Origin: Candidatus Tepidifontimicrobium thermophilum
GTDB taxonomy: Bacteria; Sysuimicrobiota; Sysuimicrobiia; Sysuimicrobiales; Sysuimicrobiaceae
DNA: 64,000 nucleotides
Assembly (NCBI GenBank): GCA_031459915.1
Contig: JAVKHO010000006.1
Span: forward strand, 58,475-122,474
Direction of reading: 5' to 3'
Positions within the stretch are counted from its first letter, which is position 1; each line of letters starts with the position of its first letter. This document shows, in pieces, positions 1 through 64,000 of the stretch. The notes beneath the pieces were generated by a model. It was given only the letters and a program-made list of their open reading frames with translations. It had not been told where the DNA came from and did no database searches. Both the position numbers and the translations under genes were made by a program.

Positions 1-112
1 CCATGCCCGGCAGGAGCCCCACCACGATCCCCGCCAGGATCCCCGCCAGGAGCAACACCAGACGGTCGGGGCTCGCGAAGACCTCAAGCGCCCGGAGGGC
101 CGCCTCAGCCAC
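1..112 (-). CDS. TctA-like tripartite tricarboxylate transporter permease, N-terminal fragment running off the window
   Basis: GTG at 112-110, 7 nt downstream of the TctC-like stop. Translation VAEAALRALEVFASPDRLVLLLAGILAGIVVGLLPGM resembles TctA N-termini (hydrophobic helix ending in LPG). Confidence 0.45.
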   Translation of the reverse strand, partial: MAEAALRALEVFASPDRLVLLLAGILAGIVVGLLPGM

Positions 113-118
113 GGCCGC

Positions 119-1192
119 TCAGATCTCCTGTCCGTACTTCTGCCGGACCAGGTCCCGAATGAACTTCACCACGTCCAGGGTGATCTGCAGGTTCCGGTGA
201 ACCACCGCCTCCACCCGGTCTCCCCGGTGCAGGGCGTACCCCTCCAGCAGCCGCTGGGCCACGTCCCGCTGGAACTCCGGGTCGCGGTTCATGCGGTCCA
301 CCGCCTCGTGCAGCTCCCGCAGGATCTCCGGAGGTGTGCCCCCGGGAGCCCACAACCCTCGGCCGTACACCCAGCCGGCGGCGAACAGGGCGCGGAACGC
401 CTTCCACCGGAGCAGGCCGTCGGGCTTCCGGCGGTAGATCTGCTGGTACACCTCGTACACCGTCGGGAGGTCCCGCAGGGCGGGGTCGCGCACCACCTGC
501 CCGCGCTCGTCCAGGTAGCCGAGGGTCATCAGGGGGACGGCACGGCCTGCAGCTACCAAGGGCTGGACCTGGGTGACGTACACGATGGTGGACTGGAAGT
601 CCAAGGTCAGCTCGCCCCGCTCGAAGGCCAAGCGCGCCGGCCCTACGCCCTCGAACCCAAACACCACCTTCGGGCTCACACCCAGCAGCTCCATGGCCAC
701 GATGGCCGTAAGGACGTTCCCCGGCGGGGAGGGCGATCCCATAACCAGATCCCGGGCCTGCGGCAGATCCGCGGCGCGGCGCACACCCACGCGGGGCGAC
801 GCGTAGAACACCGCGCCGCTGCCGCTCACCGCCACCAGCTTGAAGTTGCGGAAGTCGTAGCGGACCGCTGGGTTCTTGATGATGTATGCGATGGTAGCCC
901 CCACGGGGGCCGCCAGGAGGGTGAGCCCGTCCGGCTTGGCGTTGAGCGCGAACCAGTTACTGCCCAGGATGGTGCCGCCGCCGGGCATGTTGCGCACGCG
1001 GACCGACGGACTCCCGGCGATGTGCCTCTCGAGGTACGGCGCCATGGCCCGCACGAGGATGTCTGACGGGCCGCCAGGGGAGGTGGGCACGATGATCTCC
1101 ACGGACTTGCCCGCGTAGTAGGGAGCCGCCGCCGAAGCCCCCACCCCCAAGAGGGCCACCAAACCCAACGCCACCACCGAGACCTTGCGCAA
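119..1192 (-). CDS. Bug/TctC-family tripartite tricarboxylate transporter substrate-binding protein
   Basis: C-terminal 357 aa of the 586-aa ORF. TTG start at 1192 is preceded by AAGGGGGGG. Signal-like N-terminus RKVSVVALGLVALLGVGASAAA, then family-like sequence (KSVEIIVPTSPGGPSD...). The upstream 229 codons are R/G/P-rich shadow sequence. Confidence 0.8.
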   Translation of the reverse strand: MRKVSVVALGLVALLGVGASAAAPYYAGKSVEIIVPTSPGGPSDILVRAMAPYLERHIAGSPSVRVRNMPGGGTILGSNWFALNAKPDGLTLLAAPVGATIAYIIKNPAVRYDFRNFKLVAVSGSGAVFYASPRVGVRRAADLPQARDLVMGSPSPPGNVLTAIVAMELLGVSPKVVFGFEGVGPARLAFERGELTLDFQSTIVYVTQVQPLVAAGRAVPLMTLGYLDERGQVVRDPALRDLPTVYEVYQQIYRRKPDGLLRWKAFRALFAAGWVYGRGLWAPGGTPPEILRELHEAVDRMNRDPEFQRDVAQRLLEGYALHRGDRVEAVVHRNLQITLDVVKFIRDLVRQKYGQEI

Positions 1193-1350
1193 CGTCCACC
1201 CCCCCTTAGCTTTGGTCTGAGCTCGTCCCCCGCGGGTCGCGGCCGGGTTTGCACCCCGGCCGCTCGCTCCGCGCACTCCTCTAGCGTACAGGTGGCATAC
1301 CACGGTCCTGCAACGCGTCCGTTCCACTATGTTGAACCCGCCACGTGCGG

Positions 1351-2187
1351 TCACCGTCGGACCTCGGGCTCGCGCACGGACCGTGCCACCGCGGCGAACT
1401 CCTCCACGGACAGGGTCTCGCCGCGACGGCGGAGGTCCACTCCCGCAAGCCGCGCAGCCTCCTCCAGACGCTGGGCCGGCACCACCGGAGCCCACGCCCT
1501 GCGCAGCTGCTTGCGTCTCTGCCCGAAAGCCGCCCGCGCGAGCGTGCGGAACAGCTCGTAGTCCACGCCCTCCGGGCGCGGCCGCGGGGTCAACACCACC
1601 ACCGCGGAGGTCACCCGGGGAGGCGGCACGAAGGCGGAAGGCGGGATCCGGAAGGCCAATTCCGTCTCCGCGTGGAACCGCACCAGGACGGTGAGCAGAC
1701 CGTAGTCGGCCGTCCCCGGCCGGGCCACCAGCCGCCGGGCCACCTCCTCCTGTACGGTCACCACCAGGCGTTCCAGGTCCGGCACCTCCTCTAACAGGCG
1801 GACCAAGAGGGGCGAGGCGATCCCGTATGGCAGGTTCGCCACCACCTTCCGGCGCATTCCGGGGGGGAACACTGCGCAAAGATCCAGCTCCAGGGCGTCC
1901 GCACGGAGCACCCGGACGTGGGGATGCACCGTGACCAGGTCCTCCAGCAGCTCCGCCAGCTGCGGGTCAACTTCCACCGCCACCACCGCGCCGGCCTGCT
2001 CCGCAAGCCTCGCGGTGAGCAATCCGGTGCCGGCTCCCACCTCCAGCACCGCGTCCTGGGGGCCGAGGTTCGCGAGCTGCACGATGCGATCCAGGTACAG
2101 GCGGCTGGTGAGGAAGTGCTGTCCAAGAGAACGGCGCGGTCGAATGCCCCGGGTCTTCAGGAGGCGGAACAGCTCGGAGGGCGTCAC
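1351..2187 (-). CDS. rsmA: 16S rRNA (adenine1518/1519-N6)-dimethyltransferase RsmA/KsgA
   Basis: Motifs SLGQHFL and LEVGAGTGLLT, with NLPYGIASPLL downstream. Start set at GTG 2187 because the ATG at 2331 would overlap the upstream gene. The start is uncertain. Confidence 0.85.
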   Translation of the reverse strand: MTPSELFRLLKTRGIRPRRSLGQHFLTSRLYLDRIVQLANLGPQDAVLEVGAGTGLLTARLAEQAGAVVAVEVDPQLAELLEDLVTVHPHVRVLRADALELDLCAVFPPGMRRKVVANLPYGIASPLLVRLLEEVPDLERLVVTVQEEVARRLVARPGTADYGLLTVLVRFHAETELAFRIPPSAFVPPPRVTSAVVVLTPRPRPEGVDYELFRTLARAAFGQRRKQLRRAWAPVVPAQRLEEAARLAGVDLRRRGETLSVEEFAAVARSVREPEVRR

Positions 2188-2243
2188 GAGTGAAGCGTAC
2201 CGCGGTCGGGGGGCCGCAGACTCCCACCGATGCGAAGGAGCCG

Positions 2244-3245
2244 CTACCGATCCTCCGAAGGCGTGCGCAGCAGGTACACCCGGACGACCCGCCGGCCCCA
2301 CCGGTACGCCTCCCGGGGCGTGTCGAAGCACACGTCCACCCGGCGCCCTCGGATCGCGCCACCCGTGTCCGCGGCCACCCCGACCCCGTAGCCCTCCACG
2401 TAGACGACGGAGCCCAGAGGGATGACCCGCGGGTCTACCGCCACCACCCCGCGCCGGGCGCGGAGGCCCGTAGCCGTAACCGCGTCAACCCCCCGACCGT
2501 GGTTGGGGGCGTACGCGGTGGCCAACACCAGCAGAGAAGGACGGCGGGCAAGCTCTCCGCGGGAGGGCACGTAGGCCCTGCCTACCCGGACCACTCGGGG
2601 CCGGCTCTGCTGGACGACCCGGGTGGCTACCTTCTCCTTGTGGACCAGCCTGCCGTCCTCGTACGTGAGCCGGTAGGTGTGCTCCACGACCCCGTTCCGG
2701 CCCTCCACCAGTACCCGCGGGGGCTCCGGCAAGTACGCGGGCACGATCCGCTCAACCGTCCCGTAGGGGACCACCTGCCGGCGCACCACCGTCTCCTGCC
2801 TGACCCGGACCACCCGTACCTCGCGACCCGGCCCCACCTCCTCCCACAGGCCGGGGACCACGCGATCCAAGGGCCCCAGGGTGATCCCGGCACGGGCCAG
2901 GACATCCGCCACGGTCCGACCCACCACCGGCACCTCGCGCGTCACCCCGTCCGAGGTGACCCGCACCGGGATCGCCCGGAACACGGTCACCCGCAGGCCG
3001 TCCCGCACAGGGGTTTCGAGAGAAGGGACCACGAGGTCAAAGGATCCCACGGAGACCCCACGCTCCGCCAGCAGCTCTGCCACCGTGCGGCTGGTGGTCA
3101 AGACGGACTCGGCGCGGCCGTCGTCCACCAGTTCCACCTGGACGGGCTGCGCGGGCTGTGCTCCAGCACCGGTCAGGGTCGCCAGCACGAAGGCGGCGGT
3201 GGCCAGGGAAACGGCCCGGGCCCGCCGCACACGCGCCACCTCCAT
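2244..3245 (-). CDS. YabE-like secreted protein (DUF348 repeats + G5 + C-terminal 3D/RlpA-like domain), cell-wall associated
   Basis: ATG 3245 with GGAGGGAG RBS and signal/anchor AVSLATAAFVLATLTGAGA. Repeated V..G.TV.D.L motifs. C-terminal ATAY...G.TATG....RGVVAVDP..IPLGS.VYVEGYG...A.DTGGAI 3D-domain pattern. It lies next to rsmA, as yabE does in Bacillus. Confidence 0.75.
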   Translation of the reverse strand: MEVARVRRARAVSLATAAFVLATLTGAGAQPAQPVQVELVDDGRAESVLTTSRTVAELLAERGVSVGSFDLVVPSLETPVRDGLRVTVFRAIPVRVTSDGVTREVPVVGRTVADVLARAGITLGPLDRVVPGLWEEVGPGREVRVVRVRQETVVRRQVVPYGTVERIVPAYLPEPPRVLVEGRNGVVEHTYRLTYEDGRLVHKEKVATRVVQQSRPRVVRVGRAYVPSRGELARRPSLLVLATAYAPNHGRGVDAVTATGLRARRGVVAVDPRVIPLGSVVYVEGYGVGVAADTGGAIRGRRVDVCFDTPREAYRWGRRVVRVYLLRTPSEDR

Positions 3246-3429
3246 ACACTCCCTCCTGCGGCCGGGTTTGACGGACGGGGTGAGCGACGAAGGGTGGTGC
3301 GGTCCGTCTATTTACTTCTGGGCACGCCGATAGCTTAGCGGATAAATTCTGGTCAATGCAAGCGCCATAGACCGACGCCTGGGGCACGTTCCCTGTAGCC
3401 ATAGGATCCGGGCCCAATCCTGAGGCGGG

Positions 3430-3840
3430 TTACAGCGTGTCCGTCTGGACCAGCTCGATCAGCACCCCGTGAGTTGTCCTGGGGTGGAGGAAGGCTACTT
3501 GCGAGCCCCGGGCGCCCGACCGCGGCGCGGGAGGCACCACCGCCAGCCCCGCTGCCGCCGCCCGCTCCAGGGATTGCCGGAGGTCTGGTACCCGGAGCGC
3601 CACGTGGTGCACGCCTTCTCCCCTCGCGGCCAGGAACCTGCCCACCACACTGTGCTCCGAGGTGGGTTCCACCAGTTCCAGTGCCACCTCCCCGGCTGAC
3701 AGGAAGGCCACGCGGGCTCCCTCCGACGGGACCTCCTCCACGTGGGCACAGCGGAACCCGAGGGCCTCGAAGACCCGTACGGCTGCCTGCAGATCTCGGA
3801 CCGCCAGCGCCACGTGGTCCAACCGAGCGGCCTCACTCAC
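3430..3840 (-). CDS. mce: methylmalonyl-CoA epimerase (VOC/glyoxalase fold)
   Basis: LDHVALAVRDL...GARVAFL...LELVEP...GEGVHHVALRV pattern. 4-nt overlap with meaB, directly downstream of MeaB and the mutase. Confidence 0.8.
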   Translation of the reverse strand: MSEAARLDHVALAVRDLQAAVRVFEALGFRCAHVEEVPSEGARVAFLSAGEVALELVEPTSEHSVVGRFLAARGEGVHHVALRVPDLRQSLERAAAAGLAVVPPAPRSGARGSQVAFLHPRTTHGVLIELVQTDTL

Positions 3841-4781
3841 CTCAGCACCCCCGCACGCTCAAGCAGCAGCCGGCCGGCCTCCTTCGCGGTGAGACGGCCG
3901 GCCTGCACCTCCCTCACCAGCTCGTCCAGCTCATCGGACGCCTGCTCCACCAACGCCTGCCGCAGGTACGACTCTGCCGCCCTCAGGACCTCCGCCCGTA
4001 CCCGCTGCCGGCGGCGCTCCGGCAGAAGGCCCTGCGCCTGCTGGTAGGCGCGGTGGCGATCCACCGCCGCCAGCAGGTCGTCCACACCCTGCCCGGTGGT
4101 GGCCACCGTGGGCACCACGGGCGGCTCCCAGCCCCCGCCGGGGACCAAGCGCAGCATCGCCCGCAGTTCCGCCACCGTGCGCTCCGCCTCCAGGTGGTCC
4201 GCTTTGTTCACCGCGAACACGTCCGCGATCTCCAGAATGCCGGCTTTCAGGGTCTGGACCGTGTCGCCCAACCCGGGGACGGTCACCACCACCACCGTGT
4301 CCGCGGCCCTCACTACGTCCACCTCCACCTGCCCGGCCCCCACGGTCTCCAGCAACACCACCCTGCAGCCCATGGCATCTAGGATGCGCACCACGTCGCC
4401 CGCGGCTTCGCTCAACCCGCCCAGGGAGCCTCGGGTGGCCAGGGACCGAATGAAAACCCCCGGGTCCGAGCTGTGGTCCACCAGCCGGATGCGGTCACCC
4501 AGAAGGGCTCCACCGGAAAACGGGCTCGTGGGATCCACGGCCACCACGCCCACCCGCTCCCCGCGCCGCCGCAGCAGCCGCGTCAGGGCGTCCGCCAGGG
4601 TCGACTTGCCGGCTCCCGGCGGACCGGTGAGCCCGACCACGTACGCGTTGCCTGTGTGGGGTCCCAGGTGGCGCAGCAACTCGGCACCCGCTGGGTGTCC
4701 GTCCTCCACCAGAGAGATGGCCCGCGCCGCGGCCACGTGATCCCCTTCCAGGACCCGCCGGGCCAGGGCTCGGACGTCCAC
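3837..4781 (-). CDS. meaB: methylmalonyl-CoA mutase-associated G-protein chaperone MeaB/ArgK
   Basis: P-loop GLTGPPGAGKSTL, followed by VDPTSPFSGGALLGDRIR, ETVGAGQ and NKAD motifs. Confidence 0.88.
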   Translation of the reverse strand: MDVRALARRVLEGDHVAAARAISLVEDGHPAGAELLRHLGPHTGNAYVVGLTGPPGAGKSTLADALTRLLRRRGERVGVVAVDPTSPFSGGALLGDRIRLVDHSSDPGVFIRSLATRGSLGGLSEAAGDVVRILDAMGCRVVLLETVGAGQVEVDVVRAADTVVVVTVPGLGDTVQTLKAGILEIADVFAVNKADHLEAERTVAELRAMLRLVPGGGWEPPVVPTVATTGQGVDDLLAAVDRHRAYQQAQGLLPERRRQRVRAEVLRAAESYLRQALVEQASDELDELVREVQAGRLTAKEAGRLLLERAGVLR

Positions 4782-4790
4782 GCCCCCTCC

Positions 4791-6449
4791 TCAGACGGCC
4801 ACCGTGGGTCGGTGGACGCCGAAGACCTCCCGCAGGACGTCACACACCTCACCCACGGTGGCGTAGGCGCGGACGCAGCGGTACAGGTAGGGCATCAAGT
4901 TCTCCATGCCGGCGGCAGCCTTGCGCAGTTCCCGCAGGCTGTCCAGCACCTCGCGGCGCTCCCGGCGGGCCCGCACCTCCGCCAGGCGGCTCTTCTGCCT
5001 GGCCGCCACCTGGGGATCTACCCTCAGCAACGGGATCGCCGGCGCTTCCGCGGATGCGAACCGGTTCACCCCCACGACGATCTGCTCGCCTGTTTCCACC
5101 CGCTGCTGCTCCCGGTAGGCCGCCTCCGCGATCTCCCGCTGGACCCAGCCGGCTTCGATAGCCGCCAGCATTCCGCCCAGGGCGTCCAAGCGGTCCAGGT
5201 AGTCCCGGACCCCCCGCTCCATCCGGTCCGTCAGCCACTCCACGTAGTACGAGCCCCCGAGGGGGTCTACCACGTCCGCCACCCCGGTCTCGAAGGCCAG
5301 TACCTGCTGGGTCCGCAGGGCCAGCCGCGCCGCCTGCTCCGTAGGCAGCGCCAGGGCCTCGTCCTTCGCGTTGGTGTGCAGCGACTGGGCGCCCCCCAGC
5401 ACTGCAGCCAGGGCCTGCACGGTGACCCGGACCACGTTGTTCTCCGGCTCCCGCGCCTGCAGGGCCACCCCTGCGGTCTGGGCGTGGAACCGCAGCGCCC
5501 ACGACCGGGGGTCCTTCGCCCCGAACCGCTCCCGCATGATACGGGCCCAAAGGCGGCGGGCGGCGCGGAACTTGGCCACTTCCTCGAACAGGTTCAGGTG
5601 GGCGTTGAAGAAGAAGGACAGCTGGGGAGCGAACTGGTCCACCGACAGACCCCGGTGCAGGAGCTTCTCCACGTAGGTGATCGCGTTCCCGAATGTAAAG
5701 GCCACTTCCTGTACGGCGGTGGCGCCCGCCTCCCGGATGTGGTATCCGGAGATGGAAATGGGGTTCCACCGGGGCAGGTGGTGGACGCAGTGCTCCACCA
5801 CGTCCGCCACTAGCCGCAGGGAGGGTTCGGGCGGGAAAATGTAGGTGCCGCGGGCCACGTACTCCTTCAGGATGTCGTTCTGGGTGGTGCCGTCCAGCCG
5901 GTCCCACGGCACCCCCTGGCGGTCCGCCACCGCCTGCAGCATGGCCAGCAGCACGGGTGCCGTGGCGTTGATGGTCATGGACACGGAGACCCGGTCCAAA
6001 GGGATCCCGTCGAACAGCACCTCCAGATCCGCCAGGGAGTCCACCGCCACCCCGACCCTTCCCACCTCTGCCTCTGCGGCCGGGTGGTCCGAGTCGTACC
6101 CCATCTGGGTGGGCAGGTCGAAGGCCACACTGAGTCCCGTCTGACCCTGCTCCAGGAGGAACCGGAACCGCCGGTTGGACTCCTCCGCGGTGCCGTAGCC
6201 CGCGTACTGCCGCATGGTCCACAGCCTGCCCCGGTACATGGTGGGGTACACCCCGCGGGTGTACGGGTACTCACCAGGGAAGCCCAGGTCCGTCAGGTAG
6301 TCCAGCCCCGCGGTGTGCTCGGGAGTATACACCCGATGGAGGGGGATCCCGTCCGGCGTCTCGAACCGCGTCCGTCGCTCGGAGCCCACGCGCTCCCGCT
6401 CCCAACGCTCCCTGGCCTGCCGGATCCGCTCCAGCTCCTCCGGGCTCAT
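4791..6449 (-). CDS. methylmalonyl-CoA mutase, catalytic (N-terminal/TIM barrel) subunit without fused B12-binding domain
   Basis: [29 protein letters not shown] and [13 protein letters not shown] motifs. ATG 6449 is preceded by AGGAGG; the GTG at 6464 is less likely. About 550 aa, which is the split-type length. Confidence 0.88.
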
Positions 6450-6500
6450 CACCACCTCCTGCACCCGCCTCTCCAGGATACCCGCGGGCGTTTGTGCGGC

Positions 6501-7028
6501 TCAAAACTCTGGAGCCGAGGGGGGACGGCGCACCGGCACATCCACCAGCAGCCCTTCCCCACCCACCGACTCCCGCGCCTGGCCCTCGATCTCGATGCGC
6601 ACCTCCTCCACCCCGCGGAAGTGGGTGGCCGTGTAGACCACCTGGTAGAGGCGGGCCAGCATGCTGGCGCTGCCGCCGCCCGTCTCGAACTCCCGCGAGA
6701 GGTTCACGTACGCGGTCCTCCCGTACACCCGGACGCCCAACAGACGCGTCCCGGGAGGGATCTCTGTCGTGTATCCCAGGGCCCGCTCCTCCTCGTTGGG
6801 GCCTACCAGAAGGTGCCTCACGGCCCCTGCCACCCAGTCCGCCCGGGTGCGTCCCCGGACCCACCTCAGGCCCGGGACCAGGTGGCCGGCGTTCCGTGTC
6901 GGGTCCCACCGCACGAAGTAAACCAGGGCGGGCTCCGTCCGGGGGCGGAAGGCCCACAGGGCCCAGGCCAGCACGGCCACACACGCCCCCAGAGTCACCA
7001 GAACCCACACCGTGCGCCGACTCCTCAT
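6501..7028 (-). CDS. GerMN-domain (germination/sporulation GerM-like) membrane-anchored protein
   Basis: ATG 7028 with GAAGGGAG RBS and TM anchor [20 protein letters not shown]. GerMN-like ...[15 protein letters not shown]...G.TAYVNLS.EF...GGSA....L.QVVYT... Confidence 0.6.
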
Positions 7029-7231
7029 CGCCAGACTCCCTTCGCGATCATGGGCGGGCGCGCCTGCTGTGCGAACACGTGAACGAAAGGAGAACGGAAG
7101 CCCGCCGGAGAACTGCATCGAACACCGCACGGATTGTCGGTCCGGTTCGTCGGCGCGGCGAGGGGGTGGGAAATGCCAACGTCTCCGGAATTTCGGGTCC
7201 GCCGATTCTTCCAGGAGGGGAGGTGACCGGC

Positions 7232-7723
7232 GTGAGGGTCAGCATGACGGTGAACGGGGTTGAGTACACGCGGGACGTAGAACCCCGGACGCTCCTGGTG
7301 TACTTCCTGCGCGAGCACCTCGGACTTACGGGGACTCATGTGGGCTGCGACACCTCGACCTGCGGGGCCTGTACCGTGCTGATGGATGGGAAGGCGGTCA
7401 AGTCGTGCACGGTCCTGGCCGTGCAGGCAGAGGGCGCGCGGATCACCACGGTAGAAGGGCTGGCCAGGGACGGGGAACTGCACCCTATCCAGCAGGCCTT
7501 CTGGGACGAGCACGGGCTGCAGTGCGGCTTCTGCACCCCGGGGATGATGCTGGCCGCGGTGGATCTGCTCCAGCGGAACCCGAACCCCACCGAAGACGAA
7601 ATCCGTCACGCTCTGGAGGGCAACCTCTGCCGGTGCACGGGCTACCAGCACATCGTGAACGCCGTGAAGGCGGCCTCGCGCATCATGGGTGCCGCGGTGG
7701 GCGCTCCCGCGGGAGGTGAGTAG
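7232..7723 (+). CDS. coxS: (2Fe-2S)-binding small subunit of a CoxSLM / xanthine dehydrogenase-family molybdo-hydroxylase
   Basis: RBS AGGAGGGGAGG followed by GTG 7232 (ATG 7244 is the alternative). Cys motifs [19 protein letters not shown] and CRCTGY. Confidence 0.85.
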
Positions 7724-7725
7724 CC

Positions 7726-10086
7726 ATGGCGGTCACCCAGGTGTTCGGAGCGAGAGTGCGGCGGCGGGAGGACCCGCGGCTGATCCGCGGCACCGCCACC
7801 TACACGGACGATGTGACCCTGCCGGGTCTGTGCTACGCCGCCTTCGTCCGCAGCCCTCACGCCCACGCCCGGATCCGGCGGGTGGACACCTCCCGGGCCC
7901 GGTCGGCCCCGGGTGTCCTCGGCGTGTTCACCATCCAGGACCTGGAGGGGAAGGTCAACCCTATCCCCTGCGGGTGGCAGGTGCCCAACTGTGACCTGAA
8001 GACCCCCCCTCACCCGCCCCTGGCCAGGGACAAGGTTCGGTTCGTCGGCGACGCGGTGGCGGTGGTGGTAGCCGAGAGCCGCGCCCAGGCTTACGACGCC
8101 GCCGCGCTGGTGGACGTGGAGTACGAGGTCCTGCCCGCGGTGGTGGACATGGAAGCAGCGTTGCAGTCGACGACCCTAGTGCACGAGGACGTGCCGCACA
8201 ACCGGGTGCTGCTGTGGTCGGTGAAGGGCGGCGACTTCGGGGCCGCCGCGCGGGAGCCTGGGGTGCGGGTGGTCCGCCAGCGTCTGGTGAACCAGCGTCT
8301 GATCCCCAACGCCATGGAAACCCGCGCCGTCACCGCGCAGTACAACCCCGGCACCGGGGAGCTGACCCTGTGGGTGACCAGCCAGAACCCCCACATCGCC
8401 CGGGTGATCCTGTCCGGCGTGCTCAGCTTCCCGGAGCACAAGCTTCGGGTGATCGCGCCCGAGGTGGGCGGCGGGTTCGGCAGCAAGATCCCCGTGTACC
8501 CGGAGGAGGCCGTGGTGGCCCACCTGGCCACGCGCCTGGCCCGGCCGGTAAAGTGGGCGGAGACCCGCCGGGAGAACTACCTGGCCACCATCCACGGGCG
8601 GGACCACATCACCGACGCGGAGATGGCAGTGCGTCCCGATGGCACGGTGGTGGGGCTGCGGGTCCGGACCCTGGCCAACTTCGGCGCCTACCTGTCCACC
8701 GCGGCGCCCGCCATCCCCACCATCCTGTACGGGCTCGTGCTGTCCGGCCCGTACCGCATCCCCAACATCGAGTGCGAGGTCACGGGAGTCTTCACCAACA
8801 CCACCCCGACGGACGCGTACCGGGGTGCGGGGCGGCCGGAGGCCACCTACGTGCTGGAGCGCATGATGGACCTGGCGGCGCGCGAGCTGGGCTTGGACCC
8901 GGCGGAGATCCGCCGGAGGAACCTGATCCCCAAGGACCAGTTCCCGTACACGGTGGCCACCGGGATCACGTACGACAGCGGGGACTACGCCCGGGCGCTG
9001 GATCGGGCCTTGGAGATCCTCGACTACCCCAAGGTCCGGGCGGAACAGGCGGCCGCGCGACAGCAGGGCCGCTACCTTGGCGTCGGGCTGTCCACGTACG
9101 TGGAGATCTGCGGAGCCGGGCCCTCCAAGGTGGTGGGCTCCACGGGCTTCGCGGGAGGCCTGTGGGAGAGCGCCGTGGTCCGCTTCTCGCCCACGGGCAA
9201 GGTCACGGTGTTCACGGGCACCAGCCCGCACGGTCAGGGCGAGGAGACCACCTTCGCGCAGATCGTTTCTCACGAGCTGGGCGTCCCCCTGGACGACGTG
9301 GAGGTGTTGCACGGGGACACAGACAGCATCCTCATGGGCTGGGGCACTTACGGCAGCCGGACCACGCCGGTGGGAGGGACCGCGGTGTACCTGGCGGCCC
9401 AGAAGGTGAAGGAGAAGGCCAAGCGGATCGCCGCCCACCAGCTGGAGGTCAGCGCGGACGACCTGGTGTTCGAGAACGGCCGCTTCCACGTGCGGGGTGC
9501 CCCGGACCGGGGGATGACCATCCAGGAGGTGGCCCTGCAGGCGTACCTCGCGTGGAACCTCCCGGAGGGGATGGAGCCCGGGCTGGAGGGGCAGGCTAAC
9601 TGGGACCCCTCCAACTTCGTGTTCCCCTTCGGCACTCACGCGTGCGTGGTGGAGGTGGACCCTGAAACAGGCCAGGTGAGGATCCTCCGCTACGTGGCGG
9701 TGGACGACTGCGGCAGGGTCATCAACCCCCTCATCGTGGACGGCCAGGTGCACGGGGGCATCGCCCAGGGCGTGGCCCAGGCCCTGTGGGAAGGCGCCCG
9801 GTACGACCCGGCGGGTAACCTCCTCACGGGGAGCATGGCGGAGTACGCGGTGCCAAAGGCTAGCTGGCTCCCGCGCCTCGAGTGCGACCGCACCGAGACC
9901 CCCACCCCGGTGAACCCCCTCGGCGTGAAGGGCGTGGGAGAGACCGGCACCATCGCAGCCACCCCGTGCGTGGTCAACGCGGTGATGGACGCGCTCAGCC
10001 CGTTGGGAATCCGCCACCTGGACATGCCGCTGTGGCCGGAGCGGGTGTGGCGGGCCATCCGGCAGGCGAAAGGAGGTGCTGCATGA
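7726..10086 (+). CDS. coxL: molybdopterin-binding large subunit (CoxL-like, form II signature AYRGAGR)
   Basis: 786 aa of the aldehyde oxidase/xanthine dehydrogenase a/b-hammerhead + MoCo-binding family. Active-site loop TPTDAYRGAGRPEA at 8815-8835. Confidence 0.85.
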   Translation: MAVTQVFGARVRRREDPRLIRGTATYTDDVTLPGLCYAAFVRSPHAHARIRRVDTSRARSAPGVLGVFTIQDLEGKVNPIPCGWQVPNCDLKTPPHPPLARDKVRFVGDAVAVVVAESRAQAYDAAALVDVEYEVLPAVVDMEAALQSTTLVHEDVPHNRVLLWSVKGGDFGAAAREPGVRVVRQRLVNQRLIPNAMETRAVTAQYNPGTGELTLWVTSQNPHIARVILSGVLSFPEHKLRVIAPEVGGGFGSKIPVYPEEAVVAHLATRLARPVKWAETRRENYLATIHGRDHITDAEMAVRPDGTVVGLRVRTLANFGAYLSTAAPAIPTILYGLVLSGPYRIPNIECEVTGVFTNTTPTDAYRGAGRPEATYVLERMMDLAARELGLDPAEIRRRNLIPKDQFPYTVATGITYDSGDYARALDRALEILDYPKVRAEQAAARQQGRYLGVGLSTYVEICGAGPSKVVGSTGFAGGLWESAVVRFSPTGKVTVFTGTSPHGQGEETTFAQIVSHELGVPLDDVEVLHGDTDSILMGWGTYGSRTTPVGGTAVYLAAQKVKEKAKRIAAHQLEVSADDLVFENGRFHVRGAPDRGMTIQEVALQAYLAWNLPEGMEPGLEGQANWDPSNFVFPFGTHACVVEVDPETGQVRILRYVAVDDCGRVINPLIVDGQVHGGIAQGVAQALWEGARYDPAGNLLTGSMAEYAVPKASWLPRLECDRTETPTPVNPLGVKGVGETGTIAATPCVVNAVMDALSPLGIRHLDMPLWPERVWRAIRQAKGGAA

Positions 10087-10949
10087 TCCCCGCGACGTTC
10101 GAGTACGTACGGGCCCGCAGTGTGCGGGAGGCCATCTCCCTGCTGCAGCAGCACGGGGGCCGGGCGAAATTGCTGGCCGGCGGCCACAGCCTCCTTCCCC
10201 TCATGAAGCTGCGGCTGAGCCAGCCGGAGATGCTCATCGACCTCGGCCCCGTGGACGAGCTGCGGGGGATCCGGGAGGAGGGCGGGAGCCTGGTGATCGG
10301 AGCCCTCACCACCCACGACGAGGTGGCCAACAGCCCGCTCGTCCGGGAGCGGGTGCCGTTGCTGGCCGAGTGCGCGTCGCAGATCGGGGATGTGCAGGTC
10401 CGCAACCGCGGCACCATCGGCGGCAACCTGGCGCACGCGGACCCGGCGGCGGACTACCCCGCGGCGGCCCTCGCGCTGGAGGCCCAGCTGGAGTGCGAGG
10501 GCCCCGCCGGGAGCCGGACGGTCCCCGCGTCCCAGTGGTTCGTGGACCTACTGACTACGGCCCTGGGCCCGGACGAGGTCCTGTGCCGGGTTCGGGTACC
10601 GGTCCAGACGAAGGGACAAGGCTGGTCGTACATCAAGCTACCCCACCCGGCCTCAGGCTATTCCCTACTCGGGGTGGCGTGTCTGGTGACCGTGGACGGT
10701 GGCGTCTGCCGCGACGCCCGCGTGGCCGTCACCGGGGCTGGGCCCAAGGCGGTGCGGCTGACGAAGGTGGAGCAGGCGCTGGTGGGCAAGCGCCTGGAGG
10801 AAGCTGCCGTGGCCGAGGCCGCCCGCCTGGCCTCGGACGGGCTGGAGGCCAGCGACGACCTCTACGCCTCTGCGGAGTACAAGCGCCACCTGGCCGTGGT
10901 GTACACGAAGCGGGCGCTGCTGCGGGCGGCCGAACGCGCTGCGGGTTGA
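10083..10949 (+). CDS. coxM: FAD-binding medium subunit (CoxM-like)
   Basis: ATG 10083 overlaps the coxL stop (ATGA). MIPATFEYVRA.SV.EA..LL....AKLLAGGHSLLPLMKLRL is a typical CoxM/FAD_binding_5 N-terminus. Confidence 0.85.
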   Translation: MIPATFEYVRARSVREAISLLQQHGGRAKLLAGGHSLLPLMKLRLSQPEMLIDLGPVDELRGIREEGGSLVIGALTTHDEVANSPLVRERVPLLAECASQIGDVQVRNRGTIGGNLAHADPAADYPAAALALEAQLECEGPAGSRTVPASQWFVDLLTTALGPDEVLCRVRVPVQTKGQGWSYIKLPHPASGYSLLGVACLVTVDGGVCRDARVAVTGAGPKAVRLTKVEQALVGKRLEEAAVAEAARLASDGLEASDDLYASAEYKRHLAVVYTKRALLRAAERAAG

Positions 10950-10965
10950 AAACGACCCCGTCCTC

Positions 10966-10996
10966 GGGCGCGCCGGGCCCCCGGCCCGGCGCGCCC
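10966..10996. terminator. perfect 14-bp GC palindrome (GGGCGCGCCGGGCC-ccc-GGCCCGGCGCGCCC) between convergent coxM and udg
   Basis: Read directly. Arms 10966-10979 and 10983-10996 are exact reverse complements. A GTCGTTTTC run follows on the minus strand about 12 nt away, and no T-tract follows on the plus strand. Confidence 0.4.
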
Positions 10997-11898
10997 TACG
11001 CTCCACTCCCAACAGGGCACACCTCCGCGTGCAGGTGGGTGCAGTCGGGACTTTCGGGCGGTACCGGTCGGCCACTCCCGTCTGTCGTCTGGAGCTTCAC
11101 CACCTCCAACACCCCCGCCTCGGCCCGGCGCTGCCGCAGGACGAAGCGCCGGAGCAGTTCCGCCAGCGCCGACTCCGTGCGGAAGGTCGGGTGCACACCC
11201 CGCACCTCCCAGCTGACCCGCAGCGTGCCGGCCTCCGACACCACGACAGGCTCGGTGGGCTGCGGGTCGGCGAAGATCTTGTGCAGGGCACCCGGCTTCC
11301 AGCGGGCGGGGGCCTCAGTCCCCCACTCCACGTCCACGAGCCGCCGCAGGCGTCGGAAGTCCTCCTGCAGGGCGTTCGCCAGAGAGGCGCTGCGCAGGGC
11401 AGCCGCGGGGTGGTAGGTGGCGAACCACCAGCGGCCTCCCTCCCGAAGGGCCCGTCCCCGCACCTGGTTCAGCTTCTGGTCGGAGCCTAGGAGGGCCCGG
11501 GTCGCCGTGGCGCCCAAAAGACAGACCACCCGCGGATGGAGGACGCTCATCTGACGGACCAGGTACGGCAGGCAGGCGGCCACCTCGTCGGGGTGCGGCT
11601 CCCGGTTCCCGGGCGGGCGACACCGCACCGTGTTGGTGATGAAGACCCGCTCCCGGGGGATCCGGATGCTCGTCAGCAGCCGGTCCAGCAGGCGGCCCGC
11701 CGCCCCCACGAAGGGTCGCCCCTGTTGGTCCTCCTCGGCCCCCGGCCCCTCGCCCACAAAGAGCAGGGGAGCGTCCGCGGGGCCCTCGCCGGGCACCGCC
11801 TGGGTCCGCTGCTGGTGCAAAGGACATCGGGTACAGGAGCGGATCTCGCGGGCGATGCGCTCCAGCGCTTCAGCACCGTCGACCGCCGGGGGAGCCAC
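10996..11898 (-). CDS. family-4 uracil-DNA glycosylase with a C-terminal extension of about 105 aa and unknown function
   Basis: CTRCPL (Fe-S Cys), FVGEGPGAEED motif A, ITNTVRCRPP and ATYHPAAALR motif B. GTG 11898 lies 1 nt after the GNAT stop. The extension keeps high GC3. Confidence 0.8.
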   Translation of the reverse strand: MAPPAVDGAEALERIAREIRSCTRCPLHQQRTQAVPGEGPADAPLLFVGEGPGAEEDQQGRPFVGAAGRLLDRLLTSIRIPRERVFITNTVRCRPPGNREPHPDEVAACLPYLVRQMSVLHPRVVCLLGATATRALLGSDQKLNQVRGRALREGGRWWFATYHPAAALRSASLANALQEDFRRLRRLVDVEWGTEAPARWKPGALHKIFADPQPTEPVVVSEAGTLRVSWEVRGVHPTFRTESALAELLRRFVLRQRRAEAGVLEVVKLQTTDGSGRPVPPESPDCTHLHAEVCPVGSGA

Positions 11899-11899
11899 G

Positions 11900-12352
11900 T
11901 CAGGGCGCCAGCACCAAGTGGTAGCGCACCGACTGTTCGTCCCGCTGGATCTCCCGGAATCCGCGGGACCGGTACAGCCGCTGCGCCTGTTGCATCCACG
12001 GAGCCGTCTCCAGCTCGACCTCGCGGTATCCGCACACCCGGCAGTACACCAGCGCCGCGTCCAGGAGCTTGGCCCCGATCCCCCGGCGCCGGTAGTCCGC
12101 GTGCACGTACTGGTGCTTGAGGATCGCGCGGCCCCTGCCGGCCTCCTTCACCGCGGTGGTGCCCACGATCCGGCCGTCCAGGCGCGCGACGAAGAACACG
12201 GACCGGGGCTGGGGGAAGTGCTCCTCCAGGTTGGTCAGCTCCTCGGCCACTGTCGCGTCGTAGGGCAGACCGAACTCGCTCAGTACGGCCTGGACCAGCC
12301 TTTGGATCTCCGGCTCGTCCTGGGGCTTGGCCGGCTCCACCACGAGACTCAT
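11900..12352 (-). CDS. GNAT-family N-acetyltransferase
   Basis: ATG 12352, 150 aa. Acetyl-CoA binding pattern QYVHADYRRRGIGAKLLDAAL...A..LY...GF. Confidence 0.75.
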   Translation of the reverse strand: MSLVVEPAKPQDEPEIQRLVQAVLSEFGLPYDATVAEELTNLEEHFPQPRSVFFVARLDGRIVGTTAVKEAGRGRAILKHQYVHADYRRRGIGAKLLDAALVYCRVCGYREVELETAPWMQQAQRLYRSRGFREIQRDEQSVRYHLVLAP

Positions 12353-12447
12353 CCGCGCACCTGGGCGCCGGGCGGATCTCCGCGGTGCTTCCGCTGGGCT
12401 CCTGGCACCCGGCAGGCCAACTTCGCCGGCCCTGGACCTTCTCCTCC

Positions 12448-13671
12448 CTAGACCGCGGCCAGCACCTGCCGCTCGAAGTCCTTCAGGGTCGGCCGGATCC
12501 GGATGGCGGGCCGGCCGCCGTCGGACACCGCCTCCAGGGTCTTGAGACCCGCGCCCGTCAGCAGCGCCACCACCACGTCGTCCGCTCCCAGCGCTCCCGC
12601 CTCGGCCAGCTTGCGCAGCACGGCCACGGTGACACCCCCCGCGGTCTCGGCGAAGATCCCCTCCGTCTGAGCCAGTAGCCGCATCCCCTCCACGATCTCC
12701 TCGTCGGTGGCCACCTCGAACACCCCGCCTGTCCTGCGCACCGTCTGCAACGCGTAGTACCCGTCTGCAGGGTTGCCGATGGCAAGGGACTTGGCCACCG
12801 TCTCGGGCCGCACGGGGACCACCTGGCTGTCCCCCCGCCGGTGGGCTGCAGCGATGGGTGCGCAGCCCGCGGCCTGCGCTCCGTGTAGCCTCGGCATGGG
12901 GCCCTCCGCCAGGCCCAGCTGCAGCAGCTCCGCAAACGCCTTTTCGGTCTTGACGAACAGGTTGCCGGAGGCCACAGGCACCACCACGTGGTCGGGTAAC
13001 CTCCACCCCAGCTGCTCGGCCACCTCGAACCCCAGGGTCTTGCAGCCCTCCGAGTAGAAGGGCCGCAGGTTGATGTTCGCGAAGGCCCAGGGGTGCTCGC
13101 CCGCGATCTCGGTGCACAGGCGGTTCACGTCGTCGTACGTCCCTTCCACCTCCACCACCGTGGGGTCGTACACGGAGGTGGTGAGGACCTTACCCGCCTC
13201 CAGTCCCTGGGGCACGAACACTACCGCCCGCATGCCCGCCCGCGCCGCGTGGGCCGCCACCGCGTGGGCAAGGTTCCCGGTGGATGCGCACGCGAGGACC
13301 CGGAACCCGAAGGCCCGGGCCGCGGCTACCGCCACCGCCACCACCCGGTCCTTAAAAGACCAGGTAGGGTTGGTGGTGTCGTTCTTCAGGTACAGGCGGC
13401 GCAGCCCGAGGCGCTCGCCCAACCGCCGGGCCGGGATCAGGGGGGTGAAGCCCGGCTGCAGGTCGTCCTCGGCCGGTTCCACAGGCAACAGGGCACAGTA
13501 CCGCCAGATGGATCGGGGGCCGGACGCGATCCGTTCTCGCGTGGCCTCCCGCAGGCTGGACGCCTCGTACTCCACCTCCAGGGGACCAAAACACCGCTCG
13601 CACACGTACTCTGGGCCCACGGGATGCGGCGTCCCGCATGCCCGACACCGCAGGTGCGCTACCCGTCCCAC
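12448..13671 (-). CDS. thrC: threonine synthase-like PLP enzyme with N-terminal Cys4 zinc-ribbon (ThrC family; physiological reaction uncertain, see findings)
   Basis: GTG 13671 with AGGAGGTG RBS. CRACG...CERC ribbon and PLP-lysine motif PTWSFKDR. 13-nt overlap with thrB. Confidence 0.8.
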   Translation of the reverse strand: MGRVAHLRCRACGTPHPVGPEYVCERCFGPLEVEYEASSLREATRERIASGPRSIWRYCALLPVEPAEDDLQPGFTPLIPARRLGERLGLRRLYLKNDTTNPTWSFKDRVVAVAVAAARAFGFRVLACASTGNLAHAVAAHAARAGMRAVVFVPQGLEAGKVLTTSVYDPTVVEVEGTYDDVNRLCTEIAGEHPWAFANINLRPFYSEGCKTLGFEVAEQLGWRLPDHVVVPVASGNLFVKTEKAFAELLQLGLAEGPMPRLHGAQAAGCAPIAAAHRRGDSQVVPVRPETVAKSLAIGNPADGYYALQTVRRTGGVFEVATDEEIVEGMRLLAQTEGIFAETAGGVTVAVLRKLAEAGALGADDVVVALLTGAGLKTLEAVSDGGRPAIRIRPTLKDFERQVLAAV

Positions 13672-14588
13672 GTTTCACCTCCTGGAGCGTCTTCCACCAC
13701 CGTGCCCCGCACGTCCACGGAGGACACCCTCCACCGGCTGTGTACCCCGTAGCGCGCCAGGGCCGTCCGCATGGCCTCGCCCACCGACTCCGCGCACTCC
13801 GCGGGGCAGAAGGCCACCAGACTGCTGCCTGCCCCGCTCAGCGCCGCCCCCCACGCCCCCGCCTCCCGCGCCGCGGCCACCGCGTCCGCAAACCCGGGCA
13901 CCAGGAGCTCCCGGTAAGGCTGGTGCAGCCGGTCCTGGGTGGCCACCGCCAGCGCGCCGAAGTCCCCGTTGTACAGGGCCGCCACCAGTAGCGCAGCCCG
14001 GCCCGTGTTGAACACCGCGTCCTGCAGGCTCACCTGTGCGGGAAGCCGGGCCCGGGCTTCACCGGTGGGCACCCGCAGCTCCGGCACGCACAGAACGACC
14101 GACGGGAACCGCTCCGGCAGGATTCGCTGCCAGCACACGCCCCCCTCACCATCCCGCACGGCCACCGTGACCCCACCCACCCACGCCGCCACCACATTGT
14201 CCGGGTGCCCTTCCAGCTCCGCGCTCAACCGCACTAAGTCCGCTGGGGACAGGGGGCTGCCCAGCAGCCGGTTGGCCGCGGCGATACCGGCCACCCGGGC
14301 CGCGGCGCTGCTGCCGAGCCCACGGTCCAGGGGGATCCGGTTGAAGCACCGGAACGCGAACGCCACGTCCCGGACGCCCGCGCGGGCTGCCACCGCCTCC
14401 GCAGCTCGGTACACGGTGTTGCGCTCGTCCCGGGGAAGCACGTCCTCCCCCTCTCCCGCCACCTCCACCCGGGGCCGATCCGACAGAGCCGCCTCCACCT
14501 CGTTGCGCAGATCCAGCGCCATCGCGAGGCAGTCGAACCCCGACCCGAGGTTGGCCGAGGTGGCCGGTACCGTCACCCGCAACCGCAT
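13659..14588 (-). CDS. thrB: homoserine kinase (GHMP family)
   Basis: ATG 14588 with GGAGG RBS. VPATSANLGSGFD and IPLDRGLGSSAAA GHMP motifs. Confidence 0.87.
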   Translation of the reverse strand: MRLRVTVPATSANLGSGFDCLAMALDLRNEVEAALSDRPRVEVAGEGEDVLPRDERNTVYRAAEAVAARAGVRDVAFAFRCFNRIPLDRGLGSSAAARVAGIAAANRLLGSPLSPADLVRLSAELEGHPDNVVAAWVGGVTVAVRDGEGGVCWQRILPERFPSVVLCVPELRVPTGEARARLPAQVSLQDAVFNTGRAALLVAALYNGDFGALAVATQDRLHQPYRELLVPGFADAVAAAREAGAWGAALSGAGSSLVAFCPAECAESVGEAMRTALARYGVHSRWRVSSVDVRGTVVEDAPGGETWDG

Positions 14589-14594
14589 TCGGAA

Positions 14595-14790
14595 CCTCCA
14601 GACAACGAGAAGCCCTCCGGCGCCGAAACCCGGCGAACGGAACATCCACCGGAATCCAGCCGCGGAGGGCAACAACCGCCCTTATCTCTCGGAATGCCTT
14701 CCGCGGGAGTTGGCACCTTGCCGGCTGTCCGCCGGTAGGTTGCCGGGGGTCATCGGGCCCGTCCCTCGCCCACTCTGGATAAGGGTGTTG
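14595..14790 (-). promoter_or_regulatory. SAM-I (S-box) riboswitch: aptamer about 14785-14679 plus expression platform leading into thrB
   Basis: The minus strand reads CCCUUAUCCAGAGUGGGCGAGGGACGGGCCCGAUGACCCCCGGCAACC-(P3)-AAGGUGCCAACUCCCGCGG-(P4)-CCGAGAGAUAAGGG. This matches the invariant SAM-I cores (UAUC.AGAG.GG..GAGGGA..GGCCC.AUGA..CCCGGCAACC, GGUGC.AA..CC, AGAUAAG). Downstream stem GCCCUCCG (14670-14663) / CGGAGGGC (14619-14612) is followed by UUCUCGUUGU. Confidence 0.85.
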
Positions 14791-14839
14791 CTATTCAGTT
14801 GTCCTGTTGACGCAACGCTACCAGCTCCGTCCCCGGGTG

Positions 14840-16603
14840 TCAAGCGCCGTCCGGCCACAGCCCCAGGATGGCGCCGTCCCGCACGCGGACGTAGCCGCGG
14901 TCGCAGACGCGAAAGTGCGGGATGGCAAGCCCCGCCAGCACGTCCACGGTCAGCGAAGGCCGGGGGCCCACCGCGCCCAGACCTCGCAGCGCTTGGTCCA
15001 CCTGCACCTCCCGCCGCGCCACCTCCTCCAGAGGGTCCACGGACACCACGCCCGCCACGGGGGCCGCCAGCTCCGCCAGCACTTCCCCTCCCGCACACAC
15101 CACGACCCCGCCCCCCAGGGATACCAAGCGCGTGAGGGCGCACTGCAGGTCTTCGGGCGACTTCCCCACGGCCAGCAGAAGCGGGCTGTCCCACGCCATG
15201 CTGGTGGCGCAAGCGCCCCGGCGCAGGCCGAAGCCACGGACGAAGCCCACAAAGGGCGCTCCGTCACCCTGCCGGTCCAGGACGGCCACCAGGCACAGGT
15301 CGCCGTCCGGCACCAACCACCCGTCGTGCACCAGGACATCCGCCTCGCCCTCCCGGGTCACCAGGTGCGTGACCATCTCCACCACCCGCACCCGCACCGT
15401 CCCGCGCGCAACCGGAGCCCGTACCCGGTAGGCCTCCACAGGGGGTAGCTGCAACCGAAGGGTCCGCACGAGCTCGTCCGGGTAGCGATACGGGGGTACG
15501 GAGACCACCGGCTTGCCGTCCCGGGCCACCACGCGCCCGCTGCTGACCACCACGGTGGGGTGGAACTCCCTGAGGTCCGGCACCAGGCTGAAGTCCGCGT
15601 ACCTGCCGGGCGCCAGCCCCCCCACCTCACCGTCCAGCCGGAACCGCTCCGCGGGCACCAGGGTCGCGGCGCGGACCGCGGCCACGGGGTCCACCCCCAG
15701 CCGCACCGCCTTGCGAACCACCGCGTCCATGTAGCCCTCCTCCAGAATCTCCCGGGCGCCGGCGCTGTCCGTCACCAGACACAAACGGTGCAGGTCCATG
15801 TCCGCCGAACGCCACAGGCCCGCCACGGCCTCCAGCTCCTGCCGGATCTTGCCCTCCCGCACCATGGTGTGGTAGCCGAGCCGCAGCCTCTCCCGCACCT
15901 CTTCGGCGGTGGTGGGCTCGTGGCACGAGGTCACCCCTGCAGCCGCATAGGCCGCCAGCCGCGCCCCCCGGGCCCCGGCGGCGTGTCCCTCCACCACCTT
16001 TCCCACGGCGTGGGCGAGCTCTATCAACTCCAGCAGCCGGCGGTCCTCCCGCAGCACCAGGTTCCCCCAGTACACCTCGCCCAGCCCCACCACCAGGGGG
16101 TCGCGCAGGAGCTCCCGGTATGCGTCCACCGACGGCGCGTGCCGCTCCAGGTGGGGGGCCGTGGCAGCCAGCGGCGGCAGGGTGGCGTACACTTTCACCG
16201 GCAGGCCACGCAGAGCATCTAGGGCAGCGCGCACGCCCAGCTCGCCCGCCACGTAGGCCAGCTCGGAGAGTTCCGTGACCACACACGTGGTGCCGCCCGC
16301 CAGGATGTGGGGGATCGCCGCGTGCGGGCTGTAGCGGGCGCCGAACAGGTGGGTGTGCGCGTCCACCAGCCCCGGGACCACCACCTGGCCCCGCGCGTCC
16401 AGGACCTGGGTGTCGGAGCCCACGAGCCCGTCCAGCCACGGTCCCACGTACGCCACCCGTTCCCCCTTCACCGCCACGATCCAGTCCCCCAACAGCTCGC
16501 CCGTGTACACGTCCAGCAGTACGCCGCCCGTGACCACCAGATCCGCGGGCTCCTGCCCCTGGGCCACCCGCATCAGCTCCACACGCCAGCTGGGTCTTTG
16601 CAT
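14840..16603 (-). CDS. ade: adenine deaminase
   Basis: 587 aa in the amidohydrolase fold. VVPGLVDAHTHL metal motif and the typical Ade length and architecture. ATG 16603 with GGGGAGGG RBS. Confidence 0.8.
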   Translation of the reverse strand: MQRPSWRVELMRVAQGQEPADLVVTGGVLLDVYTGELLGDWIVAVKGERVAYVGPWLDGLVGSDTQVLDARGQVVVPGLVDAHTHLFGARYSPHAAIPHILAGGTTCVVTELSELAYVAGELGVRAALDALRGLPVKVYATLPPLAATAPHLERHAPSVDAYRELLRDPLVVGLGEVYWGNLVLREDRRLLELIELAHAVGKVVEGHAAGARGARLAAYAAAGVTSCHEPTTAEEVRERLRLGYHTMVREGKIRQELEAVAGLWRSADMDLHRLCLVTDSAGAREILEEGYMDAVVRKAVRLGVDPVAAVRAATLVPAERFRLDGEVGGLAPGRYADFSLVPDLREFHPTVVVSSGRVVARDGKPVVSVPPYRYPDELVRTLRLQLPPVEAYRVRAPVARGTVRVRVVEMVTHLVTREGEADVLVHDGWLVPDGDLCLVAVLDRQGDGAPFVGFVRGFGLRRGACATSMAWDSPLLLAVGKSPEDLQCALTRLVSLGGGVVVCAGGEVLAELAAPVAGVVSVDPLEEVARREVQVDQALRGLGAVGPRPSLTVDVLAGLAIPHFRVCDRGYVRVRDGAILGLWPDGA

Positions 16604-16638
16604 GCCGACCCTCCCCGGAGTTCACTTCCGGTCCATCG

Positions 16639-16644
16639 TACAAT
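16639..16644 (+). promoter_or_regulatory. candidate -10 box (TACAAT) 6 nt upstream of the lgt GTG; possible leaderless lgt mRNA
   Basis: TACAAT at 16639-16644 and GTG at 16651, with no Shine-Dalgarno in between. No convincing -35 element. Confidence 0.3.
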
Positions 16645-16650
16645 GGCTGC

Positions 16651-17403
16651 GTGAGCCCCATCCTGGTGCAGGTCGGCCCCTTCGCCGTCCGGTGGTACGG
16701 CGTCATGGTCGCGTTGTCCATCCTGACCGGCATCGCGCTCACGCGCCGGGCTGCGCCGCGCGTGGGACTGCCTGCGGACCTCCCAGACCGGGTGGCCCTC
16801 GGCTTCGTGCTGGTGCTGTTCGCCGGCGCTCGGCTGGCGTACGTGCTTTCCCACCCCGCCTTCTACTTCGCCAACCCCGTGGAGGTCCTCCGGATCGATC
16901 GCGGGGGTCTGTCGTCCCACGGCGCCATCGCGGCGGGGCTTCTTTACGCCGCGTGGTTGGCCCGGCGGGAGCAGATCTCCGCGTGGTCCTTCACGGACGC
17001 CTGCGCCACGTGGATCCCGCTGGCCAACGCCCTGGTGCGGTGGGGGAACTTCATGAACGGCGAGCTGTACGGGGATCCCACCTCCCTGCCGTGGGGCGTG
17101 GTGTTCCCCACCGCGCCCGACGCGCCCCGACACCCGCTGCAGCTGTACGAGATCCTCACCTCTCTGGTGCTGTTCGCGCTGGCCCAGCGGTGGCTGTCGC
17201 GTCGGCGCTTCGAGGGCGAGGTCTTCTGGAAGACGGTGGGCGGCTTGTCCGCGATCCGGTTCCTCCTGGACCTGCTGCGGTCCGAGTACCGCGTGGTAGG
17301 CCCCTTCGCTCTGGGCCAGTTGGCCGCGGCGGTGCTGGGGGTGGCTTCCCTGGTCTTCCTCCTCAACGGCAGGAAGGCCGCGGCCTCGAAGCCCGCGGAG
17401 TAG
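16651..17403 (+). CDS. lgt: prolipoprotein diacylglyceryl transferase
   Basis: GPFAVRWYGVMVALSI, RWGNFMNGELYG and PWGVVFP motifs. 250 aa polytopic membrane protein. Confidence 0.87.
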   Translation: MSPILVQVGPFAVRWYGVMVALSILTGIALTRRAAPRVGLPADLPDRVALGFVLVLFAGARLAYVLSHPAFYFANPVEVLRIDRGGLSSHGAIAAGLLYAAWLARREQISAWSFTDACATWIPLANALVRWGNFMNGELYGDPTSLPWGVVFPTAPDAPRHPLQLYEILTSLVLFALAQRWLSRRRFEGEVFWKTVGGLSAIRFLLDLLRSEYRVVGPFALGQLAAAVLGVASLVFLLNGRKAAASKPAE

Positions 17404-17470
17404 GGATTCGGATCGTCGGCCGCGAACTTATAGCCCGTGACCCAGCCCAGAGGGTTCGAGCGGACAGGCC

Positions 17471-18616
17471 ATGGACGTGACCGTGGTGCGTGAGCAGCTG
17501 CGGGCAATGCGGGAGGCCAGCGAGGCCAGACCCCTGGTCTTCGGCTTCGCGGGGGAGCCCTACGACCCCGCGCTGGAACGGTTTGCGGAAGGCGTGCGGG
17601 ACGTGTTTCAGCAGCGCGGGCATCACTTTCGCCCCGAGGGCGACGGGCAGCTGCGGCTGGTATTCAACTTCGTGAACCCCGGCCGGCCCCGGGCTTACCG
17701 GCGCCGGGCGAAAGCCACCTTCGTGGTGGCGGTGGTCCTGGAAGCCCACCCGCCCGACGACGTCCTGCGGGCCGGGTACCCTCTCCTGGTCCGCTCCCTG
17801 GCCAACCTGTGCGTCTACCTGGTCCGACACCCGGAGGGGATCCGCACGTTCTTCGTGACGCTCGAACAGGGCTACTACGCGGTGGCGGGCGAGTTCGGGT
17901 CGCGGGACTACTTCGAGGCGGTGTACGAGCGGCTGCAGCCCCTGGCCTGTTCGCAACTGGTGATCGACAACGTGTTCGAGCCGGACCTACCGCCCGAGCT
18001 GTGGGAGGGGGACGAGCTGACCCGGGAGCTGGCAGAGGCGGGGCGCCGCCTGGACGCCCTGGGACTGCTCCCCGCGCCGTTCCCCATCGACCAGCTCCTC
18101 TCGCCCCGGGACCTGCGTCACATCGAGCTCCTGTACGGGATCGGAGGGCTGAGCTACGGCAACCTCAGCGTCCGCAAGGACGCCACCCGGTTCTGGATGA
18201 GCGCCAGCGGGGTCAACAAGGCTCACATGCGGGTGGTGGGGCGCGATATGTTGCTGGTGAAGGGATTCGATCCACGGCGGGCTGCCATGATCCTCAGCGT
18301 GCCCCCGCACGTCCAGCCCCGGAGAGTTTCTGTAGACGCCATCGAGCACTGGATGATCTACACCGAGCACCCGCAGGTGGGAGCGATCGTGCACGTGCAC
18401 GCTTGGATGGAGGGCGTCCGCTCCACCCTGGTCAACTACCCCTGCGGCACCCTCCAGCTGGCGCAGGCCGTGGCGGATCTGGTCCGGCAGGCCCCCGACC
18501 CGGGGCGCGCGGTGGTGGGGCTGAAGAACCACGGGCTCACCATCACGGGCCCTAACCTCCGCGACATCTTCGACCGTCTGGAGCGAGGGTTCATCCGCCA
18601 GGTGCCCATGGAATAA
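17471..18616 (+). CDS. class II aldolase/adducin-domain protein with an uncharacterised N-terminal region of about 200 aa
   Basis: The C-terminal half shows the aldolase_II pattern (GNLSVR....FWMSASG......V....HVHAW......NHGLTITG). The N-terminal half has no motif I recognise. Confidence 0.65.
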   Translation: MDVTVVREQLRAMREASEARPLVFGFAGEPYDPALERFAEGVRDVFQQRGHHFRPEGDGQLRLVFNFVNPGRPRAYRRRAKATFVVAVVLEAHPPDDVLRAGYPLLVRSLANLCVYLVRHPEGIRTFFVTLEQGYYAVAGEFGSRDYFEAVYERLQPLACSQLVIDNVFEPDLPPELWEGDELTRELAEAGRRLDALGLLPAPFPIDQLLSPRDLRHIELLYGIGGLSYGNLSVRKDATRFWMSASGVNKAHMRVVGRDMLLVKGFDPRRAAMILSVPPHVQPRRVSVDAIEHWMIYTEHPQVGAIVHVHAWMEGVRSTLVNYPCGTLQLAQAVADLVRQAPDPGRAVVGLKNHGLTITGPNLRDIFDRLERGFIRQVPME

Positions 18617-18621
18617 GCCCC

Positions 18622-19848
18622 ATGCGGGCCCTCGTCTTCCACCCCACGGTGCCCCGCTACCTCCTCACCCGGGCCGTGGGCAGCCTGTGGGAGCCCGCGT
18701 ACTGGAGCGGGCTTTCGGCCCTCCGCCTGCGGGAGCTGCCGGAACCGCGCCTGCCGGATCGCGACTGGGTCCGGGTACGGGTCCGGATGGGGGGTATCTG
18801 CGGCAGCGACCTGCACCTGGTTACCCTGCAGGCCAGCCCGTCGGCTTCCGCCTTCGCCTCCTTCCCCTTCGTCCCTGGCCACGAGAACGTCGGGGAGGTG
18901 GTGGAGACGGGACCGGCGGCCGCGGACCTACCCCCAGGACAGCGGGTGGTGGTGGAGCCGGTGTTGCCCTGCCGTGCCCGCGGGTTCTCCGACCCGTGCG
19001 GCCCGTGCCGGGCCGGTGAGTACCACCTGTGCGTGCGGACCACGGACGGCCACCTGAGTCCCGGCCTGATGGTGGGAGCGTGCCGCGACACGGGAGGGAG
19101 CTGGGGCGAGACCTTCGTGGCTCACCGGTCGCAGGTCCTTCCCCTGCCCGACTCCGTCCCCGACGAGAACGCACTGCTGAGCGAGCCCGCAGCCTGTGCC
19201 CTCCACGCCCTGCTGCGCTGGCGGCCCGCGGACCACGACACCGTCCTGGTCATCGGCGGCGGGGTGATCGGTCAGGCCGTGGTGGCGTGTCTACGGGCCC
19301 TGGGCTGCAGCGCCAGGGTGGTGGTCCTGGTCAAGTACGCCTACCAGGCGGAGCGAGCCCGATCCCTGGGCGCGGATCACACGGTGCAGCTGCAGGGCGC
19401 GGACGGCCACTACGAACCGCTGGCAGAGCTGCTGGGAGCCCGGCTGCGCAAGCCTCTTTTGGGAAAGCGGGCGGTCGTGGGAGGCGCGCGGCTGGTGGTC
19501 GACTGCGTGGGCTCCGGCCGCAGCCTGGACGACGCCCTTCGCCTAGCAGGCCCCGGGGGTACCGTGGTGGTGCTGGGCCTGGCATCCCTGCCCCGCGGCG
19601 TGGACTGGACCCCGGTGTGGCTGAAGGAGTTGCGGGTAGTGGGCAGCTACGCATACGCGGTGGAGGACTGGCAGGGTCAGCGGATCCGAACCTTGGAGTT
19701 GGTGCTGCGGTGGATGCAGGAAGGGAAGCTGGACCTTTCCAGCCTGGTGACCCACCGGTTCCCCTTGGATCGCTACGGGGACGCCCTGCGGACGGCACTG
19801 GGGAAGTCGGCGGGGAAGGCATTCAAGGTGGCGTTCCAGTTTCCCTAA
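18622..19848 (+). CDS. zinc-dependent medium-chain dehydrogenase/reductase (alcohol dehydrogenase family)
   Basis: GICGSDLH and PGHENVGEVVE catalytic-zinc motifs. Structural-zinc Cys cluster CRARGFSDPCGPCRAGEYHLC and Rossmann VIGGGVIGQ. Confidence 0.78.
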   Translation: MRALVFHPTVPRYLLTRAVGSLWEPAYWSGLSALRLRELPEPRLPDRDWVRVRVRMGGICGSDLHLVTLQASPSASAFASFPFVPGHENVGEVVETGPAAADLPPGQRVVVEPVLPCRARGFSDPCGPCRAGEYHLCVRTTDGHLSPGLMVGACRDTGGSWGETFVAHRSQVLPLPDSVPDENALLSEPAACALHALLRWRPADHDTVLVIGGGVIGQAVVACLRALGCSARVVVLVKYAYQAERARSLGADHTVQLQGADGHYEPLAELLGARLRKPLLGKRAVVGGARLVVDCVGSGRSLDDALRLAGPGGTVVVLGLASLPRGVDWTPVWLKELRVVGSYAYAVEDWQGQRIRTLELVLRWMQEGKLDLSSLVTHRFPLDRYGDALRTALGKSAGKAFKVAFQFP

Positions 19849-19868
19849 CAGCGCCCGGGGAGGTCAGG

Positions 19869-20243
19869 ATGGAGGTCACGGGTACGGTCCGTCTCGCAGA
19901 GCAGGTGGCACGGCGCCCCGTGGAACGGGCTTCGGGCGCGTGGGTGCAGGTGCTGGTGGGGCCCACGGAGGGCGCGCCGAACTTCGTCCTGCGCAAGTTC
20001 ACCCTCGAGCCCGGCGGGGTCATCCCTCTCCACCGCCACCCCACCGTGGAGCACGAGCAGTACGTGCTGTCCGGGCGGATCCGCCTCACCCTCGGCGACG
20101 AAGTGCAGGAAGTGGCGGCAGGCCACGTGGTGTTCATCCCTCCGGGTCTGGCCCACCGTTACGAGAACCCCGGCCCGCAGGCCGCGGAGTTCCTGTGCGT
20201 GGTCCCGCAGACCGCCTCCTACGAGACCGAGTGGCTGGAGTGA
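19869..20243 (+). CDS. cupin-domain protein
   Basis: ATG 19869, 124 aa. G.IPLHRHP..EHEQYVLSG...L........G.VVFIPPG..H cupin_2 motifs. Confidence 0.7.
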   Translation: MEVTGTVRLAEQVARRPVERASGAWVQVLVGPTEGAPNFVLRKFTLEPGGVIPLHRHPTVEHEQYVLSGRIRLTLGDEVQEVAAGHVVFIPPGLAHRYENPGPQAAEFLCVVPQTASYETEWLE

Positions 20244-20252
20244 AGGGGGCGC

Positions 20253-21245
20253 CTAAGCGCGGACCTCCTGCCGCTGGAACAGCACGTAGGTGGCCGCGAA
20301 CAGCAGGATCACCACCGCCACCAGGGCCGTGAACTGCGGCCACACGATCAGCAGGCTCTGTCCCAACGGCAGCGGCGTGCCCAGCACCGCGCCTTCTAGC
20401 TGCGTGATGAGGACCGGCCCCAGGGACCGCACCGCGGGGTTCAGCAGGGCGATCACCGTCTCCGCGTACAGGGTGTTGGGCGAGAACCGGGCCAGCAGCA
20501 GCTGCAAACGGGCCTGCGCCAGTTCCTCCGCCACACCGCCGTACTGGGTGGGCCGCAGCGCCTGCGAGATCAGGGCCGCCAGCATGTCCCAGAACACCGC
20601 GAACAGCAGCCACACAGCGATGGCCGTCATAGCGGAGGTGGCGGGCTGCCGGAACACCGCGGAGAACAGCATGCTTAGACCCATCCAGATCCCCGCGTAG
20701 GCGAGGGTAGCCACCAGGAACAGGAGGCCCCGCGCCACCTCCTCCCCGCCGGGGGGCAGCCCCAGCACAAACAGGCCCATGCCCGTGACCACCACCCACA
20801 GGGCCACCAGGGTGATGGCGAGGGTCGCCAGCCCTGCCAGGAACTTCCCCAGGATCAGGGCGTCCCGATAGATGGGCTGGCTGAGCACGCGGCTCAGGGT
20901 CCTCCGGCTGTACTCGCCGTTGATGGCGTCGAACCCCAGGGCGATGGCGGTGAGGGGGATCAAGAAGCCCAAAAAGCCCACGAAGGAGGGCAACGGCTCG
21001 CGGGCGGTGGTGAACAGCCGCAGGAACAGGAACGGGTCCTCCCCGATGGTCTGCCGGATACTCTGGGTGGCCGCGTACACCGTGCCCACCGCGGTGAGGA
21101 GCATGAGGGTCTCCAGGATCTGCATCCGGATGCCCGTGAGGTGGTCCGCCAGCTCCTTGTACACCACCGCCCAGAGGCCCGTCCACGGCGAGCCCTCGCG
21201 TCGGGCCAGGGCCTGCGCGCCCGACTGCGCCAGCTCTGTGCTCAC
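20253..21245 (-). CDS. ABC-2 type transporter permease
   Basis: GTG 21245 overlaps the ATPase stop (GTGA) and has a GGGAGG RBS. N-terminus ...[12 protein letters not shown] is typical of ABC-2/NosY-like permeases. Six predicted TM stretches. Confidence 0.7.
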
Positions 21246-22186
21246 GCAGCACCTCCCGAGTCCGCTTCCACCTGCTGGAAGTACCTTGCGTACACCTCGT
21301 CCAGCCCCGGACGATCTACGCTCAGCGCCAGCAGCTCTCCGGACGCCACCACCCGCCGCGCGATCTCCGCGCGGCAGTCCACCCGCGCCTCCACCCGGTA
21401 GGTGTCCCCGTCGGTCCGGGTCACCCGCACCACCCCCGGAACCTCCCGGAGGGCCCGCTCCACCTCCACGCCCCGGGCCTGCACGTGGATGCGGTAGGCG
21501 CCGCCCAACACCTGCTCCCGTAGCTCGTCCACGGTGCCCTCCAGGACCATGCGGCCGCGGTGAAACAGCCCCACCCGGTCGCACACGCTCTGGACCTGGT
21601 GCAACAGGTGCGAGGCCAGCAGCACGGTAAGCCCGTCCCGCTTCAGACTCCGGATGAGGGCGAGGAACTCCAGCGCCGCTTCAGGATCCAGCCCCAGGGT
21701 GGGTTCGTCCAGGATCGCCACCTGGGGCTGCTTGAGCAGCACGTCCGCAAGCCCTAGGCGCTGCTTCATCCCGCGGGAGAAGGTGCCCACCTTCCGGTGC
21801 GCTACGTCCTGCAGCCCCATACGCTCCAGCACCTCGCCGATCCTCCGGTTCGCCTCCGCGGAGGGGAGGCCGTTGAGGGCTGCGGTGTAGCGCAGGTTCT
21901 CCCACGCGGTGAGCTCGTCGTAGAAACCCACGGAGTCCGGCAGGTAGCCCACCCGCCGCTTCACCTGCAGGGGCTGGCGGGTTGGATCCCACCCGAGCAC
22001 CCGGGCGGTCCCGGCGGTGGGTTCCGTCAGCCCGAGCAGCATCAGGATGGTGGTGGTCTTGCCCGACCCGTTGGGGCCCAGCATCCCGAACACCTCCCCG
22101 GTGTTCAGGCGGAGGTTCAGGCCCTGGACCGCCACCAGGTCGCCGTACCGCTTGGTCAGACCGACCGTCTCGACCGCGACGCTCAT
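21242..22186 (-). CDS. ABC transporter ATP-binding protein
   Basis: Walker [10 protein letters not shown], signature [12 protein letters not shown], Walker [11 protein letters not shown]. Confidence 0.92.
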
Positions 22187-23337
22187 CGCCGCCCGTACCG
22201 CGACACCGCCTGTCCCACCACCACCAGGGCAGCCGCGATGAGGACGACCCCCACGATCCCCCAGAGCGTCCGGGTCAGGACCGTGATGCGGAAGTCCGCG
22301 GAGGCGGACCCCTCGCTGGCGCTGGCGGTGATGGTCACCATGTAGTCACCCGCGATGGCCCGCGGGGACGGCCGCACCCGAGCGGTCACCTCCCGCTCTC
22401 CCCGGGGCGGGATCTCGTCGATACGCTCAGGCTCGAAGGTCACCTCCCACCCGGAGGGCGGAGATGCGGACAGGGACACGTTCCGTGCTGGAGCAGACCC
22501 CTCGTTCTTGATCACCACCTTCAGGGGCTCGGTGGACCCCGCGTACGCGCGGCCGGAAAGCCGCCCCTCCGGCGCGGTGACCCGAAGCTCGGGACGGCCC
22601 GTCACCTCGGCGGTCAGCCGCAAGGTGGCGCTGGTCCCCCCGCCCACCGCCCGGACGGTGATGGGGTACGTGCCGGCAGGGGTGTCCTGCGGCATACTGA
22701 CCTCCACCTCCACCTCCCGGGACTCCCCCGCCTTGACCGGCACGCTGGTCACCTGTTGGGCCAGCAGGGTGAAGTTCACCTGAAAACGTCGCGGCGCTTC
22801 CGCGTCCAGCTGCACCAGCTGGTCCTGGTCGCTGTCGTTGCGCAGGGTAACCCGGTACCGGAAGGTGGAAGTCGCGGGCCCCCGCAGGGTCGGAAGCTCC
22901 GCCTCCAGGCTGAGGCGCGGGGGGAGCACCTGGCCCATGGTGATCTCCAGGGGCAGCGACGCGCTGGCTCCCTGTCCCTGCGCCGCTACCCGGAACCGGT
23001 AGGTGCCCGCCCGCACCCCGCGCGGCGGCTCCAGGCGGAGGGTCACCGTGGCTTCCCCGTCGGGGATCACGGACACCGCCTGCACCACCCGTCCGCCTGC
23101 CAGAAACCGTGCGCGCCAGCCGGCTGGAATCTCAGTCACCCGCAGGCTCACCACCTGGGGGGGCAGGTCGAAGTTGCGCACCGTGAGGCTCAGGGACACG
23201 GGTTCGCCCGCTCGCACCGTCTGCGCCGGGTACTGTGTGTAGAGCGCGAGGCCGCGGAACGCGGGAGCGGCCAACCCGGGGCTGGTCACGCCCAGGGCCA
23301 GGACGACGGCGAGCCCGATCCACCCGACTGCGTGCAT
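22183..23337 (-). CDS. signal-peptide / C-terminal TM protein with repeated NEW3/CARDB-like beta-sandwich modules (COG1470-like), partner of the ABC-2 exporter
   Basis: ATG 23337 with GGAGG RBS and signal [21 protein letters not shown]. Repeated ...V.N.G......V.L....P.GW...F.P modules. C-terminal [20 protein letters not shown]. Confidence 0.58.
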
Positions 23338-23476
23338 CCAAGCACCTCCTCGTGGCTTGTCCGTGGGGTCTGGGAGTCCGCCCGCGGTCCGTCCAGGACA
23401 CCTCGGGCGAAGGGCCGGGCCTTCCCCGCACCCTCCTCTACATACGATACCCGGGGCCTTCAAGCTCCGGTTCCCG

Positions 23477-24361
23477 CTACGGAGCCAGGACCCACAGCGC
23501 CCCGGGTTGGACCCGGAAACGGGCGGGGGTCGTGCCCGCGGGCTCCCCGTCCGCGTGCACCGCCAGCGGGATCCGGGCCTCCACCACCACCTCCCGCGCC
23601 GCCGCCCGGGCCACCTTCGGGTGGCTGAGATGCCGCCCCGCGTACAACAGCGGCAGGATCCTGAACACCTCCAGCTTGCGCACGTCCCCGATGCGGACCA
23701 CCTCCAGCTCCCCGTCGTCGGGCCGGGCGTCGGGGCACATCCGAACTCCGCCCGCGTAGGCGGGCGAGTTGCCCACCGCCACCAGAAACGCCCGCGCGTT
23801 CCACGGGACGCCGTCCAGCCGCACTTCCACCTCCGTGGGCTGGTACCGCAGGAGCGTCCGGAAGATCCCCGCGACGTACATGGCCGTGCCCCGGACGAGC
23901 TTGCTCCTGCGGTTGACCCACCGCGCCACCTCGGCGTCGAAACCCACACCCGCCACGTTGACGAACCACCGGTCGTTCACATGGCCCAGGTCCACCCGTC
24001 GGCGCCGTCCCGACGCCAGCACCTTCACCGCCCCCTCCACGTCCAGGGGGATCCCCAGGCAGGCGGCGAAGTCGTTGGCGGTGCCGAGGGGAACCAGTCC
24101 CAGGCTCAGCGATCCCAGCGCCCCGGACCGCGCCAGCCCGTTGGACGCCTCGTTGGCCGTCCCGTCCCCCCCCACCGCCAGCACCACGTCCACGCCTGAC
24201 CGGGCCGCCTCCGCGGCCAGCTCCACTGCGTGGCCGGGAGCCTCAGACCACAGCTCGTCCACCGACCAGCCGGCGGCCACGAGGCGCTCCCGCACCTGCG
24301 GCCAGCGTCGGGCCGCGCGGCCGCGGCCGGCCACCGGGTTGACCACCGCCACCGCCTTCAC
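23477..24361 (-). CDS. diacylglycerol/lipid kinase family protein (YegS/BmrU-like)
   Basis: VNPVAGRGRA, VLAVGGDGTANE and PLGTANDFA motifs. GTG 24361 was chosen to avoid overlapping fixX. Confidence 0.78.
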   Translation of the reverse strand: MKAVAVVNPVAGRGRAARRWPQVRERLVAAGWSVDELWSEAPGHAVELAAEAARSGVDVVLAVGGDGTANEASNGLARSGALGSLSLGLVPLGTANDFAACLGIPLDVEGAVKVLASGRRRRVDLGHVNDRWFVNVAGVGFDAEVARWVNRRSKLVRGTAMYVAGIFRTLLRYQPTEVEVRLDGVPWNARAFLVAVGNSPAYAGGVRMCPDARPDDGELEVVRIGDVRKLEVFRILPLLYAGRHLSHPKVARAAAREVVVEARIPLAVHADGEPAGTTPARFRVQPGALWVLAP

Positions 24362-24392
24362 GGGCGCCCCGCCCCCGAGGACGTAGGTCGCC

Positions 24393-24701
24393 TCAACCGT
24401 AGCGGTACTGGATCCCGAACCCACCCCTCGGAGGCCTCCAGTCGATGACCCGGTAGGGGCAGCCCACGAGGCACGTGGTGCACTCCACGCAGTTCTCGTA
24501 CGCCACCACGATGCGGGCCTGCTCCGGGTCCCATTCGTACACCTTGGCGGGACAGAACGTGGTGCACGGCCGCCGCCACTCGTCCCCACACCGGTCCGCG
24601 CACGTGCGGGGGTCCGTGATGGCGATGTGGCTGGTCCGGTCGTGCTTCCACCGGAGCGTGTACAGCTTCTCTTCCACTCGCGAAGGCCCGCGCAGCTCCA
24701 T
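24393..24701 (-). CDS. fixX: FixX-type ferredoxin-like protein
   Basis: 102 aa. HI.I.D...C..........C..FCPA.VY and CVECTTCLVGCP pattern typical of FixX. Confidence 0.8.
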   Translation of the reverse strand: MELRGPSRVEEKLYTLRWKHDRTSHIAITDPRTCADRCGDEWRRPCTTFCPAKVYEWDPEQARIVVAYENCVECTTCLVGCPYRVIDWRPPRGGFGIQYRYG

Positions 24702-24746
24702 CTGCTCCTCCGTCGGGACTCCCCCAGCCTCCCCGATCCCCTCCCC

Positions 24747-26060
24747 CTAGCGGACCGCCCTCCACACCTCGTAAAGGTCCCGGGCTAGACCCCACAGGGG
24801 CTTCCGGCGGGTGACCTCCCGCCAGATCTTGCGCTGCTTGTCGCGCTTCGGCAGCCCGTCCACGGTCAGCATCTCGTGCGCCGCCAGGTTGGCCAGCTCC
24901 GCAAAGGTACCGAACAGGTCCGGACGGCGCTCCGCCAGCTCGGGGAGGTCCCGGTACTTCCGCAGGTCCTTCAGCACGAACGACTCCTCCAGCTTCGCCG
25001 CGTACAGACTCAGGGTGCGCGCGCTGAAGTCTCCGCGCTGCTTGGCCTCCACCACCGTCTCCCCGGCGAGTCGGCCCGCGGTCATGGCCAGGTTGCTCCC
25101 TTCCCGGTGCAGGCCGTTCACCATCATGGCCGCGTCCCCGGCCACCAGAACTCCGTCCCCGTACAGCTTCGGCATCGCCCGCCAGCCGCCCTCCGGGATA
25201 GCGTGCGCGCTGTACTCCAGGGTCTCCCCGCCAGCCAGCAGGGGCCGCACCAGGGGGTGCTGTTTCAGCCCCTCCAGCAGCTCGTACGGCGGGATGCGGG
25301 TGCGCATCAGGTGCGAGACCAGCACGCCCACGCCCACGGACACGGAGTCGTGGTTGGTGTACAGGAACCCGTAGCCGGACATGCCCCGGGTCACCGCCCC
25401 GTAGATCTCGATGGTGACCCCCTGGCCGCGCTCCACGTTGAAGCGCCCCTCGATGACCTCGGGGGGCAGGCCGACCACTTCCTTGACACCCAGAGCGAGC
25501 TGGTGGGGTTCCACCGGGTGATCCCGCAGCCTCGCCCGCTCCACCAGGGCGGAGTTCACCCCATCGCACAGGACCACCACGTCCGCATGCAGGTCTCCCT
25601 CCTCCCGACCGGTCCGCACGCCCGCCACCCGCCCGTCCTGCCACAGGACGTCCTCCACCGTGGTCCCCGGGACCAACAGGGCTCCTGCCTCCTCCGCCTT
25701 CTGCGCGAACCAGCGATCCCACTTGGCCCGCAACACGGTGAAGGCGTTGGGACACCCGTCCGGGTGGTAAGCGCCCTTTGGGCTGCGGTGGCTCACGCTC
25801 ACCGCGCTGTCGTCCGTGGCGAGCCAGATCCGCTCCTCCACCACTACCCGCTCGATGGGGGCACCCTGGGTCCAGAACTCGGGGACCACCTCCGCGGCCA
25901 TGCGGCCGTACATGACGCCGCCCATCACGTTCTTGGCACCGGGGTACTCGCCACGCTCCACCAGGACCACGCTGAGCCCCGCCCGGGCCATGGTGGTGGC
26001 CGCGGCGGCTCCCGCGGGTCCGGCCCCCACCACGACGGCGTCGAACTTCTCCACCTCCAC
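24747..26060 (-). CDS. fixC: FixC-type FAD-dependent oxidoreductase (electron-transfer flavoprotein:quinone oxidoreductase-like)
   Basis: FDAVVVGAGPAGAAAA dinucleotide fold, 437 aa, FixC-like throughout. Starts 15 nt after the nuoN stop. Confidence 0.8.
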   Translation of the reverse strand: MEVEKFDAVVVGAGPAGAAAATTMARAGLSVVLVERGEYPGAKNVMGGVMYGRMAAEVVPEFWTQGAPIERVVVEERIWLATDDSAVSVSHRSPKGAYHPDGCPNAFTVLRAKWDRWFAQKAEEAGALLVPGTTVEDVLWQDGRVAGVRTGREEGDLHADVVVLCDGVNSALVERARLRDHPVEPHQLALGVKEVVGLPPEVIEGRFNVERGQGVTIEIYGAVTRGMSGYGFLYTNHDSVSVGVGVLVSHLMRTRIPPYELLEGLKQHPLVRPLLAGGETLEYSAHAIPEGGWRAMPKLYGDGVLVAGDAAMMVNGLHREGSNLAMTAGRLAGETVVEAKQRGDFSARTLSLYAAKLEESFVLKDLRKYRDLPELAERRPDLFGTFAELANLAAHEMLTVDGLPKRDKQRKIWREVTRRKPLWGLARDLYEVWRAVR

Positions 26061-26075
26061 ACCTCCTCCCCGGGA

Positions 26076-27488
26076 TCAGCGCAGGAGTGCCGCCACGCGC
26101 TGCGCCCAGCTGGTAAGGGGTCCCGGCAGCACCCCGAACAGCAGGGTGGCCGCGGCGCTGAGGCCGAGGGCCACCCCCGCCCACGGGGCGCGCATTACCC
26201 GTACCCCTGCCCGCGCGGGGCCCAGGTAGGCCACGTAGGCCGCGCGGAGGTAGTAAGCTACCGACACCACGCTGGTGGCGACCGCCACCAGCGCCAGCCA
26301 CAACAGGCCCGCCTCGAGGGCAGCGGTGAACAGGTAGAACTTCCCCACAAACCCCGCGGTGGGCGGCAGCCCCGTCAGCGACGCCATGAACACCGCGAAG
26401 GCGGCCGCCGCCGCCGGCGACCGGTCCGCCAGCCCGCGCAGGTCCTCCACCTCGTCCGCCTCCACCCCCGCCCGCTCCAGAAACGTGAGGACGCCGAAGG
26501 CGCCCAGGTTCATGGCGCCGTAGACGGCCAGGTAGTACACCGCGCTCCACACGCCGGCGTCGCTTCCGGCCGCTACCCCGATGAGCAGGTAGCCCGCGTG
26601 CGCGACGCTGGAGTACGCCAGCATCCGCTTGAGGTTCGTCTGCCGCAGGGCCGCCAGGTTGCCCACCACCATGGTGGCGGCGGAGAGTGCGGCCAGTAGG
26701 GGCTGCCACGCGGACAGCAGGTGCGGGACCGTCGCGGGCAGGATCCGCAGCAGGGCACCCACAGCCCCCACCTTCGCCACCACCGACATGAAGGCCACCG
26801 CGGGCACGGGAGCCCCCTCGTACACGTCGGGTGCCCAGGCGTGGAAGGGGACTACGGCCGCCTTGAACCCGAGCCCCACCACCAGCAGGCCCAAGCCCAC
26901 CAGGAGCGGGAAGGACGCATCGGCCTCCGCGAGACGTGACAGCGCGGTGCCGCCCGTGACCCCGTACACGAGCGCGACCCCGTACAGCAGGAGCGCGGAC
27001 GCGAACGACCCCAGGAGGAAGTACTTCAGGGAGGCTTCCTGGGACCGGTGGCTGTCCCGCGCGAACCCCGCCAGCACGTACAGGGGCAGCGACAGGGTTT
27101 CCAGCGCCACGAACAGGAACAGCAGGTCCTGACTGGCCACCATGAGCATGGCCCCTACCGTGGACAGCAGGACCAGGGCGTAGTACTCGCCCCGGTCCAG
27201 CCCCGTGCGCACCAGGTAGTCCCGCGCCAGCAGCAGGCCCACCCCGGCCACCGCCAGGGCCACGGCCTGCAGGGCGTTCCCCAGGGCGTCCCGAGCGTAG
27301 AGGGTGCCGAAGGCCGCCTCCCCCGACCTCCACAGGGGCGCAGCGGCTGCCGAGAGGGCCAGCACCCCCACCACCAGCCAGGCCATCCGGGCCCTGGGCC
27401 CCCGAACGAAGACGTCGCCCACCAGGACCGCCAGGGCGGCCGCCACCACCGTCAGCTCCGGAAACAGGGGTCTCAGGTCCAGGTTCAC
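26076..27488 (-). CDS. nuoN: NADH-quinone oxidoreductase subunit N
   Basis: GTG 27488 overlaps the nuoM stop (GTGA) and has a GGGGAGGG RBS. Polytopic antiporter-like protein at the end of the nuo operon. Confidence 0.9.
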   Translation of the reverse strand: MNLDLRPLFPELTVVAAALAVLVGDVFVRGPRARMAWLVVGVLALSAAAAPLWRSGEAAFGTLYARDALGNALQAVALAVAGVGLLLARDYLVRTGLDRGEYYALVLLSTVGAMLMVASQDLLFLFVALETLSLPLYVLAGFARDSHRSQEASLKYFLLGSFASALLLYGVALVYGVTGGTALSRLAEADASFPLLVGLGLLVVGLGFKAAVVPFHAWAPDVYEGAPVPAVAFMSVVAKVGAVGALLRILPATVPHLLSAWQPLLAALSAATMVVGNLAALRQTNLKRMLAYSSVAHAGYLLIGVAAGSDAGVWSAVYYLAVYGAMNLGAFGVLTFLERAGVEADEVEDLRGLADRSPAAAAAFAVFMASLTGLPPTAGFVGKFYLFTAALEAGLLWLALVAVATSVVSVAYYLRAAYVAYLGPARAGVRVMRAPWAGVALGLSAAATLLFGVLPGPLTSWAQRVAALLR

Positions 27489-28981
27489 GGCCGCCCTCCC
27501 CACTCGGGACTGGCCGTCTTTCCGACGGACACCACCCGCTGGACCAAGGCCTGCACCGCGGCCTCACTGCGCGCCAGCCACGGCCGCGGGTACAACCCGA
27601 TCCACAGCACCGCGAGGACCAGGGCCACTAGGGCCGCGCCCTCGTGCAACCGGAGGGGTGCGAACGCCCTCACCTCCGGACGCACCGGGCCGAAGTACAC
27701 CCGCTGGACCATCCACAGGAGGTAGACCGCGGACAGGATCACCCCGACGGCCGCCAGGGCAGCCCAGCCCGGGTCCCTGCGGAACGCGCCCAGCAGCACC
27801 AGGAACTCGCCCACGAACCCGTTCGTACCCGGCAGGGCCGCGGACGAGAACACCACGAACAGGGAGAGGGCGGCAAAGGTGGGCATCACCCGGGCCACCC
27901 CTCCGAAGGCGTCCATCTCCCGCGTGTGGGCGCGTTCGTACAGCACACCCACCAGGAGGAACAGCGCCCCGGTGGAGATCCCGTGGTTCACCATCTGCAG
28001 GAGGGCTCCCGCCAGCCCCTGCGGGTTCAGGGCGAAGGTCCCCAGGACCACGAAACCCAGGTGGCTCACGGACGAGTAGGCCACCAAGCGTTTGACGTCC
28101 GGCTGGGTGTACGCTACTGCGGCCCCGTACAGGATCCCCACCACGCCCAGCGCCATGAAAAACGGCGCCGCCGCGCGCGCCACCTCGGGGAAGAGGGTCA
28201 GGCAGAACCGCACGAGCCCGTAGGTGCCCATCTTCAGCAATAGCCCTGCCAGGATCACGCTGCCTGCCGTGGGCGCTTCCGTGTGGGCGTCCGGGAGCCA
28301 GGTGTGCAACGGGAACAGGGGGACCTTGATGGCGAAGGCCACCGCGAACGCCGCAAACAGCCACCCCTGTGCCGGCTGCGGCAGCTCCGCAGCCAGCAGA
28401 CGGAGGAAGTCCAGGGTCCCGGCGGCCAGGTACAGTCCCGCGATGGCGAGGAGCATGAGCACGCTGCCGGCCATGGTGAACAGGAAGAACTTCAGCGCCG
28501 CGTACGCCCGCCGCTCTGAGCCCCAGAGTCCGATGAGGAAGTACATGGGGACCAGCACCGCCTCCCAGAACACGTAGAACAGCAGCAGGTCCAGGGCCAG
28601 GAAGGTCCCAAGCACCGCGGTTTCCAGGAGCAACAGGAGCACCAGGTACTCCTTCACCCTCGTCCGCACCGCGTCCCACGTCCCCACCAGGGCCACAGGG
28701 AACAGGAACGCGGTGAGGAGCACCAGGGGGAGGGAAATGCCGTCCACTCCCAGGTGGTAGCCGATCCCCACGGCGGGCACCCAGAGGCCGCGCTCCGTCA
28801 GCCAGAAGCCGGCTTCGCCCTGAGGCGCCTGCCAGAACAGCCAGGCCGCCAGGGCCAGGGGGAGCAAGGTGGTCAGGAGGGCCACCGTCCGCAGCAGCCG
28901 GTCCCGCCGGGGGAGCAGCGCCACCAGCACCGCCCCTCCCAGGGGGCCGAACACCATCGCGGAGAGCACCCAGGAGGGCAT
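27485..28981 (-). CDS. nuoM: NADH-quinone oxidoreductase subunit M
   Basis: ATG 28981 overlaps the nuoL stop. Antiporter-like, with the WLPDAHTEAPTAGSVILA motif. Confidence 0.9.
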   Translation of the reverse strand: MPSWVLSAMVFGPLGGAVLVALLPRRDRLLRTVALLTTLLPLALAAWLFWQAPQGEAGFWLTERGLWVPAVGIGYHLGVDGISLPLVLLTAFLFPVALVGTWDAVRTRVKEYLVLLLLLETAVLGTFLALDLLLFYVFWEAVLVPMYFLIGLWGSERRAYAALKFFLFTMAGSVLMLLAIAGLYLAAGTLDFLRLLAAELPQPAQGWLFAAFAVAFAIKVPLFPLHTWLPDAHTEAPTAGSVILAGLLLKMGTYGLVRFCLTLFPEVARAAAPFFMALGVVGILYGAAVAYTQPDVKRLVAYSSVSHLGFVVLGTFALNPQGLAGALLQMVNHGISTGALFLLVGVLYERAHTREMDAFGGVARVMPTFAALSLFVVFSSAALPGTNGFVGEFLVLLGAFRRDPGWAALAAVGVILSAVYLLWMVQRVYFGPVRPEVRAFAPLRLHEGAALVALVLAVLWIGLYPRPWLARSEAAVQALVQRVVSVGKTASPEWGGRP

Positions 28982-30846
28982 CACCGGAGCACCCAGTACA
29001 CGAAGAGGACGACCGCGCCCGCCAGCACGCCGGCCGCGTACTGACGCACGTTGCCCGTCTGCCACGTCCGCACCGCGGCCGCGGCCTGCACCACCAGGTC
29101 CGCCAAGCCTGAGGCAGCTCCATCCACGACCCGCGCGTCCACCCGCTGTGCCAGTAGGTGGCTCAAGGCCTTCGCGGGACGCACCACTGCCCGGTCGTAG
29201 AGCGCCTCCACGCCCCACTGGGCGGCCAGGGCGCGGCCCAAGGGACCCAGGTCCGGCTCCCGCCGCGCCCGGTGCGCCCACCAGCCGGCTACCACGCCCG
29301 CCAGGGCCACCGCGACCGCGCCCGCCACCTCAGCACCGGCCACCGAACTGGTCTCTCCGTGGTCTCCGAACAGGGGCTCGAGGAAGGCCCGCAGGGGAGC
29401 CCCAGCCCACTGGGCGCCGAGAAAGCCGCCGAAGGCGGACAGAACCACCAGGCCCGCCATGGGCCACGCCATGGCCGGGGGCGGATCGTGGGGGTGCGCG
29501 TGGCGGTCCGCCGGTTCGCCCCAGAAGGCCAGAACCGCGGCCCGGGTGGCGTAGTACGCGGTCACGAAGCTCGTGGCCACCGCCACCACCCAGATCCCCG
29601 CCGCATGTGCCCGCGCCGCATGGAGGATCTCCTCCTTGCTCCAGAACCCCGAAAGCGGAGGGATCCCGCTCAAACTCAGCGCCCCCACCACAAACCCGAG
29701 GAAGGTCAGCGGCATGGATCGCCGCAGCCCGCCCAGGTGCCGCAGATCCACCTGCCCGTGCAGGGCGTGCATCACGCTCCCCGCGGCCAAAAACAGCAGG
29801 GCTTTGAAAAACGCGTGGGTGGTGAGGTGGAAGAAGGCCGCGCCACCCGCACCCGCGCCCAGCGCCAGGAACATGTACCCGAGCTGGCTGATGGTGGAGT
29901 ACGCGAGGACGCGTTTCAGATCGTACTGGGCCACGGCCACCGTGGCGGCGAACAGGGCGGTGGCGGCGCCCACGGGGGCCACCACGGCGCCCAGGACCGG
30001 GCCTGCGGCCTCAAACAGCGGCCACAGCCGGCCTACCAGGAACACCCCGGCCGTGACCATGGTGGCCGCGTGGATGAGGGCGGAGACTGGGGTGGGTCCC
30101 TCCATGGCGTCCGGCAGCCACACGTACAGCGGGAGCTGCGCGGACTTCCCGGTCGCCCCGGCGAACAGCAGCAGCGCGGCGGCCACCAGTCCCGGGTGGC
30201 CCCGGAGGGCCCCGCCCCCTTCCCCCAGAAGCCGCGAGATCTCTCGGAACTCCAGCGTCCCCAGCAGCCCCCAAACGGACAGGATCCCCACCACGAACGC
30301 CGCGTCCCCGATCCGGTTCACCACGAAGGCCTTCCGGCCGGCCGCGGCCGCGGCGGGCCGCTCGAACCAGAACCCGATCAGCAGGTAAGAGCACAGCCCC
30401 ACCAGCTCCCAGCCCACGAACAGCACCAGCAGGTTCGCCCCCAGGACCAGCACCAGCATGGAGGCCACGAACAGGTTGAGGTAGGTGAAGTACCGGCTGT
30501 AGTCGGGGTCGTCGGCCATGTAGCCCACGGAGTAGACGTGGATCAGGAACCCCACCCCGGTCACCACCAGAGCCAGGAGAGCGGACAGCGGGTCCCACTG
30601 GAAGGCCGCGGAGATCCGGAAGTCGGCGACCCCGATCCACTCGAACAGGCGGACCACGTGCGCCGCGCGTTCGGAGGAAGTCCCCAGGCCCTGGGTCGCC
30701 GCCGCGCTCAGCAGAAACGCCCCGAGGACTGCCAGGCACGCCACCAGGGACGTACCTCGTCGGCCCAGCCGACCGCCCAGCAAGCCGTTCCCCAGTGCCC
30801 CTGCCAGGGGGAGGGCCACGATCCAGGGAACCATCCGCACATCCAT
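28981..30846 (-). CDS. nuoL: NADH-quinone oxidoreductase subunit L
   Basis: 621 aa with the WLPDAMEGPTPVSALIHAATMV motif (ATG 30834 is an alternative start). Confidence 0.9.
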   Translation of the reverse strand: MDVRMVPWIVALPLAGALGNGLLGGRLGRRGTSLVACLAVLGAFLLSAAATQGLGTSSERAAHVVRLFEWIGVADFRISAAFQWDPLSALLALVVTGVGFLIHVYSVGYMADDPDYSRYFTYLNLFVASMLVLVLGANLLVLFVGWELVGLCSYLLIGFWFERPAAAAAGRKAFVVNRIGDAAFVVGILSVWGLLGTLEFREISRLLGEGGGALRGHPGLVAAALLLFAGATGKSAQLPLYVWLPDAMEGPTPVSALIHAATMVTAGVFLVGRLWPLFEAAGPVLGAVVAPVGAATALFAATVAVAQYDLKRVLAYSTISQLGYMFLALGAGAGGAAFFHLTTHAFFKALLFLAAGSVMHALHGQVDLRHLGGLRRSMPLTFLGFVVGALSLSGIPPLSGFWSKEEILHAARAHAAGIWVVAVATSFVTAYYATRAAVLAFWGEPADRHAHPHDPPPAMAWPMAGLVVLSAFGGFLGAQWAGAPLRAFLEPLFGDHGETSSVAGAEVAGAVAVALAGVVAGWWAHRARREPDLGPLGRALAAQWGVEALYDRAVVRPAKALSHLLAQRVDARVVDGAASGLADLVVQAAAAVRTWQTGNVRQYAAGVLAGAVVLFVYWVLR

Positions 30847-30850
30847 CCGG

Positions 30851-31156
30851 CTAGCCCCGCAGCAGGTCCACCTCGTCCACGTCCACCGTGTCGCGGCTGC
30901 GGAAGATGTGGACCAGGATACTCAAGCCGACCACCACCTCCACCGCGGCGACCACCAGCACGAAGAACACCGCCAGCTGCCCGTCCAGGTTGGCGTGGAC
31001 GCGGGCCAGGGTCACGAAGGCCAGGTTCACCGCGTTCAGCATGAGCTCAATGGACATGAACAGGATCAGGGCGGTGCGGCGGACCAGGACCCCTACCGTC
31101 CCCAGGGTGAACAGGGCAGCGCTCAACAGGAGGTAGGCGGCGGCCGGGACGGTCAT
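30851..31156 (-). CDS. nuoK: NADH-quinone oxidoreductase subunit K
   Basis: 101 aa, 3 [15 protein letters not shown] motif. Confidence 0.9.
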
Positions 31157-31689
31157 GCCTCCTCCCGCCCGGAAGCGGACCTCGGGGGCACCGAAGGCGG
31201 CGCAGGGCTGCTACCCAACACCACCGCGGCCACGATCCCCACCAGGAGCAGCAGCGACGCCACCTCGAACGGCAGAAGAAACCGGCTGAACAGCTCCCGG
31301 CCCACCGCCTCCGTGCTGCCGAACTCCGGCGGCAACTCGTGGGTGGCCGCGGGCAGCTGCAGGACCGCGTAGCTCAGACCCGCCCACAGGGCTGCGCCCA
31401 GGGGCACCGCGAGACTCCACTGCCCCCCCAGCGGGGATGGCCTGGACTCCGGGGTCCGGGCGTGCAGCAGCATGATCACGAACAGGAACAGGACCACGAT
31501 GGCGCCCGCGTACACGATCACCTGCAGGACGGCCAGGAACTCCGCGGCCAGGGTCAGGTAGAGCACCGCCAGCGAGCCCAGCACCAACAGCAGGCTCAAG
31601 GCGCTGTGCACGGGCTGGCGGGCGGCCACCACGCCCAGCCCGCCCGCCACGCTGAGCGCCGCGCCCACCGCGAACAGCAGGACCTCCAC
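31153..31689 (-). CDS. nuoJ: NADH-quinone oxidoreductase subunit J
   Basis: GTG 31689 after the nuoI stop, with [30 protein letters not shown] motif. 4-nt overlap with nuoK. Confidence 0.85.
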
Positions 31690-31694
31690 CGTCC

Positions 31695-32207
31695 CTACAC
31701 CTCCCGGTTGGGGTCCCGGCCGGAGGCCCCCGGGTAGGGCTCCTGGAGCATGGACTTGGTGTAGATGAGGGCCTCCCGCCGGTAGTCCGCCAGCTCGAAG
31801 TCCCGTCCCAGGACGATGGCGCCCGTGGGGCAAGCCTCCTCGCAGAACCCGCAGAAGATGCAGCGGAGCATGTTGATCTGGAACTCCTCCGCGTACCGCT
31901 CGCCCCGGCTGACCCGATGCTCGGGGGTGTTCTCTGCGGCCTTCACGTAGATGGCCTGCGAGGGGCACACGATCACGCACAGCTCGCAGCCCACGCACCG
32001 CTCCGTTCCGTCGGCGTACAGGGTCAACCAGTGCCGCCCCTTGAAACGGCCCGCGATCTGCGGCCGCTGCTCCGGGTACTGCACGGTGACTGGGGGACGG
32101 AACAGGTGGCGAAGGGTCACCGCCATCCCCTTCAGGATGGCTGCGCCCTCCACGACCACACGCTGCCAGCCGTTGCGGTTTCGCACCGCGCCTCCCACGG
32201 GTCCCAC
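31695..32207 (-). CDS. nuoI: NADH-quinone oxidoreductase subunit I (2x[4Fe-4S])
   Basis: [12 protein letters not shown] and [12 protein letters not shown]. The start is uncertain (GTG 32207 abuts the nuoH stop; internal GTGs are possible). Confidence 0.88.
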
Positions 32208-33182
32208 CTACAGGAGGAGGACAGCGCTCACCAGGAGGTTTGCGAGCGCCACCGGGATGAGCACCTTCCAGCCGAGGCCCATCAGCTGATCATAGCGCAC
32301 CCGGGGTACGGTGGCGCGGATCCAGATGAGCACCACCACGAAGGCCAGGACCTTCACCCCGAACCACACCACGGGTGGGAGCACGGGTCCGTGCCAGCCC
32401 CCGAGGAACAGGGTGGCCGCCAGGGCTCCCTGGGTGATCATGGCCACGTACTCTGCGATGTAGAACATCACGAACTTGAAGCCGCCGTACTCCGTCTGGT
32501 AGCCCGCGACCAGCTCCTGCTCCGCCTCCGGGAGATCGAAGGGGGCGCGGTTGGTCTCCGCCAGGGCGGACAGGAAGAACACCAGGAAGGCCACGGGCTG
32601 GCGCACCACGAACCAGCCGGACTCCTGCGCCTGCACGATCCGGACCAGGCTCAGGCTGCCGGCTTCTAACACCACCGCCAGCACGGCCAGGGCCAAGCTC
32701 AGCTCGTAGCTGATGACCTGGGCGCTGCTGCGCAACCCGCCCAGCAGGGAGTACTTGCTGTTGGAGGACCAGCCGCCCAGGATGAGACCGTAAACCCCGA
32801 TGGAGGAGGCGCCCAGCACTAGCAGCAGCGCCGTGTTGACGTCCGCCAGGTACAGGGACACCCGCCGGCCAAACAGCTCCACCTCCGGCCCGAAGGGGAT
32901 CACCGCGTAGACGAACAACGCCGTGGTCATGAGCAGCACGGGAGCCGTCACGTACACCACGCGGTCGGCGCCCGCGGGCGCGAAGTCCTCCTTGGTGAGG
33001 AGCTTGATCCCGTCCGCCAGGGGCTGCAGCAGGCCCCACGGTCCGACCCGGTTCGGCCCGTAGCGGACCTGGAAGCGGCCCAGGAGCTTGCGCTCCAGCA
33101 GCACCTCGTAGGCGGTGGCCGTGAGCAGGACCGCCAGCAGCACCGCGCTTTTCACCACGGCCTCGACCACCACCGCGGTCAC
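32208..33182 (-). CDS. nuoH: NADH-quinone oxidoreductase subunit H
   Basis: GTG 33182 overlaps the nuoG stop. ERKLLGRFQVRYGPNRVGPWGLLQPLADGIKL and NRAPFDLPEAEQELV motifs. Confidence 0.9.
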   Translation of the reverse strand: MTAVVVEAVVKSAVLLAVLLTATAYEVLLERKLLGRFQVRYGPNRVGPWGLLQPLADGIKLLTKEDFAPAGADRVVYVTAPVLLMTTALFVYAVIPFGPEVELFGRRVSLYLADVNTALLLVLGASSIGVYGLILGGWSSNSKYSLLGGLRSSAQVISYELSLALAVLAVVLEAGSLSLVRIVQAQESGWFVVRQPVAFLVFFLSALAETNRAPFDLPEAEQELVAGYQTEYGGFKFVMFYIAEYVAMITQGALAATLFLGGWHGPVLPPVVWFGVKVLAFVVVLIWIRATVPRVRYDQLMGLGWKVLIPVALANLLVSAVLLL

Positions 33183-35680
33183 CGCGACTCCCTCCCCGCG
33201 GGTTCTAGCACGCGGATGCGAGCCCGCAGCCGTCGCCCCGAGGCGGCCCACCGGGCCCGGGGGAACTCAGGGAAGCCCACGGGCACCAGGAGGTGGCCGG
33301 GCGGCACGGCGTCCGTGACCGCAACGGGCACCCGGGCCGAAGCAGCTCCCGTGTCCACCTCCACCACCCGTCCGTCTGTCAAACTCAGCGCCGCCGCATC
33401 CCCAGGGTGCACGCCCACCGCGGCGTCACCCGCCAAGTCCGGCAGTCCCCGGCACCGGGAACTCATCTCGCCCTTCCGGAACAGGGGGGAAGCCGGGACC
33501 ACCACCAGCCCCTCCCCGGGATCGTGGGGCTGGGCCGGGCGCACGTCCACCTCCGGCTGCGGCCGGGTGAACCCGTACGGGCGGTCCAGCTCCAAACCCG
33601 GGGCCACCCGGCGCAGCTCCTCCCAGATGGCCTCCACCGACCCGTAATCCATGGGACGCCCCAAGCGCTCGGCCAGCAGCTGCAGGATGTCGCCGTCCGC
33701 CCGGGCCCCCGGAGGCCCCATGCGGCTCGGCGCGACCCGTTGGGGCCGGCCTTCCAGGTTGACCACCGTCCCCGGCCGCTCGAAGCTACTCAGGGCGGGC
33801 AGCACCACGTCCGCCTGTCGCGCGGTCTCTGTCCAGAACAGCTCGGTCACCACCAGCAGTTCCAGTCCCGCCCTCGCTCGCTGCCACAGCGACCCGTCGG
33901 GGAAGTCCCGGGCGGGGTCGGCGCCGGCCACGTACAGGACCCGGAGCTGGCCCGCTGCTGCAGCCTCCAGCATGGCTGGAGCCGCCAGGCCAACCTCCCG
34001 GGGCGGCTCAAATCCCCAGACGCCACGGAGCCTTTCCCTTGCCTCGGCGTGGTCCAGGGGAACTAGGCCCGGTAGGGTGTCGGGGGCCAAGCCCGCCAGG
34101 AGGGCCCCGACTGCGTTCCCCTTGCCACGAAGCAACCAGAGGTCCCCACCGCACACCGCCCGGAGGGTCTGCACCGCCGCCAGGGTCCGCTCAGGCTCGG
34201 GTCCGTCCCACGACAGCCGGCCCACGGCGAGCAACACCGGCGCCGCTGCGGGGAGGTACTGGGCCAGACGCTCCACGGCCTCCCGCGGAACGCCCGCCCG
34301 GCGGCAGCTGGCATCCACGTCCACCTCCCGCAGGGGGCCGGTTACAGACCCTTGGCGCTCGGCCAGCAGCCGCGCCACGGCGTACAGGACGTCCGCCTCC
34401 GCGCCGTACTGGTGCACCACCGCCGCATGGAGGTATCCCTCTACCTCCAGCCGCTTGGGCGCCACCGCCAGCCCCACTGCCCCCCGATCGAGCGCACGCT
34501 TCAGCCGCAGCCACAGGACGGGGTACTCCTCAGTGAGGTCGCAGCCCACCAGGAAGACTCCTGCGGCCGTATCCAGAGCCTCGAAGGGTCCCGCGCCCCA
34601 TACCCAGTCCCGCGGGGAGGGCGCAAAACGTGAGTCGGCCCGCGCGTCCACGTGGTTGGAGCCCAGGGCCCGGAACAACCTCCCCAACAGGTAGGCCTCC
34701 TCCACAGTGAGGCGCTCCCCGCCTAGGGCTCCTATGCGGGGCGCAGCCCGCTCCAGGGCCCGGGCTACCCGCTCCAGGGCCTCGTCCCAGGTGGCCTCGC
34801 GCAGTACGCCGTCCTGGCGCACGTACGGGACCCGGAGGCGCTCGGGGTGGTTGGTGTAGTCGTACCCGAAAAAGCCGAGGTCACACAGCCAGATGTCGTT
34901 CACCTCGGGCTTCTCCCGGGCTCGGACCCGTACGACCTCACCGCCCCGGGCGTCCACCCAGGTGGCGCAGCCCACCCCGCAGTGGGTGCAGACGGCGGGC
35001 GTCGGCCGGTTGTCCCAGGGACGGGCCCGAAACCGGTACACGCCGCTCGTCAGGGCGCCCACGGGGCAGATGGCGATGGTGTTCCCGATGAACTTGCTGG
35101 GCCGCTCCAGAGTCACCGGTGGCGTGTCGATGTGGGTGCGGTAGCCGCGGTCGTGGCCCTTCAGGGCGTGGTCCCCTGCCACCACCTCCCCGAACCGGGT
35201 GCAGCGCCAGCACAGGATGCACCGTTCCCGGTCTAGGGTGAGGACCGGGCTCAGGCGTAATGCCTTCGGGAAGTGCCGCTTGGGCTCCACGAAGCGTGAG
35301 GCGCCGGGCCCGTACTTGAAGGTGTTGTCCTGCAGGGGGCACTCCCCGCCCTTGTCGCAGATGGGGCAGTCGAGGGGGTGGTTGATGAGGAGGAACTCCA
35401 GGATGGCTCGGCGGGCCTCCACCACCTCCGGGCTCTCCGTCCAAACCACCATCCCCTCCTGCGCCTCCAGGGTGCAGGAGGTCTGCAGCCGCGGCATCCT
35501 CTCCACCTGGACGAAGCACATCCGACAGGCCCCGAGGGGCGGCATCCGGTCGTGGTAGCAGAAGATCGGGATCTCGATCCCCACCTGCCGGGCGGCGTGG
35601 TACACGGTGGTCCCCCGGGGGACCGTCACCGTCCGACCGTCGATGGTGAGCGTGACCGTACTCAGTGGCTCGCCGGACAC
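33179..35680 (-). CDS. nuoG: NADH-quinone oxidoreductase subunit G (long form, about 833 aa)
   Basis: GTG 35680 with GGGAGGG RBS. N-terminal 2Fe-2S/4Fe-4S Cys motifs (CYHDRMPPLGACRMC, CPICDKGGEC, CILCWRC) followed by a molybdopterin-oxidoreductase-like domain. Confidence 0.9.
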   Translation of the reverse strand: MSGEPLSTVTLTIDGRTVTVPRGTTVYHAARQVGIEIPIFCYHDRMPPLGACRMCFVQVERMPRLQTSCTLEAQEGMVVWTESPEVVEARRAILEFLLINHPLDCPICDKGGECPLQDNTFKYGPGASRFVEPKRHFPKALRLSPVLTLDRERCILCWRCTRFGEVVAGDHALKGHDRGYRTHIDTPPVTLERPSKFIGNTIAICPVGALTSGVYRFRARPWDNRPTPAVCTHCGVGCATWVDARGGEVVRVRAREKPEVNDIWLCDLGFFGYDYTNHPERLRVPYVRQDGVLREATWDEALERVARALERAAPRIGALGGERLTVEEAYLLGRLFRALGSNHVDARADSRFAPSPRDWVWGAGPFEALDTAAGVFLVGCDLTEEYPVLWLRLKRALDRGAVGLAVAPKRLEVEGYLHAAVVHQYGAEADVLYAVARLLAERQGSVTGPLREVDVDASCRRAGVPREAVERLAQYLPAAAPVLLAVGRLSWDGPEPERTLAAVQTLRAVCGGDLWLLRGKGNAVGALLAGLAPDTLPGLVPLDHAEARERLRGVWGFEPPREVGLAAPAMLEAAAAGQLRVLYVAGADPARDFPDGSLWQRARAGLELLVVTELFWTETARQADVVLPALSSFERPGTVVNLEGRPQRVAPSRMGPPGARADGDILQLLAERLGRPMDYGSVEAIWEELRRVAPGLELDRPYGFTRPQPEVDVRPAQPHDPGEGLVVVPASPLFRKGEMSSRCRGLPDLAGDAAVGVHPGDAAALSLTDGRVVEVDTGAASARVPVAVTDAVPPGHLLVPVGFPEFPRARWAASGRRLRARIRVLEPAGRESR

Positions 35681-35684
35681 CTCG

Positions 35685-36974
35685 TTACCCTCCCGGCGCG
35701 GGTGCACCCAGGTGCAGCCGCACCGGCATCTGAACCGGCTCCCGGGCCGCCCGGATGTACGCCTCGAACTCGTCCCGGAAGTCCTCCAGCCCTGCCCGTA
35801 GGCTCGGGGGCACGCTCTCTCCCAGGGGACAGAAGCACGTGCCCGTCATGTTGCGGGCCAGGCTCGCGAGGAGATCCAGGTCCTCGGGCCGACCCCGGCC
35901 GTGCAGGATCCGGTCCAGGATCTGCGTGACCCACACGGTGCCCTCCCGGCAGGGGGTGCACTTCCCGCAGGACTCCTCCCGGTAGAACTCGCACACCCGC
36001 GCGATGACCTTCACCATGTCCGTGGTCTCGTCCATGACGATGACCGCCGCGGAACCCAGCATGGACCCGAGCTTGGCCAGCTCCTCGTGGCGCAGGGGTA
36101 CGTCCAGGTGTCGGGCCGGAAGAGGCCGGCTGGACGTCCCGCCGGGGTAGAAGGCCTTCACCCGGCGGCCACCCCGCATTCCCCCGGCCCGCTCGATCAG
36201 TTCCCGGGCGGTGGTCCCCAGGGGCGCTTCCACCACCTGCGGGCTGTTCACGTGTCCACTCACCGAGTACAGCTGCGGCGGCCCCTGCTCCAGCCACCAC
36301 TCCGGACCCTCCCGGATGATCCACGGCACGCAGCACAGCGTCTCCACGTTATTCAGCACAGTGGGCTTGTTGTACAGCCCCATAACCGCGGGGAAGTACG
36401 GCGGCTTCAGCCGTGGCATCGCCCGCTTGCCCTCCAGGGACTCCAGTAGGGCGGTCTCCTCACCGGCGATGTAGGCACCCGCCCCGGGGTGCACGTACAC
36501 GTCCAGGGAGAAGTCCGTGCCGAGGATCCCCTGCCCCAGGTAGCCCCGCTCGTACGCCTGCGCGATGGCCTTCTCCAGCTGCCGGCGGGCCTGGTAGAAC
36601 TCCCGGCGCATGTAAACGTACGCGGTGCGCACACCGTTGGCGTACGCGGCCAGGGCAATGCCCTCCACCAGCAGGTGCGGGTCGCCTTCCAGCAACGTCC
36701 GGTCCTTAAACGTCCCAGGTTCCCCCTCGTCCGCGTTCACCACCAGGTACTTCACGGGGGCGTCCTTGGGTACGAACTTCCACTTGCGGCCCGTGGGGAA
36801 GCCCGCCCCGCCCCGACCCCGTAGCTGTGCCCGGTCCACCAGGTCGGTCACCTGCTCCGGGCTGAGCTCCCGCAGGGCGCGCCGCAGGCCCGTGTACCCC
36901 CCGCGGCGCTCGTACCCGTGGATGTCCGCCTGGTCGGGCTCCCGGACGTGACGCAGCAAGACGGGCTCGGGCAT
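35685..36974 (-). CDS. nuoF: NADH-quinone oxidoreductase subunit F (FMN/NADH-binding)
   Basis: GRGGAGFPTGRKW, NADEGEPGTFKDR and ESCGKCTPCREG motifs. Confidence 0.92.
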   Translation of the reverse strand: MPEPVLLRHVREPDQADIHGYERRGGYTGLRRALRELSPEQVTDLVDRAQLRGRGGAGFPTGRKWKFVPKDAPVKYLVVNADEGEPGTFKDRTLLEGDPHLLVEGIALAAYANGVRTAYVYMRREFYQARRQLEKAIAQAYERGYLGQGILGTDFSLDVYVHPGAGAYIAGEETALLESLEGKRAMPRLKPPYFPAVMGLYNKPTVLNNVETLCCVPWIIREGPEWWLEQGPPQLYSVSGHVNSPQVVEAPLGTTARELIERAGGMRGGRRVKAFYPGGTSSRPLPARHLDVPLRHEELAKLGSMLGSAAVIVMDETTDMVKVIARVCEFYREESCGKCTPCREGTVWVTQILDRILHGRGRPEDLDLLASLARNMTGTCFCPLGESVPPSLRAGLEDFRDEFEAYIRAAREPVQMPVRLHLGAPAPGG

Positions 36975-36977
36975 GGC

Positions 36978-37442
36978 TCAGTCCAGCTCCCTCACAAGCC
37001 GTGCCGCAGCCTCCGGGGTCAGCGGGCCGTAGCGCCGCTCGTCCACCAGCATGCACGGCGCCTGATCGCAGGCGGCCAAGCATTCCACCGCCAACAGGGT
37101 CACCCGACGGTCGGGAGTCGTCTGTCCCGCACGGACCCCCAGCTCGCGCTCCACCCGCTCCCGCACGGCCTCCGCACCCGACAGCAGGCACGACACATTG
37201 GTGCACACCTGGACCACGTGCCGGCCTACGGGCTCCGTGAAGATCAGGCTGTAGAAGGACGCCACCTCCGCCACCACCTCCACGGGGAGATCCAGCAGGC
37301 GCCCCACCTCCGCCATGGCCTCCGGGGGCACCCACCCCAGCTCCTCCTGCACCCGGAGCAAGGCCGGCAGGAGGGCGGACTGCGCCACCGGGTAGCGCGC
37401 CCGCAACGCTCCGATCTCCCTCTTTGCACCCTCCGACAGCAA
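36978..37442 (-). CDS. nuoE: NADH-quinone oxidoreductase subunit E
   Basis: YP...SALLPALLRVQEELGW, CTNVSC and ECLAACD 2Fe-2S motifs. TTG 37442 with AGGAGGG RBS gives a homologue-like N-terminus; GTG 37466 is the alternative. Confidence 0.88.
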   Translation of the reverse strand: MLSEGAKREIGALRARYPVAQSALLPALLRVQEELGWVPPEAMAEVGRLLDLPVEVVAEVASFYSLIFTEPVGRHVVQVCTNVSCLLSGAEAVRERVERELGVRAGQTTPDRRVTLLAVECLAACDQAPCMLVDERRYGPLTPEAAARLVRELD

Positions 37443-37498
37443 CGCGCCCTCCTGGCGCAGCCGCACCGCCGCGGCCGCCGGGTTCCCCGGGGACGGGG

Positions 37499-38686
37499 TT
37501 AGCGATCCACGTCTCCCAGGACGATGTCGATAGAGGCGATGGCCACCACCACGTCCGCCAGCATGCCACCGCGGACCATGGTGGGCAACGCCTGCAGGTT
37601 CGAGAAGGAAGGCGCCCGAACCCGCACCCGAACCGGTCGGTTGGATCCGTCCGACACGATGTAGTAGCCTTTCTCCCCACGGGGCGACTCCACCGCCGCG
37701 TACACCTCGCCCTTGGGCGGGTGGAGGCCCTCGCTCACCAGCTTGAACTGGTGAATCACCGCTTCCATGGACCGCACCAGCTCCGCCCGGGGCGGGAGCG
37801 CCACCTTCCGGTCGGGGGTGAGAACGGGCCCGTCCGGGAGCCGATCCAGCGCCTGGAGCACGATGCGGCGCGACTGCCGCATCTCCTCCATCCGGACACG
37901 GTACCGGTCGTATGCATCCCCGTGCTCACCCGTGGGGATGTCAAACTCGAACTCGTCGTAGGACGAGTACGGGAAGGCCTTCCGGACGTCATAGGGGATC
38001 CCGGAACCCCGCAACGTGGGGCCGGTCACCCCGTAGGCGAGCGCGTCCTCCCGGCTCAGTACCGCCACGCCCTCGTGGCGGCGCCGCCAGATAAGGTTGT
38101 CCGTCAGCATGGCCTCGTACTCGTCCAGCCGCCGGGGAAACTCCTCCAGGAACCGGCGTGCCGCAGAGGGGAACTCCTCCGGCAGGTCCGCAGCCACGCC
38201 GCCGATGCGGAAGTAACCGGGCATCATCCGCTGGCCGGAGACCATCTCCGACAGCTCCAGGATCCGCTCCCGGTCCCGGAAACAGTACATGAGCAAGCTG
38301 CTCACGTTCAGGTCGATGCCCGTGGTCCCCAGCCACACCAGGTGGCTGGCAATGCGGTTCAGCTCGCACAGGATGACCCGGATGTACTGGGCCCGCTTGG
38401 GCACCTCCACCCCCAGCAGCTTCTCCACCGCCATGCAGTACGCCAGCTCCTCGTGGTAGCTGGACAGGTACTCGATGCGATCCACCAGGGCGATGTTCTG
38501 GTGGTAGGTCCGGTTCTCCATCTCCTTCTCGATCCCCGTGTGGAGGTAGCCGATCACGGGCTGGCAGGAGGCGATGACCTCGCCCTCCAGCTCCAGGACG
38601 AGCCGCAACACCCCGTGGGTGCTGGGGTGCTGGGGGCCCATGTTGATGGTGAGGGTCTCCCGCGCCAGCGTCACCGGCGTCTCCAC
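37499..38686 (-). CDS. nuoD: NADH-quinone oxidoreductase subunit D
   Basis: INMGPQHPSTHGVLRL and a C-terminal DIVLGDVDR motif. Confidence 0.92.
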   Translation of the reverse strand: METPVTLARETLTINMGPQHPSTHGVLRLVLELEGEVIASCQPVIGYLHTGIEKEMENRTYHQNIALVDRIEYLSSYHEELAYCMAVEKLLGVEVPKRAQYIRVILCELNRIASHLVWLGTTGIDLNVSSLLMYCFRDRERILELSEMVSGQRMMPGYFRIGGVAADLPEEFPSAARRFLEEFPRRLDEYEAMLTDNLIWRRRHEGVAVLSREDALAYGVTGPTLRGSGIPYDVRKAFPYSSYDEFEFDIPTGEHGDAYDRYRVRMEEMRQSRRIVLQALDRLPDGPVLTPDRKVALPPRAELVRSMEAVIHQFKLVSEGLHPPKGEVYAAVESPRGEKGYYIVSDGSNRPVRVRVRAPSFSNLQALPTMVRGGMLADVVVAIASIDIVLGDVDR

Positions 38687-38687
38687 C

Positions 38688-39227
38688 CTACGGGTCTTCC
38701 CGCACTGGCCCGACGCGGGGCACGATCTGGCTGGGGACCTTTGGCACGTGGCCGTGGAACTCCACGGGCTCCTCCGTGAGGGGGAAGTCGCGGCGCAACG
38801 GGTGGCCCTCCCAGTCGTCGGGCATCAGGATGCGGGTTAGGTTGGGGTGTCCCGCGAACCGGATGCCGAACAGGTCCCACACCTCCCGCTCGAACCAGTT
38901 GGCCCCCGCGAACACCGAAACCGCGCTGGGGACGGTGGGGTCGTGGCCGGGGATCCGGGTCTTGATCCGCAGCCGCTCCCGCCGCTTCAGGCTCAGCAGG
39001 TGGTAGACCACCTCGAACCGCGGCTCGGCCGGGTAACGATCCCACGCGGTCAGGTCCACGAGGACTTCGAACCGCCAGGGCTCGTCGCGAACCGCCCGCA
39101 GGGCGTCCACCACCCGTTCCCGGGCCACCACCAGGGTGGCGTCCCCGCGGAAGGCGTGGGCCTCCACCACCGTCTCCCCCAGCCGTTCCACGAGGAACTC
39201 CTGGACCGGGGTCAGGGGCGCAGTCAC
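38688..39227 (-). CDS. nuoC: NADH-quinone oxidoreductase subunit C
   Basis: GTG 39227 overlaps the nuoB stop and has a [30 protein letters not shown] motif. Confidence 0.9.
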
Positions 39228-39736
39228 CGGGTCCCTCCCTGCCGTGCGCGCTCGCGGATCTTCTCCTGCAACTTCATGAGGCCGTACAGCAGCGCCTCCG
39301 GCCGCGGGGGGCAGCCCGCCACGTACACGTCCACGGGCACGATCTTGTCCACCCCCTGCACGAGGGCGTAGTTGTTGTACACCCCTCCGCAGGAGGCGCA
39401 GTCGCCCATGGACAGGACCCACTTGGGCTCCAGCATCTGGTCGTAGATGTGCCGCAGCACGGGCGCCATCTTCTGGCTGACCCGCCCCGCCACGATCATC
39501 AGGTCCGACTGGCGGGGGGAGGCGCGGAACGCCTCCATCCCGAACCGGGCGATGTCGAACTTGGAGGTGGTGGTGGCGATCATCTCGATGGCACAGCACG
39601 CCAGCCCGAACTGGACCGGCCACACGGAGGAGCTGCGGGCCCAAGCCAGCATCCGATCCACCGTGGTGGTCAGCACGTTCCGCTCCAGCCCGGCCAGACC
39701 GTCCTTCCCGCGGTCCTCCCGCGTCACGGCTGCCAT
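39224..39736 (-). CDS. nuoB: NADH-quinone oxidoreductase subunit B
   Basis: ATG 39736. [24 protein letters not shown] and GCPPRPEAL motifs. Confidence 0.92.
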
Positions 39737-40080
39737 TGGAACGCCCCCCTGCGCCAAGCGTACACGTAGCCCAGCAGCAGCACGCCCACAAACACCAGGA
39801 TCTCCCACAGGCCGAGCCAGCCCAGCTGGCGGAACAGCACCGCCCACGGGTACAGGAACACCGCCTCCACGTCGAACAGGATGAACAGCATCGCCACCAG
39901 GTAGTACCGGACCGGGACCCGCTCCCGGGCGGAGCCGACGGGCCAGACCCCCGATTCGTAGGGCATCAGCTTATCGGGGTTGGGCCTCCGCCCGCCCAGC
40001 AGCACGTGCAGGCCCAACAGTCCCAGGACGAGCGCCAGCGAAGTGGCGAAGTGCACCAGGATCGGCACGTACTGGGTCAT
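39724..40080 (-). CDS. nuoA: NADH-quinone oxidoreductase subunit A
   Basis: ATG 40080 with GGAGGGAG RBS. PYESG and [15 protein letters not shown] motifs. Confidence 0.9.
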
Positions 40081-40189
40081 GCTCCCTCCGGCCCGTCGCC
40101 GGGCCACACGAAGACCGAGCTCCGGGCGGACTTCCGGGCCCGCCGCGAGCCCGGCCACGTGTCCATGATCGCAGAGGCTGGCCGCCGCT

Positions 40190-41365
40190 TCAACCGCGGC
40201 TGGCGCTGCGGGTGCGCCGCCACAGGGGTGAGGCCCGCCGTAACTCCGCCACCGCCTCGCGCACCCACTCCACCGCGGCGTCCACCTCCGCCTCCGTCGT
40301 CCAGCGGCCTAGGGTGAGCCGCAGGGCGCCCACGGCCCGTTCCGGTGGCAGTCCCATGGCACGTAGGACGTGGGAGGGTTCCAGGCTCCCTGCGGTGCAC
40401 GCGGACCCGCTACTGGCCGCCAGGCCCCGGAGGTCCAGGGCCAAGAGTAGAGACTCGCTTTCCACGCCCTCGAAACAGAAGTGGGCGTTGTTGGGCAGCC
40501 GCTCCGTGGGGTGCCCGTTCAGGAAGGCTCCCTCCACGGCCAGCAACCCGCGCACCAGACGGTCCCTCAGGGCCGAAAGCCGCGCCTGTTCCGCCTCGCG
40601 TTGGGCCAGGGCCAGCTCCACCGCCTTCGCGAATCCCACGATCCCCGGCACGTTCTCCGTTCCGGCCCGACGCCCGCGTTCGTGGGCTCCGCCCCTCAGC
40701 AGCGGCTCGATGCGCGTACCCCGCCGCACGTACAGGAGCCCCACGCCCTTCGGGCCGTACCGCTTGTGGGCGGAGGCGGACAGGAGGTCCACGCCCAGCT
40801 CGTCCACCCGGACGGGCAGCGCCCCGAAGGTCTGCGTGGCGTCGGTGTGAACCAGCACTCCCCTCTCGCGGGCGATGCGGGCGACCTCCGCCACGGGTTG
40901 CACCGTGCCCACCTCGTTGTTGGCGTGCATCACGGAGACCAGCACGGTGTCGTCCCGCAGCGCCCGCCGCACGTCGTCGGGGTCCACGCGGCCGTAGCCG
41001 TCCACGGGCAGGAAGGTGACTTCCCACCCCCGCTGGGCCAGCCACCGGGCGGGCTCCAGCACTGCCCGGTGCTCCACAGAGGACACCACCAAGTGCCGGC
41101 CCCGAGACTCGTGGGCTAGAGCGACCCCGACCAGGGCCCAGTTGTCCGCCTCCGTGGCCCCGCTGGTGAAGGCCACCTCGGACGGCTCGCAACCCAGCGC
41201 CTCGGCCAGGGTGCGCCGGGCCCGGTCCACCGCGGCCCGCGCCTCCTGTCCGAACGTGTGTACGCTACTGGCGTTGCCGAACCGCTCCGTGAAGTAAGGG
41301 CGCATGGCTTCCACCACACGCGGGTCCGTGGGGGTGGTGGCCGCGTAATCCAGGTAGACACGCAC
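40190..41365 (-). CDS. cysteine desulfurase (NifS/IscS class)
   Basis: YLDYAATTP, SAHKRYGPKG (PLP Lys) and SSGSACTAGS (catalytic Cys loop). Confidence 0.88.
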   Translation of the reverse strand: MRVYLDYAATTPTDPRVVEAMRPYFTERFGNASSVHTFGQEARAAVDRARRTLAEALGCEPSEVAFTSGATEADNWALVGVALAHESRGRHLVVSSVEHRAVLEPARWLAQRGWEVTFLPVDGYGRVDPDDVRRALRDDTVLVSVMHANNEVGTVQPVAEVARIARERGVLVHTDATQTFGALPVRVDELGVDLLSASAHKRYGPKGVGLLYVRRGTRIEPLLRGGAHERGRRAGTENVPGIVGFAKAVELALAQREAEQARLSALRDRLVRGLLAVEGAFLNGHPTERLPNNAHFCFEGVESESLLLALDLRGLAASSGSACTAGSLEPSHVLRAMGLPPERAVGALRLTLGRWTTEAEVDAAVEWVREAVAELRRASPLWRRTRSASRG

Positions 41366-41411
41366 GAGTCCATTGTACCCGTGGCACGCGGATTGCTGGA
41401 CGCCCCCACGG

Positions 41412-44400
41412 ATGGCCGACAGAGCACAGCGGTGGCGGCTTCCCTTCCGGCCCCTGGCCCGGGACGAACGCGTCCGGGTGTGGGTGGTGGCCGGCTACGC
41501 GGGTGTGTGCGCGGGCGTGGCGGTGGCGGTGCTCCGCCTGGGTGTCCCCTTCTCGGTGGTGGTGCTGCTGGCGGGTCCCGTCCTGCTCGCCTCCGCGCGC
41601 TTCCCGCAGCGGGTCTACTTGCTCCTGCTGCCTCCCGCAGCCGCCGCCAGCCTCAGCGCGGTGCTGCTGCGTGCACCGGACCTGCGGGAGGCCCTGGTGG
41701 CCTGGGGGGGCCTTGCCGTGACGGTGGTGGTCACTTCGGAAGCCCTGTACCGGCTGGTTCGCTCCCTCCGGTCTGCTCATGAGCAGCTGCGCCGCCGGGC
41801 GGCGTTGCTGGACGCCCTGCACACCACCACCGTGGGCCTGATCGGCGGAGGACCAGCAGAGGGTCTGCTGGAAAACCTCCTGCGCCGCGCCTGCGAGCTG
41901 CTGGAGACCCCTCACGGGAACCTGTTCCTGGTGGAGGGCGACCGGATGCGCTGCCGCTTCGCCCTCGGCGCCACCCGGTGGATGCAGGACGAGGCCCTGG
42001 AGGTCCCGCCCGGCCAGGGCCTGGCCGGCTACGTGTGGCAGACGGGAAGGCCCGTGGTGGTGGAGGACTACACCCGGTGGGAGCGCCGCCTGCAAGACCC
42101 ACGGCTCGCCTTCGTCCGGTCCGCCGCGGCCATGCCCCTGCGGGTGCATGGCCAAGTCACCGGCGCCATCGTGGTGGTGCGCTCGGAACCTGACCGCCCC
42201 TTCAAGCGAGAGGAAGTGGACGTAGTCGAGCGCTTTGCAGAGCTGGCGTCCCTGGTGGCGCAGAACGCGGACCTGTACCGGCGGACCCAGGAGGAACTGG
42301 CGCGCCGCCGGCACGCAGAAGCCGACCTGCGGCACAAACACGAACTGCTCCGTACCGTGCACGCCACCACGGAGGAGCTGCTCCGCGGGACCGACTTTGA
42401 CAGCCTCCTGGCGGCCATCGTGCACCGAGCCACCGCCCTGCTGCGCTCCAGCCACGGGAACCTGTACTTGCGGGAAGGGGACGAGATGCGCTGCCGGGTG
42501 GGGGTCGGTGCGGCCCGCTGGGCCCAGGAAGCCGGCGTCTGCCTGCGGCGCGGGGAGGGGATGGTCGGGCAGGTATGGGAGACCGGTCAGGCCCTGATGG
42601 TCGACGACTACGCGAGCTGGCCGGGCCGCCTGCCTTTCCCGCAGGTGTCCGACCTGGGCCCGGCCCTGACCGTACCCCTGCGGGTGGGTCAGGAGGTGGT
42701 GGGGGCGTTCTTCGTGGCGCGAAACCGGGGAGAGCCCTCCTACAGCGAGGACGAGCTAGACGCCGCGGCCCGCTTCGGCCACCTGGCCTCCCTGGTCCTC
42801 AACAGCGCTTCCCTGTACCGGGCTGCGCGGGACGAACTGGAGAGGCGCAGCCGGGCGGAGTCAGAGCTCCGCCGCCGCCACCAGCTGCTGGAGGCGCTCC
42901 AGGCCACCAGCGTGGCCCTGCTCGGGGGAGCAGAGCTCCAGCAGACCCTGGACCTGGTGGTGCGGCAGGCGTGCGAGCTCCTGGATTGCCGGCACGCGGC
43001 CCTGTACCTGCGGGAGGGAGCCCTGCTCCGCTGCACCGTAGGGGTGGGGATCCTCGCGCAGGCAGCGACCGAGGGGCGCACCTGCGAGAAGGGGAAGGGA
43101 ATCGTGGGGGCAGTGTGGGAGAAGGGCGCGCCGGTGGTCGTGGAGCACTACCCCAGCTGGCCCGGCCGACAGCGGCGCTCGGGAGCTGCGTTCGACAGAC
43201 TCGGGCCGGGGCTGGCAGTACCCCTGTGGTGGGGCACCGAGTATGCGGGCACCTTGTTCCTGGCACGCGATGCCGGGGCTGCGCCGTTCACCGCGGAGGA
43301 GGTCGACGCGGCAGGTCGGTTCGCGCACGCGGCGGCCCTGGCCCTGCACAACGCGCACCTGTACCAGGAGGCCCACGAGGAGCTGACACGGCGGCGGGAC
43401 GCGGAAGCCCGCCTGCGCCGGCGCCAGGAGCTCCTCGAAGCGCTCCACGACACGGCCCACGGCCTGCTGTCGGGCCTGGGCACCGGCGAGCTCTTGCACG
43501 CCATCGTCCAGCGGGCGTGCCAGTTGCTGGGCAGCGGCCACGGCAACCTGTACCTGCTGGAGGGCGGCGTGCTGCGGTGCCGGGTGGGGCTCGGAGCCAT
43601 GGCCTGGGCGGGACGGGAAGGTCTTCAGGTACGGCGGGGGGAAGGCATGGTGGGCCGCGTGTGGGAGACGGGCCAGCCCTTGGTGGTAGAGGACTACAGC
43701 CGTTGGCCCGAAAGGCTGCCGGACCCCCGCTTCGACTCCCTGGGCAGCGCGGTCACCGTTCCCCTGTTCGCCTCCGGGCACTTCGTGGGCGCTTTCTCGG
43801 TGGCCCGGGACCGCTCCGCGCCTGCCTTCACCGCGGAGGAGATCGAGACCGTGGTGCGCTTCGGCCAGCTGGCCTCCCTGGTCCTGCACCACGCGCAGGC
43901 GACGCAGAAGGTGGAGGAGCAGCGGGCCTTCTACGAGGAACTGCTGGACCACGTGCCCTCCGACATCGCGGTGCTGGATCCAGACTTCCGGTACCTGTAC
44001 GTCAACCGGTCCGCGGTACGTGACCCCGAGCTGCGGCGGTGGGTGGTGGGCCGCGACGACTTCGAGCTGTGCGCCCGCGTGGGCCAGGACCGTTCGGTGG
44101 CGGAGGTCCGCCGGCACCACTACCTCCAGGCCACGGCGGGGCGAAGGACGCTGGAGTTCGAGGAGGAGATCCGAGGGCGTGACGGCAAGGCACGTTACTT
44201 CCTGCGGCGGGTCCACCCCGTGGTAGACCGGGAAGGTCGCGTCGTCCGCGTGATCGGGTACGGGGTGAACATCACGGACCGCAAGCGCGCCGAGCTGCGG
44301 CTCGCCCACCTGGCCCTGCACGACGCCCTGACGGGCCTGCCGAACCGGACGCTCTTCCTGGACCGGCTCGGGCACGCGCTGGAACGGGCCAGGCGGACGG

Positions 44401-45671
44401 GCCGTCGAGTGGCGGTGCTGTTCGTGGACTTGGACCGGTTCAAGCTGGTGAACGACACCCTCGGCCACGACGCGGGCGACCGCCTCCTCCAGCAGGTGGC
44501 GGAGCGGCTGCGGTCGTGCCTGCGCGGCTCGGACACCCTCGCCCGTCTGGCGGGGGACGAATTCACGGTCCTGCTGGAGGACGTGGACGGGCCGGACGAC
44601 GCGTTGCTGGTGGCGCAGCGGGTCCAAGCGGCATTTCGCGAGCCGTTCCACCTGGCGGGGCAAGCAGTGTACACCACCGCCAGCGTGGGGATCTCCCTCT
44701 CGGGCCCGCAGACGCAGGGCGCGGAGGACCTCCTCCAGCAGTCCGACACCGCTATGTACCGCGCCAAAGCGCTGGGCCGCAACCGCTACCAGCTGTTTGA
44801 CGAGGCCCTGGGCCGGGCCGCCGCCCTGCAGGCGCAGCTGGAAACCGACCTGCGGCGGGCCCTGGAGCGGGGAGAGTTCGTCCTGCACTACCAGCCGGTG
44901 GTGCGCATCGCGGACCGCCGGGTGGTAGAGATGGAGGCCCTGGTCCGGTGGCAGCACCCCCAGCGCGGGCTGCTGGCGCCCGCGGACTTCCTCAGCGGGC
45001 TGGAAGCCAGCGGGCTCGTACCGCAGCTGAACGCCTGGGTCCTGAGGGAAGCGTGCCGCGCAGCCCGGCGGTGGAGGGACCGAGTGGGCGACGATGCACC
45101 GGCGGTGAGCGTCAACCTTGCCGCGGCAGACCTAGCGGACCCGTCGCTGCCGGAACGGCTCCGCGCCGCCCTGCAGGCCTCCGGGCTGGAGCCGAAGGCC
45201 TTGCGGGTAGAGGTCCCAGAGCGGGTGCTGACCCTCCTGGGCTCCGACGGTTATGAGCGGATACGCCAGCTGGGCGAGATGGACATCGCCCTGCACGTGG
45301 ACGACTTCGCGGCGAGTTCGTCCCTTCGGGTGCTGCGGGAGCTGCCGGTCCGGGCGGTGAAGCTGGAACAGGCGTGGTTTGCGAATTGGCGGGGCGACCC
45401 TCCCCACGGCGAGCTCCTCCGGGCGGTGGTGAGCACAGCCGGGGAGCTGGGGTTGGATCTCGTGGCGAAGGGAGTCGAGGATCCCGCATGCCTCGAGCGC
45501 GTGGTCGAACTCGGGTTCCCCTATGCCCAGGGGTACGCCCTCGCCCGCCCGATGGACCTGAGAGAAGCCGAGCGTTTCCTGGGCCTGGGAGAACAAGGAG
45601 CGGGCGCCCTTCCGGGCACCCGCTCCCCAGCCGCCGGAACGTCCGAGCCGAGCCGTTCCGGAAGCGGCTGA
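41412..45671 (+). CDS. membrane-anchored signalling protein: TM region, 4 tandem GAF modules, PAS, GGDEF (AGDEF), EAL
   Basis: N-terminal hydrophobic stretches. Four GAF-like modules, each followed by an R/E-rich linker. PAS FYEELLDHVPSDIAVLD. RGSD-x5-AGDEF at 44550-44564. EAL at 44934-44942. The start is uncertain (ATG 41373 or 41412). Confidence 0.85.
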   Translation: MADRAQRWRLPFRPLARDERVRVWVVAGYAGVCAGVAVAVLRLGVPFSVVVLLAGPVLLASARFPQRVYLLLLPPAAAASLSAVLLRAPDLREALVAWGGLAVTVVVTSEALYRLVRSLRSAHEQLRRRAALLDALHTTTVGLIGGGPAEGLLENLLRRACELLETPHGNLFLVEGDRMRCRFALGATRWMQDEALEVPPGQGLAGYVWQTGRPVVVEDYTRWERRLQDPRLAFVRSAAAMPLRVHGQVTGAIVVVRSEPDRPFKREEVDVVERFAELASLVAQNADLYRRTQEELARRRHAEADLRHKHELLRTVHATTEELLRGTDFDSLLAAIVHRATALLRSSHGNLYLREGDEMRCRVGVGAARWAQEAGVCLRRGEGMVGQVWETGQALMVDDYASWPGRLPFPQVSDLGPALTVPLRVGQEVVGAFFVARNRGEPSYSEDELDAAARFGHLASLVLNSASLYRAARDELERRSRAESELRRRHQLLEALQATSVALLGGAELQQTLDLVVRQACELLDCRHAALYLREGALLRCTVGVGILAQAATEGRTCEKGKGIVGAVWEKGAPVVVEHYPSWPGRQRRSGAAFDRLGPGLAVPLWWGTEYAGTLFLARDAGAAPFTAEEVDAAGRFAHAAALALHNAHLYQEAHEELTRRRDAEARLRRRQELLEALHDTAHGLLSGLGTGELLHAIVQRACQLLGSGHGNLYLLEGGVLRCRVGLGAMAWAGREGLQVRRGEGMVGRVWETGQPLVVEDYSRWPERLPDPRFDSLGSAVTVPLFASGHFVGAFSVARDRSAPAFTAEEIETVVRFGQLASLVLHHAQATQKVEEQRAFYEELLDHVPSDIAVLDPDFRYLYVNRSAVRDPELRRWVVGRDDFELCARVGQDRSVAEVRRHHYLQATAGRRTLEFEEEIRGRDGKARYFLRRVHPVVDREGRVVRVIGYGVNITDRKRAELRLAHLALHDALTGLPNRTLFLDRLGHALERARRTGRRVAVLFVDLDRFKLVNDTLGHDAGDRLLQQVAERLRSCLRGSDTLARLAGDEFTVLLEDVDGPDDALLVAQRVQAAFREPFHLAGQAVYTTASVGISLSGPQTQGAEDLLQQSDTAMYRAKALGRNRYQLFDEALGRAAALQAQLETDLRRALERGEFVLHYQPVVRIADRRVVEMEALVRWQHPQRGLLAPADFLSGLEASGLVPQLNAWVLREACRAARRWRDRVGDDAPAVSVNLAAADLADPSLPERLRAALQASGLEPKALRVEVPERVLTLLGSDGYERIRQLGEMDIALHVDDFAASSSLRVLRELPVRAVKLEQAWFANWRGDPPHGELLRAVVSTAGELGLDLVAKGVEDPACLERVVELGFPYAQGYALARPMDLREAERFLGLGEQGAGALPGTRSPAAGTSEPSRSGSG
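41770..43915 (+). repeat. protein-level tandem repeat: four roughly 180-aa GAF + coiled-coil-linker modules
   Basis: The His codon of the conserved (P/S/R/G)H(G/A)(N/A)L(F/Y)L motif recurs at 41913, 42453, 42993 and 43539, giving periods of 540, 540 and 546 nt. Each module ends in L..R...AE..LR.....LLEAL. Confidence 0.75.
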
Positions 45672-45673
45672 AA

Positions 45674-46033
45674 CTACTCCTCCAGCTCGTCGGTGGCGCG
45701 TGGCCGGCTGACGGCCACCACGTAGCGCGCGCCCCCGCGCCCAGGCGTCTTCCCCTGACGTCCCCAGATCCTCCGCTCCCAGCCCACGAACCTTGGCCAC
45801 CCCTCCTGGATAGCCGCCCGGGCCTGCAGGGGGGACAGCTTCTCGCGCTCCATCAGGTGCCGCAGCAGCTGGATCTGCTCGATGTCCCGCCAGGAGTACA
45901 TCCGCCGCCGGGCCTTCCCCACCCGGACCGGCGCCACAAGCCCCTGATCCTCCCACCGACGGAGCACATGGGGCTTCAGGCCCGTCAGGACAGACACAAC
46001 TCCGATCGGAAACAGCTCCGAGGGACTGGGCAT
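45674..46033 (-). CDS. MerR-family transcriptional regulator
   Basis: N-terminal HTH FPIGVVSVLTGLKPHVLRRWEDQGLVAPVR......R.YS..DI..I..L typical of the MerR superfamily. 119 aa. Confidence 0.8.
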   Translation of the reverse strand: MPSPSELFPIGVVSVLTGLKPHVLRRWEDQGLVAPVRVGKARRRMYSWRDIEQIQLLRHLMEREKLSPLQARAAIQEGWPRFVGWERRIWGRQGKTPGRGGARYVVAVSRPRATDELEE

Positions 46034-46068
46034 CTCCAGCTCCAGAGGTCCGCAGGAGGTTCGGCCCC

Positions 46069-46095
46069 AGTATACCAGGGCCCCAGGGCCGTCAA
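46069..46095 (-). promoter_or_regulatory. sigma-70-like promoter for the MerR-family gene: TTGACG-N15-TGgTATACT
   Basis: Minus strand: TTGACG (46095-46090), a 15-nt spacer containing the direct repeat GCCCTGG/GCCCTGG, then extended -10 TGG+TATACT (46074-46069). It lies about 35 nt upstream of ATG 46033. Confidence 0.5.
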
Positions 46096-46126
46096 CAGTG
46101 CACGTGCGTTCGCGGGAATGGCGAAC

Positions 46127-46996
46127 TTATGTTCCAATTCCTTGTCCTGGGCCGTTCAGGGGGACCTCAAGCCGGTGCCGGGTGTCGAACACGCACCGGG
46201 CCCGGTAGCCCGCGGAGTAGGCCGCGCGCTCCGCTTCGGGGAACCCGAAGCCCACGTGCTCGGCCCAGTGCGCGTCGGAGCTGATCACGATGGGGACCCC
46301 GTGCCGGTGCAGGGCCTCCAGGAAAGCCGGGGCCGGGTACAGCTCGCCCACGGGCTTGCGCCAGCCGGCGGTGTTGACCTCCGCGCAAACCCCCGCCCGG
46401 GCCATGGCTTCTGCGGCCTGCTCGTACCACTCCCCGGGGTCTTGCCGCGGCCGGTGGCCGAACACCTTCACCACGTCAGGGTGGGCCAGGACGTCGAACA
46501 GACCCGTGGACGCGGCCTCGCAGAGCAGCCGGAAGTAGTCGCCGTAGACGCGATCCACGTCGCGGCGCTCCCACTCCCCTCGCTGTTCGGGGATGTCGAA
46601 CCCCCACCACCCGCCGTCCCGGCCTGGCAGCCAGTGCACCCCGCCCAGGACCAGGTCCCACGGGTAGGACCGGATCCACTTCTCCAGGCGCCCCTCGTAG
46701 CCGGGACAGTAATCCCACTCGATCGCCACCTTCACCCGCAGGCCCTCCGACCGCGCCGCCTCCAGCAGGCGCAGGTACGTCTCGAGGTCCCAGTTCCGGC
46801 GATCCGGCCGGTCTCGGCCGTGGACCCAGTCGTTGTCGGGAGGGTAGGCGTCCCGGCACTGGACGAAGTTGTGGGCGTGCTCGGTCACTGCAATCTCGTC
46901 CACGCCCGCCGCCACGGCCGCCTCTACCAGCCGCAGGAGGCTGTCCCGGTCCAGGGCATAGTTCTCCAGGTGCGTGTGGTAATCGGGCCGCCGCAC
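46127..46996 (-). CDS. histidinol-phosphatase, PHP (HisJ/HisK) family
   Basis: DYHTHL, ITEHA-like VTEHAH, GGVHW, VLAHPD and ISSDAH metal-ligand motifs of the PHP fold. Confidence 0.8.
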   Translation of the reverse strand: MRRPDYHTHLENYALDRDSLLRLVEAAVAAGVDEIAVTEHAHNFVQCRDAYPPDNDWVHGRDRPDRRNWDLETYLRLLEAARSEGLRVKVAIEWDYCPGYEGRLEKWIRSYPWDLVLGGVHWLPGRDGGWWGFDIPEQRGEWERRDVDRVYGDYFRLLCEAASTGLFDVLAHPDVVKVFGHRPRQDPGEWYEQAAEAMARAGVCAEVNTAGWRKPVGELYPAPAFLEALHRHGVPIVISSDAHWAEHVGFGFPEAERAAYSAGYRARCVFDTRHRLEVPLNGPGQGIGT

Positions 46997-47013
46997 GCCC
47001 AGGGCGAGGCCGC

Positions 47014-47583
47014 TCAGCTGAGCACCTCCACCAGCCTCCGGATCACCCGCGCAGTCGCCCCCCAGACCGTGTAGGGTCCGTAGTCGTAGAAGTGCAGCTC
47101 CCGCTGCGCCGCTCCCTCTCCGACCCGCTCCACCCGGAGGTTGCGCTCGTCCCGGAAGAACCGCAGGGGAATCCCGAGCACCTCCGCGATCTCCTGCGGA
47201 GCCGGCCGCAGGGGATAGGGGTACGGGAGGCGGCCCACGTAGGGCCGGATCAGGAAGCCCGAAACTACCGTGGACACGTCGTCCAGGGAGCCCAACACCT
47301 CCACGTCCTCCGGCCGGATCCCCAGCTCCTCGTGCGCCTCCCGGAGCGCCGCGTGCAGCGCGTCCCGGTCCTCGGGCTCTACGGCACCTCCCGGGAACGC
47401 GATCTGCCCTTTGTGGGTCGCCACGTGCTCCGTCCGCCGGGTCAGCAACACGTACGCCTCGCCCCCGTCCACGTACAACGGCACCAGCACCCCCGCCAGG
47501 ACGAGTCCTGCCTCCGGGAGACGGCGCGGGACGTACCTGCTCAGCCGGGAACGGACGGGCTCAAGGGGATCCTCCACGGGCAC
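47014..47583 (-). CDS. Nudix hydrolase, CoA pyrophosphatase-like
   Basis: LLTRR......HKGQIAFPGG followed by Nudix box GGAVEPEDRDALHAALREAHEELGI. Confidence 0.8.
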   Translation of the reverse strand: MPVEDPLEPVRSRLSRYVPRRLPEAGLVLAGVLVPLYVDGGEAYVLLTRRTEHVATHKGQIAFPGGAVEPEDRDALHAALREAHEELGIRPEDVEVLGSLDDVSTVVSGFLIRPYVGRLPYPYPLRPAPQEIAEVLGIPLRFFRDERNLRVERVGEGAAQRELHFYDYGPYTVWGATARVIRRLVEVLS

Positions 47584-47603
47584 CGTCTACTACCGCGGAC
47601 GCA

Positions 47604-47858
47604 TTACAGGCCGGCGGCAGGCCAGGAGCCCGGCCCGCCGCGCAGCCGGCGGGCCATCTCTTCCACCATGTCCTCGTCGGGCGCTGTGCGCCGCCACGTC
47701 CGGGCCAGGCTGCGGGCCAACCGGCGGACGGGGTGGTCCGGTGGCAGCCCCAGGCTCAGGTCCGCGAGGCCTGCCAGCACCAGACCCGCGTACAGCCCCA
47801 GCAGCATCAGGGCCACGACCAGCCAGTACAGGAACACAACCGCACCTCCGCGCCCCAT
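47604..47858 (-). CDS. small hypothetical membrane protein (84 aa)
   Basis: One strong TM (VVFLYWLVVALMLLGLYAGLVLAGL) followed by a basic tail, with high GC3 in this frame. There is no obvious RBS, so this call is tentative. Confidence 0.4.
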   Translation of the reverse strand: MGRGGAVVFLYWLVVALMLLGLYAGLVLAGLADLSLGLPPDHPVRRLARSLARTWRRTAPDEDMVEEMARRLRGGPGSWPAAGL

Positions 47859-47922
47859 GATAGCAAAATGTCGGCAGGAGATCGGTCCGCCTGGCCGGAA
47901 CACACCCACGGGAGGTCCGGCC

Positions 47923-48720
47923 ATGAGGGAGACGACGGAGTTCCGCACCGCGCAGCTTCGGATCTGGAAGGTGGCGCACACCACTTTCGCCCTGGACGCG
48001 TGGGAGGGCACGCCGTGGGCGGTGTGGCAGTCGGACTCGGCCCGCGACGCGGAGGTGCTGGCGGAGTTCGCAGGGCGGCTGTGCTACCAGTCCTGGTCCA
48101 ACCCCAGCGGACGGACGAACGAGCAGTACCTGCGGAACATCCTCGCCCAGGAGCACTTCAGCGTGGTGGAACACGCGGGGTTCACCGTGGTGCTGGTCGG
48201 GGTGTCCCGCAGCTGCACCCACGAGCTGGTCCGCCACCGGCACTTCTCCTTCTCGCAGCTGTCCCAGCGCTTCTACCACGAGGAAGGTGCCGCGGTCGTC
48301 GTTCCCCCTCTGTTCCGGGATGACCCCGAAGCCCTCCGGGTCCTGGAGGAGGTCTACGCGACCACCCAGCGGGCGTACCGGAAACTCCTGGAGCTGGCCC
48401 AGCGCCGACTGAGTGCGCTAGAGGACCGCCGTCTCCGCCGCAAGCGGGCCCGGGAGGCCGCGCGGTGCGTGCTGCCCAACATGACGGAGACGCACATCGT
48501 GATCACGGGCAACCACCGTTCCTGGCGGGAGTTCTTCGAAAAACGCGGGAGCCTGCACGCGGACGCGGAGATCCGGGAGGTGGCGCTGCGCATCTTTACG
48601 GAGGTGGCACAGCCCCTGGCCCCCCACGTCTATCAGGACTTCCAGGTGGTGGAACGGGTGCTGCCCACCGGGGAGCGGGTGCAGACCCTGGAGCGCCGGC
48701 CGCTGGAAGCGGAGGAGTGA
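47923..48720 (+). CDS. thyX: FAD-dependent thymidylate synthase ThyX
   Basis: GGGAGG RBS followed by ATG 47923. ThyX signature RHRHFSFSQLSQR. Confidence 0.88.
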   Translation: MRETTEFRTAQLRIWKVAHTTFALDAWEGTPWAVWQSDSARDAEVLAEFAGRLCYQSWSNPSGRTNEQYLRNILAQEHFSVVEHAGFTVVLVGVSRSCTHELVRHRHFSFSQLSQRFYHEEGAAVVVPPLFRDDPEALRVLEEVYATTQRAYRKLLELAQRRLSALEDRRLRRKRAREAARCVLPNMTETHIVITGNHRSWREFFEKRGSLHADAEIREVALRIFTEVAQPLAPHVYQDFQVVERVLPTGERVQTLERRPLEAEE

Positions 48721-48732
48721 GGACCGGCATCT

Positions 48733-49392
48733 TCAGGCTCCGGCAGCACCTCCCGTGTGGCCCAGATCCACGGTCATGTACAGGATGCGCTGGGCCCCGA
48801 ACAGCGGCCGCGTCCACAGGAGCCGATGGGCTCTCTGCACCCGGAACCCGAGGGACGTGTACAGCCGGAACGCGGGGGCGTTGCCCTCCACCACGTACAG
48901 GCCGACACGCTGCCGGCCCGCCCGGCGGGCCAAGGCCAGCGCCTGTGCCATCATCTGCCGCCCGACACCCCGGCCCCGCCACTCCGGCAGTACCGCCACG
49001 GCCTCCACCAGGGCGGTCTGGGGGTCCGGGTGGCTCGTGCCCATCAGCTGGAGCAGCACGAAAGCCCGCAGGGCCGCCCCGAAGCCCAAATGCCGGCGGA
49101 GGATCGGCCACAGGGGCGATGGGGTTCGTTCCTCCAGCACCAGGGTGAAGGTCCCCACCACCTGCCCTGCTCCCTCAGCCACGTACACCGTCCCCGACGG
49201 CGGCAGATCCGCCAGGACGGCTGCGGTGCGCTCGCGGTCAGGTCCGAAGACGGGCGCGAATTTGTCCGGGAACCCGAGGACCAGCAGGCGGCCCACCGTG
49301 CGCCGGTCCGAGTCGCGGGCAGGCCTCACGGTGACCTCCGCGAAGTCGTCCCTGGGCCCAGGCACCTGCCCGCCAGCCCACGTCTCCCCCAT
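48733..49392 (-). CDS. GNAT-family N-acyltransferase
   Basis: VAVLPEWRGRGVGRQMM..AL..A......V.L.V...N..A..LY...GF acetyl-CoA binding core. Confidence 0.78.
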   Translation of the reverse strand: MGETWAGGQVPGPRDDFAEVTVRPARDSDRRTVGRLLVLGFPDKFAPVFGPDRERTAAVLADLPPSGTVYVAEGAGQVVGTFTLVLEERTPSPLWPILRRHLGFGAALRAFVLLQLMGTSHPDPQTALVEAVAVLPEWRGRGVGRQMMAQALALARRAGRQRVGLYVVEGNAPAFRLYTSLGFRVQRAHRLLWTRPLFGAQRILYMTVDLGHTGGAAGA

Positions 49393-49414
49393 GACCTTCT
49401 CCGTCGGGCCCGGG

Positions 49415-50632
49415 CTAGCCGACCCGGCCCAGCCGCGGACCCAACATCCAGGCCGCCAGGATCGTCAGCACCCCCCCGATGGCCAGCGCCACCGCGGTTC
49501 CGGTCCACTCCGCCAGCAGGCCGAACGGGAAGCTTCCCAGGGTGAACATGCCGAAGGCGGTGACGGAGTACAACCCCATCACGCGTCCCCTCATACCCGG
49601 GTCCACGGAGGTCTGCACCAACGCGTTGGCGGAGGAAAGGGCCGCGGACTGGAACAGCCCCGCGGCCACCAGCAGGGCCAAGGCCCAGGCAAGTCCGGGG
49701 CTAAGTGCGAACAGCACCACGCACGCTCCCAGAGCCAGGGTGGACCTCTGCAGCAGGCGGCCTTCACCGCCCCGCTGGAACGCGGTGACGTACCAGGGCG
49801 CCAGCAGGGTCCCCACGCCCGGGGCGGCCTGCAGCAGGCCCAGCCCTACCGCGTCGGTGTGCAGCACCTCCCGCGCGAAGGCGGGCATGAGGCGGAAGTA
49901 CGGCCGCCCGAGGAAGTTCAGGGCCGCCACCGCGGCCAGCACCGTGGCCACCGTGCGGTCCGTGCGCACCACCCGCACGGCCTCCCGGATCTCGTCCAGC
50001 ACGGGGGCTCCACCGGACGCGGGTGGGGGAGGAGCGCCCATACGGTGCAGCGCCAGCAGGACCCCCGCGTAGGACACGGCGTTGAGGAGGAAGCACGTCC
50101 CCTCCCCCCCGACCGCGATCACCAGGCCCGCCAGGGAGGGGCCCACGATCCCTGCCCCGTTGAAGGCCACGGAGTTGAGGGTCACCGCCTGCAGCAGCTC
50201 GTCGGGTTCCACCAGGCTGGGAATCCACGAGTGTCGCGCGGGCATATCGAAGGACTGCAGGGCAGAGTTCAGTCCGGCTAGGAGGATCACGTGCCAGACC
50301 CGGACCCACCCGGTGAGGGTCAGCACCACCAGCACTGCGGCGCTAGAGGCCAGCCACGCGTTGGTCCAGAACAGGAGGGCCTTTCGGTCCCACCGGTCCG
50401 CCAGCGCGCCCCCGAGGGGCGCGAACACGAAGCGGGGAACCGCCTGGGCCAGCGCCAGGACGCCCAGGTAGAAGGGCGACAGAGTCAGCCGGTCCACCAG
50501 GTAGCCCACCGCCACGAACTGCATCCAGGTGCCGGTGTTGGAGACCAACAATCCCGTCCACAGGAGCCGGAAGTCGCGGTGCCGCAAGGGCCGCAGGGCG
50601 CTGCGGGGCCCTGCCAGGGCGCCAGCTCTCAT
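49415..50632 (-). CDS. MFS transporter (EntS/DUF894-like)
   Basis: ATG 50632 overlaps the paaI stop (ATGA). LR.RDFRLLWTG..VS..G.WM is typical of this MFS subfamily. About 12 TM. Confidence 0.8.
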   Translation of the reverse strand: MRAGALAGPRSALRPLRHRDFRLLWTGLLVSNTGTWMQFVAVGYLVDRLTLSPFYLGVLALAQAVPRFVFAPLGGALADRWDRKALLFWTNAWLASSAAVLVVLTLTGWVRVWHVILLAGLNSALQSFDMPARHSWIPSLVEPDELLQAVTLNSVAFNGAGIVGPSLAGLVIAVGGEGTCFLLNAVSYAGVLLALHRMGAPPPPASGGAPVLDEIREAVRVVRTDRTVATVLAAVAALNFLGRPYFRLMPAFAREVLHTDAVGLGLLQAAPGVGTLLAPWYVTAFQRGGEGRLLQRSTLALGACVVLFALSPGLAWALALLVAAGLFQSAALSSANALVQTSVDPGMRGRVMGLYSVTAFGMFTLGSFPFGLLAEWTGTAVALAIGGVLTILAAWMLGPRLGRVG

Positions 50633-51054
50633 GGGGTGGTGGCGACCACCGGTTCCTCCCCCCGGTGCACGAGCGCCTGCATGGTGGCGACGAGTCTGCC
50701 GTCCCCGTCCCGGACCCCTACGCGGTAGGAACCCAGGCTGCGGCTGCGGTGCTCCTCCACGCACTCCGCCTCTAGCCGCCCCGGGGCAGGCGCCCGCAGG
50801 AAGTGGATGGTCGCGGAGATGGCCACCGCCCGCTGGTTGTGGCTGTTGCTGGCCGCAGCGAAGGCGCAGTCCGCCAGCGAGAACAGCAGGCCGCCGTGCA
50901 CGACCCCGTGGAAGTTCCGGTGGTCGGGCCGCAGTTCGAGGCTCACCCGGGCGTAGCCCGGACGCACCTCCTCCACCCGCACCCCCAGCAGCCGACCGAA
51001 GGGGTCGGCACCGAAGCGTTCCACCAGCTCCCGGGGGACCGCAGGCTCCCTCAC
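50629..51054 (-). CDS. paaI: hotdog-fold thioesterase, PaaI family
   Basis: GTG 51054 overlaps the paaK stop (GTGA). HGVVHGGLLFSLADCAFA motif. 141 aa. Confidence 0.8.
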   Translation of the reverse strand: MREPAVPRELVERFGADPFGRLLGVRVEEVRPGYARVSLELRPDHRNFHGVVHGGLLFSLADCAFAAASNSHNQRAVAISATIHFLRAPAPGRLEAECVEEHRSRSLGSYRVGVRDGDGRLVATMQALVHRGEEPVVATTP

Positions 51055-52373
51055 AGCTTCCGCTGGTCCACCACCCGCCGCAACTTGCCGCCCTCGCTGC
51101 GCGGCAGGCTGCCGGGTGCTGCCAGCGTGACCTTCGCGTGCAGGTTCAGCACCCCGTACAGCGCCTGCTCCGCCCGCCGACGCAGGCTCGCTAGCTCCGG
51201 GGAGTCGGGCTCTGCGGTCCCCAGGCTCCGGTGGAACGAGGGATCCACCTCGATCCGCACCTCCAGCTCGTCCAGCGTCCGCTCCCGCGTGACCACGATC
51301 TGGTAGTGCGGGCTCAGTTGCGGGATCCCCACCAGCGCCGCCTCCACCTGAGACGGGTACACGTTGATCCCGCGCACCACCAGCATATCGTCGGTCCGCC
51401 CCAGGACCCGGGACATCCGGACGAAGGTACGGCCGCACCGGCACGGTTCGGGGTTCAGGGACGCGATGTCCCCGGTGCGGTAGCGCACCACCGGCAGGGC
51501 TTCCTTGGTCAGGGTGGTGAACACCAGCTCCCCCTCGCGCCCGTACGGCAGCGGTTCGCCGGTCCGCGGATCCACCACCTCCACCAGGAAGTGGTCCTCG
51601 AACACGTGGGAGCCGTTCCGCTCCTCCACGCACTCGTTAGACACCCCCGGCCCGATGACCTCGCTGAGCCCGTAGATGTTGACCGCGGCGATCCCCAGCT
51701 TCTCCTCGATCTGCTTCCGCATGGCGTCCGTCCACGGCTCCGCGCCCAGCACACCGTACCGCAGGGGCAGTTGCCCGGGCTGTACCCCGCGGTCCAGGAG
51801 CGCTTCCGCCAGGGTGAGGGCGTAGGACGGGGTGCACGCCAGCACCCGGGCGCCGAAGTCCTGCAGGAGGAGGACCTGCCGCTCCGTGTTGCCTCCTGAG
51901 GCCGGGACCACCACGAGCCCCATGAGCTCCGCGCCCGCGTGCATCCCCAGCCCGCCCGTGAACAGCCCGTAGCCGTACGCATTCTGGAACACGTCCCCGG
52001 GCTGCGCCCCGGAGGCCGCGAGACACCGTGCGCACAGCTCTGCCCATACCTGCAGGTCCCGGCGGGTGTAGCCCACCACCGTAGGCTTGCCGGTCGTCCC
52101 GGAGGACGCGTGGATGCGCACGACCTGGTCGCGGGGAACCGCGAACAGGCCGAAGGGGTAGTGGTCGCGGAAGTCCTGCTTGGTGGTGAAGGGGAGCTTG
52201 ACCACGTCCTGCAGGTGGCGGACGTCCTCCGGGGACACCCCGGCTTCCTGCATGCGCCGCCGGTACGGCGCCACCCGCTCGTAGACGTACCGGACCACCG
52301 CCTGCAGCCGCTCCAGTTGCAGCCGTTCCAGCTGGCTGCGCGGCATCGTCTCCGCTTCCGGGTTCCAGATCAT
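51051..52373 (-). CDS. paaK: phenylacetate-CoA ligase family adenylate-forming enzyme (PaaK-like)
   Basis: ATG 52373 with GGGGAGGG RBS. MIWNPE.E.M......LQLERLQ N-terminus and SSGTTGKPT AMP-binding motif. 440 aa. Confidence 0.85.
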   Translation of the reverse strand: MIWNPEAETMPRSQLERLQLERLQAVVRYVYERVAPYRRRMQEAGVSPEDVRHLQDVVKLPFTTKQDFRDHYPFGLFAVPRDQVVRIHASSGTTGKPTVVGYTRRDLQVWAELCARCLAASGAQPGDVFQNAYGYGLFTGGLGMHAGAELMGLVVVPASGGNTERQVLLLQDFGARVLACTPSYALTLAEALLDRGVQPGQLPLRYGVLGAEPWTDAMRKQIEEKLGIAAVNIYGLSEVIGPGVSNECVEERNGSHVFEDHFLVEVVDPRTGEPLPYGREGELVFTTLTKEALPVVRYRTGDIASLNPEPCRCGRTFVRMSRVLGRTDDMLVVRGINVYPSQVEAALVGIPQLSPHYQIVVTRERTLDELEVRIEVDPSFHRSLGTAEPDSPELASLRRRAEQALYGVLNLHAKVTLAAPGSLPRSEGGKLRRVVDQRKL

Positions 52374-52442
52374 GGGAGCCCTCCCCCGCCGTCTGCGAGG
52401 GGCAGTTTTCGCGGGCCCGGGCCCGGCTTCCTCCAACCCGCC

Positions 52443-52721
52443 CTAGGGCTCCGGCGGAGCTTCCAGGAACTTCACCACCAGCACTCGTGCCCGGTACAGG
52501 TCCGCTTCCGCCACCAACAGGTCCGCGAACACCCCCTCCGCCCGATCCACCGCGCCCTCGTAGCCAGGAACGGTGCGTCGGCGCACCAGCACCCGGATTC
52601 CGGCCTGTTCCAACACCGCCGCCACCACCTGAGCCTCCACCGGGTCGCGGGTCCGCCATGCCACCCCCAGGGGCCGGCTGGCGCCGTGGATCCAGCGGGG
52701 GAGCCAGTCCACCCCGGTCAC
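52443..52721 (-). CDS. small DUF2007-like (putative signal-transducing) protein
   Basis: GTG 52721 overlaps the upstream stop (GTGA). ...DPVEAQVVAAVLEQAGIRVLV...........LLVAEADLYRARVLV resembles DUF2007. The start is uncertain. Confidence 0.45.
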   Translation of the reverse strand: MTGVDWLPRWIHGASRPLGVAWRTRDPVEAQVVAAVLEQAGIRVLVRRRTVPGYEGAVDRAEGVFADLLVAEADLYRARVLVVKFLEAPPEP

Positions 52722-53041
52722 CCTCGGTGGACCGGCACATACAGCTCCGCTTCCACGAGGCCGCGATCCAGCTGCACCTGGACCCTGCGCCGGACGTACC
52801 CCTCCTCGTAGGCGTCCAGCGCGCGCAGCGCGGACTCGTCCAGCCCCTCCAGCAGCAGACCCTCCACCCAACTGCCCGGATGGGGTTCCACCTCCGGGTA
52901 GCCAGACGCCGACCGCTCCGCGGGGACCAGCACCCAGCCCGGCAGTCGCGCGGGCCGGGACGGGAACGTGCGCCCCGTCAGCGACCGCACCAGTTCCGGG
53001 TTTTTCAGGGTCCCGTACACGAACAAACGCTTAGGGACCAA
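52718..53041 (-). CDS. gamma-glutamylcyclotransferase (AIG2/GGACT-like) family protein
   Basis: TTG 53041. LFVYGTLKNPELV....G......A.L.G family pattern. 107 aa. Confidence 0.72.
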   Translation of the reverse strand: MVPKRLFVYGTLKNPELVRSLTGRTFPSRPARLPGWVLVPAERSASGYPEVEPHPGSWVEGLLLEGLDESALRALDAYEEGYVRRRVQVQLDRGLVEAELYVPVHRG

Positions 53042-53789
53042 TTCCCTCGATCCCTTCCCCTGCGGATCGGACCCCCTCAGCCACCGCGCCCTCCACCACC
53101 AGGGTAACCTCCCCTCTCACCTGCCCGCCGCGCGCCCACCGGACCAACTCGCTCGCGGTACCCCGCCGGACCTCCTCGTGCACCTTGGTGAGCTCCCGAC
53201 ACACCGCCACCCGCCGGTCGCCCAACACCTCCACGAGATCCTGCAGGCAGTCCGCCAGCCTGCGGGGCGACTCAAACAGGACCAGGGTGGCCCGTTGGTC
53301 CTTCACCTGCTCCAGGAACCGGCGCCGGGCCGTCCGCCGGCGTGGCGGGAAGCCCAGGAACAGAAAGCGGTCTGCGGGCAGGCCGGAGGCCACCAGGGCT
53401 GCCGTCACCGCGCTGGGGCCCGGAACCGGCACCACCGGGACGGAGGCGTCCACGCACGCCCGCACCAGTCGGTAGCCGGGGTCTGACAGGACCGGTGTAC
53501 CCGCATCGCTTACCAGCGCCACCGACCGGCCAGAACGCAGGGCCGCCAGCAGCTGCGGGGTGCGCGCCTGCTCGTTGTGCTCGTGGTAGCTCACCACCTG
53601 CTGGCGGATCCCGTAGCGCTCCAGCAGCTTGCGCACGTGCCGCGTGTCCTCCGCGGCGATGAGGTCTACCTCCCGGAGGACCCGCAGGGCCCGCAGGGTC
53701 ACGTCCTCCAGGTTCCCGATGGGGGTGGCCACCAGGTACAGCACCCCTTTGGATTGCCGGGCCCGCTCACCGTGGTTCTCTCCCGCCAA
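53031..53789 (-). CDS. rsmI: 16S rRNA (cytidine1402-2'-O)-methyltransferase RsmI
   Basis: LYLVATPIGNLEDVTLRAL..L...DLIAAEDTR and VSDAGTP..SDPG motifs. TTG 53789 was chosen just after the helicase stop. The start is uncertain. Confidence 0.82.
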   Translation of the reverse strand: MAGENHGERARQSKGVLYLVATPIGNLEDVTLRALRVLREVDLIAAEDTRHVRKLLERYGIRQQVVSYHEHNEQARTPQLLAALRSGRSVALVSDAGTPVLSDPGYRLVRACVDASVPVVPVPGPSAVTAALVASGLPADRFLFLGFPPRRRTARRRFLEQVKDQRATLVLFESPRRLADCLQDLVEVLGDRRVAVCRELTKVHEEVRRGTASELVRWARGGQVRGEVTLVVEGAVAEGVRSAGEGIEGIGP

Positions 53790-53794
53790 ACCGA

Positions 53795-56071
53795 CTACCC
53801 CCTGCGGCGCCGCCGCGCCGCGGTTGCCCGCCGGGCGGGCAGCCCCAGCAGGAAGGCCAGCAGCCGCATCGCGCCGTCTTTGTCCAGGGGCTGGTTGCCG
53901 TTCCCGCACTTGGGCGACTGCACGCACGAGGGGCAGCCTCCCTCGCACGGACAGGTCCGCACCGCTTCCCACGTGGCGCGGAGCCAATCCTCCAGGACGT
54001 GAAAGGCGCGCTCCGCGATGCCCACCCCCCCCGGGTAGCCGTCGTACACGAACACCGAGGGCCGTCCGGTCTGCGGGTGCAGGGGGTAGGAGACCCCGCC
54101 CACGTCCCACCGGTCGCACATGGCGAACAGGGGAAGTACGCCGATGGCGGCGTGCTCGGCCGCGTGGATGGCCCCCGGGATCACCTCCTGGTCCACGGTG
54201 GCGGCCACTTCACCGGGCAGCCCGTAGCCCACGGCCACCGTGGCCAGCGTCTGCGGTGGGAGGGTCAGGGGCTCTACGCTGAGGACCCGGTCCTGTGTCA
54301 GGTGCTTGCGTGCGTACCCCACCACCTGCGTGGTCACTTCCACCTCCGCCAGGTACGCCTCCGCAGGACCCAGGGGCCGGCGGGCACGCACCTGGCGAAT
54401 CTCCAGGTCGGTCACCGTGCGTGCCTCCGTGTAGTAGTCCACGTCCTGGCGCCGCACCCTCGCCACCCGGCCTTCCAAGTCCAGCTGCCGCACCACGTAG
54501 GTCTCGCCCTGGTGCAGGTAGACTGCCCCCGGGTGCACCTGTTCCAGCGCGCGCGCTTCGTCCACGGTCCCCAGCGGCCCGCGCTCCTCGTCCACGATGG
54601 TGTACGGAGACTCCCCCGCGGCCCGGATGGCCACCTGGGAAGCGGGGTAGCGGGTCCCTCGCCAGGTCCACCGGCCCCGGTCGGGAACCAGTTCGCCTGC
54701 CTCCGCAAGCACCTGCACCACGACCCGGGAGGGCTCCCCGAAGAGCGGGAAATCTTCCTCCCGCAGCGGCAGCTCCGCGGCCGCGCACCGCAGCTGGGAA
54801 GTGAGCACGTACGGGTTGGACGGGTCCAGAGCCGCCGCCTCCACCGGCCGCTCGAACAGGTACGCGGGGTGCCGCATGAGGTACTGGTCCAGGGCGTCCT
54901 CCAGGGCCATCAGCACCGCGAGGGAGTCCTCCCCCGACCGCCCCGCGCGGCCGGCCCGCTGCCACGTGCTGGCCACGGTTCCCGGGTAGCCCACCAGTAC
55001 CGCGGCGTCCAGACCGCCCACGTCGATGCCCAGCTCCAAGGCGCTGGTGGACACCACGCCCAGCAGCTCCCCGGAGAACAGCGCCCGCTCGATCTCCCGG
55101 CGTTCCTCCGGAAGGTAACCGGCCCGGTAAGCGCGAAGGCGACCTGCCAGCTCCGGCGAAGCCGTCACCGCGTACCGGTACACCAGCTCCGTCACCTTTC
55201 TGGCTTTGGTGAACACGATGGTGCGGACCCCGCGCGCCACTAGCCACCGCAGCAGCCAGCTGGCGTCCCGGTAGGGGCTGCGGCGTCCGCCCCCGCGGAG
55301 CGGAGGAGGATTCCACAGGACGAACCACCGGGCTCCCTGGGGGGCTCCGTCGTCGTCCACCACCTGCACCGGAAGTCCCAGGATCCGCTCCGCAAACTCC
55401 CCGGGATTCGCCAGGGTAGCGGAAGTGCACACGAAGCGAGGTTCCGCCCCGTACGCGCGGCACACGCGCCGCAGCCGCCGCAGCACGCCGGCCACGTGGC
55501 TCCCGAACACCCCCCGGTACACGTGCAGATCGTCCAGGACCACGTACCGCAGCCCCCGGAACAGCCGCACCCACCGGCCGTGCTGCGGCAGGATGCCCAC
55601 GTGGAGCATGTCCGGGTTGGTCAGGACCACCTGGGCCTGTTCCCGGATCCGGGCCCGTTCGGAGGGCGGGGTGTCCCCGTCGTACACGTCGCAGCGCACC
55701 GGAAGGTCCATCGCCCGCAGCGTGTCCAGCTGGTCCTGGGCCAGGGCCTTCGTGGGGAAGATGTACAGGGCGCAGGCCCGAGGGTCCCGGAGGAGGGTCT
55801 CCAGCACGGGCAGGTTGTAGCAAAGGGTCTTCCCGCTGGCCGTCCGGGTCGTCACCACCACGGACCGGCCTGCGCGCACGTGATCCAGGGCCTGGGCTTG
55901 GTGCGTGTACAGCCTCCGGATCCCTGCCCGTTCCAGGGCCTCCACCAGCCGCGTCGGGAGCGGGCTCGCCGGGTCCGCGAACCGTGCGGGCCTAGGGGGC
56001 ACCCGCTCCACGTGCACCACCCGGCCTCCGGCCACCTGCCGAAGCCCGTCCACCAGCGCCGCCATGTCCAT
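53795..56071 (-). CDS. DEAD/DEAH-box helicase with C-terminal DUF1998 Cys4 domain (YprA/MrfA-type)
   Basis: TASGKT (motif I), VVLDDLHVY (DExH), TSALELGIDVG and QRAGRAGR (motif VI). C-terminal CPCEGGCPSCVQSPKCGN. ATG 56071. Confidence 0.85.
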   Translation of the reverse strand: MDMAALVDGLRQVAGGRVVHVERVPPRPARFADPASPLPTRLVEALERAGIRRLYTHQAQALDHVRAGRSVVVTTRTASGKTLCYNLPVLETLLRDPRACALYIFPTKALAQDQLDTLRAMDLPVRCDVYDGDTPPSERARIREQAQVVLTNPDMLHVGILPQHGRWVRLFRGLRYVVLDDLHVYRGVFGSHVAGVLRRLRRVCRAYGAEPRFVCTSATLANPGEFAERILGLPVQVVDDDGAPQGARWFVLWNPPPLRGGGRRSPYRDASWLLRWLVARGVRTIVFTKARKVTELVYRYAVTASPELAGRLRAYRAGYLPEERREIERALFSGELLGVVSTSALELGIDVGGLDAAVLVGYPGTVASTWQRAGRAGRSGEDSLAVLMALEDALDQYLMRHPAYLFERPVEAAALDPSNPYVLTSQLRCAAAELPLREEDFPLFGEPSRVVVQVLAEAGELVPDRGRWTWRGTRYPASQVAIRAAGESPYTIVDEERGPLGTVDEARALEQVHPGAVYLHQGETYVVRQLDLEGRVARVRRQDVDYYTEARTVTDLEIRQVRARRPLGPAEAYLAEVEVTTQVVGYARKHLTQDRVLSVEPLTLPPQTLATVAVGYGLPGEVAATVDQEVIPGAIHAAEHAAIGVLPLFAMCDRWDVGGVSYPLHPQTGRPSVFVYDGYPGGVGIAERAFHVLEDWLRATWEAVRTCPCEGGCPSCVQSPKCGNGNQPLDKDGAMRLLAFLLGLPARRATAARRRRRG

Positions 56072-56086
56072 GGTCAGCTGATCACC

Positions 56087-56115
56087 TTGACCGTCCCATG
56101 CCGCCGGGCTAGCAT
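56087..56115 (+). promoter_or_regulatory. sigma-70-like promoter of tRNA-Leu: TTGACC-N17-TAGCAT
   Basis: TTGACC 56087-56092, a 17-nt spacer, and TAGCAT 56110-56115. The mature tRNA 5' end lies 13 nt downstream. Confidence 0.55.
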
Positions 56116-56127
56116 GGTTGAATGCGG

Positions 56128-56214
56128 GCCGGAGTGGCGGAACGGCAGACGCGCTGCGTTCAGGGCGCAGTGGGCGCAAAGCCCGTGGGGGTTCAAATCC
56201 CTCCTCCGGCACCA
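56128..56214 (+). tRNA. tRNA-Leu (anticodon CAG), class II with long variable arm, CCA encoded
   Basis: Hand-folded:
- acceptor GCCGGAG/CTCCGGC
- D stem GCG/CGC
- anticodon stem CTGCG/CGCAG with loop TTCAGGG
- variable arm GGGC-GCAAA-GCCC
- T arm GGGGG-TTCAAAT-CCCTC
- discriminator A followed by CCA. Confidence 0.9.
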
Positions 56215-56273
56215 CCTCGGCCGCAAGACCCGCGGTGGAACCCAAGCAGCCTTCCCTGTCGGTAGACCTGGAG

Positions 56274-56609
56274 GTGCTGCGGCACCTGCAGGGGTTCCCC
56301 GACGAGCTGGAGCGCTACGCCAACCTGCTCAAGCATGCGCACCCGCAAGGCCGTTCCGCCTGCGGGTTGATCATACAACGGCCGGGTCCGGCGGGGTTCC
56401 TGCGACGGCTCTGCGAGCTGCTGGTGGCCGGGGAGGCCGTGGTGACCACCGCGGAGGCCGCCCGGCTGCTGCGCACCACCCCGCAACAGCTGCTGGAGCG
56501 ACTGGACCGGGGAGAGGTGCCGGCCCCGGAGTTCCGGGACGGTGCGAAGGTGATCTGGCGTCGGGAGGTGTGGGAGGACCGCCTGCGGGACGGGCGGGGT
56601 CCCGCCTGA
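56274..56609 (+). CDS. hypothetical protein with C-terminal excisionase/MerR-like helix-turn-helix
   Basis: VVTTAEAARLLRTTPQQLLERLDRGEVPA.....AKVIWRREV resembles excisionase-family HTH_17. There is no in-frame ATG. GTG 56274 is the first plausible start after the tRNA, and TTG near 56367 is possible. Confidence 0.45.
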   Translation: MLRHLQGFPDELERYANLLKHAHPQGRSACGLIIQRPGPAGFLRRLCELLVAGEAVVTTAEAARLLRTTPQQLLERLDRGEVPAPEFRDGAKVIWRREVWEDRLRDGRGPA

Positions 56610-56615
56610 GCAGCC

Positions 56616-56831
56616 GTGGCGAGGGTCGCGCTGCACGTGGCCTGCCGGACGTGCGGGGAGGTGTTCGACACGGGGCTACGGACCGACACCACCTCCTTCG
56701 CCCGCGGCACGTTTGCCGCCAACTACCACACGTGCCCCCGGTGCGGGACCACGCAGACCTACCGCAAGGCGGACTACCGACTGGTGGACGTTCGCACCGG
56801 CCAGGCCGTGCCCCCACCCGAGCGGCGCTGA
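56616..56831 (+). CDS. small zinc-ribbon protein (71 aa)
   Basis: GTG 56616. CRTCG...(33 aa)...CPRCG Cys4 arrangement and good GC3. Confidence 0.5.
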   Translation: MARVALHVACRTCGEVFDTGLRTDTTSFARGTFAANYHTCPRCGTTQTYRKADYRLVDVRTGQAVPPPERR

Positions 56832-56833
56832 CC

Positions 56834-57331
56834 TCAGGGCCGGCTCCGGGACCGCACGAAGCGCTCTACGTCCCCCAGCAGGCTGAGGGTCTCGCGCTCG
56901 AAGCTGTCCTGGATGAGGACGAAGCGCGCGCGCTGCTCCGGGGTCAGGGCCGCCCGGATCCGCTCCAGAGCTTCCGCCCTCTGTTGCTGGAACTCCTGTT
57001 GCGCGGCCCGCAGCTCACGCAGCTTCGCCTCGACCCGTTCCCGGTCCACGGTTCGGTCCGCCAGCAGCGCCCGGATCTCCCGGTGAAGGGCAGAACGTCG
57101 CTGCCCGAAGACCAGCCGGGCCTGTTTGAGGGCCCGCAGGGGCGGGAGTACCTTGCACACCTGCTCCTCCGTGAGGTCCAGCTCATCCACCAGGCGCCAA
57201 ACCAGCAGGGCCTCCAGCACCCGCTCCGCGCGCTCCGATCCCCGCTGCGCCAGGGCCCACCCGACAGACCCGAGCACCAGGGCCCCCACGACGCCCACCA
57301 CCGCCACCGGCCCCCCCCACTTCCTCACCAC
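56834..57331 (-). CDS. periplasmic LTXXQ-motif protein (CpxP/Spy/ZraP-like)
   Basis: GTG 57331/57328 overlaps the anti-sigma stop. TM/signal PVAVVGVVGALVLGSVGWALA and two LTxxQ motifs (LTEEQ, LTPEQ) in helical R/E/Q-rich sequence. Confidence 0.7.
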   Translation of the reverse strand: MVRKWGGPVAVVGVVGALVLGSVGWALAQRGSERAERVLEALLVWRLVDELDLTEEQVCKVLPPLRALKQARLVFGQRRSALHREIRALLADRTVDRERVEAKLRELRAAQQEFQQQRAEALERIRAALTPEQRARFVLIQDSFERETLSLLGDVERFVRSRSRP

Positions 57332-57783
57332 CGGTCTCCCTCCCCCTCCAGGCCCGCGCCCCACGCCTGTGCCAGTTCCGCCACCCGCGGCAGGAGGGCC
57401 TGGACCGCCGGACTCACCACCTCACGGCTCCCGGTCTCGTCGGGAGGCGGCATCCCCCGCAAAGCCGCCAGCGCCAGCAGCGCCGCCAGAGCGGCGGCCT
57501 TTCCGGCCTTGCTCCAGTCCACCCCGGCGCCTGCGAGCAGGCGACGGCGTGCGGCCCCACGCTGCAGGCGCCGGTCCAGCTCCTCCCAGAACCCTGCAGG
57601 GACCGGCGGCTCGGGGACCTCCCGGAGCCACGCCACCACATCCCGGACGGCGTCGAACTCCGCCCGGCAGCGAGGGCACCCGGACAGGTGGCCCCGCAGG
57701 TCCTCCCACACCTCCGGAGGGACGGGCCCGGTGGCCGCCTCCACGATCCGGTCCCGGTACAGTCCGCAGCGGGCCCCGTCCAC
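57325..57783 (-). CDS. membrane-anchored anti-sigma factor with ZAS (zf-HC2) motif
   Basis: GTG 57783 lies 2 nt upstream of the sigma stop (57787-57785). C-x25-HLSGCPRC (H-x3-C-x2-C). Single TM AAALAALLALAAL. Confidence 0.78.
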   Translation of the reverse strand: MDGARCGLYRDRIVEAATGPVPPEVWEDLRGHLSGCPRCRAEFDAVRDVVAWLREVPEPPVPAGFWEELDRRLQRGAARRRLLAGAGVDWSKAGKAAALAALLALAALRGMPPPDETGSREVVSPAVQALLPRVAELAQAWGAGLEGEGDRW

Positions 57784-57784
57784 C

Positions 57785-58327
57785 TCAGCCCTCCACCAGA
57801 GGCCCCAGGACAACGCGCAGCTTGCGCAGGGCCGCGAACATGGTGGCCTTCACGGTGCCCTCGGAGCAGTCCATGATCTCCGCGATCTCCGCGTACGTGT
57901 ACCCTCCGTACAGCCGCAACACCACCGCGGCCCGCTGCCTGGGCGGCAGGGCCTGGACCGCTTCCGCGACCAGGCGCCACCGCTCCCGGCGTTCCGCCCG
58001 GGCGTCCGGGCCCGTTTCGGGTGGGGAGGCCAGCCCGGCTACCGCCTCCAACGGCAGCGGGTCGCGCTGCCGGGCCCGGTGATCCAGACAAGCGTTGGTG
58101 GCAATCCGCAACAGCCAGGTCTTCACGCGGCACCGCCCCTGAAACCGTCCGAGGGAGCGGTAGGCCCGCAGGAACACCTCCTGCGTGAGGTCCGCGGCGT
58201 CCTCGTGGTTGCCGGTCATCCGGCGGAGGAACCGGTACACGGGCTCCCGGTACTTGATCACCAGCGCTGCGAACGCGCTCGCCTCGCCTGCCCGGAACGC
58301 CCGTACGAGCCGTTCGTCCTCGTCCAT
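57785..58327 (-). CDS. ECF-type RNA polymerase sigma factor
   Basis: Region 2 (F..L...Y...VYRFL.RMTGN..DAADLTQEVFLRAY) and region 4 (LP.RQR..V.LR...G..Y.EIAEIM....GTVK) of sigma-70 family group 4. Confidence 0.88.
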   Translation of the reverse strand: MDEDERLVRAFRAGEASAFAALVIKYREPVYRFLRRMTGNHEDAADLTQEVFLRAYRSLGRFQGRCRVKTWLLRIATNACLDHRARQRDPLPLEAVAGLASPPETGPDARAERRERWRLVAEAVQALPPRQRAAVVLRLYGGYTYAEIAEIMDCSEGTVKATMFAALRKLRVVLGPLVEG

Positions 58328-58344
58328 CCGACCCCATGGTAGCT

Positions 58345-58369
58345 GACGGACCCCCGGCGGGTGGGGTTT
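58345..58369 (-). promoter_or_regulatory. candidate ECF-type autoregulatory promoter AAAC-N17-CGTC
   Basis: Minus strand: AAAC (58369-58366), 17 nt, then CGTC (58348-58345). It ends 17 nt upstream of the sigma-factor ATG. Motif resemblance only. Confidence 0.3.
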
Positions 58370-58407
58370 AGCGCCCCTGTCCCCCGGTCCGCCCGCAGGG
58401 ACCGCGG

Positions 58408-58416
58408 TGCTATACT
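58408..58416 (+). promoter_or_regulatory. extended -10 promoter element TGcTATACT upstream of the superoxide dismutase gene
   Basis: TGC+TATACT at 58408-58416, 55 nt upstream of GTG 58472. No convincing -35. Same TATACTGGGG string as in the MerR promoter at 46069. Confidence 0.4.
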
Positions 58417-58471
58417 GGGGGCGAGCTCGCCGGGAAACCCTTCAAACCTACCCGCGAAAGGAGGGTTGCGC

Positions 58472-59086
58472 GTGAGGTACGAGGCCAAGAAGTTCAAGTC
58501 CTTCGAGGTGGAGCTGGACGGGATCAGCAAGCGCACCATGGAGGAGCACTACAAGCTGTACCAGGGCTACGTCAACAAGGCGAACGAGATCCTGGACAAG
58601 CTGGCAGCCCTGGACAAGGACCCCGCCAAGGCCAACCCCACCTACTCCGAGCTGCGGGTGCTGAAGGTGGAACTCACCCGCGCGTTAGGCGGGGTCAAGA
58701 ACCACGAGATCTACTTCGACCACCTGGGAGGGCCCGGCGGGAAGCCCGAGGGTGCCCTGTTGCGCCTTATCGAGCGGGACTTCGGGTCCTTCGAGGAGTG
58801 GCAGAAGGACCTCAAGGCCACGGGGATCGCGGCCCGGGGCTGGGCCTGGACCGCTTACGACTGGGACACGGGGAAGCTCTTCAACTACATCGGGGACGAA
58901 CAGAACACCTACCCGGTGTGGAACTGCACGCCCCTCGTGGCCCTGGACGTGTTCGAGCACGCGTACTTCATCGACTTCGGGACGAACAAGGGCGGGTACA
59001 TCGACGCCTTCTTCCGCAACCTGGACTGGCGTGCGGTCGCCAAGCGGGCGGAGGCGTTCGGGATCTTCACCCACGCCAAGGTGTGA
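58472..59086 (+). CDS. Fe/Mn-family superoxide dismutase
   Basis: AAAGGAGGG RBS followed by GTG 58472. Metal ligand contexts EEHYKLYQGYV, NHEIYF and DVFEHAYF. Confidence 0.85.
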   Translation: MRYEAKKFKSFEVELDGISKRTMEEHYKLYQGYVNKANEILDKLAALDKDPAKANPTYSELRVLKVELTRALGGVKNHEIYFDHLGGPGGKPEGALLRLIERDFGSFEEWQKDLKATGIAARGWAWTAYDWDTGKLFNYIGDEQNTYPVWNCTPLVALDVFEHAYFIDFGTNKGGYIDAFFRNLDWRAVAKRAEAFGIFTHAKV

Positions 59087-59166
59087 GTCGGCCCGCGGAG
59101 CAGCAGGAGGATTCCAGAGGGGGTCGAAGGAAGGGCACACGGGAAAGCTGGGGCAGTGGGGGAGCC

Positions 59167-59340
59167 ATGCGGGAGCCGGTCCTGACGTGTCCGTACTGCG
59201 AGACCGTGATGGTGACGTGTTACGAGCCGAGGGCCGAGGAGGCCTCCTGGTACGAGTGTCCCATCTGCGGACACCGGGTGGAGCCGCACGGCCTGCGGTC
59301 CCTGGACGACGAGATGCCGTCCCAGCTCCACCCGCAGTGA
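59167..59340 (+). CDS. small zinc-ribbon protein (57 aa)
   Basis: GGGGGAG RBS followed by ATG 59167. CPYC-x17-CPIC. Paralogous in layout to the next ORF (CP.C...M....(13)...YEC..CG). Confidence 0.55.
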   Translation: MREPVLTCPYCETVMVTCYEPRAEEASWYECPICGHRVEPHGLRSLDDEMPSQLHPQ

Positions 59341-59353
59341 ATCCCCACCGGCC

Positions 59354-59629
59354 ATGACGGTGCCCTTCAACCGACCCTGTCCGCAGTGCGGCGGTGAGAT
59401 GGAGCTCCTGGCCTCCGACGAGCTGGGTGCGGTCGTGGTGTACGAGTGTGCGGAGTGCGGCTACCAGGCCAAGGAGCGGGTCGAGGAGGTCCTGGAGCCC
59501 GAGGAGGAGGACGAGGTGGCCCTCCAGCCAGAAGAGGAAGAAGAGGAGTTCCCCGAGGAGGAAGAGGACGAGGAATTCGACGATTCTCTCTGGGACGACG
59601 AGGAGGAGGAAGAGGACGCCTGGAGGTAG
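59354..59629 (+). CDS. small zinc-ribbon protein with extremely acidic C-terminal tail (91 aa)
   Basis: CPQC-x17-CAEC. 31 of the last 49 residues are D/E (EEEDE...EEEEEE...EEEEDEE...DDEEEEED). Confidence 0.6.
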   Translation: MTVPFNRPCPQCGGEMELLASDELGAVVVYECAECGYQAKERVEEVLEPEEEDEVALQPEEEEEEFPEEEEDEEFDDSLWDDEEEEEDAWR

Positions 59630-59714
59630 GTCCTCCCAGGAGGGCCGGCTCTTTTTCGGGGCCGTCCGCCGCCCGGGCGCCGTGGGGCCGGGCAAGCTTC
59701 GGTGCGGGCATTCC

Positions 59715-60209
59715 GTGCAGCTGACGTACGCCACGGTTCGCACGCCCGCGGGGACGGCGCTCGTGGTAGCGACCCCGCGCGGCGTGTGCGCGATCCAACT
59801 AGGCGACCGGGCGGACGGGCTGTTACGCCGCCTGAAGAAGGCCCAGCCCGACATCCGCCTGCGCCGCGGGGGGCGCTTGGTGCGAGCGGCGGTGCGGGCG
59901 CTGCATGCGTACCTGCACGGCAAGGCGGTGAGGGTCCCCCTGGACGTGCACGGGACTCCCTTCCAGATGAAGGTCTGGTTAGCCCTACGGGGCATCCCGC
60001 GGGGCCAGACGCGCACGTACGCGCAGGTGGCGCGCGGGATCGGCCGCCCCACCGCGTCGCGGGCGGTGGCCCGCGCGTGCGGGGCCAACCCCGTGGCCAT
60101 CCTGATCCCCTGCCACCGCGTGGTCCGGTCCGACGGGCAGCTGGGCGGCTACCGGTGGGGAGAGCTCCGAAAGCGCGCGCTGTTGCGCTACGAGCAGAAC
60201 GCGACCTGA
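59715..60209 (+). CDS. ogt: methylated-DNA--protein-cysteine methyltransferase
   Basis: GTPFQMKVW..L..IP.G.T.TY..VA and active site IPCHRVV. GTG 59715 (59682 is the alternative). Confidence 0.85.
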   Translation: MQLTYATVRTPAGTALVVATPRGVCAIQLGDRADGLLRRLKKAQPDIRLRRGGRLVRAAVRALHAYLHGKAVRVPLDVHGTPFQMKVWLALRGIPRGQTRTYAQVARGIGRPTASRAVARACGANPVAILIPCHRVVRSDGQLGGYRWGELRKRALLRYEQNAT

Positions 60210-60231
60210 CCCCTTCTGACCGCCCCTCGCT

Positions 60232-60930
60232 CTACGTTCGCCCACCGGACTCCAGGTACGCGCGGGCTCGCTCCGCGTCCACCCACACCCGGCGGCGGGC
60301 GGTGCGCACCAGCCCCCCTCGCGCCAGCTCCCGCAGCGTCAGGGTCACCGTCTCCCGGCTGCAGCCAACCATGTCCGCCAGGTCCTGGTGGCTGAGCCCC
60401 ACGTTCAACCGCCGGAAGGGCCCCTCCGCCGACCCGAAAGTCTCCGCCAGCTTGACCAGCAGGTGCAGCAACCGCGTGCGGACACTGGACAGGGCCAGCT
60501 CCTCCAGCAGGTCCTCCAGCTCTCGCAGCCGGCCGGACAGCACCCGGACCATGCGCACCGCCACCTCCGGGTACGCGCGCATCAGCCGCTCCAGGTCCGC
60601 GTCCCGCAGCACACACAGGAGCACGTCCGTCAGGGCCTCCGCGAAGCTGTGCCGGGTACCGGTGGACAGGCCTTCGAGCTCGCCGAACACGTTCCCAGGG
60701 CCTACGAGGCTCACCGTGAGCTGACGTCCCTCCGGAGTGACCCGGTACAGGCGCACGTAGCCCCGCTTCACGAGGTACAGGACCGGTTCGAAGCGGGTGG
60801 GGTCCAGCAACCGGGCGCCCCGCGGCGCGGACTGCACCGCAGCCAGGCGGTCCACCGCCTGCAGCTCCTCCGGGGACAGCTGCCGGAACAGGTCGATCTG
60901 GTTCAGGTACGCGATCTTGTCCACCGCCAC
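60232..60930 (-). CDS. Crp/Fnr-family transcriptional regulator
   Basis: N-terminal cNMP-binding-like beta-roll (..G..L...G........YLV..G.V.L......G) and C-terminal HTH LSHQDLADMVGCSRETVTLTLRELARGGLV. No N-terminal FNR Cys cluster is seen. Confidence 0.85.
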   Translation of the reverse strand: MAVDKIAYLNQIDLFRQLSPEELQAVDRLAAVQSAPRGARLLDPTRFEPVLYLVKRGYVRLYRVTPEGRQLTVSLVGPGNVFGELEGLSTGTRHSFAEALTDVLLCVLRDADLERLMRAYPEVAVRMVRVLSGRLRELEDLLEELALSSVRTRLLHLLVKLAETFGSAEGPFRRLNVGLSHQDLADMVGCSRETVTLTLRELARGGLVRTARRRVWVDAERARAYLESGGRT

Positions 60931-60979
60931 CCCGCGGGCCGGCGGCTGCCGAGACCCGTGAGCTCCGGGAGCAACGGAC

Positions 60980-62044
60980 CTACGTGCGCCACGTGGGCGG
61001 CCCGGTCACGGGGGCGGGACAGTTCACCACGAACAGTTCGCCCTTCGTGTCGGGGGTGCCCGGCCAACGCCGGAGCCGGCCCGCCCTCTCCTCCGCCGCG
61101 ATCTCCGCCTCGCTGCGCAGCACCCTCGGACGGACACCGTCCTTCCACGTGAACGTGTAGTGGTCCCAAAACGGACTCCAGATGGCGTCTCCCGGGTTGG
61201 AGTCGAACACAGAAGGCTGAAAGCCCATGGGGCCGGGGCCCCGGATGCCGTTCCCGAACACCAGGATCTTGGCGGTGGCACCCAGCGCGGTCAGCGCCCC
61301 GGTCTTGGGCGACGCGGCCACCTTCATCATGGGCGCCATAGGGACCGCGGAAGTGTCGGTGACGATGTACCAGTGGTTGGGGAAGCACTGGTGCAGCTTG
61401 AAGGTGACCTCCCGTCGGTCCACGTCGGGGTCCTCCAGCAGCTGTCCCGGCCCCAGGTACTGCACCCGCTGCCGATCCACGGGCAGCTGCCCGTCCGGCC
61501 ACCGCACCACGGGGTAGTTTACCACCACCCCCGTAGCCTCCACCTGTACCTGGCCCGCACTCTCCGCGTCCCGCACCGCTTCCGCAGACTGCAGCAACCG
61601 GGGCCGACTCCTCCACGTCACCCGGTGCACCCGGAAGGCCGGGGTGAAGTCGTCCCGCCCCGGGGCGGTGCTCACCACGGGCAGCTGGCCCGAAGCACCG
61701 CCCGAGAACAGGTAGAAGTCCGCGGTGGCCTCGCCGCGCAGCGCCAGCGCCAGTTTGGGGACGAACACCAGGCCCCGCGCTTGCGCGAAGGCCTGGTCCG
61801 AGGCGTCCGTGCGGATGTAGTAGACGCGCTTGCCGTCGAAGAAGGCCCCGTGCAGCCGGAAGGTCACGAACCCGAACAGCCCCCTCCAGCCCTGCGGCCG
61901 CGTGGAGAACCGGAGCACGTCCCCCACGTTCTTCCGGGCCGGCGCGGCCGCCCAGGCGGGCGGGACCAACCAGCCTGCCGCCAGCCCCACACCCACGGCA
62001 GCGGAGCGGGCCAAGAACTCCCTCCGGTTCATCGGCTCCTGCAT
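60980..62044 (-). CDS. Tat-signal exported protein of unknown function (354 aa)
   Basis: GGGGGGAGG RBS followed by ATG 62044. Twin-arginine signal MNRREFLARSAAVGVGLAAGWLVPPAWA-AAP. I recognise no motif in the mature part. Confidence 0.7.
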   Translation of the reverse strand: MQEPMNRREFLARSAAVGVGLAAGWLVPPAWAAAPARKNVGDVLRFSTRPQGWRGLFGFVTFRLHGAFFDGKRVYYIRTDASDQAFAQARGLVFVPKLALALRGEATADFYLFSGGASGQLPVVSTAPGRDDFTPAFRVHRVTWRSRPRLLQSAEAVRDAESAGQVQVEATGVVVNYPVVRWPDGQLPVDRQRVQYLGPGQLLEDPDVDRREVTFKLHQCFPNHWYIVTDTSAVPMAPMMKVAASPKTGALTALGATAKILVFGNGIRGPGPMGFQPSVFDSNPGDAIWSPFWDHYTFTWKDGVRPRVLRSEAEIAAEERAGRLRRWPGTPDTKGELFVVNCPAPVTGPPTWRT

Positions 62045-62268
62045 CGGTGACCTCCCCCCTGGGTGGCCTCCCGCTTCCCCGCCCTCGCCTCCGACGGAGC
62101 CCCACCGTGGGCCGCGCGGAGGTGTTCCTCCCATCCCTGTCGGGTGTAGAAGCGGACGCCGCAGCAGGACCCCACGGGCTGCCGTTGTACTCCGTGGGTC
62201 TCCACGTCGTGGCCTACCAGCGCCTCTTCGCTCTCGAACTGCCAGCCGCAGCACTCCCACCTGGCCAC
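62029..62268 (-). CDS. small protein (79 aa) with two tandem C2H2-like CC-x3-F-x5-(L/W)-x2-H-x4-H motifs and a basic tail
   Basis: GGAGGAGG RBS followed by GTG 62268. WECCGWQFESEEALVGHDVETHG and GSCCGVRFYTRQGWEEHLRAAHG. High GC3. The 3' end overlaps the Tat-protein start by 16 nt. Confidence 0.55.
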   Translation of the reverse strand: MARWECCGWQFESEEALVGHDVETHGVQRQPVGSCCGVRFYTRQGWEEHLRAAHGGAPSEARAGKREATQGGGHRCRSR

Positions 62269-62377
62269 GCTCTCACCTCCTCCCACTGGTCTGACTCAGA
62301 TGCCGTCCACGCACCCTTTTCCCCACCGGCTCCTTCCCCAGCGCGGGGCCCGAGGGGTGGGCTCCGGCCCTGCAGCC

Positions 62378-63532
62378 TCACGGCCGGTACACCCGGGTGT
62401 CGGGCCGGAAGGCCGCCCACGCGAACCAGAAGTAGGTCCCGTGGACCACAGGCTTCAGCTGCCACCCCCGCAGGGGCCCCTGCACCGCCCGACCGAACAG
62501 GTCCCACGCGCTCCCGGTCTGACCGTCCTCAAGCCGGCCCTCCCGAAACCGGAAGCTGACTAGGCGGCCGGCCACCACCCGTTCGAACACCCCCACCGCG
62601 CCCACGTCCCGCGAGCCCGCAATGTTCTCTCGGTCCACGGCCGAGGCCACGCCCGGTGCCCACACCACCACGATGGGACGGCTCCCGACCCGGTCGTTCA
62701 CTACCCGCGCCTCCTTCAGAACCTCGAAGGGGTACGCCACCGCTTCTCGACCGCCGGTTACCGCCACTACCCGCTCCATGGGCCGCAGTCGCCGGTCCTG
62801 CGGCCCGTCGTACAGAAACGGCGAGCTCCGGGCGTCGTCGTAGCCCACGTACGGGTTCCGCCCGTAGGCCCGGCGGAACCCGGTATCCCGGTTCAGCACC
62901 CGTCCCTGCGGGTAGGCCCGCGCGAACTGCGCCCACGCCACCATCTGGGCTGGCACGGACTCCAGCCGCGTCCCCACCAGCTCGCCCACGATGGCCTCGC
63001 CCGTCATCTGCTGCCACCACGACTCCGTCTGGCGGTCGTACATAACGAGGTCGGAGTAACGGAGCTTGCCCGTAGTCCCGAAGTCCAGCACCCTGCCCGC
63101 GGCGCGCCGGCGGAAGGCGATGGCAGCGTTGCACAGGGGACAGAAGGTGACCGCCAGGGGTTCCCCGGCGACCACGTCGTTCACGATCTCGTGCCAGATC
63201 AGGATCTGCACGGGGTACGCGCGGGCCTCGCCTCGCACCTTTACCACCACCACCGGCTCCGGGTCCCGCAGCCATCCCCGGGCCTGCGGCACCGTGTCGA
63301 ACCTGGGTCGGTCCACCGCAGGAATCCCATCCCGGGGAGGCCCACCCTCCCGGATCTCCCGGAGGGGCACCGAGTGCCTCCGGAAGTCGGTCTTCCAGCT
63401 CCCCGAGTCCGCGAACGGCACTCCGTCCCCCTCGTGTGCGGCAAACCCTACGGGGGTGAAGAAGAGGACGAGGACCACCAGTCCCACGCCCGCGCGCAAC
63501 CGACTCCGCCTCGGTTCTGGGACCTGGCTCAC
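62378..63532 (-). CDS. membrane-anchored DUF3179-domain protein
   Basis: GTG 63532 overlaps the upstream stop (GTGA). TM GVGLVVLVLFFTPVGFAA. DGIPA...P.F, AYP..IL.WHEIVND, TFCPLCN and FG.TGKL..S.LVMYD..TES.W.Q motifs, as I remember DUF3179. Confidence 0.72.
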   Translation of the reverse strand: MSQVPEPRRSRLRAGVGLVVLVLFFTPVGFAAHEGDGVPFADSGSWKTDFRRHSVPLREIREGGPPRDGIPAVDRPRFDTVPQARGWLRDPEPVVVVKVRGEARAYPVQILIWHEIVNDVVAGEPLAVTFCPLCNAAIAFRRRAAGRVLDFGTTGKLRYSDLVMYDRQTESWWQQMTGEAIVGELVGTRLESVPAQMVAWAQFARAYPQGRVLNRDTGFRRAYGRNPYVGYDDARSSPFLYDGPQDRRLRPMERVVAVTGGREAVAYPFEVLKEARVVNDRVGSRPIVVVWAPGVASAVDRENIAGSRDVGAVGVFERVVAGRLVSFRFREGRLEDGQTGSAWDLFGRAVQGPLRGWQLKPVVHGTYFWFAWAAFRPDTRVYRP

Positions 63533-63951
63533 TCCAACCACGCCGCGTACACCGTCGCCACCGCCAACCCATAAAGCCCGTGCCCCACCAGCACGCCCAT
63601 CGCAGCAGTCCCCCCCGTAGGGAGCTGCCCCCTCCGCGGGTGCACCGACTGCATCGCCGGCATCGCCCGCACGGCCACGAGGCCGCGGAATAGGCCAAAC
63701 ACGATCCCCGAACCCAGAGTCGCGGCCCCGACGCGGGTGCTCCACAAGAGCGCGTAGACCACCACGAAGACCGCGCCCATGCCTAAGTGCAACATCCGAC
63801 CCAGGACAGCGGCCGCCGTTCCGGGACCGGCGAGCATGGTACCGAGGGCTCCCGCCATGTCCGTGCGCCGCATGCCCATCCAGGGGCCCAAAGCTCGTGG
63901 CCGCAGTACCCCAACCGCTGACCACCTCAGGTCCCCACGCCATCCCGGCAC
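63529..63951 (-). CDS. small hypothetical polytopic membrane protein (start uncertain: 63951, 63879 or 63858)
   Basis: 3-4 hydrophobic stretches (GMGAVFVVVYALLW, GSGIVFGLFRGLVAV, GVLVGHGLYGLAVATVYAAW). Translationally coupled to the DUF3179 gene. Confidence 0.5.
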   Translation of the reverse strand: MPGWRGDLRWSAVGVLRPRALGPWMGMRRTDMAGALGTMLAGPGTAAAVLGRMLHLGMGAVFVVVYALLWSTRVGAATLGSGIVFGLFRGLVAVRAMPAMQSVHPRRGQLPTGGTAAMGVLVGHGLYGLAVATVYAAWLE

Positions 63952-64000
63952 CTCCGAAAAGCTCCCCCCTCCGGAGGCTGCTGCAGAGGCGCTGAGCCGT

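Follow-up and report, generated by a model that had tools for sequence, protein, structure and literature searches.

A SAM-I riboswitch precedes thrB and a ThrC-like gene in a probable methionine-branch operon

Introduction

Why should a SAM-I (S-box) riboswitch stand in front of genes annotated as homoserine kinase and threonine synthase? The question is raised by a locus in the window analyzed here, a 64-kb stretch of DNA from an Armatimonadota-like MAG with 71% GC. On the minus strand, the operon reads SAM-I aptamer, terminator-type hairpin, Shine-Dalgarno sequence, thrB, ThrC-like gene (14785-12448). A preliminary description of this DNA offered two answers: either the ThrC-like protein is an O-phosphohomoserine-dependent enzyme of the MetM type, or SAM throttles threonine synthesis. 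We favor the first. At a probability of roughly 0.7 (0.72), we read the locus as a SAM-repressed two-gene methionine-branch operon encoding ThrB and a MetM-type homocysteine synthase, with the carrier encoded elsewhere.

The MetM route was first described in 2024, in Streptomyces. The preliminary description had named MetM from that genus, in agreement with the account of the S. albulus MetM/MetO route that PMC12172450 and a GapMind 2026 preprint cite from Hasebe et al. 2024 (Appl Environ Microbiol 90:e01247-24). As summarized in the preprint, MetM is a ThrC homolog, often misannotated as threonine synthase, that uses O-phosphohomoserine and MetO-thiocarboxylate to form homocysteine. PMC12172450 places a SAM riboswitch upstream of S. 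albulus metM. Because that arrangement is already published, the present one is less novel than the preliminary description implied. The window departs from the published operon in that thrB is co-transcribed and metO is gone from the neighborhood.

Results and Discussion

The riboswitch and its expression platform

Rfam cmscan identified a complete P1-P4 SAM-I aptamer at 14785..14679 on the minus strand, coinciding to the nucleotide with the element in the preliminary description. The RF00162 match scores 82.2 bits (gathering score 44.4; E 7.6e-18) and is untruncated, spanning model positions 1-108 of 108. It was the sole riboswitch match in the entire 64-kb window. Orthologous aptamers occupy the same position in related loci (L003, L005, L006 and L007, at 76-86 bits, and also L091 and L092; L numbers denote loci in our comparison), and the aptamer was kept in every lineage relative examined.

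The stem reported earlier between the aptamer and thrB is part of a larger expression platform (14602..14670, minus strand). It comprises a 59-nt hairpin, GCCCUCCG...CGGAGGGC, at 14670-14612 with the stem GCCCUCC/GGAGGGC (-47.8 kcal/mol, RNAfold), followed by a U-rich tail, UUCUCGUUGU, at 14611-14602, and then by the Shine-Dalgarno sequence and the ATG at 14588. The hairpin is also present in the minimum free energy (MFE) structure of the whole leader. We folded ten Armatimonadota-like leaders (the window, L003, L005-L008, L011, L014, L091 and L092), and all ten contained a CCCUCC/GGAGGG-type stem, which in L003 takes the form CCCUCC/GGGGGG with a G·U pair. The base pairs flanking this stem vary among them. 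Tails were U-rich in every folded leader, and all but one of the nine relatives have 4-7 consecutive U in theirs.

These features suggest how the switch would work. When SAM is abundant, it would bind the aptamer and lock P1, and the GCCCUCC/GGAGGGC hairpin with its U-rich tail would terminate the transcript ahead of thrB. At low SAM, the P1 3' strand would instead pair with the 5' arm of the hairpin as an antiterminator, allowing thrB and the ThrC-like gene to be transcribed. The 5' arm sequence GCCCU is complementary to AGGGC at the 3' end of P1 (14683-14679), and this 5-bp alternative pairing would serve as a short antiterminator. Two details count against the favored reading here: the U tract of the window's terminator is interrupted, and RNAfold without ligand forms aptamer and terminator together, with no clearly more stable antiterminator. 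An 11-nt pairing between the P4 region and the terminator 5' arm (10 of 11 positions paired) was also considered. We dropped it in favor of the classical competition between the P1 3' strand and the terminator 5' arm because it had no obvious counterpart in the one relative compared by eye, the L005 leader.

The predicted design is that of the S-box regulon of Bacillota: the aptamer class is shared, and so is the termination/antitermination logic, in which the P1 3' strand competes for the terminator 5' arm. The host phylum is another, however, and the targets differ, being thrB and metM here and genes of the classical metK/metE/metI/yitJ type in Bacillota. Action through a terminator hairpin, as predicted for the window, is also a difference from the published MetM operon. 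In a Nonomuraea locus from our comparison, 25 nt separate the end of the aptamer from the start codon, and control there is probably translational.

Upstream of the operon lies an adenine-deaminase-like gene (Adenine_deam_C, 136 bits), in agreement with its earlier assignment as ade. A promoter-like element can be read by eye between it and the aptamer (14815..14843, minus strand), with TTGACA at 14843-14838, a 17-nt spacer and TAGCGT at 14820-14815; the TTGACA overlaps the ade stop codon. A consensus scan missed this element because its -10 hexamer matches at just three of six positions, and a promoter here is something we can only infer.

The genes behind the riboswitch

The first gene, thrB (14588..13659, minus strand), encodes a 309-aa homoserine kinase. 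Its product scores above cutoff with TIGR00191 (242.2 bits, cutoff 168.25) and NF002288 (201.9 bits, cutoff 194), and a Pfam scan found both GHMP_kinases_N (PF00288) and GHMP_kinases_C (PF08544). We predict that it supplies O-phosphohomoserine. Its Shine-Dalgarno sequence, read from the sequence as GGAGG at 14595..14599 (minus strand), lies 6 nt 5' of the ATG at 14588 and is unpaired in the predicted MFE structure of the terminator segment. The second gene (13671..12448, minus strand) encodes a 407-aa MetM-like, ThrC-homologous PLP enzyme and starts with GTG behind GGAGG. The two genes overlap by 13 nt (13659-13671), exactly as first described, and would be translationally coupled through this overlap. 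That a SAM-I riboswitch controls this thrB/ThrC-like operon, the central claim of the preliminary description, we consider correct, with SAM-dependent termination as its predicted means.

In the proposed pathway, ThrB would convert homoserine to O-phosphohomoserine, and the second enzyme, predicted to be an O-phosphohomoserine-dependent homocysteine synthase, would exchange the gamma-phosphate for sulfur to yield homocysteine, from which methionine and SAM are made. A thiocarboxylated carrier of the ThiS/MoaD type (MetO-like) would most likely donate the sulfur.

In plants, cystathionine gamma-synthase uses O-phosphohomoserine, and SAM allosterically activates threonine synthase. The two systems are alike in that O-phosphohomoserine is the metabolite at which the methionine and threonine branches part, with SAM setting the flux there. 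They differ in level and in chemistry: in the window, SAM would act on the RNA to reduce synthesis of both the kinase and the sulfur-inserting enzyme, whereas plants rely on allosteric activation of ThrC, and the sulfur step would fall to another enzyme family.

The ThrC-like protein stands outside the canonical threonine synthases

The 407-aa protein has a PALP domain (245.9 bits) and an SFKD motif with the PLP lysine at K107. It scores 272.2 bits with the thrC equivalog model TIGR00260, whose cutoff is 167.1, and 284.5 bits with NF006050, under that model's cutoff of 303. Since the TIGR00260 score is above cutoff, the standard annotation is threonine synthase, and databases label the whole MetM-like family that way. 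This score (272 versus 167) counts against the MetM-type assignment, and together with the database labels and a thrB that encodes a standard homoserine kinase it is what favors an ordinary thrB-thrC threonine operon under SAM control, one in which SAM throttles the O-phosphohomoserine node. We regard such an operon as very improbable, for reasons that begin with the placement of the protein itself.

In a neighbor-joining tree with five PDB ThrCs and two haloarchaeal 'ThrC' proteins as outgroups, the MetM-like family, including the window protein, was monophyletic and apart from the five solved ThrCs in all 30 bootstraps. The protein thus does not nest inside verified threonine synthases. It is 53-76% identical to members of the family versus 30-42% to the solved ThrCs. 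We defined 23 diagnostic positions by two criteria, identity among four bacterial ThrCs and conservation in 95% or more of the carrier-linked family members; the window protein has the family residue at 23/23 and lacks the residues that the ThrCs share. Swaps from ThrC to family include G to W beside the PLP lysine, STGNT to STGNL, NPxR to RPxY and GNAGN to ASGN. The motifs NPTWSFKDRVV, STGNL, RPxY, PVASG and NPADG accordingly stand in place of the canonical NPTGSFKDRGM, STGNT, NPxR, PVGNAGN and IGNPASW. Across the 130 family-conserved positions, the window protein matches at 129 and the outgroups at 53-76.

The canonical bacterial enzymes (T. thermophilus 1UIM, A. aeolicus 2ZSJ, B. subtilis 6CGQ and M. 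tuberculosis 2D1F) do share with the window protein the PALP fold family, the SFKD PLP-lysine motif, the substrate and 37-42% identity, along with its TIGR00260 score above cutoff. What separates them is the clade, the replacement of the 23 shared ThrC positions, an additional N-terminal Cys4 ribbon, and genomic partners that for the MetM-like family are sulfur-transfer genes rather than hom/thrB alone. Judged by its residues and its place in the tree, the window protein is not a canonical threonine synthase, and TIGR00260 evidently captures MetM paralogs too.

The Cys4 ribbon had been noted in the preliminary description of the ThrC-like protein. It is present (C9, C12, C24 and C27) and invariant in 12 relatives; we rejected it as a marker of MetM, since it also occurs in haloarchaeal 'thrC' genes that belong to another motif group, and it is not diagnostic alone.

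Our link to the characterized S. albulus enzyme runs through a proxy, the Nonomuraea locus, which has the published architecture: a SAM-I element, a metM-like gene and a ThiS-type gene (metO) in one locus. The Nonomuraea protein is 53% identical to the window protein and 34.6% to B. subtilis ThrC; for S. albulus MetM, the identity to B. subtilis ThrC is reported as 33%. That orthology is by proxy, at 53% identity, counts against the favored reading. A search seeded with the Nonomuraea protein listed 120 matches, all from Streptosporangiales, and no Streptomyces copy was found in the plasmid collection searched for MetM-like genes.

Linkage to sulfur carriers and methionine control

We compared 80 loci/genomes from at least eight phyla, among the matches listed in a contig search. 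A gene for a ThiS/MoaD-type (MetO-like) carrier lay directly downstream in 66 of these 80 listed matches, at a median distance of 36 nt. A SAM-I element lay directly upstream in 43 of the same 80 listed matches, and the 11 weakest of these were re-confirmed with Rfam. One locus (L016) had a T-box upstream, with the specifier AUG and no Thr codon. Genes for ThiF E1, Prok-JAB and CysK/CysM-like proteins recurred near the MetM-like genes. Three independent lines tie the family to methionine: neighboring carrier and E1/JAMM genes, SAM-I riboswitches, and the AUG T-box.

Such linkage of orthologs to sulfur-carrier, E1 and JAMM genes and to SAM/Met-type regulators argues further against a threonine operon, as does the co-occurrence of family members with canonical enzymes. 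Nonomuraea has a separate canonical ThrC elsewhere on the same chromosome, and an Aquifex aeolicus MAG has a family member (L033), while A. aeolicus 2ZSJ, solved as threonine synthase, falls in the canonical group. The earlier suggestion that SAM throttles threonine synthesis is unsupported. The prediction of an O-phosphohomoserine-dependent MetM-type enzyme has gained from the separate clade, the carrier and SAM-I linkage, the AUG T-box and the Nonomuraea paralogy.

The Microcystis 'ThrC' brings in another alternative, that of a bifunctional or moonlighting ThrC-like enzyme (threonine synthase plus deaminase) or of some other gamma-replacement, such as the formation of cystathionine from cysteine as in plants. 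According to PMC12172450, this protein is 51.6% identical to MetM and adjoins a metO-like gene; it has both threonine synthase and deaminase activity and no clear in vivo MetM function, which counts against the favored reading. Fold-type II PLP enzymes are also plastic in their chemistry, which again speaks for the alternative. However, a carrier thiocarboxylate was left untried in the Microcystis work, SAM/Met-type regulation across phyla points to a product of the methionine branch, and the window gives no hint of a cystathionine beta-lyase partner. We consider a bifunctional or other gamma-replacement enzyme improbable here.

The MetM-type assignment has consequences beyond this window, which together with the 80-genome comparison shows a widespread family. 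Among the matches listed, it ranges over Chloroflexota, Actinomycetota, Nitrospirota, Aquificota, Armatimonadota, Planctomycetota and others, and it is almost always annotated as threonine synthase. Metabolic reconstructions of uncultured phyla should accordingly re-annotate 'thrB-thrC' operons behind S-boxes and assign their genes to the methionine branch.

The logic is also that of protein-thiocarboxylate-dependent cysteine and homocysteine synthesis by CysO-CysM-Mec in Mycobacterium tuberculosis and HcyS/HcyD/HcyF-MetY in Wolinella succinogenes. In this scheme, a fold-type II PLP enzyme acts on an amino-acid precursor activated by phosphorylation or acylation, with a ThiS/MoaD-type thiocarboxylate as sulfur source and JAMM and E1 proteins as helpers; the ThiF, Prok-JAB and CysK/CysM-like genes found near the family fit it. 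In the window, however, the PLP enzyme is ThrC-like, neither CysM nor MetY, its predicted substrate is O-phosphohomoserine, and the helper genes are absent.

The missing carrier gene

The preliminary description had noted no sulfur-carrier gene adjacent to the operon, and this absence extends to the whole window. No ThiS/MoaD-like ORF was detected in the 64 kb by tblastn with three MetO-like proteins (best E 0.2) or with an HMM of 75 MetO-like sequences run with --max (best E 0.53); a search for MetO homologs elsewhere listed 120 matches. Pfam scans of the window's main ORFs found no ThiS, ThiF or JAB domain, and there was no metO, moeZ or mec within 64 kb. The lack of a MetO-like, ThiF or JAB gene over this distance counts against the MetM-operon reading, and it is why we place the carrier elsewhere in the genome.

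Relatives indicate what was lost. The full thrB-metM-metO operon occurs in L005, L007, L008, L014 and L038, so the window's thrB-metM corresponds to that operon minus metO. Within the 10-member clade of the window protein, an adjacent MetO-type gene is present in each of the other eight. Given these eight and the carrier-linked majority of the 80 listed matches, the absence in the window is a derived loss of linkage. Compared with S. albulus MetM/MetO, the window shares a PLP enzyme that is homologous to ThrC and carries the threonine synthase label, an upstream SAM riboswitch and a predicted reliance on ThrB-made O-phosphohomoserine, and its sister-lineage and Nonomuraea orthologs have a ThiS-type carrier gene immediately 3'. 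The differences are that thrB lies inside the riboswitch-controlled operon, that metO, moeZ and mec are missing from the 64 kb, and that the host is an Armatimonadota-like MAG and no actinomycete.

An adjacent metO is also missing in L003, L091 and L092 (70-76% identical), which keep the enzyme, thrB and the riboswitch. This raises the possibility, which we hold unlikely, that the same MetM family operates here with no dedicated carrier, using free sulfide directly or borrowing a general carrier (CysO, MoaD or ThiS). An unlinked metM recurs in 13 other loci among the 80 listed matches, three of them with SAM-I (L041, L072 and L087), and E11A in the zinc ribbon is common to all four members of the metO-less sub-clade, whereas 70 of 71 carrier-linked members have E there. 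Gene unlinking is common, however, and uninformative on use; E11A is present too in L006, which has metO; and all remaining family-conserved residues are retained in the sub-clade, at 127-129/130. The published enzyme, moreover, is described in the GapMind 2026 preprint as MetO-thiocarboxylate-dependent. Only tentatively do we suggest that the sub-clade enzyme may be independent of a dedicated MetO, in which case the two genes of SAM-I-thrB-metM would by themselves form a minimal path leading from homoserine to homocysteine. If, in addition, the operon's thrB is the only homoserine kinase in the genome, SAM would also gate the supply of O-phosphohomoserine for threonine. With thrB inside the operon and metO gone from the neighborhood, the locus offers a natural setting in which to ask whether the enzyme has a strict need for its carrier.

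The GNAT and UDG genes downstream of the operon were considered as functional partners and rejected, since sister lineages have a GNAT gene several genes further downstream (assuming that the GNAT genes are orthologous). They look like synteny neighbors moved beside metM by the rearrangement that removed metO.

Layout of the SAM-I–thrB–thrC-like Operon

All of the genes and elements described in this section lie on the minus strand of the window, which has a G+C content of 71%. A complete SAM-I aptamer (14785–14679) follows an adenine-deaminase-like gene (16603–14840). The Rfam match scored 82.2 bits (gathering score 44.4; E = 7.6e-18), and Rfam found no other riboswitch within the 64-kb window. 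A weak candidate promoter (TTGACA-17 nt-TAGCGT, 14843–14815) can be seen in the sequence, and was not reported by a consensus promoter scan. After the aptamer come a long, perfect terminator-like hairpin (14670–14612, −47.8 kcal/mol, outer stem GCCCUCCG/CGGAGGGC), the stretch UUCUCGUUGU, GGAGG and the ATG (14588) of thrB, whose 309-aa product scored 242 bits against 168 for the homoserine-kinase equivalog model. The 407-aa ThrC-like gene has its own GGAGG and begins at a GTG (13671) 13 nt before the thrB stop. The preliminary description had reported this arrangement of aptamer, stem, thrB and overlapping gene, and every part of it was borne out at the coordinates given there, the S-box by its above-threshold Rfam score.

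The ThrC-like Protein Belongs to a MetM-like Family

According to the GapMind 2026 preprint's account of Hasebe et al. 2024, MetM of Streptomyces albulus is a threonine-synthase homologue, "often misannotated as such", that makes homocysteine from O-phosphohomoserine and MetO thiocarboxylate with the helpers MoeZ and Mec. A SAM riboswitch is described 5′ of S. albulus metM (PMC12172450).

Pfam recognized only a PALP fold in the 407-aa window protein. It passed the NCBIfam thrC model (272 against a cutoff of 167) and failed the longer PRK08197 model (284.5 against 303). Its closest database relatives are MAG proteins labelled "threonine synthase [Armatimonadota bacterium]", and among solved structures it comes closest to threonine synthases from Thermus, Aquifex, Bacillus and Mycobacterium (E = 1e-51 to 1e-55, 37–42% identity). 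Unlike all of those enzymes, the window protein carries an N-terminal Cys4 ribbon.

We aligned 86 MetM-like family members with the solved threonine synthase structures. Canonical NPTGSFKDRGM is replaced in the family by NPT(W/H)SFKDRVV, STGNT by STGNL, NPxR by RPxY, PVGNAGN by PVASGN and IGNPASW by IGNPADG. Family-specific positions, defined as identical in the four bacterial ThrCs, replaced in the MetM-like family and at least 95% conserved among its members, numbered 23, and the window protein has the MetM-like residue at every one. A neighbor-joining tree placed the family apart from five solved ThrCs and two haloarchaeal zinc-ribbon "ThrC" proteins in 30/30 bootstraps. By sequence, then, the window protein falls outside the canonical threonine synthases.

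The two haloarchaeal plasmid "thrC" genes (L089:2995–4251 and L090:2995–4254) also encode an N-terminal zinc ribbon and represent a third motif group (NPTGCFKD, STGNA, SMGDGC, VGRPRN). Their products are 34–37% identical to the window protein, and no ThiS gene stands beside either one.

Genomic Partners and Regulators of the Family

Three Armatimonadota-like loci with proteins at 64–66% identity (L005, L006 and L007) have a SAM-I riboswitch 5′ and a PF02597 ThiS-family gene directly 3′, and two of the three include thrB. A scan of GTDB representative genomes yielded, among the matches listed, 80 further loci at 54–66% identity (L008–L087) from Chloroflexota, Actinomycetota, Nitrospirota, Aquificota, Armatimonadota, Planctomycetota and other phyla. 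Within this listed set, a ThiS-like ORF lies 3′ on the same strand in 66/80 loci, at a median spacing of 36 nt, and a SAM-I element lies just 5′ on the same strand in 43/80. When the 11 weakest SAM-I matches were re-tested with Rfam, all were confirmed, and Rfam found no SAM-I at 23 loci that our own model had scored negative.

Recurrent neighbors in the 80 listed loci include ThiF-type E1 (13), Prok-JAB protease (10), CysK/CysM-like PALP enzyme (12) and NIL-domain proteins (7), and a carboxymuconolactone-decarboxylase-family protein is beside or in-frame with ThiS in 13. The first three make up a protein-thiocarboxylate sulfur-transfer toolkit. The recurrence of all these neighbors next to metM-like genes suggests that cysteine and homocysteine synthesis draw on a single carrier.

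Among the MetO-like proteins encoded by ORFs of L005–L088, 46/75 have Gly-Gly as their exact C terminus. Most of the others have a C-terminal extension of 1–20 residues (e.g., ...AMAGGREERG in L006 and 19 additional residues in L007), so JAMM-type trimming would be needed. In a Planctomycetota MAG (JBBTCT010000014.1, L087:3425–7200), SAM-I, a homoserine dehydrogenase gene (PF00742), thrB and the metM-like gene all point the same way, and no ThiS gene lies within 6 kb; the locus is the window operon in three-gene form. In two Leptospirillum/Nitrospirae MAGs, the strand that carries the metM-like gene also has a SAM-II riboswitch about 4.6 kb 5′ of it (RF01726, 46–47 bits; L025:1339–1400 and L045:1337–1398).

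A different regulator was found in the Actinobacteria MAG SURF_47 (QZJE01000003.1), where a T-box leader (RF00230, 102 bits; L016:5664–5918) lies directly 5′ of a metM-like and ThiS gene pair. Its specifier loop has GAACAUGA on the 3′ side, where AUG (Met) precedes the conserved purine and no register offers a threonine codon. The antiterminator bulge is UGGU. This T-box is independent regulatory evidence that the MetM-like family serves methionine.

Clade placement, the loss of ThrC-specific residues, the family's sulfur-transfer neighbors and its Met-type regulators all support the earlier proposal that the window gene encodes a MetM-type enzyme, predicted to make homocysteine from O-phosphohomoserine. 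The same four lines of evidence contradict a true thrB–thrC threonine operon that has been placed under SAM control, which we regard as very improbable.

Comparison with the Published MetM Pathway

The locus architecture published for S. albulus metM is reproduced in Nonomuraea gerenzanensis (NZ_LT559118.1, L088), an almost unannotated 11.85-Mb chromosome filed in PLSDB as "plasmid I". At about 11.81 Mb, SAM-I (68.7 bits) is followed by a MetM-like gene and then by a ThiS-family gene encoding 91 aa. The same chromosome encodes a canonical ThrC 9 Mb away (2503899–2504801), which shares 66.6% identity with its M. tuberculosis counterpart. The MetM-like proteins of the window and Nonomuraea fall in the same clade, and it is through this proxy that the window protein would be orthologous to the characterized S. 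albulus MetM. We measured 34.6% identity between the Nonomuraea proxy and B. subtilis ThrC, and 33% is the value reported for S. albulus MetM; these matching levels add support for that orthology.

We infer that the window system is the recently described SAM-riboswitch-controlled MetM pathway, now in a new phylum. In contrast to the described pathway, it has thrB inside the operon and an unlinked carrier gene. Some family members may moonlight as ThrC/deaminase, an activity reported for a Microcystis homologue (PMC12172450).

Absence of metO from the Operon

In our tree, the window protein and that of L003 fall within a 10-member clade; in each of the eight remaining members, metM adjoins the carrier gene. 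Relatives in the window's sub-clade, at 70–76% identity, are L003 (GCA_031432495.1), L091 (JGI 3300044954) and L092 (3300025105), and these three and the window share the gene order SAM-I–thrB–metM–GNAT–UDG. There is no ThiS-like ORF within 6–10 kb of metM in the three relatives or anywhere in the 64-kb window. The "Germane" gene, which is directly 3′ of metO in sister lineages, lies 5–6 kb further on in L091 and L092. This displacement and the absent carrier ORF indicate that the sub-clade's ancestor lost metO from this locus through a rearrangement.

In the window, a GNAT acetyltransferase gene (12352–11900, minus strand) follows metM after a 95-nt gap with no obvious terminator, and a family-4 uracil-DNA glycosylase (UDG) gene (11898–10996, minus strand) follows it. 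Both may be co-transcribed with thrB–metM. They stand where sister lineages carry metO.

The metM gene is still under selection, since all four sub-clade proteins keep 127–129 of 130 family-conserved positions and their operons preserve the riboswitch and thrB without metO. The only change common to the four is E11A in the zinc ribbon (window codon 13641–13639). Glu11 (CRECG) is present in 70/71 carrier-linked family members, with Ala in linked L006; among unlinked members, residue 11 is Ala in 4/4 of the sub-clade and Asn in L072. Because Ala also occurs in a carrier-linked protein, the pattern hints only weakly at contact between the zinc ribbon and the carrier. Unlinked metM is not rare, occurring in 13/80 loci among the matches listed, three of them with SAM-I. 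The most interesting of the open readings is that this lineage has a carrier-independent MetM variant, although we consider it unlikely.

Predicted Switch Mechanism

All 10 Armatimonadota-like leaders have a CCCUCC...GGAGGG-type stem directly 3′ of the aptamer (with a G·U pair in L003), and the pairs flanking it vary among lineages. Leader tails are U-rich, with a run of 4–7 U in 8/9 relatives. Together, stem and tail form a classical S-box terminator. The 3′ strand of P1 finishes in AGGGC, whose complementarity to GCCCU in the terminator 5′ arm suggests a mutually exclusive antiterminator: pairing of the P1 3′ strand with this arm would be the alternative to the terminator. RNAfold alone gave no convincingly stable antiterminator in the window leader. 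Predicted SAM-dependent termination control is the best-supported reading of the leader.

The window terminator keeps the GCCCUCC/GGAGGGC stem of the relatives compared (L091, L092 and L005–L008). However, its loop contains an inserted 45-nt extra helix where theirs are 4–10 nt long, and its U tract is interrupted and degraded (UUCUCGUUGU versus UUUUUUUG in relatives). The window terminator may therefore work with a different efficiency from theirs.

Other Features of the Window

The only candidate sulfur-mobilizing gene in the window encodes a cysteine-desulfurase-like class-V aminotransferase (PF00266, 285 bits; 40190–41494, minus strand) and adjoins nuoA. A 1437-aa multi-GAF/PAS/GGDEF/EAL signaling protein is encoded at 41358–45671 on the plus strand. 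An 84-nt tRNA with a long variable arm lies at 56128–56211 on the plus strand; its anticodon, read by eye, is CAG (Leu).
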